Assembly: GCA_964456225.1 (NCBI GenBank)
Contig: CAYWAV010000010.1
Location: forward strand, 1 to 63,952
DNA: 63,952 bases
Reading direction: 5' to 3'
Origin: an uncultured Chitinophaga sp.
GTDB lineage: Bacteria; Bacteroidota; Bacteroidia; 2-12-FULL-35-15
The notes beneath the pieces were generated by a model. It did no database searches. It saw nothing but the letters and a program-made list of their open reading frames with translations, and was not told where the DNA came from. Shown here one piece after another: positions 1 to 63,952 of this stretch (positions within the stretch are counted from its first letter, which is position 1; the number at the start of each line of letters is the position of its first letter). The translations under genes and the position numbers were made by a program.

Positions 1-1058
1 CCTACGTACTTCAAATGTACCACATGTGATTTTACAGCGCTCAATACCGTTGGGAACTCCAAATACGTTACTCCAAACTGTTCACATGTCTCACGCACTA
101 ATTCGCTAATCTTCGGATAATGAATATGACTGATACGAGGAAACAAATGATGTTCTACCTGAAAGTTTAATCCACCGGTGAACCAAGAAACGATTTTACT
201 TTTTGTTGCGAAGTTGGCTGTGGTTTGAATTTGGTGTACCGCCCACTCTGCTTCTATCTTATGATTTGTGGATGTTGGCATTTCAAATGCTGCATCTTCA
301 ACAATGTGTGCCAATTGGAATACCACTGCAATTACAAATCCGCATACAAATGCGATAACGGAATAACCGATAATTAATTCCAACCAACCAACAGTAAATA
401 TTGGAACAACAATAAATGCTCCGATATACATCAGTTTGCTCACCCAAAAAATAACATGCTCTTTCGCATCCATTTTACGGAAAGGCAAATCACCGATTTT
501 ACCAGTAAAGTATTTTTGAAAGTCCTGGAAGAAAATCCAAAGCAGATACGTTACCCCATACAATACAACCCAATAAACATGCTGAAAACGGTGAAACCAA
601 TGTTTCTTCTGATCTTCGTGCACACGAATCCAGGGTTTGATATCAATATCATCGTCCATTCCTTCAATGTTTGTAAATGAATGGTGATTTACATTGTGCT
701 TGTATTTCCACAGATAAACGCTTCCTCCCATTACATTCAAGGAATAACCCATCAATTCGTTTACCCATGTTTTGGTTGAAAAACTACCATGAGCTCCATC
801 GTGCATCACGTTAAAACCTATTCCTGCAAGATTAATTCCCAACAAAATACATAGACCTAATGAAATCCACACATTTGGGGTGAAAAATACAAGAATGGTA
901 TATAACGCAATGAGTGAAAGAGAAAGTAAAGCGGTTTTTACATATAATTTGTAATTACCAGTTTCCTTGATATTGTTGGATTTGAAGTAAGTATCTACTT
1001 TTCCTTTAAGCGTATTAAAAAAATCGCTGTTCTTATTATTAAAACTAACTTTTTGCAT
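1..1058 (-). CDS. Membrane acyl-CoA/fatty acid desaturase (3' end runs off the window)
   Basis: Missing from the ORF track. Manual translation from ATG at 1058 (MQKVSFNNKNSDFF...) is open to base 1 and carries three His boxes: HDGAH, HNVNHH, QVEHHLFP. Confidence 0.93.
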   Translation of the reverse strand, partial: MQKVSFNNKNSDFFNTLKGKVDTYFKSNNIKETGNYKLYVKTALLSLSLIALYTILVFFTPNVWISLGLCILLGINLAGIGFNVMHDGAHGSFSTKTWVNELMGYSLNVMGGSVYLWKYKHNVNHHSFTNIEGMDDDIDIKPWIRVHEDQKKHWFHRFQHVYWVVLYGVTYLLWIFFQDFQKYFTGKIGDLPFRKMDAKEHVIFWVSKLMYIGAFIVVPIFTVGWLELIIGYSVIAFVCGFVIAVVFQLAHIVEDAAFEMPTSTNHKIEAEWAVHQIQTTANFATKSKIVSWFTGGLNFQVEHHLFPRISHIHYPKISELVRETCEQFGVTYLEFPTVLSAVKSHVVHLKYV

Positions 1059-1143
1059 TCTTTTTGAATTAAGAGATTCGTACAAAGATAATCATTAAAC
1101 TACTTGATAATCTGTTAAATAATCAAAAATGACCTGTTGAAAA

Positions 1144-1626
1144 CTACTTGATTTTAGCCTTCAGCGACCAGGTGAAAATAAATTCAGCAACCGTATCTCC
1201 ATGTTCGTCTACACCAATTGATTTTAAGTCGGTAGTTACGCCTTCTCCTCCTTGTTTCACTTTAGCAATCAATTCAGTGATGTGATTTCCGTCATTGCAA
1301 GTAAAAGTAATTTTTCCGATGGCTTTTTTGAAATAAGTTGCTTTGTTTTGAACGATTAACATAGAAACTGCTGGAGTAGAATTATAAATCGAATTCATCA
1401 CTAACAATCCTGTGCTCATTTCGGCAGCCATAGCCTGACAAGCAAAGTATATGGAGTGAAATGGATTTTGTGTTAACCAACCAAATTTCACTGTTGTGAT
1501 TGCTTTTGAGTCGGACAATTCTTTTACACGCACTCCAGCTATATACGCCATAGGCAAACTCTTCAACAAATAAATGCGGAATAGGAAGGAGTTGTTTACG
1601 AGCTTTTGAAATTTTGTTTGTGGCAT
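1144..1626 (-). CDS. DUF4442 / PaaI-YiiD-like hotdog-fold thioesterase-family protein
   Basis: 160 aa; NPFHSIYFACQAMAAEMSTG and FKKAIGKITFTC segments typical of this family. Confidence 0.75.
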   Translation of the reverse strand: MPQTKFQKLVNNSFLFRIYLLKSLPMAYIAGVRVKELSDSKAITTVKFGWLTQNPFHSIYFACQAMAAEMSTGLLVMNSIYNSTPAVSMLIVQNKATYFKKAIGKITFTCNDGNHITELIAKVKQGGEGVTTDLKSIGVDEHGDTVAEFIFTWSLKAKIK

Positions 1627-1650
1627 TTTATTTCAAATTATTATTATTAA

Positions 1651-1820
1651 CGTCATTGCGCCTGTCCCGATTCTTTCGGGAAGGCACCCCGAGTATCGGG
1701 TGATGTGGCAATCCCTGCTTATTAGTGTCTCTATTCTTCAATAGGCAGATCCCGTGTCGTGGCACGGGATGACAGTTCTAATAATCCTTTCGAGCCGTCA
1801 TACTGAGCGGAGTCGAAGTA
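1651..1820. repeat. Composite cluster of GTCA/CGTC-tagged REP-like palindromes with nested hairpins
   Basis: cgtcattgcg...gtggcaatc (1651-1713) contains hairpins tcccga-ttctt-tcggga and cccga-gta-tcggg. Followed by agatcccgtgtcgtggcacgggatgac (1747-1773) and gtcatactgagcggagtcgaagta (1797-1820). Confidence 0.85.
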
Positions 1821-1824
1821 TACT

Positions 1825-2721
1825 TTACAGTGGAAACGTACTTCCAGACAACTCCATCGCAGCATTAAAAGCACTTTCATCAATGCCCGTTTTAATATTG
1901 TTCTTCTTGAAATACTGAAGTAGATTTTCAGTTGGCATATTGCCTGTTAATTTATCTGTCGCCATCGGACAACCACCATGGCCTTTTATGGCACTATCAA
2001 ATCGTTTGCAGCCAGCAGCATAAGCAGCCTGTACTTTTTCTTCCCAAGTAGTTGGAGTGGTATGCAAATGTGCTCCTATTTCTACTCCGGGAAATTCAGG
2101 AATTAATTTTGAAAACAGTGTTTTGATATTTTCAGGATTTGAAACACCAATAGTATCACTTAATGCGATGATTTTAATTCCCATTTGCGCCAAACGTTTT
2201 GTCCAGTTAATTGCAACATCACTGCTCCACTCGTCTCCGTAAGGATTACCGAAAGCCATTGAAATATAGACAACCAACTCTTTTTTATTTCTTACACATA
2301 AATCTTGTATCTCCTCAACTCTAGTAATTGATTCTGAAATAGAAGAATTAGTATTTCTTTGCTGAAATGTTTCGGAAATAGAAAATGGAAATCCTAAATA
2401 GGATATTTCTTCAAACTCTACTGCATCCTCTGCTCCTCTTACATTTGCAACAATGGCTAATAATTTTGAATTAGTATTTGATAATTCTAATTGATCCAAA
2501 ACCTGAGCTGTGTCTCGCATTTGCGGAATGGCTTTGGGAGAAACAAAACTTCCAAAATCAACGGTATCAAAACCACATTTCAAAATGGAATTGATATATG
2601 CGACTTTTTTTTCTGTTGAAATAAAATCGTGGATGCCTTGCATCGCGTCTCGCGGACACTCTACTAGACGGATGTCAGATGACCGATGACGGATGCTAGA
2701 TTGTTGTTGAATAATTGACAT
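1825..2721 (-). CDS. Hydroxymethylglutaryl-CoA lyase
   Basis: ECPRDAMQG, HLH and GGCP motifs of HMG-CoA lyase. ATG at 2721 preferred over TTG at 2727. The N-terminal extension is encoded by a heptamer repeat. Confidence 0.92.
   Translation of the reverse strand: MSIIQQQSSIRHRSSDIRLVECPRDAMQGIHDFISTEKKVAYINSILKCGFDTVDFGSFVSPKAIPQMRDTAQVLDQLELSNTNSKLLAIVANVRGAEDAVEFEEISYLGFPFSISETFQQRNTNSSISESITRVEEIQDLCVRNKKELVVYISMAFGNPYGDEWSSDVAINWTKRLAQMGIKIIALSDTIGVSNPENIKTLFSKLIPEFPGVEIGAHLHTTPTTWEEKVQAAYAAGCKRFDSAIKGHGGCPMATDKLTGNMPTENLLQYFKKNNIKTGIDESAFNAAMELSGSTFPL
2667..2699. repeat. Heptamer-period array (GATG every 7 bp), left arm of the inverted pair flanking the four-helix-bundle gene
   Basis: GATG at 2671, 2678, 2685, 2692 (gatgtca gatgacc gatgacg gatgcta). 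Confidence 0.85.
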
Positions 2722-2733
2722 AAACAAACAAAT

Positions 2734-3098
2734 TTAATTTATAGATTTTAGTAATGCTTGAAGTTTTGCAAATAATTTAGCTCCAAGTAATTCGAATTGT
2801 TCACATATTGGTTCAGAAGAACTCAACTATTTTCTTCTCTTTATGATTATGTAGCAAGCGTAAACTTCAATATAAGAACGTATAGCAATTCTTAAAAACC
2901 TAGCAAATTCAGCATCAGAAGAACTTGTTGACCCTTCTGCAATGTTTAATGAAACCGAGGTGCCTGCTCTTTTAATTTGACTTGATAAATTATACAACTC
3001 GTGTGGAGGCAAAAACCAGCTATATCATAAACATGGTCGCTAAGCTCTAAAGACAACTTCCAAACTTCTAATCTCTCAAATTTATATTCTTGCGCCAT
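2734..3098 (-). pseudogene. Four helix bundle protein (TIGR02436 / 23S rRNA IVP-like) pseudogene
   Basis: ATG 3098 gives MAQEYKFERLEVWKLSLELSDHVYDIAGF, then a one-base deletion in the T run near 3011-3015, then LPPHELYNLSSQIKRAGTSVSLNIAEGS...FARFLRIAIRSYIEV. In-frame TAG at 2827-2829; the frame continues LSSSEPICEQFELLGAKLFAKLQALLKSIN to TAA at 2734. Confidence 0.88.
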
Positions 3099-3125
3099 AA
3101 AGTTTATTAATTAAATTCTACACAA

Positions 3126-3145
3126 AGCATCCGTCATCAGTCTTC
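3126..3145. repeat. Heptamer-period array, right arm (inverted copy of 2678-2697)
   Basis: agcatccgtcatcagtcttc. Its reverse complement gaagactgatgacggatgct matches gatgaccgatgacggatgct at 18/20 positions. Overlaps the pyrD stop codon. Confidence 0.8.
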
Positions 3146-4168
3146 CAGCAATGCTTTGCAGATCTTTTTCGCTATTCCAGGCCCTTCGTATATAAAACCT
3201 GTATACACTTGAACCAAACTTGCTCCTGCTTTTAACATTTCAATTGCATCTTTTCCAGTATGAATTCCTCCTACTCCAATTATAGGAAATGCTTTGTTTG
3301 AATTATCACTTAAGTATTTTACAACTTCTACAGAACGCTTTGTTAAAGGTTTTCCACTTAATCCTCCCGCTCCATAAGTCTGGAGTTGGGAGTCTGGAGT
3401 TTGGAGACCTTCTCTTGAAATGGTTGTATTTGTTGCAATCACTCCATCAATTTTGGTTTCTTTTACAATAACAATTATATCATCCAGTTGTTCGTTGGTA
3501 AGGTCTGGAGCAATTTTTAAAAGAATCGCTTTTGGATTTTTCTTTTGAGCATTTAATTCCTTCACTCGCATCAACAATTTTGTCAAAGGTTCTTTATCCT
3601 GCAAAGCTCGTAATCCGGGAGTATTGGGCGAACTCACATTCACTACAAAATAATCTACATAATCGAAAAGTGCTTCAAAACATTTTTCATAATCACTTAC
3701 CGCATCTTCATTTGGTGTTAATTTATTCTTTCCAATGTTTCCACCGATAATAATATTCGTTTTTCTGGCTTTCAATCTTACAACTGCCGCTTCTGCTCCG
3801 CCATTGTTAAATCCCATACGGTTTATTAATCCTTCATCTTCGGGCAAACGAAACATGCGGGGTTTGTCGTTTCCCGATTGTGCTTTGGGAGTTAATGTTC
3901 CAATCTCAATAAATCCAAATCCATAATAACCCAACTCATCATACAACTTCGCATCTTTATCAAATCCTGCTGCTAATCCAACGGGGTTAGGAAATGTTAA
4001 TCCGAACAACTTTCGTTCTAATCGTTTATCATTAACCGAATAAATACTTTTTATTAAGGATGGAACTCCCGGGATAGAACAAAGGATTTTAATCGCTTTG
4101 AAAACAAGATGATGAATGTTTTCAGGCTCCCAAAGGAAGAAAATTGGCTTGATTATGCTTTTATACAT
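3137..4168 (-). CDS. pyrD: Quinone-dependent dihydroorotate dehydrogenase (class 2)
   Basis: [37 protein letters not shown] and GVGGI motifs. Confidence 0.97.
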
Positions 4169-4197
4169 GAGGCTAAATTACGCTGTAAAATTAACAG

Positions 4198-4242
4198 AAA
4201 AAAGCAAAGGCTTGATAAATTATATCAAGCCTTTGCTTTTTT
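4198..4242 (-). terminator. Intrinsic terminator downstream of the orphan T9SS CTD fragment
   Basis: 17-bp perfect stem aaagcaaaggcttgata/tatcaagcctttgcttt with A and T tracts. Confidence 0.8.
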
Positions 4243-4257
4243 AAATTAAAAATTATT

Positions 4258-4547
4258 TTATTGTTGCTTCAGCATTTTCTTTGTTTCGAAAATTTTGCCA
4301 TCCGCTACAAGTGTGTATGTGTAAATGCCATTTGACAAATCACTAGCAAATACATTCAATTGTCCTTTTCCTCTCTCATTCAAATCAACCGATTGAATTA
4401 ATTTACCTTGTGCATTGTAAAATAAAATTTGAGCTTTACTTATATTGTCTGGTAAAAAATAATTAATAGTTGTTTGTTCAGCAAATGGATTTGGAACGTT
4501 TTGTTCCAAAACAATGGATTGTCCATCTTTTAAATCAACAGTTGTTT
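4258..4547 (-). pseudogene. Orphan T9SS type A C-terminal sorting domain fragment, near-identical to the 3' end of the gene at 61106-63952
   Basis: 4291-4503 is identical to 61139-61351 (213 bp). Homology stops at 4547; in-frame TAA at 4552-4554; no ATG, signal peptide or passenger domain upstream. Confidence 0.85.
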
Positions 4548-4595
4548 TGGATTAAACAAATTGTGTGCGGTTTAAAATCGCTTTTTGTTAATAAT

Positions 4596-4626
4596 AAAAA
4601 AACCGATTCAGTCATTAATCGGTTTT
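4596..4626 (-). terminator. Intrinsic terminator of the TPR gene
   Basis: aaaaccgatt/aatcggtttt stem; T tract on the minus strand. Confidence 0.7.
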
Positions 4627-4645
4627 ACTTTTTTGGCATTCATAT

Positions 4646-5716
4646 TTATTTCTTTTTCTCAGGAGGCGGACCGCAATTTTCGGACAATGATTTTGCTTCT
4701 TCTATTCCTAATGAAGCTGCAATTTTAAAATCTTTGCAATGGCTGAAATCTTTTGAGTCGGCATTGGCCAATCCTCTTTTATAATAAGCTTGTCCATCTT
4801 TCGGTTTTATACGGATAGCTTCTGAATAATCATACATTGCCGAGCGGTAATTTTCCATTCCTTCACAAGCAGTTCCTCTTTGAATATAGGCTTCGTAATA
4901 ATTTGGACTCAATTTAACAACAGCAGAAAAATCACTGAATGCCATTTTCCAGTTGGAAGCAGCATTGTATACTAGTCCGCGTAAATAAAAAAGCTTCACA
5001 GTATCGGGATTAATTTTCAAGGCTTTGTTATAATCCAGAATTGCTTTATCGTATTTTTTTAGCAATACGTTGCACTGAGCACGTTTTATATAAGGTTGAA
5101 TAGAATCGCTATTTAATTGAATAGCTGAGGTATATTCGGCAATAGCTCCGGCATAATCTTTTGCTTCCATTTTAGTGTCTCCGTTAGAAACAAAAGTGCC
5201 GCTCATTGCCGAACAAGCGTTGGAGTTGTAAAGTCCTTTTGCTTTCTCATTTTTCAACCCTTTGGCCTTTCTCAAATCCATGCAACCCTTATCTTTTGAG
5301 CCTTTTGCAATAAGAATAATTCCTCTTTCACAAAATGCTTCTCCATATTTAGGGTCAATTGCTATTGCCTTTTCAAAATCAGCCAAGGCCTCTTCTTGTT
5401 TGCCTATGCCCACAAAGCACATTCCGCGACCATAATAAGGAGTTGCCAAATCGTGGTTATATAGAAAACCGTCAGGCATATCAGAAGTTGATCTTTGGTA
5501 TTCGTTTAAAGTGCCGTATTTTTTAAGTTTATCCAGATAAGTTGCAGTTGCTGGGTCGTTTAAGCGTATTGCATTTGTGTAATCCGTTTCTGCTTCAGCA
5601 AAGTTCCCTGCCGACAATTTAGTATTGGCATTTTGAATAATTACTGACAAACTTTGAGACACCGAAAACAAGGAAATCAATAAAAAAGAAAAAATAAAAG
5701 CCGACTTAATCTTCAT
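4646..5716 (-). CDS. Secreted tetratricopeptide repeat protein
   Basis: Signal peptide; multiple TPR units (AIAIDPKYGEAFCERG, ALKINPDTVKLFYLRG, AIRIKPKDGQAYYKRG). Confidence 0.9.
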   Translation of the reverse strand: MKIKSAFIFSFLLISLFSVSQSLSVIIQNANTKLSAGNFAEAETDYTNAIRLNDPATATYLDKLKKYGTLNEYQRSTSDMPDGFLYNHDLATPYYGRGMCFVGIGKQEEALADFEKAIAIDPKYGEAFCERGIILIAKGSKDKGCMDLRKAKGLKNEKAKGLYNSNACSAMSGTFVSNGDTKMEAKDYAGAIAEYTSAIQLNSDSIQPYIKRAQCNVLLKKYDKAILDYNKALKINPDTVKLFYLRGLVYNAASNWKMAFSDFSAVVKLSPNYYEAYIQRGTACEGMENYRSAMYDYSEAIRIKPKDGQAYYKRGLANADSKDFSHCKDFKIAASLGIEEAKSLSENCGPPPEKKK

Positions 5717-5824
5717 AGGAATATTTGGTTTTTAAAAAATAATTCTCAAATTTAATTGCTAAAGGCCAATTTTAAGGCAAATTATAGATATAATTTCAAC
5801 AAAATCACATTAATTTTAAACAGG

Positions 5825-5851
5825 TGCAACTTTTTTCGACTTTATAGCATC
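5825..5851 (+). promoter_or_regulatory. Possible ECF sigma-type promoter upstream of a T9SS cargo gene
   Basis: TGCAAC-N16-GCATC about 50 bp upstream of ATG 5901; resembles ECF -35/-10 spacing. Inference only. Confidence 0.3.
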
Positions 5852-5900
5852 ACACATAATGAAAAGATAGTATCTTGGTCATTAAAATTAATAGCTTTAT

Positions 5901-7853
5901 ATGAAAAAAATGAATTTTTTTAAAATCGCAGGAATTGCTTCACTCTTATCAGCAAACACCCTTTTTGCACAGGAAGCAGTTCCCAACTACACACACAACA
6001 CACAACATCCGGAAGAAGCAGCGTTTTTAGTTGATTTTGATGAAGCAGCATTAATTGCTGAATTAAAAGCAAAAGGGATACAAGAAATCGAGTTTAGATC
6101 AATTATTCGTCATAAAAAAATAGAGTTTATTAATGCTAAAAAAGGCATTGTTCAAGAAACGAGCACTTTCTTTTCTCAACAACGCAAATCAATGGGGCCA
6201 TGCGATAATGCAGGTTTCGAAGATGGGACATTCTTAAACTGGACAGGCGCAACAGGTCAGTGCGATTTCTTACCAACAACTTGGGCACCAGGCTTTGTAA
6301 CCACTCGTCACACAATCGTTTCTGGAGCAGGGTTTGATGCTTTAGCTATTAACACAGTTACAAGTGTTCCTGAAATCCCATTGATTGCACCGGGTGGACT
6401 AAGCTTTTCTGCTCGTTTAGGTAACGACCAGATTGGCGCTGAAACTGAGTATCTTAGATATCCAATTACAGTTACTGCTGCAAACACATCTTTTACTTAT
6501 CAATATGCTGTTGTTTTAGAAAACCCGACAGGACATACAGCTGCGGAGCAACCTCGTTTTGATATTACGGTCTATGATGCTTCTGGAACTCCAGTTTCTG
6601 GTCCATGTGGTGTATATTCGGTAGAAGGATTAGCTGCTGCCAGCGACACAACTTTCCACCCATTCAATGATTCTTTCGGTTCTTTACAAGGATATTATAA
6701 GAAATGGACTACCGTTAGTATCGATTTAACTCCTTATATTGGAACAACTGTAACTATTCAATTCCAAACAAGTGATTGTACTTTAACCGGACATTTTGGA
6801 TATGCTTATATAGATGCAAGCTGTTCACAATTAGCTGCACAAGTTGCATTTTGTCCAGACGATACTTTATTATTGTTATCCGCTCCAGGTGGATTCAATA
6901 CTTACCAATGGTATGATGCTTCATCCGCAATTATACCGGGAGCAACAAATGATACATTAGCAATTATAAATCCTATTTTAGGGCAAGTTTACAGTGTTAG
7001 TATGCTTTCAGCTTCTGGATGCGGAACTTCATTAACAGTTACTCTTGCTTATTCTGAAATTAGTGTTGGGGCAAATGTGATTAATGCTACCTGCCACGAT
7101 TACACTGACGGATATGCCTATGTCACTCCTGGTGGAGCTATTCCTCCTTTCACATATGTTTGGGTGGATTCTACCACAGGTTTAACGGTTGGCGGTAATA
7201 ACGATAGCTTGGTAGGATTTGCTCCAGGAACGTATTTCATTACCGTTTCCTCTTTAGGGGGTTGCTCTACTACTGATACTTTAACCATTGCAAATCCACC
7301 AAACCCGGGTGATACACTTGGAATTGGAACAGTATTTTGTCCGGGTGACCCAACTATCAACTTGTATGCTCCTGCAGGATATGCTTCTTATGAGTGGTAT
7401 ACAAATCCTGATGGAACAGGCCCTTTACTAGGTACTGGTGATTCATTGTTTTTAGTGAATCCAATAGCAGGAACACAATTTACGGTTGTGATGTATCCAG
7501 TTACTGGTTGTCCTGTTTATTTGACAACTCTACTAAACTACTCTCCACCGCCTTCCTTGCCTGATTATATTGTAAAAACAAACGTATTTACGCCTGATGG
7601 TGACTTTGAGAATCCTACCTTCGATTTCAATAAATTCGCTTTTGTGAAAGAATTCCACATTGAAGTGTATGACCGTTGGGGCAAAAAAGTGTTTGAAACA
7701 AATGACTTAACCGACAAGTGGGATGGAAAAGTAAATGGTAAAGATGCAACAGAAGGAGTTTATTTCTGGTTAGCACACTATACTTCTGCTTGCGTAGTTG
7801 ACGCTCAGCCAATTGAAAACAAAGGGTTTGTTCATTTACTTAGAAAAAATTAA
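5901..7853 (+). CDS. T9SS type B cargo (gliding-motility-associated C-terminal domain) with SprB/Ig-like repeats
   Basis: Signal peptide; C-terminal NVFTPDGD...YDRWG...WDG...GVYFW...KGFVHLLR type B CTD. Confidence 0.9.
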   Translation: MKKMNFFKIAGIASLLSANTLFAQEAVPNYTHNTQHPEEAAFLVDFDEAALIAELKAKGIQEIEFRSIIRHKKIEFINAKKGIVQETSTFFSQQRKSMGPCDNAGFEDGTFLNWTGATGQCDFLPTTWAPGFVTTRHTIVSGAGFDALAINTVTSVPEIPLIAPGGLSFSARLGNDQIGAETEYLRYPITVTAANTSFTYQYAVVLENPTGHTAAEQPRFDITVYDASGTPVSGPCGVYSVEGLAAASDTTFHPFNDSFGSLQGYYKKWTTVSIDLTPYIGTTVTIQFQTSDCTLTGHFGYAYIDASCSQLAAQVAFCPDDTLLLLSAPGGFNTYQWYDASSAIIPGATNDTLAIINPILGQVYSVSMLSASGCGTSLTVTLAYSEISVGANVINATCHDYTDGYAYVTPGGAIPPFTYVWVDSTTGLTVGGNNDSLVGFAPGTYFITVSSLGGCSTTDTLTIANPPNPGDTLGIGTVFCPGDPTINLYAPAGYASYEWYTNPDGTGPLLGTGDSLFLVNPIAGTQFTVVMYPVTGCPVYLTTLLNYSPPPSLPDYIVKTNVFTPDGDFENPTFDFNKFAFVKEFHIEVYDRWGKKVFETNDLTDKWDGKVNGKDATEGVYFWLAHYTSACVVDAQPIENKGFVHLLRKN

Positions 7854-7873
7854 ATCGCTCTAAAATTATAATT

Positions 7874-7904
7874 AAACAGTCACGCACAATGCGTGACTGT
7901 TTTT
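7874..7904 (+). terminator. Intrinsic terminator
   Basis: aaacagtcacgca/tgcgtgactgttt stem followed by a T tract. Confidence 0.8.
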
Positions 7905-7923
7905 GTTTTAATACATTTGTAAT

Positions 7924-8325
7924 ATGAAAAAAATCATTCCTTTATTTTGTGTTCTTATTTCCTTTTCATTTGTGGCTCCAAACAATATATCCAATTGCGC
8001 TGTAAAATACAATGGAATTTATGCTTATAAATTAGACAATGAGCATTCGGCCATCATTCGCTTTTATGAAGACGGAACCGCTTTAGCTTCTACTTCGGTA
8101 AACGATTACATGGATGTGTTTAGTTGGTTTCACAAAGAAAACAAAGACATGGTTTTAATGGGAAGCTATTCCGTAAAAAAATGCGCGATAAAATTTGAAG
8201 TGAAAGGAATGACGGGCGAACAAAAATACAAAGGCAGCGTTTCAGAAAACACCATTGATGTAAAACTTACGGATGCTGCAACTAAAAAAACAGCAAACAG
8301 AATTTATACTTTTTTTGCGCTCTAG
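7924..8325 (+). CDS. Hypothetical exported protein
   Basis: 133-aa ORF with ATG, signal-peptide-like N terminus and natural composition. Confidence 0.75.
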   Translation: MKKIIPLFCVLISFSFVAPNNISNCAVKYNGIYAYKLDNEHSAIIRFYEDGTALASTSVNDYMDVFSWFHKENKDMVLMGSYSVKKCAIKFEVKGMTGEQKYKGSVSENTIDVKLTDAATKKTANRIYTFFAL

Positions 8326-10571
8326 TAAAAAGTATATCTCAAACCAATAAAAAATCGTCTTCCTTGCATTGGAGCGTAGTTGTAGGAAGGATCAAATGTG
8401 TATCCATACGGATTGTTTTCTGCAATATTTTTATCAAAAGGATCAAATGGTCTTAAAATTGGATCACTTGGAGTAAAATCAAAAATATTTTTCACACCAC
8501 CATATAGCTCAAACCCTTTTTTAAATTTTTTGGTTAGTTGTACATTTTGAATTGTATACCAAGGAGATTGAGAAGGGCGATAATCATTAGGAACAACTGG
8601 TAAAAACATAGGACTCTTTACATTTCCTGTATAATCTATCGAAAAGCCTGTTTTTCCGAAAGAGTAACTTAGCGTAAAGTTTCCAGAAAGCTTAGGTGCA
8701 TGCAATTGAGGATATCTTACTTCAACATTAGAAGAATCTTTTTCAACACTATAAACATCCATATAAGTACAACCAATTATTGCTTTTAATCCGCTTGTAT
8801 GCATTATATCAATGCTTAGCGCTACTCCTTGCGAAACAGCATATCCATTTAAGTTGTCGAATAGTATCTTATTCGGATCAGAAATAAAATCACCAATAAT
8901 TTTATTTGTAAAATAGGTATAAAAAGCACTGGCATCTATACTAATATATGTGTTTTCTAAAACAATACTTTTTTGAAAATTCAAATTTACATTCCATGAT
9001 TTTTCAGGCTTCAAATTGTTTTTAATTACAACTTCTCGCGCTCCGGTAAGTGCAGCATGGTCTTCAGTGAATAAATTCACAACCCTGTAGCCATTACCCA
9101 TGCTCAACCGAATAATATTATTTTTATTCACTGCTAATTTAAAAGCTAGTCGAGGCGACAATATACTTCCATGTTCAGTATTATAATCATAGCGTAATCC
9201 GGCCAAAGTGATTACTTTTTTATACTTCAATTCTGTTTGCACAAATATTCCTGGAAGATAAGTGTGTTGTGGTTTGTTTCTTGGGAACAAACTATCAATA
9301 GAAACAGTACCTGGTGTGTTATCGTCATAATATGTATATCTAATAGGCAATCCAACTAATAAATCTGCACGTTCGCTCAACTTTTTATTCCAGTATAATT
9401 GTGCAAAAGCTATGTTTTGAACTGCCTGATATGACGTGGTTCCGTAATAAGAATTGTGGTTGTGATTATTAAAAGAATACTGCAAAAAAACATTCTCTTG
9501 TTTAATCGGCAATTGATAAATACCTATCAATTCATATCTCGAAGTATAAATAGATTCTCCATAAACACTATCTGTTCCTCTAAATTTGTTTTCATATTGC
9601 ATCTCTCCACCCCATCTATCTTCATATACAAATCTGGCAGCCACATTCGCTACTCTTTTGTCTTTTCTAACAAAATTCCATTTGTTAAAAATTGAGATTC
9701 TGTTCTGAAGTGTAATGTCGGTGAAGTTATCACCATTTTTATCCATCGGATTTTGAAAATTAAAGTAATTTATCCCTAACAAAGTATTTGCTTTCTTGGT
9801 GCTAGTTTTAAAACCTAAATCAATGTTGTATTCTTGATCTGTGGTTGCAAATAAATCCACATTTACACGTGGTGCATCTTTAGGGTTTTTAGTAACAACA
9901 TTGATTAAGCCACCAACCGCTTCGGATCCATACAAGGTACTTGCTGGCCCTTTTACCACTTCTATCCTATTCACCAAGCTGTTGGGAATTCCACTTAAGC
10001 CATATACCGTTGATAATGCACTTACAATTGGCATTCCGTCAATAGTAATCATTGTGTAGGGTCCTTCCATCCCATTTATATGAATGTCTCCTGTATTACA
10101 AACATTGCAATTCAATTGTGGCTGCACTCCATTAACCATTTGCATCGATTCAAATAAACTTGGAGTCGGATTTTTTTGAAATAATTTTGGAGTTAATACT
10201 TCAACCGGAATTGGAGAATCCAAACGCGACATTTCTTTCATTGTTCCAGTAATAACTATTTCATTTAAACTTCCTGTTAAAGAAAACAGTTCTTGGTCAA
10301 TTATTATAGGTTCAATAGACGTAATTTCAATTTTTCTTTTTTCAACTTTATACCCCGTCATTGTAATTACAAACTCATATTTTCCAAACGGAATTTCTTT
10401 AATTAAAAACAACCCTTTTTCATCCGTAGAAGCAGAAAATGTTGTTCCTGATAGACCAACTGAAACAAACTCGATCATCCTTCCGTCCGATGTAAGACGT
10501 CCTTTAATGCTTCCTGTTTGAGCGTTCGCATTTAAAAACATAAAAAAAGGTATCAAAATCAAAAATCGCAT
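8322..10571 (-). CDS. TonB-dependent receptor (CarboxypepD_reg-like N domain, plug, barrel), candidate metal importer
   Basis: EIVITGT TonB-box region, plug IEVVKGPASTLYGSEAVGG, C-terminal GRRFFIGLRYTFY. ATG 10571 preferred because the TTG at 10589 lies inside a -7 promoter box. Confidence 0.92.
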   Translation of the reverse strand: MRFLILIPFFMFLNANAQTGSIKGRLTSDGRMIEFVSVGLSGTTFSASTDEKGLFLIKEIPFGKYEFVITMTGYKVEKRKIEITSIEPIIIDQELFSLTGSLNEIVITGTMKEMSRLDSPIPVEVLTPKLFQKNPTPSLFESMQMVNGVQPQLNCNVCNTGDIHINGMEGPYTMITIDGMPIVSALSTVYGLSGIPNSLVNRIEVVKGPASTLYGSEAVGGLINVVTKNPKDAPRVNVDLFATTDQEYNIDLGFKTSTKKANTLLGINYFNFQNPMDKNGDNFTDITLQNRISIFNKWNFVRKDKRVANVAARFVYEDRWGGEMQYENKFRGTDSVYGESIYTSRYELIGIYQLPIKQENVFLQYSFNNHNHNSYYGTTSYQAVQNIAFAQLYWNKKLSERADLLVGLPIRYTYYDDNTPGTVSIDSLFPRNKPQHTYLPGIFVQTELKYKKVITLAGLRYDYNTEHGSILSPRLAFKLAVNKNNIIRLSMGNGYRVVNLFTEDHAALTGAREVVIKNNLKPEKSWNVNLNFQKSIVLENTYISIDASAFYTYFTNKIIGDFISDPNKILFDNLNGYAVSQGVALSIDIMHTSGLKAIIGCTYMDVYSVEKDSSNVEVRYPQLHAPKLSGNFTLSYSFGKTGFSIDYTGNVKSPMFLPVVPNDYRPSQSPWYTIQNVQLTKKFKKGFELYGGVKNIFDFTPSDPILRPFDPFDKNIAENNPYGYTFDPSYNYAPMQGRRFFIGLRYTFY

Positions 10572-10586
10572 CGTAGATATTTTCGA

Positions 10587-10594
10587 CAAATATA
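10587..10594 (-). promoter_or_regulatory. Bacteroidota -7 promoter element for the TonB receptor
   Basis: TATATTTG on the minus strand matches TAnnTTTG. Confidence 0.7.
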
Positions 10595-10598
10595 TGAT

Positions 10599-10624
10599 TT
10601 ATTTTTAGACTAGTCTAAAAATAA
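10599..10624. promoter_or_regulatory. Putative DtxR/MntR operator
   Basis: Perfect 26-bp palindrome ttatttttagactagtctaaaaataa between the divergent promoters of the TonB receptor and mntR-mntH. Confidence 0.82.
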
Positions 10625-10655
10625 TTTGAATACTTGTTTAAAAAGCATATCTTTG
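10625..10655 (+). promoter_or_regulatory. Bacteroidota sigma-A promoter (-33/-7) for mntR-mntH
   Basis: TTTG (10625-10628), 19-bp spacer, TATCTTTG (10648-10655). Confidence 0.75.
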
Positions 10656-10674
10656 TCCCATCAAATCATTAAAA

Positions 10675-11334
10675 ATGAATTCTTTTACAGAAGAAAACTA
10701 CTTAAAAGCTATCTATAAGCTAATTGAACAAAGCTGTTCATCGGTTTCAACAAATGCCATTGCTGAAAAAATGAATACAAAAGCAGCTTCTGTAACGGAT
10801 ATGCTTAAAAAACTATCCGATAAAAAACTTATTAATTATCAAAAATACCAAGGTGTAACATTAAGTAGTAAAGGTGAAAAAGTAGCGCTGAGCGTCATTC
10901 GGAAACACCGTTTATGGGAAATGTTTCTATTGGAAAAGCTTAATTTCAAATGGGATGAAGTACACGATGTAGCAGAACAGTTAGAGCACATTAACTCTGA
11001 TAAATTGATTGAGCAAATTGATAAATTTTTGAACTTCCCAAAATTTGACCCTCACGGAGACCCTATTCCAGATGCAAATGGTAAAATTCAAAGCCATAAA
11101 TCGAAATCAATTGCTAGTCATAAAAAAAATGATGTGCTAATTATGACTGGTGTTGTTGACCACTCTGCTGCGTTTTTGCAATTCTTAGATAAATCAGGTC
11201 TGGCTTTAGGTAATGAGATTAAAATAAAAGAACTGAACGACTTTGATCGTTCACTACAAATTATAATAAACAAAAAGAATACGTTGTTCATTAGTAATGA
11301 TGTTGCAAAAAACATATTAGTAATTACAAAATAA
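10675..11334 (+). CDS. mntR: DtxR/MntR family metal-dependent transcriptional repressor with FeoA-like C domain
   Basis: TEENYLKAIY, SVTDMLKKL HTH, RKHRLWE, HDVAEQLEH, DPHGDPIP motifs. Confidence 0.93.
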   Translation: MNSFTEENYLKAIYKLIEQSCSSVSTNAIAEKMNTKAASVTDMLKKLSDKKLINYQKYQGVTLSSKGEKVALSVIRKHRLWEMFLLEKLNFKWDEVHDVAEQLEHINSDKLIEQIDKFLNFPKFDPHGDPIPDANGKIQSHKSKSIASHKKNDVLIMTGVVDHSAAFLQFLDKSGLALGNEIKIKELNDFDRSLQIIINKKNTLFISNDVAKNILVITK

Positions 11335-11337
11335 ACA

Positions 11338-13209
11338 ATGACTGACAATTCACATAAATCCTTATCAGAAGTACACTCAAGTGTAGATACCAACAAAACT
11401 GGTTTCTGGAAAAAGCTTTTTGCTTTTATGGGTCCGGCATATTTGGTGAGTGTGGGCTACATGGATCCAGGGAATTGGGCAACCGATATTGCCGGTGGTA
11501 GTCAGTTTGGATACAAATTGCTTTGGGTTTTATTGATGAGTAATTTAATGGCTTTGCTTTTACAAAGTTTGAGTGCCCGTTTAGGATTAGTTAGAGGTTT
11601 GGATTTAGCACAAGCATCTCGACAAGCGTATCCAAAAACAATAAATTTTTTCAATTGGTTTTTAGCAGAAATTGCAATTGCAGCCTGCGATTTGGCCGAA
11701 GTAATAGGAATGGCAATTGGTTTGCAATTGTTATTCGAACTTCCATTATTAGCGGGAGTAAGTATCAGCGTTGCCGATACACTTTTGTTATTGGTGCTTC
11801 AGCGTTATGGAATGCGAAAAATGGAAGCATTCATTTTAGCATTGGTTGCAACAATAGGACTCGCATTTGTTGCTGAATTAATTTTTGCAAAACCCGATGG
11901 ATTAGAATTGGTAAAAGGCTTTATTCCTTCTATGCCAAACAATACAGCACTTTACATTGCTATTGGTATTATTGGAGCAACAGTAATGCCTCACAATTTA
12001 TACTTGCATTCTTCCCTAGTACAAACCCGAAAAATTGATCGCTCACTCAAAGGAATCAGGGATGCTATAAAATATAATTTCATTGATACGTTCATTGCTT
12101 TAAATATGGCCTTGTTTGTAAACGGAGCTATTTTGATATTAGCAGCAGCAGCTTTTTACACCACGGGAAACACCAACGTATCAGAAATACAAGATGCTCA
12201 CCGTTTATTAGAAAATATTTTAGGAAGTGCTGCTCCTACTCTTTTTGCTATTGCATTGATTGCCGCAGGACAAAGTTCAACATTAACGGGAACGCTTTCC
12301 GGACAAATTGTTATGGAAGGATATTTAAATTTACGAATCCAACCTTGGCTGAGACGATTGATTACACGACTAATCGCAATCATTCCTGCATTTCTGGTTA
12401 TATTTTTATTGGGCGAAGATGCAACCGGAGAATTATTGATTTTAAGTCAGGTTATTCTGAGTTTGCAATTAGGCTTTGCTGTTATACCATTGATTCACTT
12501 AACGAGTGATAAAAAACAAATGGGAGAATTTGCAAATAAAGGATGGGTGAAAATTTTAGCTTGGTTAATTGCTTTAACGATTGTTTCATTAAATGGAAAG
12601 TTGGTTATAGATACATTAGGCGAATGGATTGCTGAAGCAGAGAATCCTACCATTTATTATTTAACAGTTGTTCCATTGGTAGTAGGCGCAGGAGTTTTAT
12701 TATTATACATTACCTTTGCACCAATCATTAAGAGTGTGAAACAAAAAGCAACATATGCGCCAGATGGTCTTCCAAGAGACCTGGAGATTACCGATGCGAA
12801 AAAATACAAGCGCATTGCCGTTACCGTTGATTTCAGTTCAAGTGATAGTAAAGCCATCAGTAACGCTTTTTCGCAAGGTGGAAAAGAAGCTGCATATATT
12901 TTAATTCACATTGTAGAAACAGCCGGAGCTCGGATGATGGGCTCAGATATTGATGATTTGGAAACGCTTTCCGATCAATCGAATTTAGAAAAATACAAAT
13001 CCGACTTGGAAGCAAAAGGGTATACAATTGAGTTAAAACTCGGTTTTGGAAGTCCGAAAAAGAGTATTCCAGAAATAGTAAACAATTGCAATTGTGATTT
13101 ATTGGTGATGGGTGCTCACGGGCATAAAGCTTTCAAAGACTTATTATTCGGTACTACTTTGGATCAAGTAAGACACAATGTGAATGTGCCTGTTTTAATT
13201 GTTAAGTAA
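11338..13209 (+). CDS. mntH: Nramp-family Mn2+/Fe2+ transporter MntH with C-terminal universal stress protein (USP) domain
   Basis: YMDPGNW and MPHNLYLHS signatures; C-terminal RIAVTVDFS...VMGAHGHK...VPVLIV USP domain. Confidence 0.95.
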   Translation: MTDNSHKSLSEVHSSVDTNKTGFWKKLFAFMGPAYLVSVGYMDPGNWATDIAGGSQFGYKLLWVLLMSNLMALLLQSLSARLGLVRGLDLAQASRQAYPKTINFFNWFLAEIAIAACDLAEVIGMAIGLQLLFELPLLAGVSISVADTLLLLVLQRYGMRKMEAFILALVATIGLAFVAELIFAKPDGLELVKGFIPSMPNNTALYIAIGIIGATVMPHNLYLHSSLVQTRKIDRSLKGIRDAIKYNFIDTFIALNMALFVNGAILILAAAAFYTTGNTNVSEIQDAHRLLENILGSAAPTLFAIALIAAGQSSTLTGTLSGQIVMEGYLNLRIQPWLRRLITRLIAIIPAFLVIFLLGEDATGELLILSQVILSLQLGFAVIPLIHLTSDKKQMGEFANKGWVKILAWLIALTIVSLNGKLVIDTLGEWIAEAENPTIYYLTVVPLVVGAGVLLLYITFAPIIKSVKQKATYAPDGLPRDLEITDAKKYKRIAVTVDFSSSDSKAISNAFSQGGKEAAYILIHIVETAGARMMGSDIDDLETLSDQSNLEKYKSDLEAKGYTIELKLGFGSPKKSIPEIVNNCNCDLLVMGAHGHKAFKDLLFGTTLDQVRHNVNVPVLIVK

Positions 13210-13239
13210 ACAAAGGCTTTTTACTACCTTTACAGCCTT

Positions 13240-13692
13240 ATGAGTTTAGAAAACAATATCAATATTAAGAACAGACAAGCATCCTATGAATATGCTTTTA
13301 TTGATAAATACCTGGCTGGAATGCAATTGACAGGAACTGAAATCAAATCTATTCGCGAAGGAAAGGCAAATATCACCGATGCTTTTTGTGTGTTTTTAAA
13401 GAATGAATTGTTCGTAAGAAACATGAATGTATCGCCATACTTTAATGGTACTTACAACAATGTGCCTGAAAAACGGGATAGAAAATTATTATTAAATCGC
13501 CAAGAATTAAATAAGCTTCAAGGGAAATTAAAAGATCAGGGATTAACAATTGTGCCTTTGCGCTTATATATTAACGAAAAAGGATTTGCCAAACTGGAAA
13601 TAGCCTTGGCTAAGGGTAAAAAGCTGTTTGACAAACGTGCTGATATTAAGAAAAAAGATATTGAGCGAGAAACGGATAGGCGATTAAAGTAA
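13240..13692 (+). CDS. smpB: SsrA-binding protein
   Basis: AGMQLTGTEIKSIREGKA, RDRKLLL, GKKLFDKR motifs. Confidence 0.97.
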   Translation: MSLENNINIKNRQASYEYAFIDKYLAGMQLTGTEIKSIREGKANITDAFCVFLKNELFVRNMNVSPYFNGTYNNVPEKRDRKLLLNRQELNKLQGKLKDQGLTIVPLRLYINEKGFAKLEIALAKGKKLFDKRADIKKKDIERETDRRLK

Positions 13693-13693
13693 A

Positions 13694-14143
13694 TTACTTC
13701 TTCGTTTTTTCAGAGCCTGCAAATTCAAACTTTTTCTTTTCCAAACCCGATTTCATTTGAACAACAGTTCCTTCAATATCGTAGTTTATTAAAGTTACTT
13801 CCCAGTGATAATCGTTTTTTTCTTCTGAATGATCGGCTTCAAATGTTACCATGTGCATTTCTACTTCGTCTTCGGTATAGATAGAATCAAGAATGACGCG
13901 CATTGAAACGGGTGGCAAACTCAATTTTTCAAACATCAAATCCGCTTCCACTTTTCCGCCTTTCAATAGGAGAATGCTGGGTTGTGCTTTGCCTCTCCCT
14001 GTTGGTTTAACTTCATAAAATTGAACATTGAATTTTTTATTGTCTAAAAACTTATTCGGCTTCGACTTTTGAGCAAAGGCTGAAGAAGAGATTAAAAGAA
14101 TCGCAACAATTGATAAGCAGGAGATTTTGAATGTATTTTTCAT
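13694..14143 (-). CDS. Hypothetical exported protein
   Basis: Signal peptide MKNTFKISCLSIVAILLISSSAFA; start probably ATG 14143 (track gives 14161). Confidence 0.75.
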   Translation of the reverse strand: MKNTFKISCLSIVAILLISSSAFAQKSKPNKFLDNKKFNVQFYEVKPTGRGKAQPSILLLKGGKVEADLMFEKLSLPPVSMRVILDSIYTEDEVEMHMVTFEADHSEEKNDYHWEVTLINYDIEGTVVQMKSGLEKKKFEFAGSEKTKK

Positions 14144-14235
14144 TTTATTTGAATTAAACAATTTATTGACTTATTTAAACACGATGCAGGCAATTATTTT
14201 GCCAAAATTTAAATACGCGGTGTAAAACTATACTT

Positions 14236-14243
14236 TATCTTTG
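14236..14243 (+). promoter_or_regulatory. Bacteroidota -7 promoter element
   Basis: TATCTTTG 20 bp upstream of ATG 14263. Confidence 0.65.
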
Positions 14244-14262
14244 CTTTATAAAAATTTTTCCG

Positions 14263-15141
14263 ATGAATTTAATGAACAGGTTTCTTTATTACGGTGTAAT
14301 TCTCCCTATCTCTTCGCTTCCTTTTCCCTTATTATATGGTTTATCTAACTTCACCTATCTTATTTTATATAAGTTAATCGGCTATAGAAAAAAGGTGGTT
14401 CTAGGCAACATTCAACGCTCTTTCCCTGAGAAATCAGCTAAGGAACACATGGAAATATGCAATAAGTTTTATAGGCATTTCTGCGATTTGATTTTGGAAA
14501 GCATTAAAACTTTCACCATCTCCGAAAAGCAAGTTTTAAAGCGTGTTGTTTGCAAAAATCCGGAACTTATCAATAAATATTTTGATGAAAAAAGAAGTGT
14601 GATTATTGCCGGAGGGCATTTAGCAAACTGGGAAATATTTGCGGTTGGCGTTGATGCTTTAATCAAACATAAAACAATTGGAATTTACAAACCCTTGAGC
14701 AATAAATATTTTGATGAAAAAATGCGTAATACTCGCAGTAAATATGGTTTGTACATGGTTTCTACAAAAATTGTAAAGCAAGTTTATGAAGAAGAAAAAA
14801 ACAACTATACAGCTACTATTTTTGCAATTGACCAATCGCCTTCTAATCCCAATAATTGTCATTGGATGACTTTTCTAAACCAAGATACAGGTGTTTTATT
14901 TGGAACAGAAAAGTTTGCAAAAGAATACAATCAGCCGGTTTTGTATGGACGTATCAACAAAGAAAAAAGAGGTTATTACAGTTTCGAGTTCTTTGAAACT
15001 TTTGACCAGCCCAAGGAAACGAAGGAGGGTGAGATTACAGAGTTGGTAACCAGAATGCTAGAAAAAGACATTATTGCTGCTCCGCAATATTGGTTGTGGA
15101 GCCACAAACGCTGGAAACACAAACGCCCAACAGGTAAATAA
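14263..15141 (+). CDS. Lipid A late acyltransferase (LpxL/HtrB family)
   Basis: GHLANWE (HxxxxE) motif, DQSP, and QYWLWSHKRWK C terminus. Confidence 0.9.
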   Translation: MNLMNRFLYYGVILPISSLPFPLLYGLSNFTYLILYKLIGYRKKVVLGNIQRSFPEKSAKEHMEICNKFYRHFCDLILESIKTFTISEKQVLKRVVCKNPELINKYFDEKRSVIIAGGHLANWEIFAVGVDALIKHKTIGIYKPLSNKYFDEKMRNTRSKYGLYMVSTKIVKQVYEEEKNNYTATIFAIDQSPSNPNNCHWMTFLNQDTGVLFGTEKFAKEYNQPVLYGRINKEKRGYYSFEFFETFDQPKETKEGEITELVTRMLEKDIIAAPQYWLWSHKRWKHKRPTGK

Positions 15142-15180
15142 ATACAATTTAATTAGGAATAATTTATCAAGGTAAACATT

Positions 15181-15561
15181 ATGAATATAACAAGAACATT
15201 ATTTTTTATTGCCTGCCTTTCAATTTCGGTTGTAGCATGTAAAACAATACAAGAAGCTCCAAAAACAGAAACGGTTGCAGTGGTAAAACCTGTATTAGAT
15301 TGTAGTTCAAGCGCATTAACTTATTCCGCAATAAAACCAATATTGGAAAAGCATTGTAACAGTTGTCACAGCGATGGCGGTGCTGGCGGATACGACTTTC
15401 TAGTTTTTACTCACGTAACAAAAGCAGGAGCTAATGGAGAACTATTGGGCACCATCAAACACGAAAGAGGATTTCCTAATATGCCCGCACAAGCAGCACA
15501 ATTGGATCAGGCATCCATCGACTTAATCGAATGTTGGATTAAAAACGGAATGAAAGAATAA
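15181..15561 (+). CDS. Monoheme cytochrome c lipoprotein
   Basis: Lipobox SVVAC, CNSCH heme motif, distal MP, and CWIKNG end. Confidence 0.8.
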   Translation: MNITRTLFFIACLSISVVACKTIQEAPKTETVAVVKPVLDCSSSALTYSAIKPILEKHCNSCHSDGGAGGYDFLVFTHVTKAGANGELLGTIKHERGFPNMPAQAAQLDQASIDLIECWIKNGMKE

Positions 15562-15563
15562 CA

Positions 15564-16844
15564 ATGTCAAGCACTACTCCACTCGCAGAACGAATGCGTC
15601 CAACCAGTTTGGACAACTACATTGGCCAAAAGCACATTGTGGGCGAAGGAGCTATTTTGAGAAATGCTATTCAATCCAATTTATTGCCTTCTATTATTTT
15701 ATGGGGACCACCAGGAGTTGGAAAAACAACCCTGGCAAACATTATTGCACATCAATTAAAACGGCCATTTCATGCGCTCAGTGCGATTAATTCAGGAGTA
15801 AAAGATATTCGTGAAGTAATTGAGAAATCTAAGTCGAGCGGATTGTTTAGTCAGAGTAATCCCATTTTATTTATTGATGAGATTCATCGTTTCAGTAAAT
15901 CACAACAAGATTCTTTATTAGGTGCTGTGGAAAAAGGAACGATTACTTTAATCGGTGCCACTACCGAAAACCCTTCTTTTGAAGTCATTTCCGCACTTCT
16001 ATCACGCTGTCAGGTTTACATTTTAAAGCATTTAGAAAAAGATGATCTTTTGGAGATGCTTGATTTGGCAATGAAAACAGATATTGTTTTAAAAACAAAA
16101 AAAATCAACATCCTTGAAAACGAAGCATTGTTAAGGCTTTCGGGTGGCGATGGAAGAAAATTGTTGAATGTATTTGAGTTGGTCATCAATTCAATTGGGG
16201 GCGAAACAGTTGACATCACAAACGAAAAGGTAAACAACATTGTTCAGCAAAACATTGCTGTTTATGATAAATCAGGTGAAAATCATTACGATATTATTTC
16301 GGCATTTATAAAATCTATTCGTGGAAGCGACCCTAATGCTGCGGTATATTGGTTGGCACGAATGATTGAAGGTGGTGAAGATCCGTTGTTTATTGCCAGA
16401 AGATTATTGATATTGGCTTCAGAAGATATAGGAAATGCAAATCCAACAGCATTGGTGATAGCAAACAATTGTTTTCAGGCAGTAAACGTAATTGGATATC
16501 CTGAATCCAGAATCATTTTGTCGCAAACGGTTACTTATTTAGCGGCTTCTGCAAAAAGCAATGCGGCTTATGCTGCAATTGGCTTAGCATCTGAATTGGT
16601 TCGTAAAACGGGCAATTTACCTGTCCCGCTTCATTTACGAAACGCTCCTACAAAACTGATGAAAGACATTGGTTATGGCGAAAACTATGAATATTCGCAC
16701 GGCTATTCGAATAATTTTTCTGCACAAGAATATCTTCCCACAGAACTAAGTGGAACAAAAATTTATGATCCTGGAAACAATGCTCGTGAAAATGAAATGA
16801 AAGAGTATTTGAAAAAACTGTGGGGAAATAAATACGGATATTAA
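15564..16844 (+). CDS. rarA: Replication-associated recombination protein A (RarA/MgsA AAA+ ATPase)
   Basis: [42 protein letters not shown] motifs. Confidence 0.96.
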
Positions 16845-17272
16845 TCCTCAATAATAGCGCTTTGGTCAAACACAAAGAAGTGAGACAGTCCTACAACTAC
16901 GCCACCAATTCCCTGCTCTATTGTTTGCCAGCAACCATCCAATAAAAGGTTTTCTATTTTTGAACCGGTGCTGAAGGACACGCCTACTACAGAAGTAATA
17001 ATAAAGAGCGAAAAACCTAAACTGGCACCCGTTATCAATCCTCTTACTATCGGGGTTTTTTTAAATTTAACTTCTAATAGCTTCACATCTATCGCCTTGG
17101 CAGCGATAAAACCAATAATCAGATAAACAAAAACAGCAAAAAAAAGGAAAATGCCAATTGGATAGGAAAGTCGTGAAAAATCTGTTAAAAAAACGCCATG
17201 CCATGCATAGGATAAGGCAAACATCACAATTGATGAAGCAATCCAAGAAATGAAAAATCGTTTAGTTAACAT
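16841..17272 (-). CDS. Hypothetical membrane protein (about 4 TM)
   Basis: Four hydrophobic segments; YAWHGVFL motif. Confidence 0.75.
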   Translation of the reverse strand: MLTKRFFISWIASSIVMFALSYAWHGVFLTDFSRLSYPIGIFLFFAVFVYLIIGFIAAKAIDVKLLEVKFKKTPIVRGLITGASLGFSLFIITSVVGVSFSTGSKIENLLLDGCWQTIEQGIGGVVVGLSHFFVFDQSAIIED

Positions 17273-17427
17273 AGTTGAATGTAATCAATACGATACAAAG
17301 ATATTGGTATTATTCAATTTATTCAAAAATATCTTTGTGTTTTTACCTCTAAGCTTGGGCTTTTTACCGTTTTTTGAATATTTTTTAGTATTTTTAGCTT
17401 GCAAAATTTGTCGTAAAATCAATAACC

Positions 17428-19017
17428 ATGAGAAAACAATTTCTTTTCCCAGTGCTTCTAGTCATCGTTCTATTCTCTTCTTGTAGAAAAGAAATGGAAA
17501 AAGCTTCATGGGATACCGATATTTTGGCTCCTTTGATTTCTGCGAGTATGAATATCAATAACATTCTTCCTGATTCTATTTTACAGGCGAATGCTGACAG
17601 TTCCATGAAAATTGTTTTCAATAATGATTTGTACAAAATAGATATTGATACGCTGTTTAATATTGAAGACACAACGATACAAAACAGTTATGCTCTTCCC
17701 TCTCCACTTCCTTTACCTGCCGGATATCCTATCCCTTTCCCCTCTACAACAGCAACAACTTATGCACTTCCTGGTATAGAATTAAAGAAAGTCATTATAA
17801 AATCGGGATTTGTTTCATTCAAAGTAAAAAGCAAAATTCAAGAGGAAACGGTTTATACTTATGGAATACCATGTGCTACTGACCCATTCGGAATGGTATT
17901 TTCAAGAACATTCACAGTGCCTGGCAGAGTTGGAACTACTCCAGGAGTATACAATCTATTGGTAGACTTAAGTGGGTATACAATAGACTTAACCGGGCCG
18001 TCAGGAACACAAATCAATACTATTTATACATCTTTGACTGCGAATATAGGAGCTACTCCAGTAACTGTAACTCCTGCTGATAGTTTGATTATTGGCAATA
18101 CTTTTTTTGATATTATTCCTTACTACGCAAAAGGTTATTTTGGAAACAATACTTATAATGTTGGTCCGAGCACCAGCAATTTTACTTTGTTCGACAGAAT
18201 TGTAGATGGCACTTTACAATTAGAAGATGTTGATTTTAATTTCAAAATTGAAAATCCTATTGGAATGGATGCGCGCTTATACGTAAGCAACATCAGCTCA
18301 ATAAATACACGAACAGGCACAACAATCAATTTAACAAACAGCATGATTGGAAGTACGATTAATATTAATCGTGCGGCTGAAAGCGGAGGAATTGTTTATC
18401 CAACCTTTGCTAATTTCCCTTTAAACACAACCAACTCGAATATCAAACCAATGATTGAAAATTTACCTAATAAGTTTGGTTATACGATGCAAATCATCAC
18501 AAACCCATTGGGAAATATTTCGGGCTCAAATGATTTTATTTATTCCGACCGATTGATGAAAGCATCTTTGGACATGGAGATTCCGCTTTCCTTAGTCGCC
18601 AACAATTTAACACTTCAAGATACACTTGCCTTGAATATTTCTCAGACAGGTGGAACGCAAAATATTCATGAAGGAACCATTACGTTGTTCGCAAACAACG
18701 GTTTTCCTTTTGATGCTCAATTGCAACTCTATTTGTTAAACGAAAGCAATGTTGTTACAGATTCTATTTTTGGATATGCCAACACCATTGTGGAAGCACC
18801 TATCAATTCGGCTTTACGAGTGATTGGAAAAAAATTAACTAAAATTGCCATTCCCATCAGCGAAAGCAAAATGAATTTATTATACGAAACAAAGAAAGTT
18901 GTATTGAAAGTAAAATTCAATACCAGCGCACAACCTCAATACATTAAAATATACAGTGAGTACTCCATTGATGTAAAACTGGTAGGTGATTTTAATTATA
19001 CAATACAACTTCAATAA
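17428..19017 (+). CDS. Uncharacterised beta-rich outer-membrane lipoprotein
   Basis: Lipobox LFSSC; 529 aa; co-oriented with the next gene, 3 bp apart. Confidence 0.8.
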   Translation: MRKQFLFPVLLVIVLFSSCRKEMEKASWDTDILAPLISASMNINNILPDSILQANADSSMKIVFNNDLYKIDIDTLFNIEDTTIQNSYALPSPLPLPAGYPIPFPSTTATTYALPGIELKKVIIKSGFVSFKVKSKIQEETVYTYGIPCATDPFGMVFSRTFTVPGRVGTTPGVYNLLVDLSGYTIDLTGPSGTQINTIYTSLTANIGATPVTVTPADSLIIGNTFFDIIPYYAKGYFGNNTYNVGPSTSNFTLFDRIVDGTLQLEDVDFNFKIENPIGMDARLYVSNISSINTRTGTTINLTNSMIGSTININRAAESGGIVYPTFANFPLNTTNSNIKPMIENLPNKFGYTMQIITNPLGNISGSNDFIYSDRLMKASLDMEIPLSLVANNLTLQDTLALNISQTGGTQNIHEGTITLFANNGFPFDAQLQLYLLNESNVVTDSIFGYANTIVEAPINSALRVIGKKLTKIAIPISESKMNLLYETKKVVLKVKFNTSAQPQYIKIYSEYSIDVKLVGDFNYTIQLQ

Positions 19018-19020
19018 TTT

Positions 19021-20289
19021 TTGCTTTTGAAAAAGATACTCTTCATACTTGCTATATTATCTGCTCCAATGCTTGCAGATGCTCAAATTTCTGCCATCTT
19101 CTCTGATGAGTTTCCCGATTCTACAAAAACACGTGTTGGCTTAACAGCGGATTACGGATTAAACGCTACGGCACTCACCTCACAATTCGTTTCAAAGTTT
19201 TATAAAGGTGGTTTTATTGACAAGGGTTTAAAAGATCAAGTTTTAAATCGCACAAAAAACATGAATACGATTGGTGCTGATTTAAATTATGGCGTTTATG
19301 TTGGAATTAAATTGGACTCCATTTTTCACAAAAAGAATGTTAGTTTGTTTTTTAGTATGCGCGACCGTGCACACTTTGATGCTCGTTATTCCAAAGATTT
19401 TTACAAAGTAGGCTTTTATGGAAACGCGGCTTATGCAGGACAAGTAGCAGACTTTAACGATTTTAATTTAAATTATCTTCGTTATCAGCAGTTGCAAGTA
19501 GGATTATTTTCTTCAAAATATGATAGTGCTGCACGCTGGGGAATTGCTGTTTCATTGTTAAAAGGAGAACAATACGCATCCATCTTTGCACAAAAAGCAG
19601 AGCTTTATACCAGTGAGGATGGGACGTACATTGATTTTAATACCAACATGCAAGTAGCACAATCCGATACTGCAAACAAAGGAATTGGTGCGTTTAATGG
19701 TATGGGTGCAAGTGTTGATATTTATTTTGAAGCACCCTTTAAAACAAGATTTGGCAATGCAAAGTTACGTGTATCCATTGCTGATATTGGAGCTATCAAG
19801 TTCAATAACAAGTCGCTTTTTCTAAATCAAGATTCCCTTTTTCATTACGATGGATTTCATGTGAACAGTGTTTATGATTTACAGGATTCAACTTTTGCTT
19901 CTACATCACAAGACAGTATAATCAATTCTGTTGCACCATTTAAAAACCAATCGTTTTCAGTTACACTCCCTTCTGTTTTAAATTTGAGTTATGAAATACA
20001 ATTCAATGAACATTTTTTATTGGTAGAAGGAATTCGTTATGTGTTCAACGGAAACTATAATTTGTTAGCTTATGTAAAAGGGAACTTTATTATCAATCCT
20101 AAATTTACTATTTCTGCAACGGTTGGCTATGGCGGATATGGGAAGTTTAATTATGGATTAGGAGCTTTTGCTAATCTTGGAAAAGGATTTATAATTTATG
20201 CCGGCAGTAGTAATTTGGAAGGTTTTATAACTCCTAAAAAAGCATCCGGACAAGCAGCATACATCTCATTGGTTAAAAATTTCAGATAA
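19021..20289 (+). CDS. Outer-membrane beta-barrel protein, DUF5723-like
   Basis: Signal peptide, alternating amphipathic strands, SIADIGAIKF, C-terminal aromatic residue (NFR); TTG start. Confidence 0.65.
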   Translation: MLLKKILFILAILSAPMLADAQISAIFSDEFPDSTKTRVGLTADYGLNATALTSQFVSKFYKGGFIDKGLKDQVLNRTKNMNTIGADLNYGVYVGIKLDSIFHKKNVSLFFSMRDRAHFDARYSKDFYKVGFYGNAAYAGQVADFNDFNLNYLRYQQLQVGLFSSKYDSAARWGIAVSLLKGEQYASIFAQKAELYTSEDGTYIDFNTNMQVAQSDTANKGIGAFNGMGASVDIYFEAPFKTRFGNAKLRVSIADIGAIKFNNKSLFLNQDSLFHYDGFHVNSVYDLQDSTFASTSQDSIINSVAPFKNQSFSVTLPSVLNLSYEIQFNEHFLLVEGIRYVFNGNYNLLAYVKGNFIINPKFTISATVGYGGYGKFNYGLGAFANLGKGFIIYAGSSNLEGFITPKKASGQAAYISLVKNFR

Positions 20290-20294
20290 ATAGT

Positions 20295-21110
20295 ATGTCG
20301 TTAAAGAATATAAAAAACATTAAACATTTAGAAAACAACAACTTCTTTTTAATTGCCGGTCCTTGCGCTGTTGAAACAGAAGAAATATGTTTTGAGATTG
20401 CAGAAAAGGCAAAAGCTGTAACGGATAAGCTAGGTATTCCCTACATCTTCAAAGCATCGTTTAAAAAAGCAAATCGTTCTCGATTGGATTCTTTTACCGG
20501 AATTGGTGATGAAAAAGGATTGGAAATTATAGCAAAAGTGGGTAAGCAATTGAATGTTCCAACACTTACAGATATTCATACCAACGAAGATGCAGCAATG
20601 GCTGCAAAGTATGTAGATGTTTTGCAAATCCCCGCTTTCTTGTGCCGTCAAACAGATTTATTGATTGCTGCAGCATTAACGGGCAAACATGTAAACATTA
20701 AGAAGGGACAATTTCTTTCGGCTGAGTCGATGAAATTTGCAGTGGATAAAGTTCGTGAATCGGGTAACTCAAATATTATGTTGACAGAGCGCGGAACGTT
20801 TTTAGGATATCAAGATTTAGTAGTTGACTTTAGAAGCATTCCTGAAATGCAAAAAAACAATGTTCCTGTAGTGATGGATATAACACATTCATTACAACAA
20901 CCGAATCAAACAAGTGGCGTTACAGGTGGCAAACCAGAGCTGATTGGAACAATTGCAAAAGCTGCGATAGCAGTGGGCGCAGATGGAATATTTTTAGAGA
21001 CGCATCCCAATCCCGCAAAAGCTAAATCAGATGGAGCCAACATGCTTCACCTCGATCATTTTGAAAAACTAATGATTGATTTGATGAAAATCAGAAATGC
21101 AATAAAATAA
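20295..21110 (+). CDS. kdsA: 3-deoxy-8-phosphooctulonate (KDO8P) synthase
   Basis: IAGPC, KASFKKANRS, QIPAFLCRQT, KKGQF, ERG, DITHSLQQP, ETHPNP, SDG motifs. Confidence 0.97.
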   Translation: MSLKNIKNIKHLENNNFFLIAGPCAVETEEICFEIAEKAKAVTDKLGIPYIFKASFKKANRSRLDSFTGIGDEKGLEIIAKVGKQLNVPTLTDIHTNEDAAMAAKYVDVLQIPAFLCRQTDLLIAAALTGKHVNIKKGQFLSAESMKFAVDKVRESGNSNIMLTERGTFLGYQDLVVDFRSIPEMQKNNVPVVMDITHSLQQPNQTSGVTGGKPELIGTIAKAAIAVGADGIFLETHPNPAKAKSDGANMLHLDHFEKLMIDLMKIRNAIK

Positions 21111-21115
21111 ACACG

Positions 21116-22594
21116 ATGAAAACAAAAAGGTTTCTTCTGCTTTTGGTTGCTTTAATTTCATTTGGGAATTTTATGAATGCTCAAATTAAGTTTAGAAAAG
21201 TAATTGGTAACACTGGTTACGATTATGGAGTTTCTGCTCAACAGACCATCGACAGTGGATACGTTGTACTTGGCTCTACAAGTAGTTTCGGAGCGGGAAG
21301 CACAGATATTTATATGGTTAAAACCGATTCACTTGGAGTTCCTTATTGGCACCAAACATTTGGAGGAATCAACATTGATAGAGGAACATGTGTGAAACAA
21401 ACGGCCGACACCGGTTATGTTATTTTAGGCTATACAAATAGTTTCGGAGCGGGTGGATATGATGTGTATTTAATTAAGTTAGATAAATTTTACAATACTA
21501 GCTGGACAAAAACATACGGAGGAACAAATTGGGATTTTGGAAATTGTGTAGAACAAACAACGGATGGTGGTTATATTATTTGTGGAGAAACATATAGTTA
21601 TGGAAATGGTGATGAAGATTATTACATCATCAAAACAGATGCATTAGGCGATACAACATGGACAAAGACATACGGGGGAATAAATCAAGATATTGCAAAA
21701 TCAATTATTGAAACCAGTGATGGGAATTATTTAGTAACAGGAACAAGTAAAAGCAATGGAGACATTGATGGTGATTTTTATACTCTAAAATTAAATTCCA
21801 TTAATGGAGATAGTTTATGGTCCAACAAGTATGGTGGACCTGCTGCTGATTTCGGGAACGATGTTGTTGAAAGTATGTTTGGAGGATATTTATTAACAGG
21901 AGAATCAAAAAATTTTGGACTCGGAAATTCCTATGGCATACTTGTGAAAATTTCTCCATTGGGTATAACCGATTCTGTTTTGACGTTAGGTGGCACCCAA
22001 GATGATGAATTTGTTTCACTTACCGAAGATGCTAACGGAAAAATATCAATGATAGGAACCACTAAATCCTATGGTGATGGCGGTGGGAATGGAGATATGT
22101 TTTTTTACACATTAAAAAGCGATTGGACCTATTATGGGTTAACAACATTTGGAACATTGCAAAGAGACAATGGCTTTTCTGTAGAACCAACAAACGACAA
22201 CGCATTTATTATTTGTGGAACAAGCAATGGTTTTAACATGGGTATTGACGATATCTATTTGATAAAAACAGACACATTGTGTTTGGCTACTGTTGCAACA
22301 AGCAACTTTTACACTTCAATTTATGATTACAGTAGCGCTCCAACAGTTCAACTGAACATTTATCCAAACCCGGCAAGTGATAAAATTAATATTGATTTGC
22401 ATTTATTTGAAGGAGAAACAACTATTGAACTGTTTGATGCTTTTGGAAAAAAAGTTGTTTCTGAGGAGTTAGAAGTTAAAGGGAATGAAACGATTTTTCT
22501 TGAATCAGAAAGTTTAACACAAGGAATCTATTTGATTCGTGTTTCAGATAAACAATCTGTTAAAACACAAAAAATAGTTATTCAACATGAATGA
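21116..22594 (+). CDS. T9SS type A cargo with beta-propeller-like repeats
   Basis: Repeated T-D-G-Y-[VI]...D-Y-[LI]-K-D units; C-terminal IYPNPA...GIYLIRV...KTQKIVI CTD. Confidence 0.88.
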   Translation: MKTKRFLLLLVALISFGNFMNAQIKFRKVIGNTGYDYGVSAQQTIDSGYVVLGSTSSFGAGSTDIYMVKTDSLGVPYWHQTFGGINIDRGTCVKQTADTGYVILGYTNSFGAGGYDVYLIKLDKFYNTSWTKTYGGTNWDFGNCVEQTTDGGYIICGETYSYGNGDEDYYIIKTDALGDTTWTKTYGGINQDIAKSIIETSDGNYLVTGTSKSNGDIDGDFYTLKLNSINGDSLWSNKYGGPAADFGNDVVESMFGGYLLTGESKNFGLGNSYGILVKISPLGITDSVLTLGGTQDDEFVSLTEDANGKISMIGTTKSYGDGGGNGDMFFYTLKSDWTYYGLTTFGTLQRDNGFSVEPTNDNAFIICGTSNGFNMGIDDIYLIKTDTLCLATVATSNFYTSIYDYSSAPTVQLNIYPNPASDKINIDLHLFEGETTIELFDAFGKKVVSEELEVKGNETIFLESESLTQGIYLIRVSDKQSVKTQKIVIQHE

Positions 22595-22653
22595 ATTTTT
22601 TATTTTTGCATGTAATTTAATAATCTATAATTCAACATTTATAATTTCTATTT

Positions 22654-23361
22654 ATGGGACGAGTATTTGAAAAGCGTAAGTATAAAATGTTTGCACGCTA
22701 TGATAAAATGGCAAAAGGCTTTACAAGAATTGGAAAAGAGATTGCAATAGCAATAAAGCTTGGTGGTGGAGATCCGGATGGTAATTCCAGATTGCGTGTG
22801 GCAATTCAAAATGCCAAAGGATTAAATATGCCAAAGGTGAATATTGATGCGGCAATAAAACGTGCCACTTCAAAAGATTCAACCAATTTAGAAGAAGTTG
22901 TTTATGAAGGGAAAGGTCTTTATGGAATTGCGATTTTAATTGAATGTGCAACCGATAATCCAACTCGTACCGTTGCGAATGTTCGCATGAACTTTAATAA
23001 ATACGGTGGAGAATTAGGCAAAACAGGCTCTCTCGACTACTTATTCGACCGCAAAGGTGTATTCCGCATTAAAAATGAAAATGTTTCTGCAGAAGACTTA
23101 GAATTGGAATTGATTGATTTCGGTGCAGATGAAATAGAAAGCGATGAAGAAGAAATTGTAATTTATACTGCATTCACCGATTTTGGTAACATGCAGAAAG
23201 CATTGGAAGTAAAAAAATTCAACATCATCAGTTCTGAGTTAGAAAGAATTCCAAATTTAACTGTTGAGTTAAGCGATGCACAAGTGGAAGAAGTTATGAA
23301 ACTAGTGAGTAAGTTGGAGGAAGACGATGATGTGCAGACGGTTTATCATAATATGAAATAG
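22654..23361 (+). CDS. yebC: YebC/PmpR family protein
   Basis: MGRVFEKRK, NMPKVNIDAAIKRA, YEGKG, TDNPTRT, DDDVQTVYHN motifs; -7 box TATTTTTG at 22601. Confidence 0.95.
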   Translation: MGRVFEKRKYKMFARYDKMAKGFTRIGKEIAIAIKLGGGDPDGNSRLRVAIQNAKGLNMPKVNIDAAIKRATSKDSTNLEEVVYEGKGLYGIAILIECATDNPTRTVANVRMNFNKYGGELGKTGSLDYLFDRKGVFRIKNENVSAEDLELELIDFGADEIESDEEEIVIYTAFTDFGNMQKALEVKKFNIISSELERIPNLTVELSDAQVEEVMKLVSKLEEDDDVQTVYHNMK

Positions 23362-23367
23362 TAGTTG

Positions 23368-23417
23368 CTCGCAGACCTGCCTACCGGCAGGCAGGTTTTG
23401 CAGAGAAACGCAGAGAA
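23368..23417. repeat. GCAGA 9-10-bp micro-array interrupted by a 20-bp CCTGCC palindrome
   Basis: ctcgcaga[cctgcctaccggcaggcagg]ttttgcagagaaacgcagaga; palindrome at 23376-23395. Confidence 0.8.
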
Positions 23418-23744
23418 ATTTTCTTCTGCTTTTTTTTTGATTTCGAATCTGTTCTAAGGAATAATTGAGAGAGCAAAAGTTGATGTTTATTTCTTTACAA
23501 GATCCTCTAGAATCTTTTTATATTCTTCAAATCGATGTTCTTTAATCGGCTTAATCACTGGTTCAGTTGAAAAATGCAAGAGTCAATAAAGGGAAATCCT
23601 TTTATAGTCATCAACATATTTATACTTAAGCAGCTTGCTATTTTTAATTCGCGGCTTTATTTTATTGTGATAAGGATACACCCTGTCTAATTTTCTATTA
23701 TACCTTAGGGCTCTATGGCGGGCACAGAAAGCGTTTCTAAACTA

Positions 23745-24215
23745 TTAATTTTCTACGAAGCCCAATTTAATAAATTTATGAAAAATTGTCTTAAGAAGCG
23801 GAATGCGCTTTTTGCGCTTGCCTTTGTTAGAGTAGTGAGTTAATATAAGTAAATTATTTGTCGTAGTCTTTTCGTGTTTATATCCTCCTTTTTTGTCAGA
23901 AATTATTTGCATTGGCCTGTCTTGGCTGTCTTGCCTGTAAATAGTGTCGTTTTTCTCTGGATATTTTTTGTCATACAAAATGGCTCGTGTTTTTGTGAAA
24001 TACAAACCTGTTTCTGCAATATCAAAGACCACTGTGCCCTTTGGAGCAATACTATCTGTCTTATATAATATAGCTTTTTTTTCTGGCCCTTTCATTACTT
24101 TCTTATACATGTAACGATCAGATTTGTTTTTTACAGTAATTGTTGCATTCTGAGATTGTAAATTCTTACAAAAAATAAGACACAGAACGATTATAAGTAT
24201 ATTATTCTTTTTCAT
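23745..24215 (-). CDS. Hypothetical exported protein, C-terminal part possibly degenerate
   Basis: Signal peptide and natural N-terminal two-thirds; the C-terminal third looks atypical. Confidence 0.55.
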   Translation of the reverse strand: MKKNNILIIVLCLIFCKNLQSQNATITVKNKSDRYMYKKVMKGPEKKAILYKTDSIAPKGTVVFDIAETGLYFTKTRAILYDKKYPEKNDTIYRQDSQDRPMQIISDKKGGYKHEKTTTNNLLILTHYSNKGKRKKRIPLLKTIFHKFIKLGFVEN

Positions 24216-24483
24216 ACTTCATCTAGTTTCTATTTTCAAATCATCTATAAATATAAATTTAATATTTTTCTTTCAATAAACTATTTCCAAGCTTATCACT
24301 GCTAATATTAATAGGGTGCAAGCGCACCTATAATTCGGCCAGTTTAAAAATAGAAAACAAAAGAATGTTTTACTAATTTTAATGGTAGAAAATGAAAAGC
24401 ACCCAATTGCAGAAAATTAAATCGTAGCTATGCTGAAGTCGCATGAGCAAGGAATAAAAGCAAGTCATATAACCATAATTCAT

Positions 24484-24521
24484 AAAAAAACACCTTGCCC
24501 ATTAGGGCAAAGTGTTTTTTT
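24484..24521 (-). terminator. Intrinsic terminator of the metalloprotease gene
   Basis: aaaaaaacac-c-ttgccc/gggcaa-a-gtgttttttt stem. Confidence 0.75.
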
Positions 24522-24543
24522 GAAAATTTTAATTAGAAAATAC

Positions 24544-27528
24544 TTATTTAATCACAGCCACTTTTTGCACGTGATCTTTTTTACCTGTTTTAATGTTCAA
24601 TTGATAAATACCTGCTGCAAAAGCATCTGTATCAATTTTCAAAGAGTGTCGTCCAATATTACTTTCTTTCACAGCTTGCGTAAAAATAACTTGTCCAATA
24701 GCATTTGTAAGAACTATACTTACATCTTCGCTGTTTAGTAATTCATAAGAAACATTAATAACGTTGCTTGCTGGATTTGGATAAACACTAACAAAAGCTA
24801 CAGATGTATTTTCATCAATACCTACAGAAGCTTGTTCGTACAAATAATAATCATCCAATGCACCTTCTACTAAACTACCACCATTTAAATATGCTCCGGT
24901 AATTAAACTATCAGAAGTCATGAAACGCATTTGAACTGTTGAGCTCAATGGCACATAATCGGTAACTCTGTAAGCAAATCGTCTCCAGCTTTTATCAGAA
25001 ATTTGTGTTGCCTCAACAGGAACCCAAGTAGCTCCACCATCGTTTGAGATTTGAGTGAGCCAATAATCTTGTCCAGGATTAGCGCCTGAGTTATTACTCC
25101 ACCAACGGTTGTAAGTAAAAATTGGATTGGTATAAGTACTCAAGTTATAAATAGGTGATTCTAATGTTGTGATTCCCGCATCCACATCGTTTGTTCCCAA
25201 ACCGGCTGTACTGGTTGGAGCATTTCCTGTGATTGCACACATACTTCCACCAGGAGTGGTTTGTGAGCCAGGTTGACAAATTGTAGAAGGTGTTCCCGGT
25301 GTTCCGTAGGAAGGAACCGGCACATCTACCAACCATTGTCCTGTTGTTGCATTATCAGAAGCAACACCTTGTCCCCAAGCACCAAAATTAACATCGAAAT
25401 CTTCTTCCACCATTAAGGAAACGCCATTCAAAATAAAATAAGGAAGGTTTGGATTGGCATCATCAGCACCTGCAGGTCGCACAACACTTAAGCTACCAGT
25501 AGTTCCCATCAAACCTAAATAATAACCAATTACAGTTCCATTTGGTTGAGCAGGAATGGTTGCTGTATAATTTATTCCACTTACAAGCGTCATTGGTGTG
25601 TTTGTCCATGCACCCAAACGGTTAATTTTATAATACAGCTGTACAGAAGTTAAAGCCCAAGGATAAACAACACTTACAGAAGCATTGATTGGAATACCTG
25701 CAGTAGAAACAGAAGCTGTAACAGGTGTGTGAGTAATAACTGCATTTGATAAAAGAGTGATGCCGTGTAAATCAAAAGCATCTACAATGGCGTTATCTCT
25801 TGGCGTTCCGTTTGTAATATCATTATCTCCACCATTGATTGGTAAATCATCCGTAGTTAATGCTTCAATTAAAATATCTACAAAAACTTGTCCTTCTGAT
25901 CCATTAGGGCCTGTTATTGTAGCATAAAATGTTTCTTTATACAAGTCCATCATTTCTTGCAAGTTGGCAAAATTCAAATTGGTATCCCACCAGCAGCCGG
26001 CAATAATTTCACCATCTGCATGCACCTCACCTACTAAATTCTGAGGATATACTTTTTTATTGATGTCATAACGTCTAACAACAACTGTTGGATCGGTATC
26101 ATCAAATCCAATTCCTAAAATAGGGCTAGCAGTTATTCCCAGTGCCCAGATATCAGCATAACCTTCACCCATTGCTCCGTTATCAAATGAGGCACCCTGT
26201 GAAGTATAAAATTTATCATTAATCCCATGACCATATTCGTGATAAACAACATCACCTACTTGTGCCAATGAATTGCATCCACCACCTGTTGCATAAAAAT
26301 TAATGGAAACACCATTGTAAAAAGCATTACAAGTACCTGTTTCGTCTACATTGGTTAATAATGCATTGTCCATATCCGTAAAAGCAGGGAATTTAGTTTT
26401 CATATAATCGTGAACAATATTCACATGATAGTATGCTGATAATTCACGAATGTTTGCATCTGCATTAAATGAATAGGTATTTGTTCCCGGATTTGCAGTT
26501 GCAGTATACGTAGGTGTTACTCCACCTGTTTCTACCTTTGACCAAAGTCCTTGTAATGAAAAAGTAACACTCACAGGAGTTACACTTGGCAATCCAATAT
26601 ATCCTAAAGCATCGGTATTATAAGTTGTTGCTCCTTGCACCATTTCCATATTTACCAATGGTTTTATCTGACTTGGGTCATAAGGATTTGTTGGATATAC
26701 AGTTCCTGTTATAGTAATATCCGTTGCAGCCGGAGGAGTTGGAGGTGCTGTTGGTTTTGCATCGTAGTGTAACACTTGGTTAGTACGAGAAAGTATTTCA
26801 CCTGTATTCGCATCTACCAATGTTAAGTATTTAGCAGGAACACCTGACAAATCAACCGTTTCAATGGTTGCTTCGTAAACTAAATGATAAATATTTTTTT
26901 TGAATTCAGGAACTGGTAAAATAAACAAATCGCTTTTAACAGATGTATTTACAACTGCATCCAAAATTCCAACTTTTGCAAATGTGATGGCATCGCTACT
27001 TGAGATGGTCGGACTAATAGAAATCGTAATGTCATTATAGACATCACAACCAAAAGTAACAACACTTCCTGATGGAGTCATTTTTACATACACATCGCTG
27101 TACAATACTTTTAATCCACTGTGGAACTGATTAAAATGTACATATTGAAAGTTTTCGGAAGTGCCGCCACCTGCATAGTTTAGTTCAGATACAGGAATAT
27201 TAAAACCCGAAAGTTTAGAAGTGATAAAGTTCATTGCTTTTGTTTGAGGATCCATTCCAAAAACAGGGACTGGTTTACCGTATGCACGATGAGGTTTAGC
27301 GTTTTCTTCATTAAAGATTACATACCAAGTGCCGTTTGTAGCAACAAAGTTTTGCCATTCCGCTGTTTCGCGCAATGATTGCTGAAAAGCAACATCCGGC
27401 AAACGTTTAGTGTTTTTAATAAAACGAACATCATTTTTGTTGGCATTAGAAATAATACCACCTTCAGATGCTGTTAGGCTAAACGATGCTAACATCATTA
27501 TAGCAAGTGTGTAATTTTTAATAGTCAT
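24544..27528 (-). CDS. Secreted zinc metalloprotease (M4 thermolysin/M36 fungalysin-like, FTP/PepSY propeptide) with T9SS type A CTD
   Basis: NAFY, HEYGH zinc motif, downstream GEGYAD third ligand, EVHADG; VYPNPA CTD. Confidence 0.9.
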   Translation of the reverse strand: MTIKNYTLAIMMLASFSLTASEGGIISNANKNDVRFIKNTKRLPDVAFQQSLRETAEWQNFVATNGTWYVIFNEENAKPHRAYGKPVPVFGMDPQTKAMNFITSKLSGFNIPVSELNYAGGGTSENFQYVHFNQFHSGLKVLYSDVYVKMTPSGSVVTFGCDVYNDITISISPTISSSDAITFAKVGILDAVVNTSVKSDLFILPVPEFKKNIYHLVYEATIETVDLSGVPAKYLTLVDANTGEILSRTNQVLHYDAKPTAPPTPPAATDITITGTVYPTNPYDPSQIKPLVNMEMVQGATTYNTDALGYIGLPSVTPVSVTFSLQGLWSKVETGGVTPTYTATANPGTNTYSFNADANIRELSAYYHVNIVHDYMKTKFPAFTDMDNALLTNVDETGTCNAFYNGVSINFYATGGGCNSLAQVGDVVYHEYGHGINDKFYTSQGASFDNGAMGEGYADIWALGITASPILGIGFDDTDPTVVVRRYDINKKVYPQNLVGEVHADGEIIAGCWWDTNLNFANLQEMMDLYKETFYATITGPNGSEGQVFVDILIEALTTDDLPINGGDNDITNGTPRDNAIVDAFDLHGITLLSNAVITHTPVTASVSTAGIPINASVSVVYPWALTSVQLYYKINRLGAWTNTPMTLVSGINYTATIPAQPNGTVIGYYLGLMGTTGSLSVVRPAGADDANPNLPYFILNGVSLMVEEDFDVNFGAWGQGVASDNATTGQWLVDVPVPSYGTPGTPSTICQPGSQTTPGGSMCAITGNAPTSTAGLGTNDVDAGITTLESPIYNLSTYTNPIFTYNRWWSNNSGANPGQDYWLTQISNDGGATWVPVEATQISDKSWRRFAYRVTDYVPLSSTVQMRFMTSDSLITGAYLNGGSLVEGALDDYYLYEQASVGIDENTSVAFVSVYPNPASNVINVSYELLNSEDVSIVLTNAIGQVIFTQAVKESNIGRHSLKIDTDAFAAGIYQLNIKTGKKDHVQKVAVIK

Positions 27529-27627
27529 GTAGCATTTGGGTTTTGTGATTATATGATAAAGAAAAGAAAAAAAACCCTAAAAGGCAAATTAATTTATCAG
27601 AAAGAATGGCAATTGATAATTGAAAAA

Positions 27628-28752
27628 TTAGCGGATTAAAATCACATGACCTGTTGTGAAAATGTATCGTGCCTTATTTTTATAGCTTAACTTGTAAACA
27701 TAAACGCCCTGTTCTGCCTTCTGCTGATGGTAGGTTCCATCCCATTGGTCGTAAAGGCTGGTCGACAAAAAGATACGCTCTCCCCACCTGTCAAAAATAC
27801 TGATCTCAAAATCATTGATATTTTCACCAACCGCTCCGAAAAAATCATTGTTGCCATCGCCATTTGGACTGAAAGAGTTTGGAATAAACAAAGTACCCTC
27901 TATGGGATTGCTTGGAACAACAGGGTTTCCATTGCAATTATCATTGAATACTTCTACCGTATCAACTTGTGAACAAGAGCCACTTATCTGCTCTACCCAA
28001 TAAACTCCGGATGTATTAACAGATATTCCGGATGTTATTTCACCAGTGCTCCAAAGATATGAGGTTGCACCAGTAGCGGCATTTAACATAATTGTTTGCC
28101 CGGCACACAAAGGCAGATCAGCACCCAAATTCAAGGCCGTTAAGGGATAAACTTCTACCATATCAATATACATATAGGTGAAACTGGGAGCACCATTGTT
28201 TTGAAATCCTCCCAAAGTCATGAATTTTTCTCCACCTATTGCAGTATAAGTTCCTGTTATTTTAGTCCAGATGGTTGGATCAAACGGAACAACACCTTGC
28301 ACATGGGCTGACATTCCAGCATTATAAGGATTGGTAGTAATTTCAGTTACGGAAAAACGTGCACCCATTGACGGAGCGATAATCGGAGTTTGATCACAAA
28401 CGGATGCATAAAATGAAACACAATAAGTCGTTCCGGCTACCATGGCTTGTGTTAATTGAACCTGTATATATTCAGAATTTATGGGCTGACAATCCACTCC
28501 GATATATTTTGTACCATCAAATGCAGGAATGGAAGATGGAGGAAAAAAAACAGCGGTATTATAACAAACATCAGCGGTATTTAAAGCAGGATTAATTGGT
28601 TCGGAATGATCTTTCCAATCAAGCAGACAAGCCAGTTCAGGCGAATTAGGAAAGCAATTCAAGGTGTCTTCAAAACTCGGATTAGGCACTAAGTTTTGTG
28701 CTATCAAGTTTGATGAACAAAAAAGTATGAAAAGGAATAGTGCTTTTTTCAT
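27628..28752 (-). CDS. T9SS type B cargo (gliding-motility-associated C-terminal domain)
   Basis: QNLVPNPSFE N terminus; IPNSFSPNGDGNND...FDRWG...WDG...GVYVY...GHVILIR CTD. Confidence 0.9.
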   Translation of the reverse strand: MKKALFLFILFCSSNLIAQNLVPNPSFEDTLNCFPNSPELACLLDWKDHSEPINPALNTADVCYNTAVFFPPSSIPAFDGTKYIGVDCQPINSEYIQVQLTQAMVAGTTYCVSFYASVCDQTPIIAPSMGARFSVTEITTNPYNAGMSAHVQGVVPFDPTIWTKITGTYTAIGGEKFMTLGGFQNNGAPSFTYMYIDMVEVYPLTALNLGADLPLCAGQTIMLNAATGATSYLWSTGEITSGISVNTSGVYWVEQISGSCSQVDTVEVFNDNCNGNPVVPSNPIEGTLFIPNSFSPNGDGNNDFFGAVGENINDFEISIFDRWGERIFLSTSLYDQWDGTYHQQKAEQGVYVYKLSYKNKARYIFTTGHVILIR

Positions 28753-28838
28753 TTGATTATTATCTTATTATACAATTATTCAATTGCTGCAATTACAATA
28801 AACTTCTTTTCTGATTTGCTACTCATCTCCCTTGAAGA

Positions 28839-29678
28839 TTAATTTTTAATAAACTTTTTAGTAATTACACTTTTATCTGTTTGTATGTTCAATACATACA
28901 CACCGCTCGGCAAATCAGCGATATCAAAATTTTGAGTTTGAGAAAAAGTTTCATAGCTAATGGATTTAAGTCGTTTACCTGTGATATCATATAAGTCAAG
29001 AGATTTAATTTCAGCTCTAACATCTAGCGATTCGATGTTAATGTTGTCTGAAGCAGGATTGGGATAAACAATCCAGCTATCTGCATTATTAGCAATATCC
29101 ATTATGCCGGCAGTTAAATTTTCTTGAATCAATAAACTTGTTAAAAATACCTGATCACCGGAATTAGATCCATTTCCATTTGCAGCAACAAAAGCACCAT
29201 ATAATATTGCATTGCCACTTCCTGCAACTGGAGCAATCCAATTGAACGTCCACGTTTTTGTTCCTGTTCCGGTAGTGCCTCCTGTTTTATGCGTAATATA
29301 TTTTCCTGTTGTTCCGATTAATTTTGTTTCTATCGCATTTGTAACAACAAGTGTCCCTTTTTGAGTAGCTGTTGTCCCTTGAGGAGATACTTGAAAACCA
29401 TACTTATTGATGCCAGCAGCAGAAATTGTTGCAGTAATGGTATAAGTCGTTCCAGGAATATAACCAGTTACAGGCACATTGCTTGTAATTGAGCCTCCTG
29501 AAGACGCAAGCGCTCCGGTATGACATCCGACACAATTTGCTCCATCACCTGGAGAACCAGTTCTTGCTATTGGTGCACCTCCAGCATTACTATGCGCTGT
29601 AGAAGTAAAATCTGTAATACAAATTGTTCCTATTGCAACTGCAAAAACAGATACGATGGTTTTTTTATAAATGTTCAT
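28839..29678 (-). CDS. Reeler-like (choice-of-anchor V) domain protein with CxxCH and T9SS type A CTD
   Basis: TGSPGDGANCVGCH, GFQVS, WTFNWIAP, ANGNGSNSGD; VYPNPA CTD. Confidence 0.82.
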   Translation of the reverse strand: MNIYKKTIVSVFAVAIGTICITDFTSTAHSNAGGAPIARTGSPGDGANCVGCHTGALASSGGSITSNVPVTGYIPGTTYTITATISAAGINKYGFQVSPQGTTATQKGTLVVTNAIETKLIGTTGKYITHKTGGTTGTGTKTWTFNWIAPVAGSGNAILYGAFVAANGNGSNSGDQVFLTSLLIQENLTAGIMDIANNADSWIVYPNPASDNINIESLDVRAEIKSLDLYDITGKRLKSISYETFSQTQNFDIADLPSGVYVLNIQTDKSVITKKFIKN

Positions 29679-29739
29679 AGTCTATAAATTAGGATACAAA
29701 GTTAGTTGTCTTAAATTGAAGGTAAATGGACAAAAAATG

Positions 29740-30609
29740 TCAATGCTGGTACTTTTCACGGATTTCTTTCCGAAAAGCTTCCGGAGATAGGCCGGTATTG
29801 GATTTGAAGAAACGACTAAAATAAGAAGGGTCGTTAAAGTTTAATTCATAAGCCAACTCTTTTGCACTAATTGAAGAATGCAATAATCTTCGTTTCGCCT
29901 CCAATATCAACCGTTGATGAATAATATCTCCAGCCGTTTTCCCTGTCACTTTTTTAATGGTTTCACTCAAATGATTGGGAGTTACATTTAATAAGTCGGC
30001 ATACTCGTTTACTTTATGATTTTGTATAAAATGTTCCTCCACTAAATTATTAAACTTTTGCAAAAGCTCCTGTGATGAGCTATCTGTTCGTTTGTAATCA
30101 GATGTTTCTGTAATAATTGTTTTGCTTTTTAAAAGTATGATAGAAATATAAGAGCCTAAAATATTTTCCTTGTAAGTATTGTTTTTTTCGTATTCCGAAA
30201 TCATCATCAATAGCATGTTTTCCATATCAGCAAACATTTCCTTGTCGGGATTCAGAATTGGAGAAACACTTTTATTAAATACAGGAAAATCGTTAAAAAT
30301 GTATTTGTCAGCACTATTGAGAATAACAATTTCCTTTGTAAATAGAATAACATAACCATCAGTGCCATCAATGGAATTAAGCGAATGAACTTGTCCTTCT
30401 GAAACAAAATGCAAACTATTATCTTCAATCGGATAATAATTAAAATCGATCATGTGTTCTCCTCCACCTTTCGTAAACAAAAACACTTGAAAACAATTAT
30501 GCCGATGTGCGTCATCTGTACCGTGTCCACCCGTGAAATTAAGTCTTGCTACTTTGCAAGGCATAATATTCGTTTGTATTAGTTGGTGTGATGGAATTTC
30601 GTTTGGCAT
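29740..30609 (-). CDS. AraC family transcriptional regulator
   Basis: Cupin HRH motif; YADLLNVTPNHLS...KELAYELNFNDPSYFSRFFK...SPEAFR double HTH. Confidence 0.95.
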   Translation of the reverse strand: MPNEIPSHQLIQTNIMPCKVARLNFTGGHGTDDAHRHNCFQVFLFTKGGGEHMIDFNYYPIEDNSLHFVSEGQVHSLNSIDGTDGYVILFTKEIVILNSADKYIFNDFPVFNKSVSPILNPDKEMFADMENMLLMMISEYEKNNTYKENILGSYISIILLKSKTIITETSDYKRTDSSSQELLQKFNNLVEEHFIQNHKVNEYADLLNVTPNHLSETIKKVTGKTAGDIIHQRLILEAKRRLLHSSISAKELAYELNFNDPSYFSRFFKSNTGLSPEAFRKEIREKYQH

Positions 30610-30611
30610 AC

Positions 30612-31373
30612 TTACAAATTGATTTTTAGTCCATCATAAGCAATTTCAATAGTACTTGGAAGCTCTTTCAGAACATCTGAATGCAAACCTAACTGATGAC
30701 TAATATGAGTAAAATAAGCTTTTTCGGGTTTCAATTCTTTTACCAATTCTATTGCTTCTTCCAATGTAAAATGCGAAATATGGGCTTCTCTTCTAAGTGC
30801 ATTTAACACCAATACTTTTGAGTTTTTTAATTTTTCTTTTTCCACATCGGAAATATAATTCGCATCTGTGATATAAGAGAAATCACCAATCCGAAAACCA
30901 AATACAGGTAATTTATAATGCATCACTTCTATCGGAAGTATTTCTACACCTTCAATAATTATTTTTTTGTTTTCTAAAAGATGAAGATTTACTTCTGGTA
31001 TTCCTGGATATTTTGTTCCATCAAAAACATAAGGATACTCTCTTTTGATAGCTTCTTGCACACGGTCGGATGCATACACTTCCATCTTTTTTTTGTTGAT
31101 GAAATTAAAAGCTCTAATATCATCAAAACCCGCAGTATGATCTTTGTGTTCGTGTGTAAAAATAATGGCATCCATTTGTTTCACATTTTCACGAAGCATT
31201 TGTTGGCGAAAATCTGGACCGGTATCTATTACAAATGTTTTATTATTTGTTTCTATTAGAATAGATGTGCGCAAACGTTTATCACGGGAATCAGTTGAAC
31301 CACATACATTACATGGACATGCAATGATGGGTACACCTTGAGAAGTTCCTGTTCCTAAAAAAGTTATTTGCAC
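30612..31373 (-). CDS. MBL-fold metallo-hydrolase (PhnP-like)
   Basis: LGTGTSQGVP, CxCxxC, DTGPDFRQQ, THEHKDH, THISH motifs. Confidence 0.92.
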   Translation of the reverse strand: MQITFLGTGTSQGVPIIACPCNVCGSTDSRDKRLRTSILIETNNKTFVIDTGPDFRQQMLRENVKQMDAIIFTHEHKDHTAGFDDIRAFNFINKKKMEVYASDRVQEAIKREYPYVFDGTKYPGIPEVNLHLLENKKIIIEGVEILPIEVMHYKLPVFGFRIGDFSYITDANYISDVEKEKLKNSKVLVLNALRREAHISHFTLEEAIELVKELKPEKAYFTHISHQLGLHSDVLKELPSTIEIAYDGLKINL

Positions 31374-31412
31374 TGTATTTAAATTATTTTTGAAAAGCTA
31401 AGTTAATAAAAA

Positions 31413-31438
31413 AGTCCCGAGTAGACTACTCGAGACTC
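31413..31438 (-). terminator. Probable terminator downstream of the cysteine desulfurase
   Basis: agtc-c-cgagtag/ctactcg-a-gact hairpin; T tract on the minus strand. Confidence 0.55.
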
Positions 31439-31459
31439 TCACAATCAGTTATATTCTGA

Positions 31460-32605
31460 TTAATTATTTACGGGTACTTTTACACCGTATATTTCTTTCA
31501 AGGCATTTACGGCCACATCTACTTCTGCCTTTGTATTGTTTTTACAAAAAGAAAAACGAACAGAAGGACGAGTTACATCCGCTCCAATTCCACGCAAAAC
31601 ATGTGAACCTACATCACTTCCTGATGTGCAAGCGCTTCCACCCGATGCAGAAATTCCTTTTATATCTAAATCAAACAATAACATTTCTGCTTTATCGGTA
31701 TGAGGTAAACAAACACTTAAAACAGTATATAAACAATTATCTGTGCAAGAACCATTAAATTCTACTCCCGGAATACTTGCTTTTAATTGTTCAACAAAAT
31801 AAGTTTTCAAATCAGTGATGTGTTTTTGATGTTCATGCAAATCGCGCATTGCAATTTCCATCGCTTTTCCTAAACCTACAATTCCATAAAGATTTTCTGT
31901 GCCGCCACGCATGTTGCGTTCCTGAGCTCCACCATAAATCAATGGATTGATTTTTATTTTCCCATTCACATACAAGAAGCCAACTCCTTTTGGGCCATGA
32001 AATTTATGTGCCGCACAAGTAATAAAATGCACATTTATTTTTTGCAAATCCATTTCATAATGTCCCATGGTTTGAACAGTATCCGAATGAAAAACAGCAT
32101 CGTACTTCGCACAAATTTCTCCAACTTTTTCCAATGAAATCAAATTACCAATTTCGTTATTTGCATGCATCAAGGAAACCAAAGTTCTTTCATTTTCGCT
32201 TAGCAATTGGTCGAGGTGATTTAAATCAATATGACCATCAGGGGTCGTATTAACAAAACTCAATTTTATTTTTCCTTCATGCTCCAACGTTTCCAATGTA
32301 TGCAATACCGCGTGATGCTCAATTTTACTAGTGATAGCATGCTTTATTCCTAAATCATGAACACTACAACGGATAGCCATATTGTCTGCTTCGGTTCCAC
32401 CGGAAGTAAAAAATATTTCAGAAGGAGATGCATTTAATGTTTTGGCAACAATTTTTCTTGCACCTTCTATAGCAGCACGTGTTTTTCTTCCATAAGAATG
32501 GATAGAAGAAGGATTTCCGTAATGCTCAGTCATGTAGGGTAACATAGCATCTAATACTTCTTTATCAAGTGCTGTTGTAGCTGCGTTGTCAAAATAAATT
32601 TTCAT
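31460..32605 (-). CDS. iscS: Cysteine desulfurase (IscS/NifS class V aminotransferase)
   Basis: YFDNAATT, GNPSSIH, TSGGTEA, HKFHGPKG (PLP Lys), SGGSACTSG (catalytic Cys). Confidence 0.93.
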   Translation of the reverse strand: MKIYFDNAATTALDKEVLDAMLPYMTEHYGNPSSIHSYGRKTRAAIEGARKIVAKTLNASPSEIFFTSGGTEADNMAIRCSVHDLGIKHAITSKIEHHAVLHTLETLEHEGKIKLSFVNTTPDGHIDLNHLDQLLSENERTLVSLMHANNEIGNLISLEKVGEICAKYDAVFHSDTVQTMGHYEMDLQKINVHFITCAAHKFHGPKGVGFLYVNGKIKINPLIYGGAQERNMRGGTENLYGIVGLGKAMEIAMRDLHEHQKHITDLKTYFVEQLKASIPGVEFNGSCTDNCLYTVLSVCLPHTDKAEMLLFDLDIKGISASGGSACTSGSDVGSHVLRGIGADVTRPSVRFSFCKNNTKAEVDVAVNALKEIYGVKVPVNN

Positions 32606-32774
32606 CTTAAAGAACTATTTATCGGTTTGTGATTATCTTTTAGTTCGGATAGCTAATCTTTACGCATTTTACAAATCAGTGTATTCTAAAATATTCTATT
32701 AATACGATTCGTAATATTCGTTTTTTTATTCGTTAGCTGTAAAAAGTACAAATATAAATTTATTGGCGAATCAC

Positions 32775-34208
32775 CTAAGCAGTAATTTGCTGCATTTTTA
32801 TGAATTCACGGATATCAGCCATTATTTTTTTAGCGAGATTATCAGCTGTGGTTTCACTTTCACTTTCCGAATAAATTCTAATAATCGGTTCAGTATTTGA
32901 TCTGCGTAAATGCACCCATTCTTTATCAAATTCTATCTTCACACCATCAATTGTATTTATGGGCTGTTTTTTATATTTTTCTTGAATACTTTCTAAAATA
33001 GCGTCCACATTAATCTCAGGAGTCAACTCTATTTTATTTTTAGAAATATGATAATCCGGATAGCTGGAACGAAGCATGGAGCAACTCTTTCCGTATTTTG
33101 CCAAATGAGATAAGAACAAGGCTATTCCTACCAAAGCATCTCTTCCATAATGCAATTCAGGCAAAATGATTCCACCATTTCCTTCACCACCAATGATTGC
33201 ATTGGTTTCTTTCATCATTTTTACAACGTTTACTTCGCCTACAGCAGAAGCGCTGTATTTTCCATTGTGTTTTTCAGTCACATCACGTAAAGCACGTGTA
33301 GAAGACAGATTTGAAACGGTATTTCCTTTTTTGCCTGATGCTTTTTCTGCCGGACTTCTCATATTTAAAACATATTCAGCACAAGCTACTAACGTGTATT
33401 CTTCGCCAAACATTTCACCATCTTCACAAACCAAAGCCAATCGATCAACATCTGGATCAACCACAATTCCAAGATCAGCTCCTTCTTTTTTTACTGCTTT
33501 CGCTATGTCTCTTAAATTTTCTGGTAGAGGCTCTGGGTTATGAGGGAATTCGCCTGTAGGATCGCAGTATAATTCTACTACCTGATTTACACCCAAAGCT
33601 TTCAATAACAGAGGAAGCACTATTCCACCAGTTGAATTCACACAATCAATCACCACTTTGAAATCTGCTTTTTTTATGGCTTCTACATCTATCAATGACA
33701 GTGCAAGAATTTTATCAATATGTTTTTGAAAATACGTATCGTCTTTCGTTACTTTTCCCAATGCATTTACATCAGCAAAAGTATATTTCTCCTTATCGGC
33801 AATATCAAGCACTTCTGCTCCATCCTGTTCATTAATAAATTCTCCTTTTGCGTTTAATAGTTTCAGAGCATTCCATTGTTTTGGATTATGACTGGCTGTT
33901 AAAATGATTCCACCATCTGCATTTTCTTCAGGGACTGCAATTTCAACAGTAGGCGTTGTTGACAAACCAAGATCTACCACATCCACACCCATGCCTTGCA
34001 ATGTTCCTAAAACAAGGTTATTCACCATTTCACCTGAAATGCGAGCATCTCGACCAACTACAATTTTGATCTTTTTCTTATTTGCGCTGTTTGCAATAAA
34101 AGTGGCAAAAGCAGCAGTGAATTTCACTACGTCAATAGGACTTAATCCCTCGCCCGGTTTCCCTCCAATTGTCCCCCTTATTCCTGAAATCGATTTAATT
34201 AATGTCAT
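32775..34208 (-). CDS. glmM: Phosphoglucosamine mutase (alpha-D-phosphohexomutase)
   Basis: SGIRG, TASHNP, DPDVDR, GEGNGG, SNTEP motifs; substrate assignment inferred from similarity to Bacteroidota GlmM. Confidence 0.8.
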   Translation of the reverse strand: MTLIKSISGIRGTIGGKPGEGLSPIDVVKFTAAFATFIANSANKKKIKIVVGRDARISGEMVNNLVLGTLQGMGVDVVDLGLSTTPTVEIAVPEENADGGIILTASHNPKQWNALKLLNAKGEFINEQDGAEVLDIADKEKYTFADVNALGKVTKDDTYFQKHIDKILALSLIDVEAIKKADFKVVIDCVNSTGGIVLPLLLKALGVNQVVELYCDPTGEFPHNPEPLPENLRDIAKAVKKEGADLGIVVDPDVDRLALVCEDGEMFGEEYTLVACAEYVLNMRSPAEKASGKKGNTVSNLSSTRALRDVTEKHNGKYSASAVGEVNVVKMMKETNAIIGGEGNGGIILPELHYGRDALVGIALFLSHLAKYGKSCSMLRSSYPDYHISKNKIELTPEINVDAILESIQEKYKKQPINTIDGVKIEFDKEWVHLRRSNTEPIIRIYSESESETTADNLAKKIMADIREFIKMQQITA

Positions 34209-34405
34209 AGTGTTGATTATCTAAATTTTAAGGCCACAAAGATACGGGTTTAGTATCTGATTTTAAGTAAATAATTCTAAACAATCAACAGATATCTGTT
34301 CAAAAGTATAGTACATTTTTGCGCATTTTTTAGTACTTTCGCTTTAATTTTAAAAGCAGGGAGAATTGGACCTGTTTTAATTATGAATTTTTAAATTTGA
34401 GATTG

Positions 34406-35818
34406 ATGAGTGAAGATTTTGGAGAAAACGAAAACAAAGGCGCGCAACATCTTTTAATATTGGTTGACCGCTTTGAGGAAATGATTAACAACAACAAACA
34501 ATACTTTTTTGATGCGGAAGAGTTAGAGGAAGTCATTGATTACTATTTTGAAAAAAACAACTCCAAAAGAGCTTTGTCGGCTATCGACTTTGCAATAGGT
34601 CAATATCCTTTCTCCACTGTGTTTTTATTAAGAAAAGCACAAATTTATGCTGCAACCAACCAAAGTCAGAAAGCTCTTGAAATACTTTCCTACGTTGAAA
34701 GTATGGAGCCTTCAAATACCGAATTGTATATGACTAAAGGTTCCATTTACAGTCAAATGGGCCTAACAGATCAAGCCATTGAAAATTTCAAAAAAGCTGC
34801 TGAAAATGCTGAAGATATTGATGAAATATACTTGGCAATGGCATTTGAATTTGAAAACACAGCAAAGTTTGACGATGCAATTTTTTACTTAAAAAAGGCT
34901 TTAACAGAAAATCCGGAAAACGAAGTAGCGCTTTATGAATTAGCATTTTGTTATGAATTAAATGGCCAATCTGAAGAAAGCGTAAAATACTACTCTGATT
35001 TTGTAGACAAACATCCTTATACCGCTACTGCTTGGTTTAATTTAGGCGTTTCCTACAATCGCTTGGGAATGTATGAAAAAGCAATTGATGCTTATGACTA
35101 CTGTATTGCTATTCAAGACGACTTTGCTTCTGCTTATTTCAACAAAGCAAACTCCCTTGCAAATCTAAACCGATTAGATGAGGCTATTGAAGTTTACAAA
35201 GACACCCTAAAGGTTGAAGACCCTGATGCCATTACATTTTATTACATAGGCGAATGTTATGAGAAGAAAGATGATTTTGATCATGCATTGGTTTATTACA
35301 ACAAAGCAATTAAGTTAAACCCTCAATTGGCAGATGCATGGCTTGGTGTTGCCATTGTTTTGGATGCACAGAACAAACCTAGCGAAAGCTTACATTATGC
35401 AAAAAAGGCCGTTGAAATTGACAAGACAAATTCGGAATACTGGTACATTTACGGAGAACTTCAGCAAAAAATGCAATTTTATGAAGATGCCGAATTGTCT
35501 TTCAAAAAAGTAATTGAACTTGACCCAGACAATGCTGAAATATGGTTGGATTATGCGAATTTACTTTTTGAACAAGAAAACAAAAACGGATCTTTAGAAA
35601 TATTGGCAGAAGGAATAAAACATCATCCTCAAAATGCAGAATTACATTATCGCATCTCTGCTTGCCTAATGAGTATCGGTCAAAAGCAAGAGGCATTGAG
35701 TTTTTTGCAAAGTGCGTTAAAATTAAATTATGAAAAACACAACGAATTATTTGAATACCTGCCTCAATTAAAAGAGAATACAAGCATTACTGATTTGATT
35801 GATTCTTATAAGAAATAA
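34406..35818 (+). CDS. Tetratricopeptide repeat protein
   Basis: Many TPR units; ATG at 34406 (track uses TTG 34397). Confidence 0.9.
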   Translation: MSEDFGENENKGAQHLLILVDRFEEMINNNKQYFFDAEELEEVIDYYFEKNNSKRALSAIDFAIGQYPFSTVFLLRKAQIYAATNQSQKALEILSYVESMEPSNTELYMTKGSIYSQMGLTDQAIENFKKAAENAEDIDEIYLAMAFEFENTAKFDDAIFYLKKALTENPENEVALYELAFCYELNGQSEESVKYYSDFVDKHPYTATAWFNLGVSYNRLGMYEKAIDAYDYCIAIQDDFASAYFNKANSLANLNRLDEAIEVYKDTLKVEDPDAITFYYIGECYEKKDDFDHALVYYNKAIKLNPQLADAWLGVAIVLDAQNKPSESLHYAKKAVEIDKTNSEYWYIYGELQQKMQFYEDAELSFKKVIELDPDNAEIWLDYANLLFEQENKNGSLEILAEGIKHHPQNAELHYRISACLMSIGQKQEALSFLQSALKLNYEKHNELFEYLPQLKENTSITDLIDSYKK

Positions 35819-35856
35819 GTGATTAGGTAACCAGGTGATTAAGTAAAAAAGTAATT
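35817..35856. repeat. Octamer-period micro-array starting at the TPR stop codon
   Basis: aagtgatt aggtaacc aggtgatt aagtaaaa aagtaatt. Confidence 0.6.
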
Positions 35857-35896
35857 ATAAAGTATACAGAAATTAAGACATTAGAATTTATAGACT

Positions 35897-36679
35897 ATGA
35901 ATTTTCATTTACCACATATTCCCGAACGTCAAGCTAAGCCTCGCAACAAAGGCTTAACTATGATGATGGACAAAGGCTTGAGTATTCGACAAGCAGAAGA
36001 TTTCTTGTCTGTAAGCGGTCATTTAACAGACATAATCAAATTAGGATTTGGAACTTCTTTTGTAACTCCCAATTTAGAACAAAAAATAAAATTGTATCGA
36101 GATGCAGGCATGAAAGTGTATGTTGGTGGAACATTGTTTGAAGCATTTATTGTTCGTAATATGTTTGACGATTATATGAAGTTGTTAGACAAACTAAAGT
36201 TGGATTGTGCTGAAGTATCTGATGGTTCGATTGTAATGCAACACGATAAAAAATGTGAATACATCAGTAAGCTGTCGAAAAATTTTACTGTTTTTTCGGA
36301 AGTAGGTTCAAAAGAAGCTGGGATTATTATTCATCCGGCAATGTGGACATCCATGATGAATAAAGAATTACAAGCAGGTTCATGGAAAGTAATTGCAGAA
36401 GCTAGAGAAAGTGGAAATGTGGGTATCTATCGTGCAAACGGAAGCGCTCACACACTTCTGATAAATAAAATTTTAGCTAAAGTTGATAAAGATTCTATTC
36501 TTTGGGAAGCACCAATTAAAGCACAACAAGTTTGGTTCCTGAAACTTTTAGGTTCCGATGTCAATCTTGGAAATATTTCTTATGATGACGTAATCCCTTT
36601 GGAAACCTTACGTTTGGGTTTGCGTGGCGATACTTTCTTTAGCCATTTGCCAGCAGAATTAAAAGCAGGATCAGAATAA
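35897..36679 (+). CDS. comA: Phosphosulfolactate synthase (ComA) family protein
   Basis: KLGFGTS, GGTLFE, EVSDG, SEVGSK, AEARESG, WEAP, NLGNI, ETLRLGLRGDT motifs. Confidence 0.9.
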   Translation: MNFHLPHIPERQAKPRNKGLTMMMDKGLSIRQAEDFLSVSGHLTDIIKLGFGTSFVTPNLEQKIKLYRDAGMKVYVGGTLFEAFIVRNMFDDYMKLLDKLKLDCAEVSDGSIVMQHDKKCEYISKLSKNFTVFSEVGSKEAGIIIHPAMWTSMMNKELQAGSWKVIAEARESGNVGIYRANGSAHTLLINKILAKVDKDSILWEAPIKAQQVWFLKLLGSDVNLGNISYDDVIPLETLRLGLRGDTFFSHLPAELKAGSE

Positions 36680-36703
36680 TAGTGAATTTTAAAATAACAT
36701 AAA

Positions 36704-37018
36704 ATGAAAGAAATAACAGTATCCGAATTAAAAAAGTTAAAAGACAGTAGTGCCGAATTTCAATTGATTGATGTTCGTGAAGAACATGAATTGGAAATTT
36801 GTGAAATTGGAGGCATACATATTGCGATGGGCGAAGTGATGGAAAATATTGATAAGATATCAAAAGATAAACAAGTAGTTATTCACTGCAGAAGCGGTGC
36901 TCGTTCCGGAGCAATCTGTCAAGCCTTGGAGGCGAGTGGGTTCAACAATGTCTATAACTTAAAAGGTGGAATCATTGCTTGGTCAACCGAAATAGACCCT
37001 TCTATAACAAAATACTAA
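36704..37018 (+). CDS. Rhodanese-like domain protein
   Basis: LIDVREEHE, HCRSGARS, NLKGGIIAW. Confidence 0.93.
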   Translation: MKEITVSELKKLKDSSAEFQLIDVREEHELEICEIGGIHIAMGEVMENIDKISKDKQVVIHCRSGARSGAICQALEASGFNNVYNLKGGIIAWSTEIDPSITKY

Positions 37019-37020
37019 AC

Positions 37021-37057
37021 CTCTCCCCTTAATCCCCTCTCCACAAGTGAGGGGGCG
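37021..37057. repeat. GC-rich CCCCTCTCC...GAGGGGG hairpin (REP-like or terminator)
   Basis: ctctccccttaatcccctctccacaagtgagggggc immediately after the rhodanese stop. Confidence 0.5.
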
Positions 37058-37091
37058 TTAATTGTTAAAAAATATATAATTATTTCTGCTA

Positions 37092-37730
37092 ATGTTAGAA
37101 CTTTTTAAACACATCCTTCATCTTGATTTTGAATGGTTGTTCCAAAATTACAGTGATGTAGTTTATATCATTTTGTTTCTTATCATTTTTATTGAAACAG
37201 GATTGGTAATTATGCCATTTCTTCCAGGTGATTCACTTTTATTTACAGCAGGCTTGTTTGCGCGATTGGGATATTTAAACATCTCTTATTTATTGCTATT
37301 GCTATTTGCCGCTGCAGTTTTGGGCGACAATACAAATTATTGGATTGGAAGGAAAATTGGACTGAAAGCCTTGCAGTTGAAAATTCGTGGAAAGAAAATA
37401 GTCAAAGAAGAATATTTAACAAAGACACACAGTTTTTTTGATAAATATGGTCCCAAAACCATCATTTTAGCTCGCTTCGTGCCTATTGTAAGGACGTTTG
37501 CTCCTTTTGTAGCGGGCATCGCAGAAATGAACTACAAAAAGTTTTTATATTTTGACGTGTTGGGCGGAGTGATTTGGATTGGCAGTTTAACGCTGGCCGG
37601 CTACTTCCTAGGCGAAATACCTTGGATAAGAGAGAACATAGAAAAGGTTGCTCTGGGTATCATTTTCCTCTCTATACTTCCAGTTATTGTCGAAGTAATG
37701 AAAGCAAAAATGAGCAAAACAAAATCATAG
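37092..37730 (+). CDS. DedA family membrane protein
   Basis: ETGLVIMPFLPGDSLLF, GDNTNYWIG, ARFVPIVRTFAPFVAG motifs. Confidence 0.95.
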   Translation: MLELFKHILHLDFEWLFQNYSDVVYIILFLIIFIETGLVIMPFLPGDSLLFTAGLFARLGYLNISYLLLLLFAAAVLGDNTNYWIGRKIGLKALQLKIRGKKIVKEEYLTKTHSFFDKYGPKTIILARFVPIVRTFAPFVAGIAEMNYKKFLYFDVLGGVIWIGSLTLAGYFLGEIPWIRENIEKVALGIIFLSILPVIVEVMKAKMSKTKS

Positions 37731-37758
37731 AATTATTTTGTTAAATCAAAATATTTTA

Positions 37759-37803
37759 TACCTTTGAGTATAATACCATTTGGTATAATACTATTTAGTA
37801 TAA
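37759..37803 (+). promoter_or_regulatory. -7 box followed by 15-bp tandem repeats (candidate operator) upstream of the ATPase
   Basis: TACCTTTG at 37759-37766, then gtataataccatttg / gtataatactattta / gtataa. Confidence 0.6.
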
Positions 37804-37808
37804 AAAAA

Positions 37809-38954
37809 ATGAAAGACTCGCCCTTCACTTACGGAACCACAGTTAGTGTCAACTCCTTTACGAATCGCGAAAAGGAAGCAGAGAAACTGCGTAGCAATTT
37901 AATTTACGGAATCAATACCACCATTATTTCTCCTAGGCGTTGGGGGAAATCTTCGCTAGTGGAAAAAGTAATTTTCGATATTAAGAAGAAAGAAAAGAAC
38001 GTAAAAACAATCATCATCGATTTGTTTTCAGTAAGTACCGAAGAAGAATTTCTGGAATTATATGCCAGAGAAGTTATCAAAGCTTCTTCTACTAAATGGC
38101 AAGAATGGATGGGAACAGGAAAAGAGTTTTTTAAAAAACTCATCCCAAAGTTCAGCATGGGTTTCGATGAAGCAGACTTTAGTCTCAGTTTCGACATAAA
38201 AGAATTAAAAAAACACAGTCACGAAATTTTAGACCTTCCTGAGTTAATTGCAAAAAAGAAAAATATTAAATTCATTATTTGTCTGGATGAATTTCAAAAC
38301 CTGTCCAACTTTTCAGGTTACCTGGAATTGGAAAAGAAAATGCGCGCATCGTGGCAACGGCAAAGGAATGTCACCTATTGTTTGTATGGCAGCAAACGTC
38401 ACATGATGAGTCATATTTTTAATAGTCCGTCCAAACCATTTTATCGTTTTGGCGACATTATGCTACTACCAAAAATCGAAACAACAAAGTGGATAAAATT
38501 TATCTGCAAAAGTTTTGAAACTTCCGGCAAACAGATTCCGGAAAATATTGCGGCAAAAATTCCTGAATTAATGAAAAATCATTCTTGGTATGTTCAGCAA
38601 TTAGCACATTATGCATGGAATATGACTTCAAAAAAAGCAACAGATGTTGAGGTGAACGCTGCTTTAAAAGAATTAATTCAAGCAAACAGTCCGCTTTACC
38701 AAAAGGAAGTAGAAAGCATTAGCGCAACACAATTGAATCTTTTAAAAGCTGTTGCCAAAGAAGAAACAAAATTCACAAGCACAGCAGTAATGCTGAATTA
38801 TAATTTAGGGACACCACGTAATGTTAGTAAAAACAAAGACATTCTAATTAACAATGATTTGATTCACGAACAAAATGGTGTTTATGAATTTCTTGACCCA
38901 GCTTTTGAATTGTGGTTCAAAAAACAATTTTTTAACCAATCATACATCAAATAA
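37809..38954 (+). CDS. P-loop ATPase of the archaeal-type ATPase_2/AAA family with C-terminal winged helix
   Basis: FTNREKE, Walker A SPRRWGKSS, Walker B ICLDEFQ, YGSKRHMM, FLDPAFELW; ATG at 37809. Confidence 0.85.
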   Translation: MKDSPFTYGTTVSVNSFTNREKEAEKLRSNLIYGINTTIISPRRWGKSSLVEKVIFDIKKKEKNVKTIIIDLFSVSTEEEFLELYAREVIKASSTKWQEWMGTGKEFFKKLIPKFSMGFDEADFSLSFDIKELKKHSHEILDLPELIAKKKNIKFIICLDEFQNLSNFSGYLELEKKMRASWQRQRNVTYCLYGSKRHMMSHIFNSPSKPFYRFGDIMLLPKIETTKWIKFICKSFETSGKQIPENIAAKIPELMKNHSWYVQQLAHYAWNMTSKKATDVEVNAALKELIQANSPLYQKEVESISATQLNLLKAVAKEETKFTSTAVMLNYNLGTPRNVSKNKDILINNDLIHEQNGVYEFLDPAFELWFKKQFFNQSYIK

Positions 38955-38955
38955 A

Positions 38956-39711
38956 ATGACTAAATCGTACGGATTGATTGGTTATCCTCTGTCCCACTCT
39001 TTTTCTAAAAAATACTTCACGGAGAAATTTGAAAAAGAAAATATTTCCGATGCTGAATACCATGCATTTCCGATTGAAAAGATTGAATTGTTGCCACAAC
39101 TGATAAAGGACAATCCGTCTCTTCAAGGCTTAAGCGTTACAATACCATACAAAGAAAGTGTTATCCCATTTTTAGACGAATTGGATGCTACAGCAAAAAA
39201 AATCGGAGCAGTAAATTGCATTAAAATTTCAGAAGGAAAACTTATCGGTTACAATACCGATGCATTTGGTTTTAGACAATCCATCAAGCCTTTCTTAGAA
39301 TCACATCACGAAAGAGCTTTAATATTAGGAACAGGTGGTGCTTCAAAAGCAGTAGAATATGTTTTAAAAGAAATTGGAATCGACTGTTTTTTTGTGACCA
39401 GAAATAAAACTGCAGAAAATCAATTCACATACGATGAAGTAAACGAAAATATGCTCAAAGCTTTCAAACTCATTGTAAATGCAACACCATTGGGAATGTT
39501 TCCTAACGTTGATGCTTGTCCTCCTATTCCTTACCAATTTATTACTTCATCACATCTTTTGTATGATTTAGTCTATAATCCAGCAGAAACAGAATTTCTA
39601 AAAAGAGGAAAATCAAAAGGGTCTGCAATTGTAAATGGATTTTCGATGCTTCAACATCAGGCTGAGGAAGCTTGGAGAATTTGGAATAATATCTATATAA
39701 GCTCAAAATAG
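38956..39711 (+). CDS. aroE: Shikimate dehydrogenase
   Basis: GYPLSHSFS, VTIPYK, GAVN, NTD, GTGGAS, NATPLGM, DLVYNP; ATG at 38956. Confidence 0.95.
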   Translation: MTKSYGLIGYPLSHSFSKKYFTEKFEKENISDAEYHAFPIEKIELLPQLIKDNPSLQGLSVTIPYKESVIPFLDELDATAKKIGAVNCIKISEGKLIGYNTDAFGFRQSIKPFLESHHERALILGTGGASKAVEYVLKEIGIDCFFVTRNKTAENQFTYDEVNENMLKAFKLIVNATPLGMFPNVDACPPIPYQFITSSHLLYDLVYNPAETEFLKRGKSKGSAIVNGFSMLQHQAEEAWRIWNNIYISSK

Positions 39712-39753
39712 CAATTATAAACATTGCTTTTTATTCCGTAAATTTACATCCTT

Positions 39754-41778
39754 ATGGAATTCAAACTTACATCCGATTTTCAACCAACAGGCGACCAACC
39801 AACTGCAATCAAACAATTGGTTGATGGTGTAAATGAAAAACTACCTGCTCAAACTCTGTTGGGTGTTACAGGCTCCGGAAAAACATTCACCATTGCGAAC
39901 GTAATCCAACAAACAGGAAAACCTACTTTAATTTTAAGTCACAATAAAACATTAGCAGCACAATTGTATGGAGAATTCAAACAATTTTTTCCAAACAATG
40001 CAGTTGAATATTTTGTAAGCTATTACGATTACTATCAACCCGAAGCATTTCTTCCAAGCAGCAATACTTACATAGAAAAAGATTTAGCAATCAATGATGA
40101 GATTGAGAAATTACGTTTGAGTACCACTTCTGCTCTACTTTCAGGCAGACGCGATGTGATTGTTGTTTCTTCCGTTTCTTGTATTTATGGTATTGGTAAT
40201 CCAATTGAATTCAGAAGCAACGTTATCAATATAAAAAAAGGCGAAATCATTTCCCGTAATAAATTTCTTCATCGTTTGGTTGAAAGTTTATACTCCCGAA
40301 CAACGGAAGATTTTCTGCGTGGAAACTTCAGAGTAAAAGGTGATACAGTGGATATCAATTTAGCGTATGCTGATTTTTCTCTTCGTGTTTCTTTTTGGGA
40401 TGATGAAATTGAAGAAATAGAATACTTTGAAACTAGCACAGGGAAAAGCATAGAAAAGTTGGAAGCAGTTACTGTGTATCCTGCAAATATTTTTGTCACA
40501 AGTCCGGAAACCATGAAAAGCGCCATTCATCAAATACAAGATGACATGGTAAAACAAGTGGATTATTTTAAAGAAACAGGAAAACATTTAGAAGCAAAAC
40601 GTTTGGAAGACCGTGTAACATACGACCTGGAGATGATGCGTGAATTAGGTTATTGTTCAGGGATAGAGAATTACTCCCGCTATTTTGATAACCGCTCTCC
40701 CGGTTCTCGACCTTTTTGTTTACTGGATTATTTTCCAGATGATTTTTTAATGGTGATTGATGAAAGTCACGTTACCCTTCCACAAATAAGAGCAATGTAT
40801 GGTGGCGATCGTTCACGAAAAGTAAACTTAGTTGATTATGGATTTCGTTTGCCTGCAGCAATGGATAATCGCCCCTTAAAATTTGATGAGTTTGAATCCA
40901 TTATTAATCAACTCATATACGTAAGTGCAACTCCAGCAGAATACGAATTAACTAAATCAGAAGGAATTGTTGCAGAGCAAGTCATTCGCCCGACCGGCTT
41001 ACTTGATCCAATTATAGAAGTACGTCCAAGCATCAATCAAATTGATGATTTATTAGAAGAGATTGATAAAGTTGCAAAACGTGATGAGCGAATTTTGGTT
41101 ACAACGCTGACAAAAAGAATGGCGGAAGAACTTCAGAAATACATGTTAAACATTGGAATCCGATGCAGATACATCCATTCAGAAGTAGATACTTTGGAGC
41201 GTGTTGAAATTTTGCGTGATTTGCGATTAGGAAAATTTGATGTATTAATTGGAATCAATCTGCTAAGAGAAGGATTGGATCTACCGGAAGTTTCATTGGT
41301 CGCCATTTTAGATGCTGATAAAGAAGGTTTCTTGCGTTCGGATAGAGCATTGACACAAACTGCCGGTCGTGCTGCCCGTAACATCAACGGAAGAGTAATT
41401 ATGTATGCAGATAAAATGACTGATTCGATGAAACGTACGATTGATGAAACAGAAAGAAGAAGACAAAAACAAATTGCTTACAACTTAGAAAACAACTTAG
41501 TTCCTACCGCATTAAATAAATCGAAGGCATCCATCATGGGACAAACTGCTGTAATTGTGGATTCAAAAGGAAATTTAGCAAGACCTTATATCGAAACAGA
41601 AGCAATCAATTATGCTGCTGACCCTGTTGTTCAATATATGACCAAAGCAGAATTACAAAAGGCCATTAACCGTACCAGAAAAGCAATGGATGCAGCTGCT
41701 AAGGAGTTTGATTTTGCTGAAGCGGCCCGATTAAGAGATGAAATGTTTGCCCTTGAAAAACTATTTTCCAACAAATAA
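39754..41778 (+). CDS. uvrB: Excinuclease ABC subunit B
   Basis: GVTGSGKT, YYDYYQPEA, DESH, NLLREGLD, QTAGRAAR, C-terminal UVR coiled coil. Confidence 0.98.
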   Translation: MEFKLTSDFQPTGDQPTAIKQLVDGVNEKLPAQTLLGVTGSGKTFTIANVIQQTGKPTLILSHNKTLAAQLYGEFKQFFPNNAVEYFVSYYDYYQPEAFLPSSNTYIEKDLAINDEIEKLRLSTTSALLSGRRDVIVVSSVSCIYGIGNPIEFRSNVINIKKGEIISRNKFLHRLVESLYSRTTEDFLRGNFRVKGDTVDINLAYADFSLRVSFWDDEIEEIEYFETSTGKSIEKLEAVTVYPANIFVTSPETMKSAIHQIQDDMVKQVDYFKETGKHLEAKRLEDRVTYDLEMMRELGYCSGIENYSRYFDNRSPGSRPFCLLDYFPDDFLMVIDESHVTLPQIRAMYGGDRSRKVNLVDYGFRLPAAMDNRPLKFDEFESIINQLIYVSATPAEYELTKSEGIVAEQVIRPTGLLDPIIEVRPSINQIDDLLEEIDKVAKRDERILVTTLTKRMAEELQKYMLNIGIRCRYIHSEVDTLERVEILRDLRLGKFDVLIGINLLREGLDLPEVSLVAILDADKEGFLRSDRALTQTAGRAARNINGRVIMYADKMTDSMKRTIDETERRRQKQIAYNLENNLVPTALNKSKASIMGQTAVIVDSKGNLARPYIETEAINYAADPVVQYMTKAELQKAINRTRKAMDAAAKEFDFAEAARLRDEMFALEKLFSNK

Positions 41779-41871
41779 TTGTGATTAAGTTTTCATTTTT
41801 TGCTTGATAACTTCTAAAATTACTCTTAAGTTCGTCCTGGATAAAATAAAGCATAAAGCATACTCTCTAGA

Positions 41872-42330
41872 ATGGCGTTACAGAATGACGATATTGTGCA
41901 AACAATATCACTATCAAGCATGGTATTAAACCTCGATAAGCAAGGAATTATCCATATCCGCTATCTTGAGGGTCAGACGATTGACGTAAAAGAAAAAATC
42001 GAGGAAAAACGTGCGCTGCTTGAACTTACAAAAGGTAAAAAACACCTAATCATTATCTCCTTCGAACATTTCGTAACCATAACCAAAGAAGCGAAAGAAT
42101 ACAGCATCTTAATAGAACCGGAGCAACCCTACTTAGCAGTTGCCATAATCGTTGATAATTTGGCTTATCAATTAATGGCGGATTTTTATTTCAAATTCTA
42201 CAAACCAAAAATTGCTTACAAAGTCTTTAAATCAGATTCGAAAGCAATTGAATGGTTGATTGAAATCCGCAACAACCCTCCTCCGCCTAAACCTAAATAC
42301 AAAGGGAAAATTACCTTGTGGAATTTTTAA
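41872..42330 (+). CDS. Hypothetical protein, STAS/SpoIIAA-like small alpha-beta fold
   Basis: 152 aa; AVAIIVDN...FYFKFYKP...KVF...AIEWL pattern seen in small STAS-like Bacteroidota proteins. Confidence 0.6.
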   Translation: MALQNDDIVQTISLSSMVLNLDKQGIIHIRYLEGQTIDVKEKIEEKRALLELTKGKKHLIIISFEHFVTITKEAKEYSILIEPEQPYLAVAIIVDNLAYQLMADFYFKFYKPKIAYKVFKSDSKAIEWLIEIRNNPPPPKPKYKGKITLWNF

Positions 42331-42351
42331 TTAAATTTCTCCGATTAGTTT

Positions 42352-42543
42352 ACACTTCGACTTAGTTTATGGTGAGCGTAGTCGAATCCACTCAGTGTGA
42401 CGTCCTAACAAACTGTCGATTTGTCGTCAGGCTGAGCGGAGTCGAAGCCTACATTAATCAAGGCTCAAAAGCGTTTTTGTACCACTACCCAGCCTTGCAT
42501 TTGCTCCGTAATTGTGAGATCCCGTGTCGAGGCACGGGATGAC
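42352..42543. repeat. Composite REP-like cluster with a REP nested inside a REP
   Basis: cttcgact[28-bp insert containing ggtgagcgtagtcgaa]ctcagtgtgac (42355-42401); cgtcaggctgagcggagtcgaagcct (42425-42450); agatcccgtgtcgaggcacgggatgac (42517-42543, 26/27 identical to 1747-1773). Confidence 0.85.
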
Positions 42544-42614
42544 GATGTCGATGGGCAGGCATGGGTTCCATAATGTCGGATAGTGAACACATTATTTTGT
42601 AAATTCGTGAGCAA

Positions 42615-44525
42615 ATGCAAAGCATTCACGAAATATTAGAAAAGTATTGGGGCTTCCGCTCTTTTCGTCCTTCACAGGAAGAAATTATCAATTCCGTTTT
42701 AGCTGGAAATGATACATTGGCTTTGCTTCCAACAGGTGGTGGAAAATCCATTTGCTTTCAAGTTCCCGCATTGGCTCAAGAGGGTATTTGCATCGTTGTT
42801 TCTCCTCTTATTGCTTTAATGAAAGATCAGGTGGAAAATCTCGTTAAAAAAGGAATAAAAGCAATTGCTATAACTTCTTCCATGCACAAACGTGAAATTG
42901 ATATTGCACTTGATAATTGTGTTCATGGAAATATCAAATTCTTGTATTTGTCTCCCGAACGATTAGAAACAGAAATCGTAAAAGTGCGTTTGCAAAAAAT
43001 GAACGTAAATTTAATTGCCGTTGATGAATCGCATTGTATTTCTCAATGGGGTTACGATTTTCGTCCCAGCTATTTAAAAATAGAATTGCTTCGAGAAATT
43101 TTGCCTAAAGTACCTGTTCTCGCTTTAACCGCAACTGCAACCAAAGAAGTGGTAAAAGACATACAAGAGAAATTACACTTCAAAAAAAATAATGTCATTC
43201 AAAAAAGTTTCGAGCGAAAAAATGTTGCTTACATTTTATTGAATGAAGAAGATAAATTAGCGCGATTAGTAAAAATTGCCAACAACGTAAAAGGAACAGG
43301 CATTGTTTATGTTCGCAATCGAAAAAAAACACAAGAGATCGCAAGCTTTCTAAGAAGTCATAAGATAGACGCGGACTTTTATCATGCCGGCTTGGATGCC
43401 AAAACCCGAGACATCAAACAAAGCAAATGGATTAACAATGAAACAAGAATTATTGTCTGCACAAATGCCTTTGGAATGGGAATCGACAAACCAGATGTTC
43501 GTTTTGTTGTACACATTGATCTTCCTGATTCATTGGAAGCCTATTTTCAGGAAGCCGGTCGTGCTGGAAGAGATGAACGAAAAGCATTTGCTATTTTACT
43601 TTACAACAATGGTGATAAAATAGAATTGCAACGCAATGTGGAGATTAGCTTTCCGGAAATGGAAGATATTCGCCAAACGTATCAAGCGTTGGCCAATTAT
43701 TATCAAATGCCTACAGGCTCAGGCTTAGGAAGCACTTTTAATTTCGACATTTCTGCTTTTTGCGATAATTATAAATTACATGCAATTACTGTTTACAATT
43801 GTTTAAAGTTTATTGAACGAGAAGGATACATTATGCTTTCTGATGCCTTTTTTCAACCAGCCAGAATGAAGCTAGAAATAAACCGTGACGATTTATATAA
43901 ATTTCAAATCTCAAATCCTGCATATGATGTTTTTATAAAGACGCTGTTACGCAGTTATGCCGGCTTATTTGACAATTTTGAAAAAATCAATGAATTTGAT
44001 TTGGCAAAAAAATTAAAAACGAAACAAGAAGAAGTACTAAAAAAGTTAAAACATCTTCAGCAAAATAAAATTATTACGTATGCACCTCAAACGGAATTGC
44101 CACAACTAACTTTCACTATGCCACGTGTGGATACAAAAGACTTATCGCTCGCCAAAGAAAATTTTTCATCACTAAAAAAACGTGCAAAAGAAAGAATGGA
44201 ATCCGTTTTGAATTATGCAGAAAGCACACACAAATGCAGAAACCAACTCCTACTCGCCTATTTCGGGGAACTTGAAAGTACAGCTTGCGGTCAATGTGAT
44301 GTATGTTTAGAGGAAAAAAGAAAAGTATTGCATACCGATGAATACGAAAATATAAGTACTCAGATAAAACAGTTATTAGCAGTGCATCCGATGGAATTAA
44401 AAATGCTTATTAATTCTATTACAGATGTTCATGAAGACAAGATCATTCATACCATTCAATTGATGGTAGATAATGAACAATTGAAATATAATGAACAAAA
44501 TTTACTTTACTTAACTCACGAATAA
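42615..44525 (+). CDS. recQ: ATP-dependent DNA helicase RecQ family
   Basis: PTGGGKS, VDESHCISQWGYDFRP, ALTATA, YHAG, AFGMGIDK, QEAGRAGRD, Zn-binding CR...CGQCDVC. Confidence 0.96.
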   Translation: MQSIHEILEKYWGFRSFRPSQEEIINSVLAGNDTLALLPTGGGKSICFQVPALAQEGICIVVSPLIALMKDQVENLVKKGIKAIAITSSMHKREIDIALDNCVHGNIKFLYLSPERLETEIVKVRLQKMNVNLIAVDESHCISQWGYDFRPSYLKIELLREILPKVPVLALTATATKEVVKDIQEKLHFKKNNVIQKSFERKNVAYILLNEEDKLARLVKIANNVKGTGIVYVRNRKKTQEIASFLRSHKIDADFYHAGLDAKTRDIKQSKWINNETRIIVCTNAFGMGIDKPDVRFVVHIDLPDSLEAYFQEAGRAGRDERKAFAILLYNNGDKIELQRNVEISFPEMEDIRQTYQALANYYQMPTGSGLGSTFNFDISAFCDNYKLHAITVYNCLKFIEREGYIMLSDAFFQPARMKLEINRDDLYKFQISNPAYDVFIKTLLRSYAGLFDNFEKINEFDLAKKLKTKQEEVLKKLKHLQQNKIITYAPQTELPQLTFTMPRVDTKDLSLAKENFSSLKKRAKERMESVLNYAESTHKCRNQLLLAYFGELESTACGQCDVCLEEKRKVLHTDEYENISTQIKQLLAVHPMELKMLINSITDVHEDKIIHTIQLMVDNEQLKYNEQNLLYLTHE

Positions 44526-44536
44526 ACTGAGAATCG

Positions 44537-44647
44537 TTCTCGACTCCGCTCGAACCGACATCCTGCATTGTCGCAACGAGATATAACATCGAAATTTTCA
44601 CTTCGAGAAATAACATCGGAATTGTCACTTCGAGCGGAGTCGAGAAG
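44537..44647. repeat. Inverted REP doublet with an internal 27-bp-period duplication
   Basis: ttctcgactccgctcgaaccgaca ... tgtcacttcgagcggagtcgagaag; ataacatcgaaattttcacttcgag (44583) repeated at 44610 with 2 mismatches. Confidence 0.8.
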
Positions 44648-44694
44648 TCGCTGTTACGGAGGAATTGCGTAAATTCGCAACTTATTCAATCATT

Positions 44695-45903
44695 ATGGAA
44701 TTCATTAAAGTAATATTAGCAAACGGGAAAGATCACAGCGTCAAACGCTTTCATCCATGGGTGTTTTCAGGTGCCATCAAAAAAATCAGTCTACCACCCG
44801 ATTATGAAGGCGATGACGTGAAAGAAGGAGATATAGTTGAAGTTTATTCTGTTCAAGAAGAATTCCTGGGGATGGGTCATTATCAAATTGGTTCCATTGC
44901 TGTCCGCATGTTTTCTTTTACTCAAGTAAACCCCAACTACGATTTTTGGAAAAGTAAAATTCAAAAAGCATATGATTTCAGAACTCAATTAAACCTTACT
45001 AAAAACCCTTCCACAAATTGTTATAGATTGTGCTTTGGCGAAGGAGATGGACTACCCGGATTCATTATTGATTATTACAATGGAACAGCTGTATTGCAAT
45101 CACACTCTATTGGTTTGCATTTAATTAAACATGAGTTTGTAAAAGCTTTACAAGAAATTTACGGAGATGAGCTAAATGCTGTTTATGATAAGAGTGAAGA
45201 AACAATGCCGAAGAATGCTCCGATAAAAGCACCCAATGGTTATTTGTGGAAACGCGATGATACTGCAATAGAAACTGTTGCTTTGGAAAACAATCACAAA
45301 TTTTCGGTTGATTGGGAAGGCGGACAAAAAACAGGATTCTTTATAGATCAAAGAGAAAACAGAGAATTGTTGGGGCATTATTCAAAAAACAAAGTTGTTT
45401 TAAATACGTTTTGTTATACTGGTGGTTTCTCTGTTTATGCAGCAGCAGCTGGAGCTAAAGAAGTTCACTCAACTGACATTTCAAAAAAAGCAATTGACTT
45501 GACGGATAAAAATATTGAGTTGAACAATATCAAAAATCATACATCCTTTGTAGCAGACACATTTGATTTTCTAAAAAACAGAGAAAACACTTACGATATT
45601 ATTGTCTTAGATCCACCGGCATTTGCAAAACATCAAAATGTAAAGCACAATGCGATTATGGGTTACAAGCGATTGAACTACGAAGCCATCAAGCAAATTA
45701 AACCAGGCGGATTGTTATTTACATTCTCTTGTTCTCAAGTGGTAGATAAAAACACATTCAACAGCACAGTTATGGCTGCAGCAATTGAAGCTGGAAGGAA
45801 CGTAAGAGTGTTGCATCACCTTTCACAGCCTCCCGACCATTGCGTAAATATCTTTCATCCAGAAGGAGAATATCTCAAAGGATTGGTAGTACATATCGAA
45901 TAA
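44695..45903 (+). CDS. rlmI: RlmI-family class I SAM-dependent 23S rRNA methyltransferase
   Basis: HPWVFSGAI PUA domain, EGDGLPG, GQKTGFFIDQRENR, LDPPAFAK, YLKG; ATG at 44695. Confidence 0.88.
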   Translation: MEFIKVILANGKDHSVKRFHPWVFSGAIKKISLPPDYEGDDVKEGDIVEVYSVQEEFLGMGHYQIGSIAVRMFSFTQVNPNYDFWKSKIQKAYDFRTQLNLTKNPSTNCYRLCFGEGDGLPGFIIDYYNGTAVLQSHSIGLHLIKHEFVKALQEIYGDELNAVYDKSEETMPKNAPIKAPNGYLWKRDDTAIETVALENNHKFSVDWEGGQKTGFFIDQRENRELLGHYSKNKVVLNTFCYTGGFSVYAAAAGAKEVHSTDISKKAIDLTDKNIELNNIKNHTSFVADTFDFLKNRENTYDIIVLDPPAFAKHQNVKHNAIMGYKRLNYEAIKQIKPGGLLFTFSCSQVVDKNTFNSTVMAAAIEAGRNVRVLHHLSQPPDHCVNIFHPEGEYLKGLVVHIE

Positions 45904-45904
45904 C

Positions 45905-45933
45905 AAAAAAGCCACAGAAACTGTGGCTTTTTT
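45905..45933. terminator. Bidirectional intrinsic terminator
   Basis: aaaaaagccacag-aaa-ctgtggctttttt between convergent genes. Confidence 0.85.
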
Positions 45934-45936
45934 GTT

Positions 45937-48321
45937 TTAGAATTCGATAATAATTCCCAAAGTAGACAAAGATGTACCGGAAGAATTATCAATCAACTTT
46001 GTTTTGTAAGATGCTGGATTCGAAGGATCTGTTTGTGCAGTCCCATCAGCAGCTCTATCCAAAACTAAGATTGCAGGTTGATCGGACTTAGCTCTGTATA
46101 CATTTTGTAAATCATAATAAATATCCAACGACCATTTTTTAAAGAAGAATTTTTTATCTATCCGCATATCTAATTGATGAAAAGCATTCAATCTGTTCTC
46201 GTTTAATTTATTATAATCGACTAACCCTCTTCCATTAATATCCCAAACCGATTTCAATGAAGATGTCTGAGCATCAATGGGTGTATAAGGCGTTCCACCT
46301 TGATATCTCCACTTTAATCCCACTTCCCAGTTCCGCTTAAATTTTTTTCCAAACGTTGCCGATACAATATTTCCATTATCCCAAGCAGATGGTTTATAAT
46401 CTCCATTTTTATCTTGAAACTGGCTTTTCACCCATGTATATGCAAGAATACCATAAAAACCTTTAAATAATTTTTGTTGAATTAAAAACTCTAAACCGTA
46501 TGCTTTCCCGTCAGATATAGAAACTACAGGTTCATTTCCAATCACACCAAAATCGCCACCAAGATTAGCTAAACTCAATGAATCTCTAAGCGCAAAAGGA
46601 TAATTTGAATAGATTTTATAAAACCCCTCCACTGAAATTTTTGTATTAATTTTTGTATTGTATTCAAATCCTGCAACTATATGATCGTTTGTTATATATG
46701 TAACGTTGTTTTGTTTGTTCGATAAAACAGATGCTGAATCACGATATCCCAATACGGTATAGGCTGGCAATTGATAGTATCTTCCAGTATTAAAATTAAA
46801 ACTTAATGCATCTGTAATATTTAAAGCCAATGATACTCTTGGAGAAAGTTGATTTAAGGGGTTTCCCATCGTACTAGAATAATCAGAGAAATCGGTTCGC
46901 AAACCCGCAGAAATCAATAATCGCTGGTCAAATAAGACTTTGCTAATCTGTCCGAATGCCGAATATTTATTAAAATTCAATTTTGAATCAAAATCAATTA
47001 GGACAGTTCCTCCAGTAGTTGTAATTTTATTAAATGTAGAGTTGGTGTAAGTCACATTTTCAAAACCAGCACCCACATTTATTTTAAATCCGTTGTTACG
47101 ATAAGTGTTTTCTATTCTAACTTTATTTTCAATTTCTTGAGAAACATAATCAAGCACTTTATTTGTATCAATACTCTCATCGTTGTTTAAGTATTTATAA
47201 GAGCGATTATTTAAATGATTACGACTAACGACAAAAGTCAAATAGCTTTTTTGGAAATAATGTTTATAATTTGTTCCCAGAGCATAATTCCATTGCTTAT
47301 TTACAGGCAAATAGCCTAAAATATATTTCTGTTGTTCCGTTTGATTAGCATCTAAATTCAATTTAAAATCATCATACGCACCTAATCCGATAAATGAAAT
47401 TTCATTTTTTTCGTTTAGTCGAATTTTTGCCTTGAATTGAGCATCATTATAAATCGGTAAAAATGGCAATTCCAACAATTTAAAAAGCCATCCCAAATAA
47501 GATCTTCGAGCGGAAACAATAAAAGTTGTTTTTTTGCCCAAAGGACCATCAAGTGTCAAACCAATATCCGATGAACCCAAGGTTGCTGTGGTAACTAGCT
47601 TTTCTGAATTACCATCTTTCATTTTGAAATCAAAAACTGAACTTAAAGCATTTCCTCTATTTACTGGAAATGCTCCTGAATAAAAATCCACTTCTCTAAT
47701 AAAATTCACATTAATCATACCCACTGGTCCACCAGAACCACCTTGAGTAGCAAAGTGATTAATATTTGGCACTTCTATTCCATCCAAATAAAAACGATTC
47801 TCATTGGGCGCTCCTCCACGTATAATGATGTCATTTCGAAAAGAGACAGTAGATGCTACACCGGGCAAGGACTGAATTACTTTAGAAATATCCCTATTTC
47901 CCCCTGGATTTCTATCTATTTCAGAAGAACCAATGGTGCGCAGGGAAACTGGACTCTCTTCTGTTTTGTTAAAAGGAGATGCAGTCACTTCCACAACACT
48001 TAAGCTATCCGTTTTCTCATCCAACCCAATATTCAATACTGTTGGTGTGAAATTATTTACTTGAATTTCAAAAATTGTTTTTTTGCTAAAGCCAACAAAA
48101 GATGCCGTAATGTTATACAAGCCGGGAATTAAGTTTTTTAATTCGTAATTCCCATCTATGTCAGTTGTTGTCGCAATTGACAACGATGTTATTCCTACAG
48201 AAGCAAACGGAATGGCTTCGTTGTTAATGGTATTAAATACTTTTCCTTTAATAACCCCATTCTGTGCAACGACAGAAAATGAAAGACATAAAAACAGAAA
48301 AGAAATCAGTTTGTTTTGCAT
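45937..48321 (-). CDS. TonB-dependent receptor
   Basis: CarboxypepD_reg-like N domain, LPGVA...RGG...N.FYLDGIE.P plug, C-terminal IIIEF; ATG at 48321. Confidence 0.92.
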   Translation of the reverse strand: MQNKLISFLFLCLSFSVVAQNGVIKGKVFNTINNEAIPFASVGITSLSIATTTDIDGNYELKNLIPGLYNITASFVGFSKKTIFEIQVNNFTPTVLNIGLDEKTDSLSVVEVTASPFNKTEESPVSLRTIGSSEIDRNPGGNRDISKVIQSLPGVASTVSFRNDIIIRGGAPNENRFYLDGIEVPNINHFATQGGSGGPVGMINVNFIREVDFYSGAFPVNRGNALSSVFDFKMKDGNSEKLVTTATLGSSDIGLTLDGPLGKKTTFIVSARRSYLGWLFKLLELPFLPIYNDAQFKAKIRLNEKNEISFIGLGAYDDFKLNLDANQTEQQKYILGYLPVNKQWNYALGTNYKHYFQKSYLTFVVSRNHLNNRSYKYLNNDESIDTNKVLDYVSQEIENKVRIENTYRNNGFKINVGAGFENVTYTNSTFNKITTTGGTVLIDFDSKLNFNKYSAFGQISKVLFDQRLLISAGLRTDFSDYSSTMGNPLNQLSPRVSLALNITDALSFNFNTGRYYQLPAYTVLGYRDSASVLSNKQNNVTYITNDHIVAGFEYNTKINTKISVEGFYKIYSNYPFALRDSLSLANLGGDFGVIGNEPVVSISDGKAYGLEFLIQQKLFKGFYGILAYTWVKSQFQDKNGDYKPSAWDNGNIVSATFGKKFKRNWEVGLKWRYQGGTPYTPIDAQTSSLKSVWDINGRGLVDYNKLNENRLNAFHQLDMRIDKKFFFKKWSLDIYYDLQNVYRAKSDQPAILVLDRAADGTAQTDPSNPASYKTKLIDNSSGTSLSTLGIIIEF

Positions 48322-48386
48322 AAAAGAATAATGTTTAGGAGGAAAACAAAAAAGGCACACTTTTGTTCGAGTTGCTATTAAAATCT

Positions 48387-49112
48387 TTAACGTCTATTTC
48401 GATGCAATTGGTAATATTTTATAAGCAAAACATCATATAGAAGCGCGATTGCCAAGAAGACAGAAGCCAAAATAAGAATCCCTAGGGACAAAACTGAATA
48501 TAAAAAACCACCGATAACACAACCAATAAAAAAACAAATGATAATGGCCAATCTCAGTTCGATGCTTTGCGTTAATTTTTGCCGCTGCTCTTTTCGTTTG
48601 TAAAAAAAGAGTTGAGATAATTCAATCCCTAAATCAGTGAATAAGCCAGTTAAGTGTGTCGTTCTTACCGTTGAATTTGAAATTTGCGTAACAAGAGAAT
48701 TTTGAACACCCATCGAAAACAAAAGAATGCCAGCTAAAACGGTCTCTGATAAGCCGTTTTTTATCATCAGACTTCCGCTAACACCGATAACGAACAGCAA
48801 GCTGATTTCTATAAACATAGGATATTTATGAGCGGAAGTCTTCCCTTTTTTTAGATAATATTCAGTAATAAAATTAGAACAGAAAGATCCAAGTAAAAAT
48901 GCAATAATTAACAACAAAAAGTTCATCGCAAGGCTGTAATGTTTCAAAATCAATTCTTCAGCAAAAAATGCAAAATGTCCAGTAACATTTGTAGTCAACA
49001 CTTTTAACTCTAAAACGCCTGTAATGTTTACTAAACCAGCAATAAACGAGAGCAATGCAGCCAATCGCAAATTGTGTTTAAATGTTCTGGTTTTACCTTT
49101 GTGACGAAGCAT
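48387..49112 (-). CDS. YoaK/DUF1275 family membrane protein
   Basis: AGLVN, TTNVTGH, MGVQN, VRTTHLTGLFTDLG motifs; ATG at 49112. Confidence 0.9.
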   Translation of the reverse strand: MLRHKGKTRTFKHNLRLAALLSFIAGLVNITGVLELKVLTTNVTGHFAFFAEELILKHYSLAMNFLLLIIAFLLGSFCSNFITEYYLKKGKTSAHKYPMFIEISLLFVIGVSGSLMIKNGLSETVLAGILLFSMGVQNSLVTQISNSTVRTTHLTGLFTDLGIELSQLFFYKRKEQRQKLTQSIELRLAIIICFFIGCVIGGFLYSVLSLGILILASVFLAIALLYDVLLIKYYQLHRNRR

Positions 49113-49162
49113 ACGAATTCGCAATAAAAAAAGCCACTTTCCAGTAGCCTTTAATTCAAAAT

Positions 49163-50569
49163 TTACCCTAATAATGTTTTTTCTACTGCTTTCAAAATAG
49201 CAAATGCTTTTTCAGTAGTTTCTGCTTCAGCATAGTTACGCAATACAGGCTCTGTTCCTGATGCACGAATCATCATCCATTCACCATTAGCAAAGAAATA
49301 TTTCCAACCGTCAATAGTTTCGATTCTTTCCACTTTATATGGACCAAAAGAAGAGTATTTATTGTTCTTGCAATTTTCTACAATTCCAACCTTTACTTCT
49401 TCTTTTAAATGCATATCGCTGCGTTCGAACTTGAATGCACCTACAATTTTATAAATCTCATCAATCAATTGATCCAATGTTTTTCCTGATTTCACCATGT
49501 ATTCCCAGATAGTTAATCCCATCCAAATTCCATCTCGCTCCGGAATGTGCCCTTTTATTGCGATACCGCCACTTTCTTCGCCACCCAACAATACATCTTC
49601 TGAAACCATTATTCCGGCAATGTATTTGAATCCGATTTTTGTAACCTGATATTCCAAACTATAATGCTCACACATTTTTTTTACTCTTGGGGTAACAGAA
49701 AATGCATTCACTACTTTTCCTGTCATTTTTTTCTGAGTTACCAAATAGTTAATCAATAATAAAATAATGTGATGAGAATCAACAAATTCTCCTTTACCAT
49801 TGTATAAACCAATTCTATCGGCATCTCCGTCAGTTGCTAATCCACAATCAATATCACCACTTTCTGAAATTAATGTAGAAAACGGAATTAAATTTTTATG
49901 AATTGGTTCTGGTGCTTGTCCTTCAAATCCTGGATTGTAATCGCAATGCAGAAACGTAATATCTGGTAACAATCTGCGCATTACATTCTGTCCAGCTCCA
50001 TACATGGCATCATATGCAAAATTCATTTTTGTATTGCGAATCGCATCCATATCAAAATTCTTCTCCACATGATCCACATACATTGTCTCTAAATCAACAT
50101 ATTCAATCATTCCTGCTTTTACAAAATCAGCTACAGAAAGGTTTTCTACATCAACATTATTAGTTGCAGGAATAATGTCTTCAATCTTTTGAATATCATC
50201 TGGTAACAACGGTCCGCCAAAATGACCTTTTAACTTGTAACCGTTATATGAAGGAGGATTGTGAGAAGCTGTAATAATTACACCTAAAGACGTTCCTAAT
50301 GTTTTTGCGGCCAATGAAATCATAGGCGTTGAAACGAAATCTTTAGCTAAATACACTTTAACACCAGCATTCGCCAATACTTTAGCAGTAGTTTCAGCAA
50401 ATAATTCTCCAGCGAATCTACAATCATGTCCAACAACAACGCTTGGTTTTCCAAAATTACTTTTCACCCATTCAGCAGTAGCTATGGTTACTCGCGCAAC
50501 ATTATCAACTGTAAAATCTTTCGCTATGATGGCTCTCCATCCGTCTGTTCCAAATTTAATTTTTGTCAT
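49163..50569 (-). CDS. Phosphoglucomutase/phosphomannomutase
   Basis: FGTDGWR, TASHNPP, DGDADR, GEESGG, RASGTEP motifs. Confidence 0.92.
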   Translation of the reverse strand: MTKIKFGTDGWRAIIAKDFTVDNVARVTIATAEWVKSNFGKPSVVVGHDCRFAGELFAETTAKVLANAGVKVYLAKDFVSTPMISLAAKTLGTSLGVIITASHNPPSYNGYKLKGHFGGPLLPDDIQKIEDIIPATNNVDVENLSVADFVKAGMIEYVDLETMYVDHVEKNFDMDAIRNTKMNFAYDAMYGAGQNVMRRLLPDITFLHCDYNPGFEGQAPEPIHKNLIPFSTLISESGDIDCGLATDGDADRIGLYNGKGEFVDSHHIILLLINYLVTQKKMTGKVVNAFSVTPRVKKMCEHYSLEYQVTKIGFKYIAGIMVSEDVLLGGEESGGIAIKGHIPERDGIWMGLTIWEYMVKSGKTLDQLIDEIYKIVGAFKFERSDMHLKEEVKVGIVENCKNNKYSSFGPYKVERIETIDGWKYFFANGEWMMIRASGTEPVLRNYAEAETTEKAFAILKAVEKTLLG

Positions 50570-50660
50570 AAAGTTTTATTTAAAGGGCAAATATAATGTT
50601 TATCTTCTTTTAATGATAATCTGCAAATTTAAACATATAGACACATTCATTTACAATTTG

Positions 50661-50700
50661 CTCTGCGGCACTCTGCGTTTTCTCCTTTTTTCTCTGCGGT
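50661..50700. repeat. CTCTGCG 10-bp-period micro-array (GCAGAG on the mltG sense strand)
   Basis: ctctgcggca ctctgcgttt tctccttttt tctctgcggt. Confidence 0.6.
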
Positions 50701-50717
50701 AAAAAATATTGTGTAGC

Positions 50718-51773
50718 TCAATGTATATTCTTTGAATTTAAAGCATCTCTATACTTTTTAGCATACACACAATGTTGCTCATAGTTCTTAGCAAAATAAT
50801 GCTTCCCCGACAAATCCTCCTTTGCACACATGTATATATAATCACTCTTCTCATAATTCAAAACAGCATCAATGGACGATTGTTGAGCAAACCCAATTGG
50901 TCCAGGAGGCAAACCTTCGTTTACATAAGTATTGTATGGGGAGTTATAACGAGTTTGTTCAGTCGAAACACGTTTAATTGTAAAATCACCAATGGCAAAG
51001 ATCACTGTTGGATCCGACTGCAAAGGCATTTTATCCTTCAAACGATTAATGTACAAACCAGCAATTATTTTTTTCTCTTCATTATCGCAACACTGTTCTC
51101 CCTGAACAATAGAAGCTAAAGTCATTACTTCTGTTTGTGAATAGCCAATCGTTTTTGCTTTTGATTTTCTCTCTTCATTCCAAAAAAATTTGTATTCCTT
51201 TGCCATTCTTTCAAAAAACTGGTCTACAGAAGTATTCCAATAAAACTCATACGTATTTGGAATAAACAAAGCTTGAATATTGTCTTGATTAAAACCATAT
51301 TTACTCAAATAACCATTGTCTCTGAGGGCTTGTTTTAAAGCATTTGAATCGGCTTCAATTCTTCTTCCAACACGTGAAACAAATTCATCAACTGTATGCA
51401 ATCCATTAAAATTGATTTTGATTGGTTCTTGAATTCCTGCTCTTAGCAAATTTACAAGCGCATTATTACTCATCTTTGCCAGAATTCTATACTTACCAGG
51501 CTTTATATTATTCTTGTACTTTTTCTTTTCAGCAAGAAGCTCGAACGTAGAACGATTTTTAAGAATATTGTTTTCACCCAAAATGCGAATAACATCTTCA
51601 AATGTAGATCCCGTAGGAATGTATATAATCTCCGATTTCTTATCCCCCAAACTAACATTCGACTGGTAAATAGTTTTATAGGCATAATAGCCACCTACTC
51701 CACCTACTACAATGATTATAAGTAGCGCAGCAATAACTATTTTTTTTAGAAATGATGATTTTCCTTTTGCCAT
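50718..51773 (-). CDS. mltG: Endolytic transglycosylase MltG
   Basis: N-terminal TM, FIPNTYEFYW, LASIVQGE, LQSDPT, SPYNTY...GLPPGPI motifs. Confidence 0.95.
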   Translation of the reverse strand: MAKGKSSFLKKIVIAALLIIIVVGGVGGYYAYKTIYQSNVSLGDKKSEIIYIPTGSTFEDVIRILGENNILKNRSTFELLAEKKKYKNNIKPGKYRILAKMSNNALVNLLRAGIQEPIKINFNGLHTVDEFVSRVGRRIEADSNALKQALRDNGYLSKYGFNQDNIQALFIPNTYEFYWNTSVDQFFERMAKEYKFFWNEERKSKAKTIGYSQTEVMTLASIVQGEQCCDNEEKKIIAGLYINRLKDKMPLQSDPTVIFAIGDFTIKRVSTEQTRYNSPYNTYVNEGLPPGPIGFAQQSSIDAVLNYEKSDYIYMCAKEDLSGKHYFAKNYEQHCVYAKKYRDALNSKNIH

Positions 51774-51804
51774 TTTTTCTTTTAAATCAAGAATAACAAA
51801 TATA

Positions 51805-53838
51805 TTACTTTAAGCCTTTCAACTGACTTAAAACCATCTTTGCCTGTTCTTGTTTAGGATTCTTTTTAAGTACTTGTTTTAAAATTTCTTCTGCCTCACG
51901 ATATTTTTTTTGATAAATTTTTAATCCTGCAACATTCATTAACAAGGATTCATAATCAGGATCTAATTTTAATGCTCTTTTATAAAACTCTTCTGCTTTT
52001 GTTGCATTGCCTGAAACTAAATTTACATAACCTAAATTGTTAAGCGCTGGAACATAATTAGGATTTTCATTTATAATTGCATTTAAAATAGCAATTGCTT
52101 CATCATGTTTTTTCAAGCCCATCAGGGTTGCTGCATATTTGTTTTTAAATTCAGGATTAAGTGGTGCCAAATCTGTAGCTATTTTAAAGAAACTTAATGC
52201 TGACGAAAAATCGCCTAAATTATAATAAGATTCACCAATTCTATAGGCTGTCCATGCATTCCCATTATCAATACTTACCCTGCTAAAAGTTTGTTTAAAC
52301 TTTTCATAACCACCAATTTGATTTAAATAACCAATGACTTTTGCGTATTCTAATTTGATAAAATTTAAATGAATCAATAATTCAAAATTTCGCTCAACAT
52401 CCGCTTTTGTTTTGTCAGATAAATAAAAGGCAGCAGAATCTAAATACTCCGCTTTGTATTCAAACTTATCGTACTGCTGGATATAGGCTTTCGCTTTTGT
52501 ATAATTACTCGGATTCTTCTCGTTTATTGCATACAAGCCAATAAATTCTTTTACTTTCTGTACTTCTTCCTTCTTCATCGGCTTGCGAATGTAATGATCG
52601 TGCACACTCACATGAGGAATATCTATGGAGCCAGAATTCGGCATGTGGCAACTCACACAATTATTTTTCACTTTAGCTCGCACTGTTTCTTTTTCGGAGC
52701 ACAAACCGTTTTTTGTAGTTGCACTGTGACAATTTTTACAAGCTGTATTGAATATTTCTTTTCCTGTTGTTTTTACACTTACGTGAGGATTATGGCATGT
52801 TACACAAGTCAACGAATTCTTATATGGACGTAAGGATGATTTGTCTGTTTCTTCTTTATAACTGTTGATAAAACATTTACTTTGTTTTAAGCGATCGGCA
52901 TGAGAAGCCATAATAAATTCATCGTCTGCATTTTTGTAACGAGGTAAAAAAGTAGTCATGTAATCCGAAAGCTTCATACCGGGCTTAAAATCAAAGAATG
53001 ATTTTCCTTCTTTCAAAACGGTGTTTCCCTGTAAATGACAGCGCTGACAAACATCAAACTGCAGATCAATGGATAGCTTTCCCGGGTTTACAATGGAGTA
53101 ATCGATGTATTTGGAAGTGTCGATTTTTGCTCCGGTAGAACGCTGTTCAATGTGAATACTTCCCGGACCGTGACAACGTTCACAACTCACGCCTTCCGGT
53201 AAAGCATTGAACTTATTTTCGGAGCCTTGTGCAAAGTCGGGCAATGAATTGTGACAACTCATGCATTCCAATCCGATCTTGCGCGAAAAACGTGTGTTAA
53301 AACCATTTTCAAACCCTGGAGGGAAATCCCATTTTTGTTTTTGAGTATAATACGTCATCGGCATTTGATGCAAATAACCATTCGTGTTATAAATGTGTGA
53401 ATTGGTATGATGTCCGGAACCAATAATGTAATCAACCTTTTCGATGCGTTTATAAATTGTGTCCTTCCCTTTCATACGAAACTCCAGTATTTTCAAACTA
53501 TCCTTATCCCAAAACGGATGATAATAAAAATCCTGAAACTTATCGTAGATAACTGTATGCTCCGAAAATTTTGCAGAGCTTTTTTCTTTGCTTGCATGGT
53601 CGAAACTTTTTCCCATTCCTGTTTCGATGTAGGAGTTGTAAATATCCTGGTGACAAAGTTTGCACTGTCCCATCCCAACATATTTGGCGGAATCAGAATG
53701 GTTTAAATAAACATTTTCGGAAGTGGTCTTTTCTATGATTGCTTCTTTAGGGGAATTATCGCCACAATAAACAATTGTAAGTATAACAACTGAGAATAGT
53801 GTAAGGGAAAGTATATTGCGAATGGAAAATTTCATCAT
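51805..53838 (-). CDS. Multiheme c-type cytochrome (7 CxxCH) with C-terminal TPR domain
   Basis: CKLCH, CMSCH, CERCH, CQRCH, CVTCH, CKNCH, CVSCH; N-terminal signal/possible lipobox; C-terminal TPRs. Confidence 0.9.
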   Translation of the reverse strand: MMKFSIRNILSLTLFSVVILTIVYCGDNSPKEAIIEKTTSENVYLNHSDSAKYVGMGQCKLCHQDIYNSYIETGMGKSFDHASKEKSSAKFSEHTVIYDKFQDFYYHPFWDKDSLKILEFRMKGKDTIYKRIEKVDYIIGSGHHTNSHIYNTNGYLHQMPMTYYTQKQKWDFPPGFENGFNTRFSRKIGLECMSCHNSLPDFAQGSENKFNALPEGVSCERCHGPGSIHIEQRSTGAKIDTSKYIDYSIVNPGKLSIDLQFDVCQRCHLQGNTVLKEGKSFFDFKPGMKLSDYMTTFLPRYKNADDEFIMASHADRLKQSKCFINSYKEETDKSSLRPYKNSLTCVTCHNPHVSVKTTGKEIFNTACKNCHSATTKNGLCSEKETVRAKVKNNCVSCHMPNSGSIDIPHVSVHDHYIRKPMKKEEVQKVKEFIGLYAINEKNPSNYTKAKAYIQQYDKFEYKAEYLDSAAFYLSDKTKADVERNFELLIHLNFIKLEYAKVIGYLNQIGGYEKFKQTFSRVSIDNGNAWTAYRIGESYYNLGDFSSALSFFKIATDLAPLNPEFKNKYAATLMGLKKHDEAIAILNAIINENPNYVPALNNLGYVNLVSGNATKAEEFYKRALKLDPDYESLLMNVAGLKIYQKKYREAEEILKQVLKKNPKQEQAKMVLSQLKGLK

Positions 53839-53851
53839 TATTTCATCTCAC

Positions 53852-53912
53852 AGTCTTCGACTCCGCTCAGACTGACTGATACAAACCTCACACTGAGCGG
53901 AGTCGAATGTGT
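53852..53912. repeat. Inverted REP doublet
   Basis: agtcttcgactccgctcagactgac and ctcacactgagcggagtcgaatgtgt about 10 bp apart. Confidence 0.85.
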
Positions 53913-53929
53913 GGTCTAGTCATATTTGT

Positions 53930-54451
53930 TTACCCTCTTATCTTCTGTAGCAACAATTCATCTTTGAATTTATCACCATCGCGCACCCATTGCTTTTTCA
54001 TACCTGTGATCTGGAAACCATGTTTTTGAAACAGAAGCACACTTGCCTCGTTGTCGATGGTTACATTACAATACAATTGATGTAAATTTAAAACGGAAAA
54101 ACAATAATCTATTAACACTGTTAACGCGTCAAAGGCATATCCTTTTTTTCTATCTGATTTTTCAGCAATTAAAATGCCGATTCCTGCACGTAAATGTGTT
54201 GGATCAAAATCAAATAAATCAATGCTTCCAACAGCTCTACCCTCTTCATTGCAAATAATTAAACGCAATTGTTTAACGGAATATATATCTTGATGTGCGC
54301 TCGCAATGTACTGTTCCAAAACGAAGCGCGAATAAGGCGTTTGCGTATTGCTAACACTCCATGTTTCTGTATCGTTCTCCCATTTATACAGCAAATCAAT
54401 ATCAGAAGGCTCAATGGCACGCAAAGAAATATGTTGACCTTTTAACTTCAT
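53930..54451 (-). CDS. GNAT family N-acetyltransferase (RimJ/SpeG-like)
   Basis: LRAIEPSD, GSIDLFDFD, RAGIGILI, NLHQLY, NEAS..LF motifs. Confidence 0.92.
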   Translation of the reverse strand: MKLKGQHISLRAIEPSDIDLLYKWENDTETWSVSNTQTPYSRFVLEQYIASAHQDIYSVKQLRLIICNEEGRAVGSIDLFDFDPTHLRAGIGILIAEKSDRKKGYAFDALTVLIDYCFSVLNLHQLYCNVTIDNEASVLLFQKHGFQITGMKKQWVRDGDKFKDELLLQKIRG

Positions 54452-55008
54452 TAGGATTGAGGATTAAACTCTTTTCTCACAGATTCAATTCCTGCATTAA
54501 TTTCTTTGTTGGTGTATACAGGCAATTCATACTTCTTCTCATCTATATTCAAAGAAAATATAGATTCTATCAATCCTTCAGACTCCAACACAGGAAGTAA
54601 TTCAAACAAATAATTCACCCCCTTCATTGGCACATTGTACACTTCTTCAAAAAACAATTTTATCGGACTCAAGCAAGTAGCAACACCAATATCTACTCTT
54701 TCGAACTGCTGAACGTTTGTGATAAAATGTTCTCGCAAATAAATATCACTAAATGTAGGATGAGATTTTATTTTAACAAAAAGAGAAGGAATTTTTCGGA
54801 TAGTGGAATTCTTAATTAATGCAGCAATTGGAGTATTTATATCCTGACCTTTAATGGAAAGTGAATGATACGATTTATCTGCAATTATTCCAATGTGTGG
54901 AGGAATGCGAGTAGCGTGAAGCACCGTAATGTATAAGCCTTTCGATAAATCTTGCTCCGCAAACGACTTATCAATTTTGATTTTATATGTTAGTCCTTGC
55001 TGAATCAT
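54451..55008 (-). CDS. Hypothetical protein, possible permuted papain-like (His before Cys) enzyme
   Basis: 185 aa, translationally coupled to dapF and GNAT; PPHIGII and TCLSPI segments. Confidence 0.6.
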   Translation of the reverse strand: MIQQGLTYKIKIDKSFAEQDLSKGLYITVLHATRIPPHIGIIADKSYHSLSIKGQDINTPIAALIKNSTIRKIPSLFVKIKSHPTFSDIYLREHFITNVQQFERVDIGVATCLSPIKLFFEEVYNVPMKGVNYLFELLPVLESEGLIESIFSLNIDEKKYELPVYTNKEINAGIESVRKEFNPQS

Positions 55009-55790
55009 TAAACATTAACTTCTCCTTTAAAAACAAATTTAGCCGGACCTTCCAACCAAATATCTGTAAACGAATTGTCTTCATGTTGGGTAAAATTCAC
55101 TTTCAAGTTTCCTCCCAATGTTTTTACATCACAATAATCCATTGCTGTTGAAACATTCTTTAAGGCGGCAACCAAAGCTGCTGCAGTTACACCTGTTCCA
55201 CAAGAATACGTTTCGTCTTCAACACCACGTTCGTAAGTACGCACAAACAATTCGTTCAATTCTTTTTCTACAAAATTAACGTTGGTTCCTTTGTCTTTAA
55301 ATCGATCGTTGTTTCTTATTTTTTTACCTTCTTCAAAAACCTTGTAATTTTTCACATCATTTACAAAAGCAACATAATGAGGAGAACCGGTATTTAAAAA
55401 GGAAAAACCCGCATTCATTTCCACCTTTGAAACATTGTTCATCTTCAAACTAATATAATCGGTGTTCACCAAAGCTTCGTGTTCTCCGTCTGATGCTAAA
55501 AAAAGTGCCTTGGCTTTTACTAATCCCAAAGTTCTCGCATACTCAACGATACAACGTCCGCCATTCCCACACATACTGCTTTCGTTTCCATCGGAATTGT
55601 AGTAAACCATTTCAAAATCATAACCGATTTTTGATTGCAAAAGCATCAATCCATCCGCCCCAACTCCAAATCTTCGATCACACAACTTTGCTACTAAAGC
55701 ATTATCGCTACGATTGAATTTCAGATCACGGTTATCAATTATGATAAAATCATTTCCGGTTCCCTGATATTTATTAAATGAAATAGTCAT
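55008..55790 (-). CDS. dapF: Diaminopimelate epimerase
   Basis: KYQGTGNDF, GVGADGL, MCGNGGRC, TGSPH, ERGVEDETYSCGTG motifs. Confidence 0.97.
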   Translation of the reverse strand: MTISFNKYQGTGNDFIIIDNRDLKFNRSDNALVAKLCDRRFGVGADGLMLLQSKIGYDFEMVYYNSDGNESSMCGNGGRCIVEYARTLGLVKAKALFLASDGEHEALVNTDYISLKMNNVSKVEMNAGFSFLNTGSPHYVAFVNDVKNYKVFEEGKKIRNNDRFKDKGTNVNFVEKELNELFVRTYERGVEDETYSCGTGVTAAALVAALKNVSTAMDYCDVKTLGGNLKVNFTQHEDNSFTDIWLEGPAKFVFKGEVNV

Positions 55791-55791
55791 T

Positions 55792-56496
55792 TTATTTTAA
55801 ACGATTAAGAATGGATTCGTCTGAGATTCTTTCATATGGCTTAAACTCACCTGTTGGGTCAATTCGGTATACAAAAGATGAATTTTTAAAATACAGCACA
55901 TCATCCAATTTAAATATTTTCAAACCTTCTGGAGATGACACACCGTAAACTATTAATTTGTACTTACTCATTTTATAACCTTTGTAATTTAATGGTGACG
56001 ACCAAAACTCAATATTAAAATAGTGTTTTGATGTATTTCTATCTTCCTTTATTCCACTTACTTTTTGAAGCAATGAATCCTTTGCATTCATTTTCGCAAC
56101 AGGATCCAAGTTTATCACTTCCAATGTTTTTGTGGAAAGCAACTCATCCTTTCGAACCACTACTCCATCTATACTTGGGTTTTCAAGCGTCAATGAGTCT
56201 TTTGCGATTTTGGTTGTATCTACAGTTGGTGTTTTTTCATCTTCGCCAAACTTATCCACTGTAATAACTCCTTCTTTTTTCTTTTTCTTGACTTCTTTGG
56301 TTTCAGGAACAACTTCTTCGTTTGAATTCGCTTCAGCTTTTTTTGTATCAGAAGAAAATGTATTCGAAACCGATTTATAAAAACTCAACTCTTTAAAATA
56401 ATCGTCCAGTTTAAAAATAAAAAAACCACCGGCAACAATTAGTCCGACTAAAATACCGATAATAAAACCGTATGATTTTTCTTTAAAACTGCTCAT
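55792..56496 (-). CDS. Hypothetical protein with N-terminal membrane anchor
   Basis: Hydrophobic N-terminal helix, charged linker, C-terminal FWSSPLNYKGYKM...LIVYG domain. Confidence 0.75.
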   Translation of the reverse strand: MSSFKEKSYGFIIGILVGLIVAGGFFIFKLDDYFKELSFYKSVSNTFSSDTKKAEANSNEEVVPETKEVKKKKKEGVITVDKFGEDEKTPTVDTTKIAKDSLTLENPSIDGVVVRKDELLSTKTLEVINLDPVAKMNAKDSLLQKVSGIKEDRNTSKHYFNIEFWSSPLNYKGYKMSKYKLIVYGVSSPEGLKIFKLDDVLYFKNSSFVYRIDPTGEFKPYERISDESILNRLK

Positions 56497-56715
56497 TAAA
56501 TTATATTACTGCAAGTGTGTGTTTTTAATATTTGTGTAAAGTTAAACAACCTTTGCAAACGGCTGTTAAAGTATGTTAAAAATAAATGACAAAAATAATA
56601 TGGGAACAAAATTTGTGTTACTATTTTTAGCTAAATTTCGTTATATTAAAAACTTTAAAAAACAGAGAATATGAAATATGAAATATTCATGAATCCCATA
56701 AAAAAAACAGCAAAA

Positions 56716-58185
56716 ATGAGTAAAAAGATTTTAGGAGTATTTACTATCGCAGGAATTGGTGGATTAACCGCCCTTGGTCTTAATCACCTTTTAAGCATTC
56801 AATCAAACAATCAAGTATCTCAATTAGAATATCAAGCGCCTGTAAGCTATGTAAAACTGCCTGGCGCCAACGCTCCGGAACTAGCGGTAGATTTTACAAC
56901 AGCTGCTGCCTCTTCGGTTCATTCCGTAGTAAACGTAAAAACAACCTACCCGATTGAAACACAAAATCCTTATTTATATGACCCTTTCCGTGATTTTTTC
57001 GGATTACATGGTCAACGTCAACCACAACAAGCTCCTCAATCAACTGGTTCAGGAGTCGTTATTTCTCAGGATGGCTATATCATTACAAACAACCACGTGG
57101 TAGATGGAGCCGATAAAATAGAAATCACTTTAAATGATAAAAGAAGCTATACCGCTGAAGTTATTGGCAAAGATCCTTCAACAGACTTAGCCCTGCTTAA
57201 AATCAAGGAAGAAGGTTTGGAGTTTATCAATTATGGCAACTCCGACAATGTAAAGGTGGGCGAATGGGTACTGGCTGTTGGAAACCCTTTTAATTTAAAT
57301 TCTACTGTAACTGCAGGGATTATAAGTGCAAAAGGAAGGAATATTAATATTTTGGCAAACGACAGAGAAAAAGGACAATTCCCTGTTGAGGCTTACTTAC
57401 AGACAGATGCAGCAGTAAACCCCGGAAACAGTGGCGGAGCTTTGGTAAATGCAAAAGGAGAATTGGTTGGAATTAACTCTGCTATTGCATCCACGACAGG
57501 TTCATACACAGGTTATTCATTTGCCATCCCGGTTAATTTAGCCAGAAAAGTAGTAGCTGATTTATTGGAATTTGGGCAAGTACAGCGCGCATTTATCGGA
57601 TTGCTTATTCAAGATTTAGATGGGAAATTGGCCAAAGAAAAAAGCATTACTGCAATTAAAGGCGTATACATTAAAGGAATTGTAGAGGGTGGTGCTGGAG
57701 CGGAAGCAGGAATAAAAGAAGGTGACGTAATTACTAAAATCGGAGAAACGGAAGTGAACAATCAGCCGGAGTTGCTCGAACAAATTGGCAGATACCGTCC
57801 TGGCAATAAAGTAAATATTACCTTGAATAGAAACAACCAAGAAAAAGTAATGGCGGTTGTTTTGAAAAACAAAGATGGAAATACAGATGTTGTTCTGAAA
57901 CCTAAAGTTGAAGTTATTTCTGCACTAGGAGCTTCTTTTGAAGATGTTACTAAAGATGAAATGAAAAAACTTAGCATTGAGCACGGCTTAAAGGTGGCTA
58001 AACTTGGTGCAGGGAAATTATTAAGTGCTGGAATAAAAGAAGGATTTATTATCACAAGTGTTGATAAGAAAAAAATTGCAACGATTGAAGATATAAAAGC
58101 AACCCTTGAAACAAAAAAAGGCGGAGTGCTAATAGAAGGAATTTATCCTAATGGCATGAGAGCCTACTATGGTTTCGGTCTTTAA
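56716..58185 (+). CDS. degP: DegP/HtrA (Do family) serine endoprotease with two PDZ domains
   Basis: GSGV, TNNHVV, TDLALLK, QTDAAVNPGNSGG catalytic motifs; ATG at 56716 preferred. Confidence 0.93.
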   Translation: MSKKILGVFTIAGIGGLTALGLNHLLSIQSNNQVSQLEYQAPVSYVKLPGANAPELAVDFTTAAASSVHSVVNVKTTYPIETQNPYLYDPFRDFFGLHGQRQPQQAPQSTGSGVVISQDGYIITNNHVVDGADKIEITLNDKRSYTAEVIGKDPSTDLALLKIKEEGLEFINYGNSDNVKVGEWVLAVGNPFNLNSTVTAGIISAKGRNINILANDREKGQFPVEAYLQTDAAVNPGNSGGALVNAKGELVGINSAIASTTGSYTGYSFAIPVNLARKVVADLLEFGQVQRAFIGLLIQDLDGKLAKEKSITAIKGVYIKGIVEGGAGAEAGIKEGDVITKIGETEVNNQPELLEQIGRYRPGNKVNITLNRNNQEKVMAVVLKNKDGNTDVVLKPKVEVISALGASFEDVTKDEMKKLSIEHGLKVAKLGAGKLLSAGIKEGFIITSVDKKKIATIEDIKATLETKKGGVLIEGIYPNGMRAYYGFGL

Positions 58186-58374
58186 AAAATTTCAATACAC
58201 ATCTGTCTTAAAGCAGACAGGTGTGTTGAAAAATTGAACATCTTTTTTACCAACAGCGACAAGGTATTTTATCGACAATAAAAGGCACTTTATGGTTCCT
58301 TTTTACGACTCAGTCTAATTATTTCTAAATTATTAACAATCAGTGAGTTCCAAAAGTTATTTTAAGATGAAATA

Positions 58375-58407
58375 TTTGTAAAAACAAAGAGTTATAGAGT
58401 ACCTTTG
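58375..58407 (+). promoter_or_regulatory. Bacteroidota sigma-A promoter (-33/-7) of rpoD
   Basis: TTTG (58375-58378), 21-bp spacer, TACCTTTG (58400-58407). Confidence 0.75.
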
Positions 58408-58445
58408 CAAAAGAATTCATCACCATATAAAATCAAAAAAGTCTT

Positions 58446-59309
58446 ATGAGACAACTCAAAATAACCAAATCAATTACCAATCGCGAGAGTGCTTCTTTGG
58501 ATAAATATCTTCAGGAAATTGGTCGCGAGGAGTTAATTACTGCAGAAGAAGAAGTAATATTAGCAGTAAAAATCAGAGCTGGAGATCAGCAAGCGTTAGA
58601 GAAATTAACGAAGTCGAATTTACGTTTTGTAGTATCGGTTGCAAAACAATATCAAAATCAAGGTTTAAGTTTACCCGATTTAATTAATGAGGGAAATTTA
58701 GGTTTGATTAAAGCAGCAAAACGTTTTGATGAAACACGTGGTTTTAAATTTATCTCTTATGCTGTATGGTGGATTCGTCAATCCATTCTTCAAGCTTTAG
58801 CTGAACAATCACGTATCGTACGTTTACCATTGAACCAGGTTGGTTCATTGAATAAGATCAATAAAGCTTATTCTCGTTTAGAACAACAATTTGAGCGTGA
58901 GCCAAGTGCTGAAGAGTTATCAGAAATATTAGAACTTCCACAAGATAAAGTTGCCGACACGATGAGAGTATCTGGTCGTCACGTATCTATGGATGCTCCT
59001 TTTGTAAATGGAGAAGAAAATAGTTTATTGGATGTATTGGTGAATCATGATTCTCCTCGCGCTGATAACTTATTGATGAATGAATCCTTACAAAGAGAAA
59101 TTGAACGTTCATTATCTACATTAACAGAAAGAGAACGCGATGTTGTAAAATTGTTTTTCGGAATCGGAATCAACCACGGATTAACTTTGGAAGAAATCGG
59201 AGCAAAATTCGACTTAACCCGCGAACGTGTTCGTCAGATTAAAGAGAAAGCGATTCGTAGATTACGCCACAACTCCAGAAGCAAATTACTAAAGACATAT
59301 TTAGGATAA
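58446..59309 (+). CDS. rpoD: Primary RNA polymerase sigma factor (Bacteroidota SigA/RpoD, no region 1.1)
   Basis: [58 protein letters not shown]. Confidence 0.96.
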
Positions 59310-59331
59310 GTAATCCGCTCAAAGGCAATGA

Positions 59332-59396
59332 AACCACACAGAAATCAGTTGAAAACTAAGAATAAGTTTAACTGATGTTTGTGTGGTTATTTTTTT
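59332..59396 (+). terminator. Long-stem intrinsic terminator after rpoD
   Basis: aaccacacagaaatcagttgaa / tttaactgatgtttgtgtggtt imperfect stem followed by a T tract. Confidence 0.75.
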
Positions 59397-59416
59397 ATTT
59401 TTATCGAGCTTTTAAT

Positions 59417-59485
59417 TGTCATTCCGACCGAAACAAGAATCTACTTGTTAATCAACCAGATTTCTCGACTCCGCTCGAAATGACA
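59417..59485. repeat. REP doublet, left arm truncated
   Basis: tgtcattccgaccga...gaatct and agatttctcgactccgctcgaaatgaca. Confidence 0.75.
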
Positions 59486-59489
59486 GTCC

Positions 59490-59526
59490 AACTAATAAAC
59501 AAATGAACTAATTAACAAATGAACTA
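59490..59526. repeat. Octamer/16-bp tandem micro-array upstream of the gap start
   Basis: aactaataaacaaatg aactaattaacaaatg aacta. Confidence 0.7.
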
Positions 59527-59531
59527 GCATT

Positions 59532-61010
59532 ATGACACTTGAAACAATGGAGCCAACTGAAGGAAAAGCAAAAGTAACCGACGAATCAGAATTGAATGAT
59601 TGGATCAATCATGAAAAAGCGGCAATCGACCTTATCGGAATCATCGGAAAACTATGGTTTGAGAAATCAATCGAATTGATTCTTTTCAGAAATCAATTAG
59701 TCGATAGAAGTGCTAGTGAAATCATGAACTTGCACCACTATGCAAAAAACATTGTTAAAAAAGTTATTACGGTTGAAGATACCTTAGCCATTGCAACACA
59801 CATTTCTCAAATGGATATTTGTCCATCTCGTTTGGACATTGGAAAACTTGCTTTTGAATGGCAAAAAGAAAGTGCAAAATTTAAAACAGTTGAAGATTTC
59901 TTAAAAAATAAATTAGTTGAATTCATCGGCAAAAAACACAACATTACTCCAAAAGATGTTGTATTGTTTGGTTTCGGACGTATTGGCCGTTTAGCGGCTC
60001 GTGAATTAATTGCTCAAGCTGGTAAAGGAGAACAATTAAGATTAAAAGCAATTGTTACCCGCGGAAGTAGCGATGCTGATATTATCAAACGTGCAGATCT
60101 TTTGCGTACCGATTCAATACATGGAGTTTTTCCTGGAACCATCATTGAAGACTTAGATAAAAAAGCTTTAATCATCAACGGACATACCGTTTATATGATT
60201 GATGCAAAAAATCCAGAAGATGTAGATTATACTAAATATGGAATCAACAATGCGTTATTGATTGACAACACTGGTGTTTTTAGAGACAAGGCAGAATTGA
60301 GTCGCCACTTACAAGCGAAAGGAATTACAAAAGTTTTATTGACAGCTCCTGCAAAAGATATTCCAAACGTAGTTCACGGAGTAAATCACCAAACCATTGA
60401 TATTAAAACCGACAACATTCTTTCTGCTGCGTCTTGTACAACTAACGCAATTATGCCTGTTTTACAAGTGGTTCACAATAAATTGGGAATAGCTCGCGGA
60501 CATATTGAAACGGTTCACTCCTACACCAACGATCAAAACTTGTTGGACAACTATCACAAAAAATACAGAAGAGGTCGCTCTGCTGCATTAAATATGGTAA
60601 TTACGGAGACGGGTGCTGAAAGTGCTTTGAAAAAAGTATTGCCTGAATTGTCCGGGAAATTTACGGCTAACTCTGTGCGTGTACCAACACCAAATGTTTC
60701 GCTTGCAATTTTGAGTATGACCATTGATAAAGAAGTTACGAAAGAAGAAGTAAACGATATCTTGAAAGATGCTGCTTTAAACGGAGCACTCGTTGAACAA
60801 ATCCAATACATGAATTCAAATGAATTGGTTTCTACAGATGTAATTGGAAATCCTTGCCCTTCGGTATTCGACAGCCAAGCAACAATTGTTGGTCCAGATA
60901 AAAAGAACATTGTATTATATGTATGGTATGATAACGAATACGGTTATACTCGTCAAGTAATTCGCTTCAGCAAGTATATTGCAGAAGTTAGACGAATGGT
61001 TTATTACTAG
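59532..61010 (+). CDS. gap: Glyceraldehyde-3-phosphate dehydrogenase, long form with about 140-aa N-terminal extension
   Basis: GFGRIGR, DNTGVF, AASCTTN, HSYTNDQ, RVPTPNVS, WYDNEYGY. Confidence 0.92.
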   Translation: MTLETMEPTEGKAKVTDESELNDWINHEKAAIDLIGIIGKLWFEKSIELILFRNQLVDRSASEIMNLHHYAKNIVKKVITVEDTLAIATHISQMDICPSRLDIGKLAFEWQKESAKFKTVEDFLKNKLVEFIGKKHNITPKDVVLFGFGRIGRLAARELIAQAGKGEQLRLKAIVTRGSSDADIIKRADLLRTDSIHGVFPGTIIEDLDKKALIINGHTVYMIDAKNPEDVDYTKYGINNALLIDNTGVFRDKAELSRHLQAKGITKVLLTAPAKDIPNVVHGVNHQTIDIKTDNILSAASCTTNAIMPVLQVVHNKLGIARGHIETVHSYTNDQNLLDNYHKKYRRGRSAALNMVITETGAESALKKVLPELSGKFTANSVRVPTPNVSLAILSMTIDKEVTKEEVNDILKDAALNGALVEQIQYMNSNELVSTDVIGNPCPSVFDSQATIVGPDKKNIVLYVWYDNEYGYTRQVIRFSKYIAEVRRMVYY

Positions 61011-61051
61011 TACGAATAACGGATAAAACGAAATTACGAATCTGTGTGTAT

Positions 61052-61087
61052 AAAAAATCCTCTCAGAAATTATCTGAGAGGATTTTT
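61052..61087. terminator. Bidirectional intrinsic terminator
   Basis: aaaaaatcctctcaga / tctgagaggattttt between convergent gap and the S74 gene. Confidence 0.85.
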
Positions 61088-61105
61088 ATTTTAAACTTGA
61101 TATTT

Positions 61106-63952
61106 TTATTGTTGCTTCACCATTTTTTTCGTCTCAATAATTTTGCCATCCGCTACAAGTGTGTATGTGTAAATGCCATTTGACAAATCACTAGCAAATA
61201 CATTCAATTGTCCTTTTCCTCTCTCATTCAAATCAACCGATTGAATTAATTTACCTTGTGCATTGTAAAATAAAATTTGAGCTTTACTTATATTGTCTGG
61301 TAAAAAATAATTAATAGTTGTTTGTTCAGCAAATGGATTTGGAACGTTTTGCTCTAAAACTATTGACTGACCATCTTTTAAATCAACAGTTGTTTGAGTA
61401 GTTGATTGTGATTGACCTCCGTTTTGTTGCATTGAATGGCTATTACAACATGAATTGATGAGTGTTGCAAGTGCGTCTATCTGAGATTGCAATGATGTGT
61501 TTATCGAATCTTGAACATTGTTTTCAGTTTTCAAGCTATCAATTGTTTTCCCTTGCTCTTGAATACCTTTCATTAAAATAGCAGTAAATGCTTGGTAGTT
61601 TAATGTTTTGTAAGTTAAAGCAGGTATTACAACAGCGCCTATTGTATCTAGAACTGCCGGATGAACAATTTCTGTAACTAATTCAGGCAAAATTGTTTCA
61701 ACCTCTTGAGCGATAAACCCATACTGTTTTCTGCCACTCAAACCCATTTGAGGAAAATCCGCAGTTTTGAATTCATAAGTTTTTGGATTCAGTTGGTTAA
61801 TAATACTCATTGCATCCTGAATACTATCGATATTTTGTTTTAGAATAATATCAGAAGAAAAATTATCTGTACCTGTTCTAACAACATCGCCATTAAAATA
61901 ACCGGCAAAATTAATTCCTGTAGGTGGTGTTGTGCCTGAAGCCGGCAAAGCTTCTGCCCAAATCCCATAATTATTTATTGTTGAACCACCCGCAATAAAA
62001 TATCCGCCATAGTTAGTGCCTGCTGTACCCAAAGCTTCTCCTCTTACTGCAAAATTGGAGCCCGTAGAATTATTCGCAATTGCATGAACACCCATATTTT
62101 GGTTATTTATACCTGTTGCCTGAAATAAACCTCCTTTAGCTATTTTAGCTGCTTGGGTAAAGTAATTCGCTGTGCCTCTTACGCCAATAGTGTTGTCTGC
62201 ATCTCTAGCTATAAAATCACCCCCGATATTTGTATGCAGGAAATTTATTGGCTGTACGCCATTAGTCATGCCAAACACAGCACGATAAGTTCTTGGAGGT
62301 GTAGAAGTGGAAACATCACTATTAATAGAGCTTGTAGCAGTAGTGTTGATTGCGACAGAACCCACATTTTCCAACACACTAAATTTCGCTGGCATTGAAA
62401 CACCACAAGCATAACCAATTCCAACTACATCTTGATTTGGAATTAAAGCTGCTGGATCAAACGGTATTGCTTGTCCTGAAAAACGATAATTAAATGTATT
62501 TAACGGAATTTCATAATCTGTTCCAACAATTGGATTTGGAGTGGCTGTACAATAATTACCAATGCCGCTTCCTGCTGTTGCTGGAACATAAATAACATCT
62601 CCGTCAGCATCTACCGACAAAACACCTGATCCTGGATTAGCAAGCGTTGGAGATGTTGTATTTAAATTTGTAAAACGTAAACCACTACTTCCACCAACCG
62701 TTGTAGTTGCTTCCGAAGAATTTACTTCCAAAGTTTGTGTTGGATTGATACTTCCGCCAAAATATAAATTAGTTGTTGGATCTCCTCCAATTCCGGTCCA
62801 AATATGTGCATTAGTTATTGCCACATTTGTTGAGGGAGTCATTCTCATTGCTTCAACTCCGTTTATTCCATTTGATGGAGGAAGACCAGGAGTTCCAACA
62901 GTAGCAGATGTAAAAATAAATCGCATATTATCTGGCCCAATTGGAAAAGGACCTGCAGGACCTGCATTGTCTCCCCAGTTGATTACTGCATCATATCTGT
63001 CGATTGGAAAAGAACCTGGTTCTTGTTTTAAACCAACGTACATATTGTCGGTTCCATTTGCTGTAAATGTTCCAACATCCATCCAAGGTCTCCATCCATC
63101 ATTTGTTGCGCCTGTATTGTAACCTAGGTGCATTAAACTTAATGGACGAGTTACAGGGCTTGTTGGATTGTGACTAATTGAAACGCGAGTTAAATTTCCT
63201 GGTAAACCACCCGGATTAAAAAGGACACCATTGTTTAGTGCTCCTATTTGCATGATGCGTATACGCTCACCGTTATTGGCATACAAAGTCAACCGATCAT
63301 TTTCCTGCTGATTAATTTGGGCTTCTCTGTTGACCGCTGTTGTAGGCGCATAACCTACTTTTAAACCATCAGTTGCGGTTTGGCCCGTTCCATTTTCGTT
63401 GGTAATCTGCATGAAAACAGGCTTGTTCAAATCCAAACTCATGTGCAACAAGTTTTGTGGACGAACATAAGGCACTCCTACTGGTCCAAAAGTATTTCCG
63501 AGCCCCATTTCTCCTGTTGGAGTAAATCTTGCAATATGCCGACCGTCCAAGTCGTTTTCATCACTAAAATTGGTGCTTACCACACTACTGGCTCCCGTTC
63601 CTATGAAACGGAAAGCAAAATCGTCAGGGCCAAAAGGAGAGCTGTTATTATCGCTCCACGAAACAACCATTTCAGATTGTTCTGCAACAGTTGGTAAGGT
63701 TCTTACTCCGAAATACATCAAGTCGGTATTTCCCGTAAAGGTAATACCCGTTTTCATCCAAGGGCGATAACCAAATTCCTGAGTAAAGTTAGCAGCAGGA
63801 TTTTGCGCTCCATTCAAATGCAACATAGAAAATGCACCCTTATTATTGTAAATTGTACCGCCACCGAACTGTGTAGGAGTATTCTCCCCTATTAACAAAT
63901 AACCACTAGTGTTTACTACAGGAAATGTATAACCATTGATTGGGTACTGTGT
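61106..63952 (-). CDS. Tailspike-like protein with peptidase S74 intramolecular chaperone domain, coiled coil and T9SS type A CTD (5' end beyond the window)
   Basis: Frame is open to the window end (TQYPINGYTFPVVNTSGYLLIGEN...). FSSDIILKQNI...LNPKTYEF...YGFIAQEVETILPELV...LNYQAFTAILMKGIQEQ S74 domain; LEQNVPNPF...GIYTYTLV...ETKKMVK CTD. Confidence 0.9.
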   Translation of the reverse strand, partial: TQYPINGYTFPVVNTSGYLLIGENTPTQFGGGTIYNNKGAFSMLHLNGAQNPAANFTQEFGYRPWMKTGITFTGNTDLMYFGVRTLPTVAEQSEMVVSWSDNNSSPFGPDDFAFRFIGTGASSVVSTNFSDENDLDGRHIARFTPTGEMGLGNTFGPVGVPYVRPQNLLHMSLDLNKPVFMQITNENGTGQTATDGLKVGYAPTTAVNREAQINQQENDRLTLYANNGERIRIMQIGALNNGVLFNPGGLPGNLTRVSISHNPTSPVTRPLSLMHLGYNTGATNDGWRPWMDVGTFTANGTDNMYVGLKQEPGSFPIDRYDAVINWGDNAGPAGPFPIGPDNMRFIFTSATVGTPGLPPSNGINGVEAMRMTPSTNVAITNAHIWTGIGGDPTTNLYFGGSINPTQTLEVNSSEATTTVGGSSGLRFTNLNTTSPTLANPGSGVLSVDADGDVIYVPATAGSGIGNYCTATPNPIVGTDYEIPLNTFNYRFSGQAIPFDPAALIPNQDVVGIGYACGVSMPAKFSVLENVGSVAINTTATSSINSDVSTSTPPRTYRAVFGMTNGVQPINFLHTNIGGDFIARDADNTIGVRGTANYFTQAAKIAKGGLFQATGINNQNMGVHAIANNSTGSNFAVRGEALGTAGTNYGGYFIAGGSTINNYGIWAEALPASGTTPPTGINFAGYFNGDVVRTGTDNFSSDIILKQNIDSIQDAMSIINQLNPKTYEFKTADFPQMGLSGRKQYGFIAQEVETILPELVTEIVHPAVLDTIGAVVIPALTYKTLNYQAFTAILMKGIQEQGKTIDSLKTENNVQDSINTSLQSQIDALATLINSCCNSHSMQQNGGQSQSTTQTTVDLKDGQSIVLEQNVPNPFAEQTTINYFLPDNISKAQILFYNAQGKLIQSVDLNERGKGQLNVFASDLSNGIYTYTLVADGKIIETKKMVKQQ

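Follow-up and report, generated by a model that had tools for sequence, protein, structure and literature searches.

A decayed four-helix-bundle gene between inverted heptamer arrays at a pyrD–lyase junction: a probable intervening-sequence-type element in a protein-coding operon

What kind of element has left a broken gene between two inverted arrays of 7-nt units at the junction of pyrD and an HMG-CoA lyase gene in an uncultured Chitinophaga sp.? We analysed the whole stretch of DNA that carries this locus (63,952 nt of contig CAYWAV010000010.1, referred to as the window). The initial annotation, made from the sequence alone, had proposed an undescribed mobile or repeat-writing system whose protein resembles Avd, the accessory protein of diversity-generating retroelements (DGRs). 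Our analysis showed that the design of the element is already known from the intervening sequences (IVSs) that split rRNA in some bacteria; the element itself sits in a protein-coding operon. We put the probability at roughly 60% that the explanation as a whole is right, namely that the locus is a decayed IVS-type element with a four-helix-bundle (FHB) gene in a protein-coding operon. We consider it very probable that the locus belongs to this class of elements and arose by a genuine insertion.

The FHB gene (2734-3098, minus strand) has pyrD on one side and the HMG-CoA lyase gene on the other, and it belongs, as a pseudogene, to the PF05635/TIGR02436 family. Its two reading frames were joined for the profile search, and the resulting frame-corrected translation of 121 aa scored 86.1 bits against TIGR02436 (cutoff 24) and 88.4 bits against PF05635 (Pfam cutoff 33.8). 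R44, S48, N52, E55, and G56, which are invariant or nearly so in our FHB alignment (A1), are all present in this translation, and the motif GxxRxxxSxxxNxxE has been reported to be conserved in the family (PMC3936711). The intact reading frame of the family is lost in the window copy. Comparison with the intact orthologs L009 and L010, together with the frame translations, revealed a frameshift and a premature stop (Table 1). These lesions are no assembly error, because the FHB region is 100% identical across eight independently assembled contigs. The tblastn search found a single FHB copy in the window.

The left array (2671-2698) reads GATGTCA GATGACC GATGACG GATGCTA and was recovered by TRF with a period of 7, 4.1 copies, 77% matches, and a score of 37. 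The right arm (3126-3145) is reverse-complementary to it at 18 of 20 positions. Both arms were found by repeat search and TRF, and they were assigned to the GACSGNN class via the comparison with relatives. Their 13-nt exact core, GATGACGGATGCT, occurs twice in the window, both times in the arms. Nested within the outer arms is an inner AT-rich inverted repeat of 20 nt with 85% complementarity (17/20). The inverted-repeat score of the two 150-nt flanks of the FHB gene was 15; 3910 random pairs drawn from the window with matching geometry had a mean of 8.1, a standard deviation of 1.2, and a maximum of 13, and none was as high as the observed value. The broken FHB gene with inverted heptamer arms, as initially annotated, was thus borne out by the profiles, the ortholog comparison, and this control. 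Taken alone, the period-7 signal is modest, being one among 30 TRF rows of the window with a score of at least 30, and the 13-mer search with up to two mismatches is not significant, as at least two matches were found in 12 of 100 shuffles. Strict GAC chains of three or more units were absent from the window, whose copy is thus degenerate, and these 64 kb also contained no solo hairpins made of the flanking repeat. Two other candidates were rejected. A 7-nt array in pyrD (3377-3406), considered as a second arm or relic, encodes a variable surface loop and shows no indel against 11 relatives; a GC-rich spacer (1627-1824), considered as a related repeat, has a 25-mer that is unique in the window and forms just short local hairpins.

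Table 1. Coordinates of the element, its parts, and its host genes in the window.
Feature	Position	Strand	Remark
pyrD, quinone-dependent dihydroorotate dehydrogenase, upstream host gene	3137..4168	-	505 bits on NF003652
Whole element-derived segment, ~478 nt	2668..3145	-	Upstream arm, FHB pseudogene, and downstream arm with new lyase start
Upstream (5') arm	3126..3145	-	GAAGACTGATGACGGATGCT on the coding strand; 2-3 degenerate heptamers GACTGAT GACGGAT GCT
Inner AT-rich inverted repeat, right arm	3098..3117		Partner 2731-2750
Frameshift	3011..3015	-	A-run of 5 vs 6 in orthologs; 1-nt deletion after codon 29
Premature stop	2827..2829	-	TAG vs TAT (Tyr91) in orthologs
Inner AT-rich inverted repeat, left arm	2731..2750		Partner 3098-3117; the repeat spans the FHB stop/start regions
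Downstream (3') arm	2671..2698	-	Four heptamers AGCATCC GTCATCG GTCATCT GACATCC on the coding strand
Element-derived lyase start and 18-aa N-terminal extension	2668..2721	-	MSIIQQQSSIRHRSSDIR; takes the place of ancestral 'MK'
HMG-CoA lyase-like protein (HMGL-like), downstream host gene	1825..2721	-	Profile search

In 23 relatives the pyrD|lyase junction is empty and carries neither the FHB gene nor arrays. At these sites pyrD, ending in '...LL(K)xx*', directly adjoins a lyase starting with 'MK(L/I)IECPRD', whose N-terminus before IECPRD is short (mostly MKL or MKI) and without the 18-aa extension. Since these 23 junctions have neither, the FHB gene and its arms are one inserted unit of ~480 nt. 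The view of the locus as a compact insertion unit without a transposase therefore held, in that gene and arms are absent together, and the junctions without the gene, where arrays would have spoken against it, have none.

The boundaries of the element were set by comparing occupied with empty junctions. Judged by this comparison, the insertion took the place of the final codons of pyrD, of the spacer, and of the 'MK' start of the lyase. Both arms overlap host coding sequence, as had been noticed at the outset. The stop of pyrD falls inside the 5' arm, where its last two codons and stop read GAA GAC TGA (3137-3145), and the 3' array lies within the lyase ORF and is translated into the lyase N-terminus. 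The start codons available upstream of the lyase ECPRDAMQG motif are just ATG (2719-2721) and TTG (2725-2727); the lyase is predicted to start at the element-borne ATG and then to read through the 3' arm. This arm has been kept in the window organism because it is now lyase coding sequence.

The insertion in the window is old, vertically inherited, and now decayed, and it shows no recent mobility, so the description as a mobile unit does not apply to this copy. Occupied orthologous sites carry intact FHB genes at 97-60% identity, with three intact orthologs at the same site as the window copy being 97, 91, and 85% identical. The dN/dS of the FHB gene in the pyrD|lyase lineage was 0.03-0.13, which indicates strong purifying selection in the relatives. 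A neighbour-joining tree of the lyase is compatible with one gain and at least two losses, or with two gains. No target-site duplication was visible between occupied and empty junctions; a short one could have eroded, as the insertion is old. The 3' arm has kept its position and four-unit length in L009-L012, and the 5' arm has one extra unit in L009 and L010 and several extra units in L011. In L093 the FHB gene is intact and its arms now have no complementarity, so that arm pairing is dispensable for keeping the gene.

The family sample comprised 84 loci with members of this FHB subfamily, spread over many phyla, and an array was defined as a chain of at least three GAC/GTC units with a 7-nt step. 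Such chains were found upstream at 72 loci, downstream at 76, and on both sides at 66, against 57 of 2078 control windows (2.7%). The median inverted-repeat score of the flanks was 15 at FHB loci, twice the 7.5 of a control set made up of 1124 random pairs plus 498 other ORFs (Mann-Whitney p = 7e-31), and the period-7 match was 0.64-0.68 vs 0.39 in the control. Periodic or inverted arrays at other family members, which the initial annotation had named as its own test, are thus strongly enriched. Across ~100 related loci in many bacterial phyla, the FHB gene and the repeats come and go together as one unit. The arms have a polarity bias (GAC-first at 59 loci vs 6), and the last heptamer unit lies a median of 24 nt from the FHB ATG.

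For 45 FHB loci, the own partner arm ranked in the top 5 of 81. At the four variable positions of the unit, own arms matched at 2.23 vs 1.48 across loci (0/10000 permutations), and the match of arms to other arrays was 1.88 on the same contig and 1.42 on other contigs. The similarity of arm to arm is partly a genome-wide flavour of the unit. Solo hairpins without an FHB gene, made of a GAC array, a short loop, and a GTC array, were found in other genomes elsewhere on the same contigs, and they share the unit flavour of the FHB arms of the same genome. More distant FHB genes (33-45% identity), from cyanobacterial plasmids and one Gemmatirosa plasmid, have other 7- or 8-nt units, several of them in inverted pairs; the arrays of the Pseudanabaena element are direct, not inverted. 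The neighbours at 80 homologous FHB loci vary. The sites identified were pstA|pstB, upstream of radA, upstream of cofD, and pyrD|lyase, so that the neighbours identified are housekeeping genes, and both neighbours were co-oriented with the FHB gene at 52 of 68 loci. The family is large, with 9352 clusters of PF05635/TIGR02436 at 50% identity in a single-sequence search, and in our full-text literature search no paper connected the family as a whole with heptamer arrays at its flanks.

For the window element as well as for L026, the helix between the distant arms was retained in both the MFE and the centroid fold, and the predicted fold of the window element has the inner AT-rich repeat in its closing helix. 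The window fold was weakly better than its shuffles (z = -1.8). G.U pairs at the arm mismatches showed no bias in the sense transcript (74 vs 76), and there is no sign that selection on arm complementarity acts on RNA rather than on DNA. Within the pyrD|lyase lineage the arms are all alike, so that comparing duplex energies of own-locus and cross-locus arms was uninformative there. A terminator-like hairpin of 20 bp precedes pyrD, and no such hairpin separates the three genes pyrD, FHB, and lyase from one another. The Rfam search of window positions 1-6000 gave no relevant match, the weak ones being on the terminator hairpin (4172-4244) only, and no conserved 16S/23S motif was present in the FHB loci scanned.

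PF05635/TIGR02436 proteins have been linked to rRNA IVSs since the 1990s, without a mechanism, and to our knowledge a function is known for none of them but Avd. The closest known relative of the window element is the S23p-type 23S rRNA IVS of Coxiella burnetii and Leptospira. Its ORF belongs to the same family, PF05635, and its terminal inverted repeats form a closing stem around the ORF, as the window arms are predicted to do. It also has GAC-type tandem heptamers (GACAGAT) just 5' of the ORF, in a copy number that varies by strain; 2-3 of them precede the S23p ORF in the Coxiella 23S IVS (PMC4990558). Like the window element, such IVSs are short (430-500 nt), are distributed sporadically, and ride the host transcript without an obvious promoter of their own. 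RNase III from either Coxiella or E. coli cleaves the 28-bp terminal stem of the Coxiella IVS, and on the 5' side it does so where the first heptamer begins (PMC4990558). The claim of an undescribed system was therefore overstated, since a PF05635 ORF in terminal inverted repeats, with GACAGAT units and RNase III in Coxiella, is the classic S23p-type IVS (PMC4990558). The two are not alike in every respect. The S23p-type IVS sits in helix 25 or 45 of 23S rRNA, whereas the window element is located between protein-coding genes, and its multi-unit arms overlap or encode the ends of host proteins. The ORF of the Coxiella IVS has been reported to be decaying, and its S23p is, according to the authors, probably not expressed (PMC4990558), whereas the FHB gene is under strong purifying selection in the relatives of the window organism.

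We propose that a unit of ~480-520 nt, comprising a GACSGNN-type array, an FHB gene of 117-121 aa, and the reverse-complement array, entered the pyrD-lyase spacer in an ancestor of this Bacteroidota lineage and has been inherited vertically since. With no terminator-like site between it and its neighbours, the element is probably transcribed together with the host operon. In the transcript its arms may pair, and the FHB cistron would be closed off by the resulting stem. By analogy with the homologous 23S rRNA IVSs, this stem could be an RNase III substrate, a possibility to which we give somewhat less than even odds. RNase III excision of an IVS has been shown for Coxiella, Leptospira, and Salmonella only, and the same putative cut in the 3' arm here would split the lyase start codon from its body and damage the lyase mRNA, which speaks against this step. 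It is also tentatively suggested that the FHB protein recognises the heptamer arrays, both its own and the solo copies in the genome. No enzyme for mobility was found with the element in the window.

The likeness to Avd raises a different reading, that of a DGR remnant or another RT-dependent 'repeat-writing' system with the FHB protein as its Avd. We know of no report of Avd genes bracketed by heptamer arrays. The AF2 model of P0001, an ortholog with 97% identity, had a pLDDT of 96 and showed a four-helix bundle like that of XCC0516 and BT_0352, with a TM of 0.93 to 2GSC and 0.79 to 2RLD. Compared with Avd (4DWL, 8UB7) the TM was 0.73-0.79 at an identity of just 11-12%, and the Avd-like fold supposed at the outset is confirmed by this model. 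Avd is a pentamer that, within the DGR ribonucleoprotein, binds a stem-loop of RNA (10.1101/2023.10.23.563531). Among solved structures, 2GSC and 2RLD are the closer relatives, and each of the two entries contains five chains. The shared fold is what favours the DGR reading. The low identity speaks against it, and Avd differs in having an RT as its partner: no RT, transposase, or integrase was found among the 34 large ORFs of the window, nor any RT domain in the genes ~6 kb around pyrD (Pfam table of identical contigs), and no template repeat (TR) or variable repeat (VR) was seen near the element. Neither is any neighbour conserved across the 80 FHB loci. A phage-borne element was rejected as well, with no tblastn match to FHB in 50,697 phage records of GenBank and none in IMG/VR. 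We consider the DGR reading highly improbable, and repeat-writing or templated slippage by a retroelement, as first suggested, found no support.

A DNA-level explanation likens the locus to the REPIN-RAYT systems (REPtrons). The arrays would then mark the termini of a mobile unit that has no transposase and of its non-autonomous solo hairpins, the FHB protein would be their dedicated DNA-binding partner in trans, maintaining or spreading them, and RNA pairing would be incidental. RAYT genes are inherited vertically, under purifying selection, and flanked by repeats, and the FHB gene is alike in all of this. REPtrons share with FHB loci the small gene between inverted short repeats of a genome-specific flavour, and their solo hairpins dispersed in intergenic DNA have a counterpart in the FHB-less hairpins, of matching flavour, on FHB contigs of other genomes. 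The strong polarity bias and the absence of wobble asymmetry also agree with this explanation. However, RAYT proteins have an HUH/Y1 transposase domain (IS200/IS605-like), whereas PF05635 is the sole gene between the window arms and the FHB protein has no recognisable catalytic domain, and REP palindromes differ from the tandem heptamers of FHB loci. Neither a target duplication nor any recent copy within a genome was observed, and from an IS element or MITE the window element differs in lacking a transposase and a visible target duplication. The experiments on the homologous element all concern RNA (RNase III, Avd-RNA binding), and at the loci examined the elements occupy spacers of transcribed operons, in most cases in the same orientation as the genes beside them. 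We regard this explanation as rather unlikely. The arrays might otherwise be generic slippage-prone heptamers of spacers, independent of the FHB gene, which merely lands or persists beside them. Heptamer direct repeats with no linked gene occur upstream of start codons in Cyanobacteria (STRR) and Beggiatoa (TAACTGA), as 7-nt tandem arrays of intergenic spacers that often end just 5' of start codons and have a patchy phylogeny (PMC4679880). The heptamers flanking the FHB genes of cyanobacterial plasmids resemble these, FHB-less heptamer arrays occur in the same genomes, and copy number differs between close relatives and between Coxiella strains. But STRR and TAACTGA are direct repeats of another unit, whereas FHB loci have inverted pairs around one gene family, close to the ORF and on both sides at most loci. 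The GAC core is kept across phyla in this FHB subfamily, with other units in distant subfamilies, and the empty pyrD|lyase sites have no arrays of any kind. This makes the generic-repeat explanation quite improbable. Least tenable is chance, that is, an ordinary pseudogene between flanks in which coding constraints on pyrD and the lyase happen to have shaped a 13-nt inverted match; the 13-mer search and the TRF score would be in keeping with it, and it is refuted to the point of negligible probability by the 3910-pair control, the recurrence of the architecture in ~100 independent loci, and the array-less empty sites. Our preferred reading remains the decayed IVS-type element.

A broader extension of this reading would be that FHB/Avd-like proteins are dedicated partners of 7-8-nt inverted arrays, forming a widespread transposase-less element of transcribed spacers (operon junctions, cas operons, 23S rRNA helices). 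S23p-type rRNA IVSs might have their common origin in it, together with some of the unexplained heptamer repeats in Cyanobacteria, Bacteroidota, Chloroflexota, and others, the unit co-evolving with the protein subfamily. We hold this extension to be doubtful. The inverted GACSGNN arrays are a conserved cis-signature which, with empty sites to set against occupied ones, makes this orphan family directly testable. It also joins four topics that have been treated apart, namely rRNA IVSs, Avd, FHB genes reported inside cas operons (PMC3936711), and bacterial heptamer repeats.

For annotation, the arrays matter in that they lend neighbouring genes spurious or real N- and C-terminal extensions, as with the lyase start and the pyrD stop here. 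One gene caller shortened the lyase to 272 aa. In L070 an N-run lies inside a heptamer array, and long arrays can break assemblies.

The four-helix-bundle (FHB) gene is the only copy of its family in the 64-kb window, and its frame-joined 121-aa product matched PF05635 (23S rRNA intervening sequence protein) with 88.4 bits and TIGR02436 with 86.1 bits. On the minus strand the genes follow the order pyrD, FHB pseudogene, HMG-CoA-lyase-like gene and DUF4442 gene. The initial annotation had reported a frameshift and an in-frame TAG, and both were located against intact orthologs: a homopolymer run is one base short, and a TAT codon has become TAG. The region is 100% identical in eight contigs that were assembled independently (JGI, ENA and Logan), which indicates genuine lesions in this population. 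The window copy is a dead, domesticated relic.

Features of the locus and of other window segments mentioned in the text
Feature	Position	Strand	Remark
DUF4442 gene	1144-1626	minus	
Lyase/DUF4442 spacer	1627-1824		GC-rich (~44%)
Small hairpins in this spacer	1666-1700, 1749-1770		
HMG-CoA-lyase-like gene	1825-2721	minus	
Outer inverted arms	2678-2697 / 3126-3145		20 nt, 90% complementary (repeat search)
Inner nested AT-rich inverted pair	2731-2750 / 3098-3117		repeat search
FHB pseudogene	2734-3098	minus	two frames joined
In-frame TAG	2827-2829		
Short homopolymer run	3011-3015		
pyrD	3137-4168	minus	505 bits on NF003652
Second period-7 array, within pyrD	3377-3406		AGTCTGG x 4 (or 14-nt x 2), encodes 11 aa
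Palindromic hairpin, then T-run	4198-4242		20 bp, near-perfect
Por_Secre_tail gene	4258-4509		
ORF	17428-19017		529 aa
ORF	19021-20289		422 aa

The inverted 7-bp arms claimed around the gene were recovered by the repeat search, and their 13-nt core GATGACGGATGCT occurs at these two places only in the window. TRF gave the left array a score of 37 (period 7, 4.1 copies). The two 150-nt flanks of the window gene had an inverted-repeat score of 15, above all 3910 random window pairs of the same geometry (mean 8.1, sd 1.2, maximum 13). This result, together with the family-wide statistics and the array-free empty sites, excludes a chance origin of the arms. Both arms overlap host coding sequence, as had been proposed: the 5′ arm starts with the last two codons and the stop of pyrD (GAA GAC TGA, 3145-3137 on the coding strand), and the 3′ arm falls within the lyase ORF, in which ATG 2721 and TTG 2727 are the only start codons 5′ of the catalytic ECPRDAMQG motif. 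The second period-7 array lies in a variable surface loop of PyrD with no indel relative to 11 relatives, and appears unrelated to the FHB element.

With the repaired FHB protein as query we found 752 relatives, including intact proteins of 97, 91 and 85% identity; the family is large, a single-sequence search putting it at 9352 clusters at 50% identity. An alignment of 34 relatives, scanned against one genome per GTDB species, gave 80 loci in Bacteroidota, Chloroflexota, Ignavibacteria, Acidobacteriota, Zixibacteria, Gemmatimonadota, deltaproteobacteria and others, and by eye nearly all had the same gene-plus-arrays anatomy. The periodic and inverted arrays are strongly enriched beside these other family members. 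The median flank inverted-repeat score was 15 at FHB loci versus 7.5 in controls (1124 random same-spacing pairs and 498 other long ORFs; p = 7e-31), and the best flank period-7 match was 0.64-0.68 versus 0.39. Chains of at least three GAC/GTC cores at a 7-nt step were found upstream in 72, downstream in 76 and on both sides in 66 of 84 FHB loci, versus 57 of 2078 control windows. The heptamer reads GAC-[C/G]-[G, more rarely A]-N-N, and from the outside inward the arrays were GAC-first in 59 loci versus GTC-first in 6. Arms are typically of 4 units (range 3-20), ~24 nt separate the end of the upstream array from the FHB ATG, and the whole element is ~520 nt long.

Scanning metagenomes with PyrD yielded 80 loci, of which 23 had an empty pyrD-lyase junction, the lyase following 8-253 nt behind pyrD with a short N-terminus, mostly MK(L/I), immediately before IECPRD. 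None of the 23 had an FHB gene or a pair of neighbouring GAC-type units (best period-7 match: median 0.48, maximum 0.62), and four were close relatives (PyrD 80-82%, lyase 84-87% identical). The occupied junctions (window and relatives' loci L009-L012, L016, L093, L180 and L184; FHB 97-60% identical) all lack the lyase "MK" start; the lyase ATG lies a few bases past the FHB stop and the ORF reads through the 3′ array. In L011 the pyrD ORF extends into the 5′ array. The comparison indicates that gene and arms arrive as one unit, in agreement with the compact insertion unit of the initial annotation. This insertion replaced the original junction, with no target duplication visible between occupied and empty junctions. 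In a lyase NJ tree the occupied loci fall into two adjacent clades separated by empty loci, a topology that fits either a single gain followed by two or more losses or two gains at this one site. The FHB gene of L016 (3521-4400, a Bacteroidota MAG) is also frameshifted; its pyrD matches over residues 1-208 only, at 35%, ends in "LSDD*" at the array, and may be a disrupted gene or a misassembly.

FHB orthologs at this site had dN/dS of 0.03-0.13; relatives have kept the gene, which does not behave like a passenger under drift. Among close relatives the upstream arm varies by whole 7-nt units, the window being one unit short of L009 and L010, and the downstream arm, now coding, keeps four units. 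Over the four variable unit positions, arms of one locus matched at 2.23 and arms of different loci at 1.48 (0 of 10000 permutations), the excess peaking at position 6 (0.61 versus 0.27), and the own partner was among the top 5 of 81 arms in 45 loci. FHB arms also matched other arrays of the same contig better than those of other contigs (1.88 versus 1.42), so that own-arm likeness is partly a genome-wide unit flavour. The other arrays include solo hairpins without an inner gene (GAC array, ~10-70-nt loop, GTC array), which were found on FHB-bearing contigs (L015, L017, L029, L052, L054, L072 and L083) and may be derivatives that lost their interior or are non-autonomous.

Among described systems, the S23p-type intervening sequence (IVS) of 23S rRNA comes closest; it carries a PF05635-family ORF and agrees with the present elements in unit class, size and architecture. 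It lies within 23S rRNA, whereas the window element lies between two protein-coding genes. In Coxiella burnetii, 2-3 tandem GACAGAT heptamers of strain-variable number precede the S23p-family ORF; the IVS (428-444 nt) is closed by a 28-bp terminal inverted-repeat stem, which is cleaved by Coxiella and E. coli RNase III, the 5′ cut being at the first heptamer start (PMC4990558). We read the window locus as an IVS-type element in a protein-coding operon, and the finding as an S23p-type IVS outside rRNA with a family-wide cis-signature. Our full-text literature search found no paper that ties heptamer arrays in the flanks to the FHB family at large and no description of such units between protein-coding genes; the one precedent found is the Coxiella report. 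The claim of an undescribed system goes too far.

Our data demonstrate a unit that was inserted, whose arms are predicted to pair and whose ends were exapted as host coding sequence. The element would be transcribed together with its host genes, and the paired arms would probably form an RNase III substrate and probably a binding site of the FHB protein. In 52 of 68 loci FHB is co-oriented with both neighbours. The 20-bp terminator-like hairpin lies upstream of pyrD on the coding strand, with no such hairpin between pyrD, FHB and lyase; it is likely a terminator, and pyrD would then be the first gene of the unit pyrD-FHB-lyase. A long-range arm helix was present in both MFE and centroid folds of the window element and of L026, the stronger example. 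The FHB protein model (pLDDT 96) had TM of 0.93 to XCC0516 and 0.79 to BT_0352, solved relatives with five chains per entry each. As a predicted structure it had TM of 0.73-0.79 to Avd, the accessory protein of diversity-generating retroelements (DGR); Avd is a pentamer and, within the DGR ribonucleoprotein, binds an RNA stem-loop.

Arm mismatches were not skewed to G.U pairs in the sense strand (74 vs 76), L093 retains an intact FHB gene with arms that have lost their pairing, cleavage of the 3′ arm would remove the 5′ end of the lyase mRNA in the window lineage, and the window fold was only marginally better than shuffles (z = -1.8). These points argue against an RNA-only reading and make a DNA-level system resembling REPIN-RAYT, where RAYT is the transposase, a serious rival, one that would account for the solo hairpins, the genome-specific unit flavour, the constant polarity of the arms and the vertical inheritance under selection. 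The repeat-writing element of the initial annotation was not borne out: the 34 large window ORFs include no RT, transposase or integrase, and the 80 loci share no conserved neighbour, which excludes both a DGR remnant and RT-driven repeat writing. Phage carriage is excluded by the lack of any hit in 50,697 phage records (tblastn) and in IMG/VR.

Distant members carry short-period flanking units other than the GAC type. Cyanobacterial-plasmid FHB genes (33-45% identity) lie at cas6/cas4, at cmr2/cmr3 or among conjugation genes; intrusion into cas operons was noted by Zhang and Ye (PMC3936711). The arrays are inverted in Anabaena sp. 90 (GGTGACA, score 25), Nostoc edaphicum (GGGAACA, 27.5) and Picosynechococcus (GGAGATA, 14.5), and Gemmatirosa has arrays of an 8-nt unit, GGGCAGGA, on both sides. 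The exception is a Pseudanabaena galeata plasmid (L175, 1330-1960), where FHB between cas6 and cas4 has direct arrays, AAAAGCT upstream and AAAAGCC downstream, of at least 17 units.

Very long or compound arrays, such as that of L070 (1040-1360; more than 20 CAGAGGT units with an N-run inside) and that of L042 (1100-1650; 7- and 14-nt periods mixed), evidently break or confuse assemblies. In seven Chloroflexota loci (L036, L067, L068, L075, L077, L082 and L088) the 3′ array leads directly into the N-terminal codons of a cofD-like gene (IVALAGGVGGAKLA), for which no in-frame ATG, GTG or TTG is obvious; its start may lie within the array or ahead of it. In the window, the two large adjacent ORFs of 529 and 422 aa had no Pfam match at E <= 1e-5, motif GTCATACTGAGCGGAGTCGAAGTAT of the lyase/DUF4442 spacer is unique, and the hairpin upstream of pyrD is the source of weak Rfam matches (mir-26, ohsC).

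Follow-up and report, generated by a model that had tools for sequence, protein, structure and literature searches.

The orphan T9SS type A C-terminal sorting domain (CTD) that lies between a TPR-repeat protein gene and pyrD is, as we read the evidence, probably a non-functional recombination scar, the 3' stub of a Peptidase_S74 T9SS cargo gene that formerly stood in the TPR-pyrD spacer. The window that we analyzed is the whole of contig C10 (63,952 bp) of a 254-contig, 4.1-Mb MAG with ~35% G+C. In it the orphan (copy A) aligns gap-free, at 4258-4547, to positions 61106-61395 at the end of a tail-fibre-like cargo gene 57 kb away, gene B (copy B), and both copies lie on the minus strand (Table 1). 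This alignment bears out an earlier sequence-only reading, which had matched the same two stretches and described their core as identical.

Table 1. Positions of the features discussed (window coordinates unless a contig is named)
Feature	Position	Strand	Remarks
pyrD (dihydroorotate dehydrogenase)	3137..4168	-	downstream neighbour of the orphan
Terminator hairpin T1	4198..4242	-	after the orphan; 20 pairs plus T-run; homologous to the congeners' single TPR-pyrD spacer terminator
Orphan T9SS type A CTD	4258..4551	-	97 codons plus stop TAA 4258-4260
3' divergent patch	4272..4290	-	6 nt differences from B: 3 synonymous, F/I (2 nt) and L/V
Identical core, copy A	4291..4503	-	213 bp = 61139-61351 exactly; double depth in unitig graphs
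5' divergent patch	4504..4522	-	6 synonymous differences in 7 consecutive codons (G, Q, S, I, L, E)
Second A = B identical stretch	4523..4547	-	25 bp; differs from relatives' CTDs; ends in AAACAAC
Lineage-specific 57-nt spacer	4541..4597	-	common to strain X9, where segment Z, not a CTD, follows
In-frame TAA	4552..4554	-	closes the frame just upstream of the orphan domain
Terminator hairpin T2	4599..4626	-	after the TPR gene, upstream of the orphan; also in X9
TPR-repeat protein gene	4646..5716	-	upstream neighbour; N-terminal hydrophobic leader; pyrD-adjacent in congeners
Hairpin Tb	61053..61087		separates gap from gene B; homologue of the ancestral bidirectional gap/dapA terminator
Gene B, Peptidase_S74 tail-fibre-like T9SS cargo	61106..63952	-	runs off the contig end
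Identical core, copy B	61139..61351	-	inside gene B
Accessory module loci	L079:132-6227; L052:4956-9120; L089:2333-6524; own C27:7625-11396

Results

A complete sorting domain that is predicted to be non-secretable

The orphan translates into 97 residues (SKTTVDLKDG...KKMLKQQ*) and is a complete CTD, its frame unbroken by stops or frameshifts in several strains and samples. Its sequence places it among the T9SS type A CTDs, scoring 37.5 bits against PF18962 (Por_Secre_tail; curated cut-off 27) and 37.3 bits against TIGR04183 (curated cut-off 23) over window positions 4261-4551. The genome has a T9SS, since it encodes a PorU-type sortase (NF033707, C2:3193-6555, 1358 bits against a cut-off of 420). 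Inspection of the reading frame across 4258-4551 found no ATG, no signal peptide and no passenger, and a TAA closes the frame just upstream, all as the sequence-only reading had stated; the orphan is not the C terminus of a Sec-signal protein with a passenger and is not a functional cargo gene. A TTG at 4509 is the earliest alternative start and gives a longest ORF of 83 aa without a signal peptide. Gene callers report an 83-aa "Por_Secre_tail" protein here, and that call needs flagging as a remnant. Because the stub stands directly after a terminator and has neither a start codon nor a Sec signal, it is predicted to be non-secretable, and it seems to be driven by nothing. The orphan is a real, single-copy stub that is probably dead, and among the type A CTD matches found in its own genome it is the only one that is clearly passenger-less.

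Other irregular CTD frames came to light alongside it. In the same genome, a 125-aa CTD-bearing ORF (C7:25540-25917) adjoins a 428-aa cargo (25874-27160) with nearly the same CTD end (LNAGYNKLDIDLS...), a pair that may be another broken tandem paralog. A third paralog on C27, whose CTD is 76% identical at the nucleotide level, appears divided into a 426-aa head ORF (8605-9885) and a 343-aa ORF with S74 plus CTD (10365-11396), which may be one more copy in decay or else an error of assembly. Congener G008 has 156-aa CTD frames that were considered as orphans and rejected as contig-end truncations.

Both copies of the repeat are real

We followed the repeat in Logan unitig graphs (k=31) of two microbial-mat metagenome runs, X1 and X2. 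All four flanks are present at single depth (X1/X2: A-left 19/20, B-left 19.7/22.3, A-right 19.6/16.2, B-right 24.7/16.9), and the core is a separate unitig covering exactly 4291-4503 at a depth of 36.8/34.8, with no bubble inside the 213 bp in either graph. Since the flanks are single-depth and the core is double-depth and bubble-free, the core is truly present twice and truly identical. How the left and right flanks are paired across the 213-bp core in our strain reflects the assemblers' repeat resolution and lies beyond the reach of unitigs.

Assemblies of other samples contain the same loci. A JGI contig (L056) spans TPR, orphan and pyrD with 1 mismatch in 3001, an ENA contig (L057/L082) spans them with 3 mismatches in 2869, and low-depth unitigs from runs X10, X11 and X12 cross the orphan's 3' or 5' junction. 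For the other locus, JGI contig L079 reproduces the gap-B region at 99.85% and reaches 3.4 kb beyond the end of the window contig. The coverage comparison that had been proposed as a check thus resolves into two true copies (core ~36x against ~16-25x in the flanks in X1 and X2), and the unitig depths together with the independent assemblies refute the alternative first raised beside the sequence-only reading, the assembly collapse of a multicopy repeat.

The identical core lies between diverged patches

All 12 mismatches between A and B fall within two 19-nt patches, 4272-4290 and 4504-4522. A codon comparison upheld the earlier count of nine synonymous differences among the 12 differing bases, including all six in the 5' flank, and the F/I and L/V replacements near the end. 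Random placement of 12 mismatches over 290 positions yielded an identical run of at least 213 in 2 of 200,000 permutations, and a first-term analytic estimate for a 213-nt clean run is 8e-7. Divergence outside the core amounts to 12 differences in 77 nt (~15%), and homology to gene B stops at the AAACAAC microhomology at 4541-4547.

Both the A-type and the B-type patches are found among the CTDs of relatives, and both patch types appear, from these comparisons, to be old polymorphisms of the family. Because the two CTDs are otherwise ~15% diverged and both patches pre-exist in relatives, the 213 bp, together with the 25 bp, are best taken as a recent tract of homologous exchange or conversion, a class that fits both the length of the tract and the pre-existing variants at its bounds. 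The clustering of the mismatches, the old patch polymorphisms and strain-to-strain differences in the shared tract all speak for homogenisation. Of the original proposal that the core marks recent gene conversion, the recent homogenisation stands, while conversion and crossing-over are indistinguishable here. The ends of the tract vary by strain: in X5, the 3' part on the B side differs through 61175, and a third, mosaic 5' patch also occurs in the X5 data.

In all available contigs and unitigs, the left patch always accompanies the left flank and the right patch the right flank, so that 4272-4290 is linked to the T1/pyrD side and 4504-4522 to the T2/TPR side. Across the core, all four combinations of left and right flank are seen in public data: A/A (ours, L056 and L057), B/B (ours and L079), A-left/B-right (X9), and B-left/A-right (L074 and the end of L081). 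The recombinant-type junctions come from a single k=31 unitig of the diverged strain X9 and from one assembled contig, L074. The latter, a JGI contig, runs from gap through Tb, B-left and the core into A-right, T2 and TPR. Either it is a misjoin across 178 nt of identity that cannot be phased or, just as plausibly, it captures a true junction of a tandem duplication or a circle. The suggestion that the CTD serves as a recombination anchor gains support in this one case from the four combinations, with L074 possibly a misjoin.

The TPR-pyrD spacer in congeners

Ten same-genus genomes carry TPR and pyrD on one contig, and in none of them does a CTD lie between the two genes. The spacer measures ~60-155 bp in 6 of the 10, the two TPR/pyrD matches abut in G009, and in 3 congeners the spacer holds an unrelated 139-146-aa gene on the other strand. 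That gene (MNKITTSTAE...) is conserved at L045:529-969 (G014), L046:517-936 (G018) and L047:498-917 (G004). Judging from these arrangements, the spacer seems to have been filled independently more than once.

G009 and G011 have a single terminator in this spacer, to which T1 and the sequence on the pyrD side can be aligned, and this homology identifies T1 as a resident of the site; the orphan had been credited with keeping its own terminator, which proves wrong, as T1 is not CTD-borne. T2 is lineage-specific like the 57-nt spacer: the aligned congener spacers hold no clear counterpart of it, the GTDB species representatives have no exact match of the 57-nt spacer, and an Rfam scan of 4100-4750 returned just hairpin noise below gathering scores.

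G009 has an orphan of its own elsewhere, at L042:1501-1665 (C2:44748-44912), which comprises the last 55 codons of this CTD type with 93% amino acid identity to ours. This intergenic half-domain stub is cut mid-domain and lies between two terminators, and no full-length partner was found for it in G009 at E<1e-15.

A related strain carries a passenger at the orphan's place

Strain X9 is a relative whose TPR and gap sequences are ~92% and ~93% identical to ours and whose pyrD side is at least 99.6% identical. One unbranched X9 unitig of 415 nt starts on the 4230-4290 side, which is the orphan's own 3' end, with 26 nt of the orphan's downstream spacer and the A-type 3' patch; it then passes through the core (2 SNPs) into the B-type 5' patch and 61396-61492. 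Further X9 unitigs continue to 62336 with 1 difference and then diverge, giving a B-type passenger of at least 940 nt. Since no B-type 3' patch was seen in X9 or its sister run X14, the strain appears to have a single copy of the CTD, attached to a passenger and next to pyrD. The comparison of relatives for a full-length gene at 4258 was therefore divided, with ten congeners lacking a CTD and X9 bearing a passenger.

X9 is not a clean ancestor, its 5' patch being B-type and not A-type. On its other side, the X9 TPR unitig (L073) matches ours down to 4541 and then enters a 170-nt segment, Z. After Z comes an N-terminally truncated, frameshifted BNR/Ycf48-like gene, not the second CHU_C-type gene described below, and Z and the passenger are on separate X9 sequences. 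An intact copy of the BNR/Ycf48-like gene is present in our genome at C7:10765-11811.

The 5' border of the orphan and segment Z

The 5' junction of the orphan falls exactly at the linker/CTD boundary, on the 7-nt microhomology AAACAAC. In coding orientation, with a slash at each junction, the orphan reads ...TTTAATCCAAAACAAC/TGTTGATTTAAAAG, the X9 spacer reads ...TTTAATCCAAAACAAC/AATTTAGG, where AATTTAGG is the start of Z, and the gene B boundary reads ...ACTACTCAAACAAC/TGTTGATTTAAAAG. The 5' end of the stub is thus the X9-type spacer, ...CCAAAACAAC, joined to the B-type linker/CTD boundary, ...AAACAAC/TGTTGAT..., and is an illegitimate join on 7 nt of microhomology. With the X9 unitig, this join at the linker/CTD boundary supports the first suggestion that the orphan is a remnant whose passenger was deleted or swapped.

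The two copies of Z (L073:1394-1563 and L079:1713-1882) are 100% identical over 170 nt. In our own strain, on L079, Z sits upstream of the second CHU_C-type gene and B at the gap locus. Our strain thus has, in physical linkage with the B module, the very sequence that adjoins the 57-nt spacer in X9. The own-strain Z junction on L079 does not mirror the orphan junction as a simple reciprocal would: we dropped the idea that the junctions J1 and J2 are reciprocal products of one event, which predicts ...ACTCAAACAAC/AATTTAGG on L079 where ...GTCATTCCAAAC/AATTTAGG is found. When 60 congeners and all GTDB species representatives were searched, Z and the 57-nt spacer had no match there other than the (GA)n run. 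This microsatellite (L079:1873-1915, L073:~1555-1565) marks the precise point, to the right of Z, at which our strain and X9 part in sequence.

Gene B belongs to an accessory two-gene module

On L079, gene B is complete, encoding 1037 aa with a signal peptide, and is preceded by a CHU_C-type gene. Its Peptidase_S74 (endosialidase-chaperone, tail-fibre) domain lies 110 residues upstream of the CTD. The contig reads, in order, a first CHU_C-type gene (326 aa), a 217-aa S74 head fragment, an 88-nt piece, Z, the (GA)n run, the second CHU_C-type gene (323 aa), full-length B and a convergent gap. The head fragment (L079:1125-1778) consists of a signal peptide and ~165 residues fused to foreign sequence, and a 58-nt piece of it, ...ENSDLIYVGRKSEGTGP, also occurs at the start of our C118 (1-58), next to dapA; the stretch shared with C118 would represent a further rearrangement or a strain-variant junction. 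We considered the 217-aa head as the other half of the orphan's gene and set it aside, because it is a composite (S74 head, 88 nt, Z) for which this is not demonstrable.

The S74/CTD gene and its CHU_C-type partner make up an accessory two-gene module. In G044 and L052 the module stands between gap and dapA, oriented opposite to ours; it is absent there in G020, and a further copy is on C27 of our genome. A CHU_C (type B sorting domain) protein of 323-343 aa always stands directly before the S74/type A CTD gene (measured distances are 12-13 nt), and the pair looks, from its sequence contexts, like a recurrent accessory unit. Among hundreds of homologues, the C-terminal S74-CTD part is common and the N-terminal parts vary. 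ENA contig L054 (1108-7459) holds two copies of the module (P0001) in perfect inverted repeat, separated by 112 nt, which is either a hairpin assembly artefact or an orientation polymorphism of the module. After gap, at 61008-61060 of the window, lies a REP- or MITE-like intergenic element of ~50 nt (gtacgaataacggataaaacgaaattacgaatc...) with many copies in the genome and in congeners, including our C120, C39, C99, C7, C8, C89, C30 and C74.

The S74 chaperone domain of gene B is N-terminal to the CTD (residues 700-760 of the partial frame). In phage fibres, the S74 chaperone domain is autoproteolytic. If that of gene B cleaves itself in the same way, the mature fibre would be severed from the sorting domain and from any A-LPS anchor.

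Discussion

The observations can be brought together if the TPR-pyrD spacer was formerly occupied by an accessory insert comprising T2, the 57 nt, Z and then the partner gene, the S74 passenger and the CTD. Of this insert, a block reaching from Z to the linker, with the partner gene and the passenger, would have left this site through the microhomology join, and the removed block, or a copy of it, would now be at the gap locus 57 kb away. One exchange point would have been homologous and within the CTD, and the exchange there, or later gene conversion, would have left the 213-bp tract (and the 25 bp) identical between CTDs that are otherwise ~15% diverged. Several orders of events and paths of rearrangement are possible; in the best reading, the CTD core is a tract of homologous exchange or gene conversion.

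It is rather unlikely, in our judgment, that the spacer never held a passenger and that the CTD of gene B alone was copied into it illegitimately, as a piece reaching from the linker boundary to ~19 nt past the stop, with the patches later overwritten by conversion from paralogs. Such a partial duplication is consistent with the lack of a cargo gene at the TPR-pyrD site in any congener, with the identity of A and B over 4523-4547 and their weak similarity for ~19 nt past the stop, and with the microhomology join at the orphan's 5' border. Yet in X9 a gene with a passenger occupies exactly this place and shares the 3' patch and spacer of the orphan; neither patch is ever seen apart from its outer flank; and nearly all differences in the patches are synonymous, the pattern that divergence under selection produces in intact genes.

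A quite improbable reading gives the stub a function, with the promoterless CTD and terminator kept as a landing pad or silent cassette for passenger capture or for CTD repair by homologous recombination. The four flank combinations across the core exist in nature, as such a role would have it, and the stub is intact in several strains and samples, but this intactness is also expected of a young scar that is held identical by conversion. No recombinase lies nearby, and an array of cassettes is disfavoured because the orphan is the sole clearly passenger-less copy among the type A CTD matches found in the genome. Moreover, type A CTDs are cleaved off on T9SS export, and varying a cleaved-off CTD alters nothing on the surface.

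Attachment sites of integrative elements can displace the 3' ends of genes, and we consider it very improbable that the two copies are att-like duplications of this kind, left by a circular element of 57 kb that entered the 3' end of a cargo gene and displaced its native end, with X9 as the empty site and L074 as the circle junction. The resemblance lies in direct repeats of a gene's 3' end with one copy orphaned, and this reading formally covers all four junction types. What lies between the repeats is, however, core chromosome with conserved outside synteny: the TPR-pyrD and gap-dapA adjacencies are ancestral in congeners, so that each end of the 57 kb is a native neighbour of the flank outside it. 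Among the genes of the segment are rpoD, gap, htrA and smpB; contig C10 has no match to a tyrosine recombinase (PF00589), and X9 retains its own diverged TPR and gap. Because its end genes are ancestral neighbours of the genes outside, it holds the four genes just named and no tyrosine recombinase is present on the contig, the 57 kb is not an island, and we rejected an integrative element with the core as att on synteny, gene content and the absence of an integrase.

The chance that a collapsed or consensus repeat or a chimeric contig created the pattern is close to negligible, for although the window, one complete contig among the 254 of the MAG, stops within gene B, and the repeat interior is a break point of other samples' contigs, two runs show four single-depth flanks with one double-depth, bubble-free core and independent assemblies of other samples reproduce both loci.

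We return to the orphan as a scar of a lost cargo gene. Its value is that of a dated, well-bounded footprint. It shows that the crossover in moving or rebuilding a surface-protein gene can fall in a T9SS sorting domain, and that events of this kind happened so recently that strains within one mat population still differ in them. If CTD-anchored exchange is common, it would help to explain why close relatives differ so strongly in their T9SS cargo repertoires. A broader idea, which we hold to be doubtful, is that the conserved 3' end, the S74 chaperone region with the CTD, acts as a portable homology arm for passengers and that stubs are both footprints and re-usable landing pads. Were this true, passengers would move between sites and strains by one CTD crossover and one illegitimate join, and the four flank combinations would be snapshots of ongoing cassette exchange at the level of the population, not the result of a single accident.

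Silent cassettes drive antigenic variation in Neisseria pilS/pilE and Borrelia vls, and the orphan resembles them as a promoterless partial copy that shares conserved sequence with an expressed gene. Unlike those systems, there is here a single stub and no array, and the shared part is a cleaved export signal, not an exposed variable part. The contigs and unitigs compared gave no evidence of directed, recurrent conversion at the orphan, which does not belong among silent donor cassettes of the pilS/vls type. The orphan also resembles pseudogene stubs that gene conversion holds close to a functional paralog, being a promoterless fragment whose identity is mosaic, with an identical tract bounded by diverged patches; it differs from such stubs in that the fragment is exactly one structural domain, since the break falls at the linker/CTD boundary.

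Domain rearrangement and allelic exchange of T9SS cargo are known from the gingipains and HagA (rgpA, kgp and hagA) of P. gingivalis (PMC5266723). As in that organism, the cargo considered here is modular with a conserved C-terminal domain, and segments are exchanged by homologous recombination or conversion between paralogs and strains (PMC5266723). There, the exchanged units are adhesin domains inside the intact genes of a pathogen (PMC5266723), whereas here a locus has been left with a CTD alone, the cargo is Peptidase_S74 tail-fibre-like, the host is an environmental mat bacterium, and the second breakpoint is illegitimate, at a microhomology. In these respects the orphan adds a well-resolved case to a class of events already known; no new mechanism is called for, and the case belongs to ordinary genome dynamics, here well documented.
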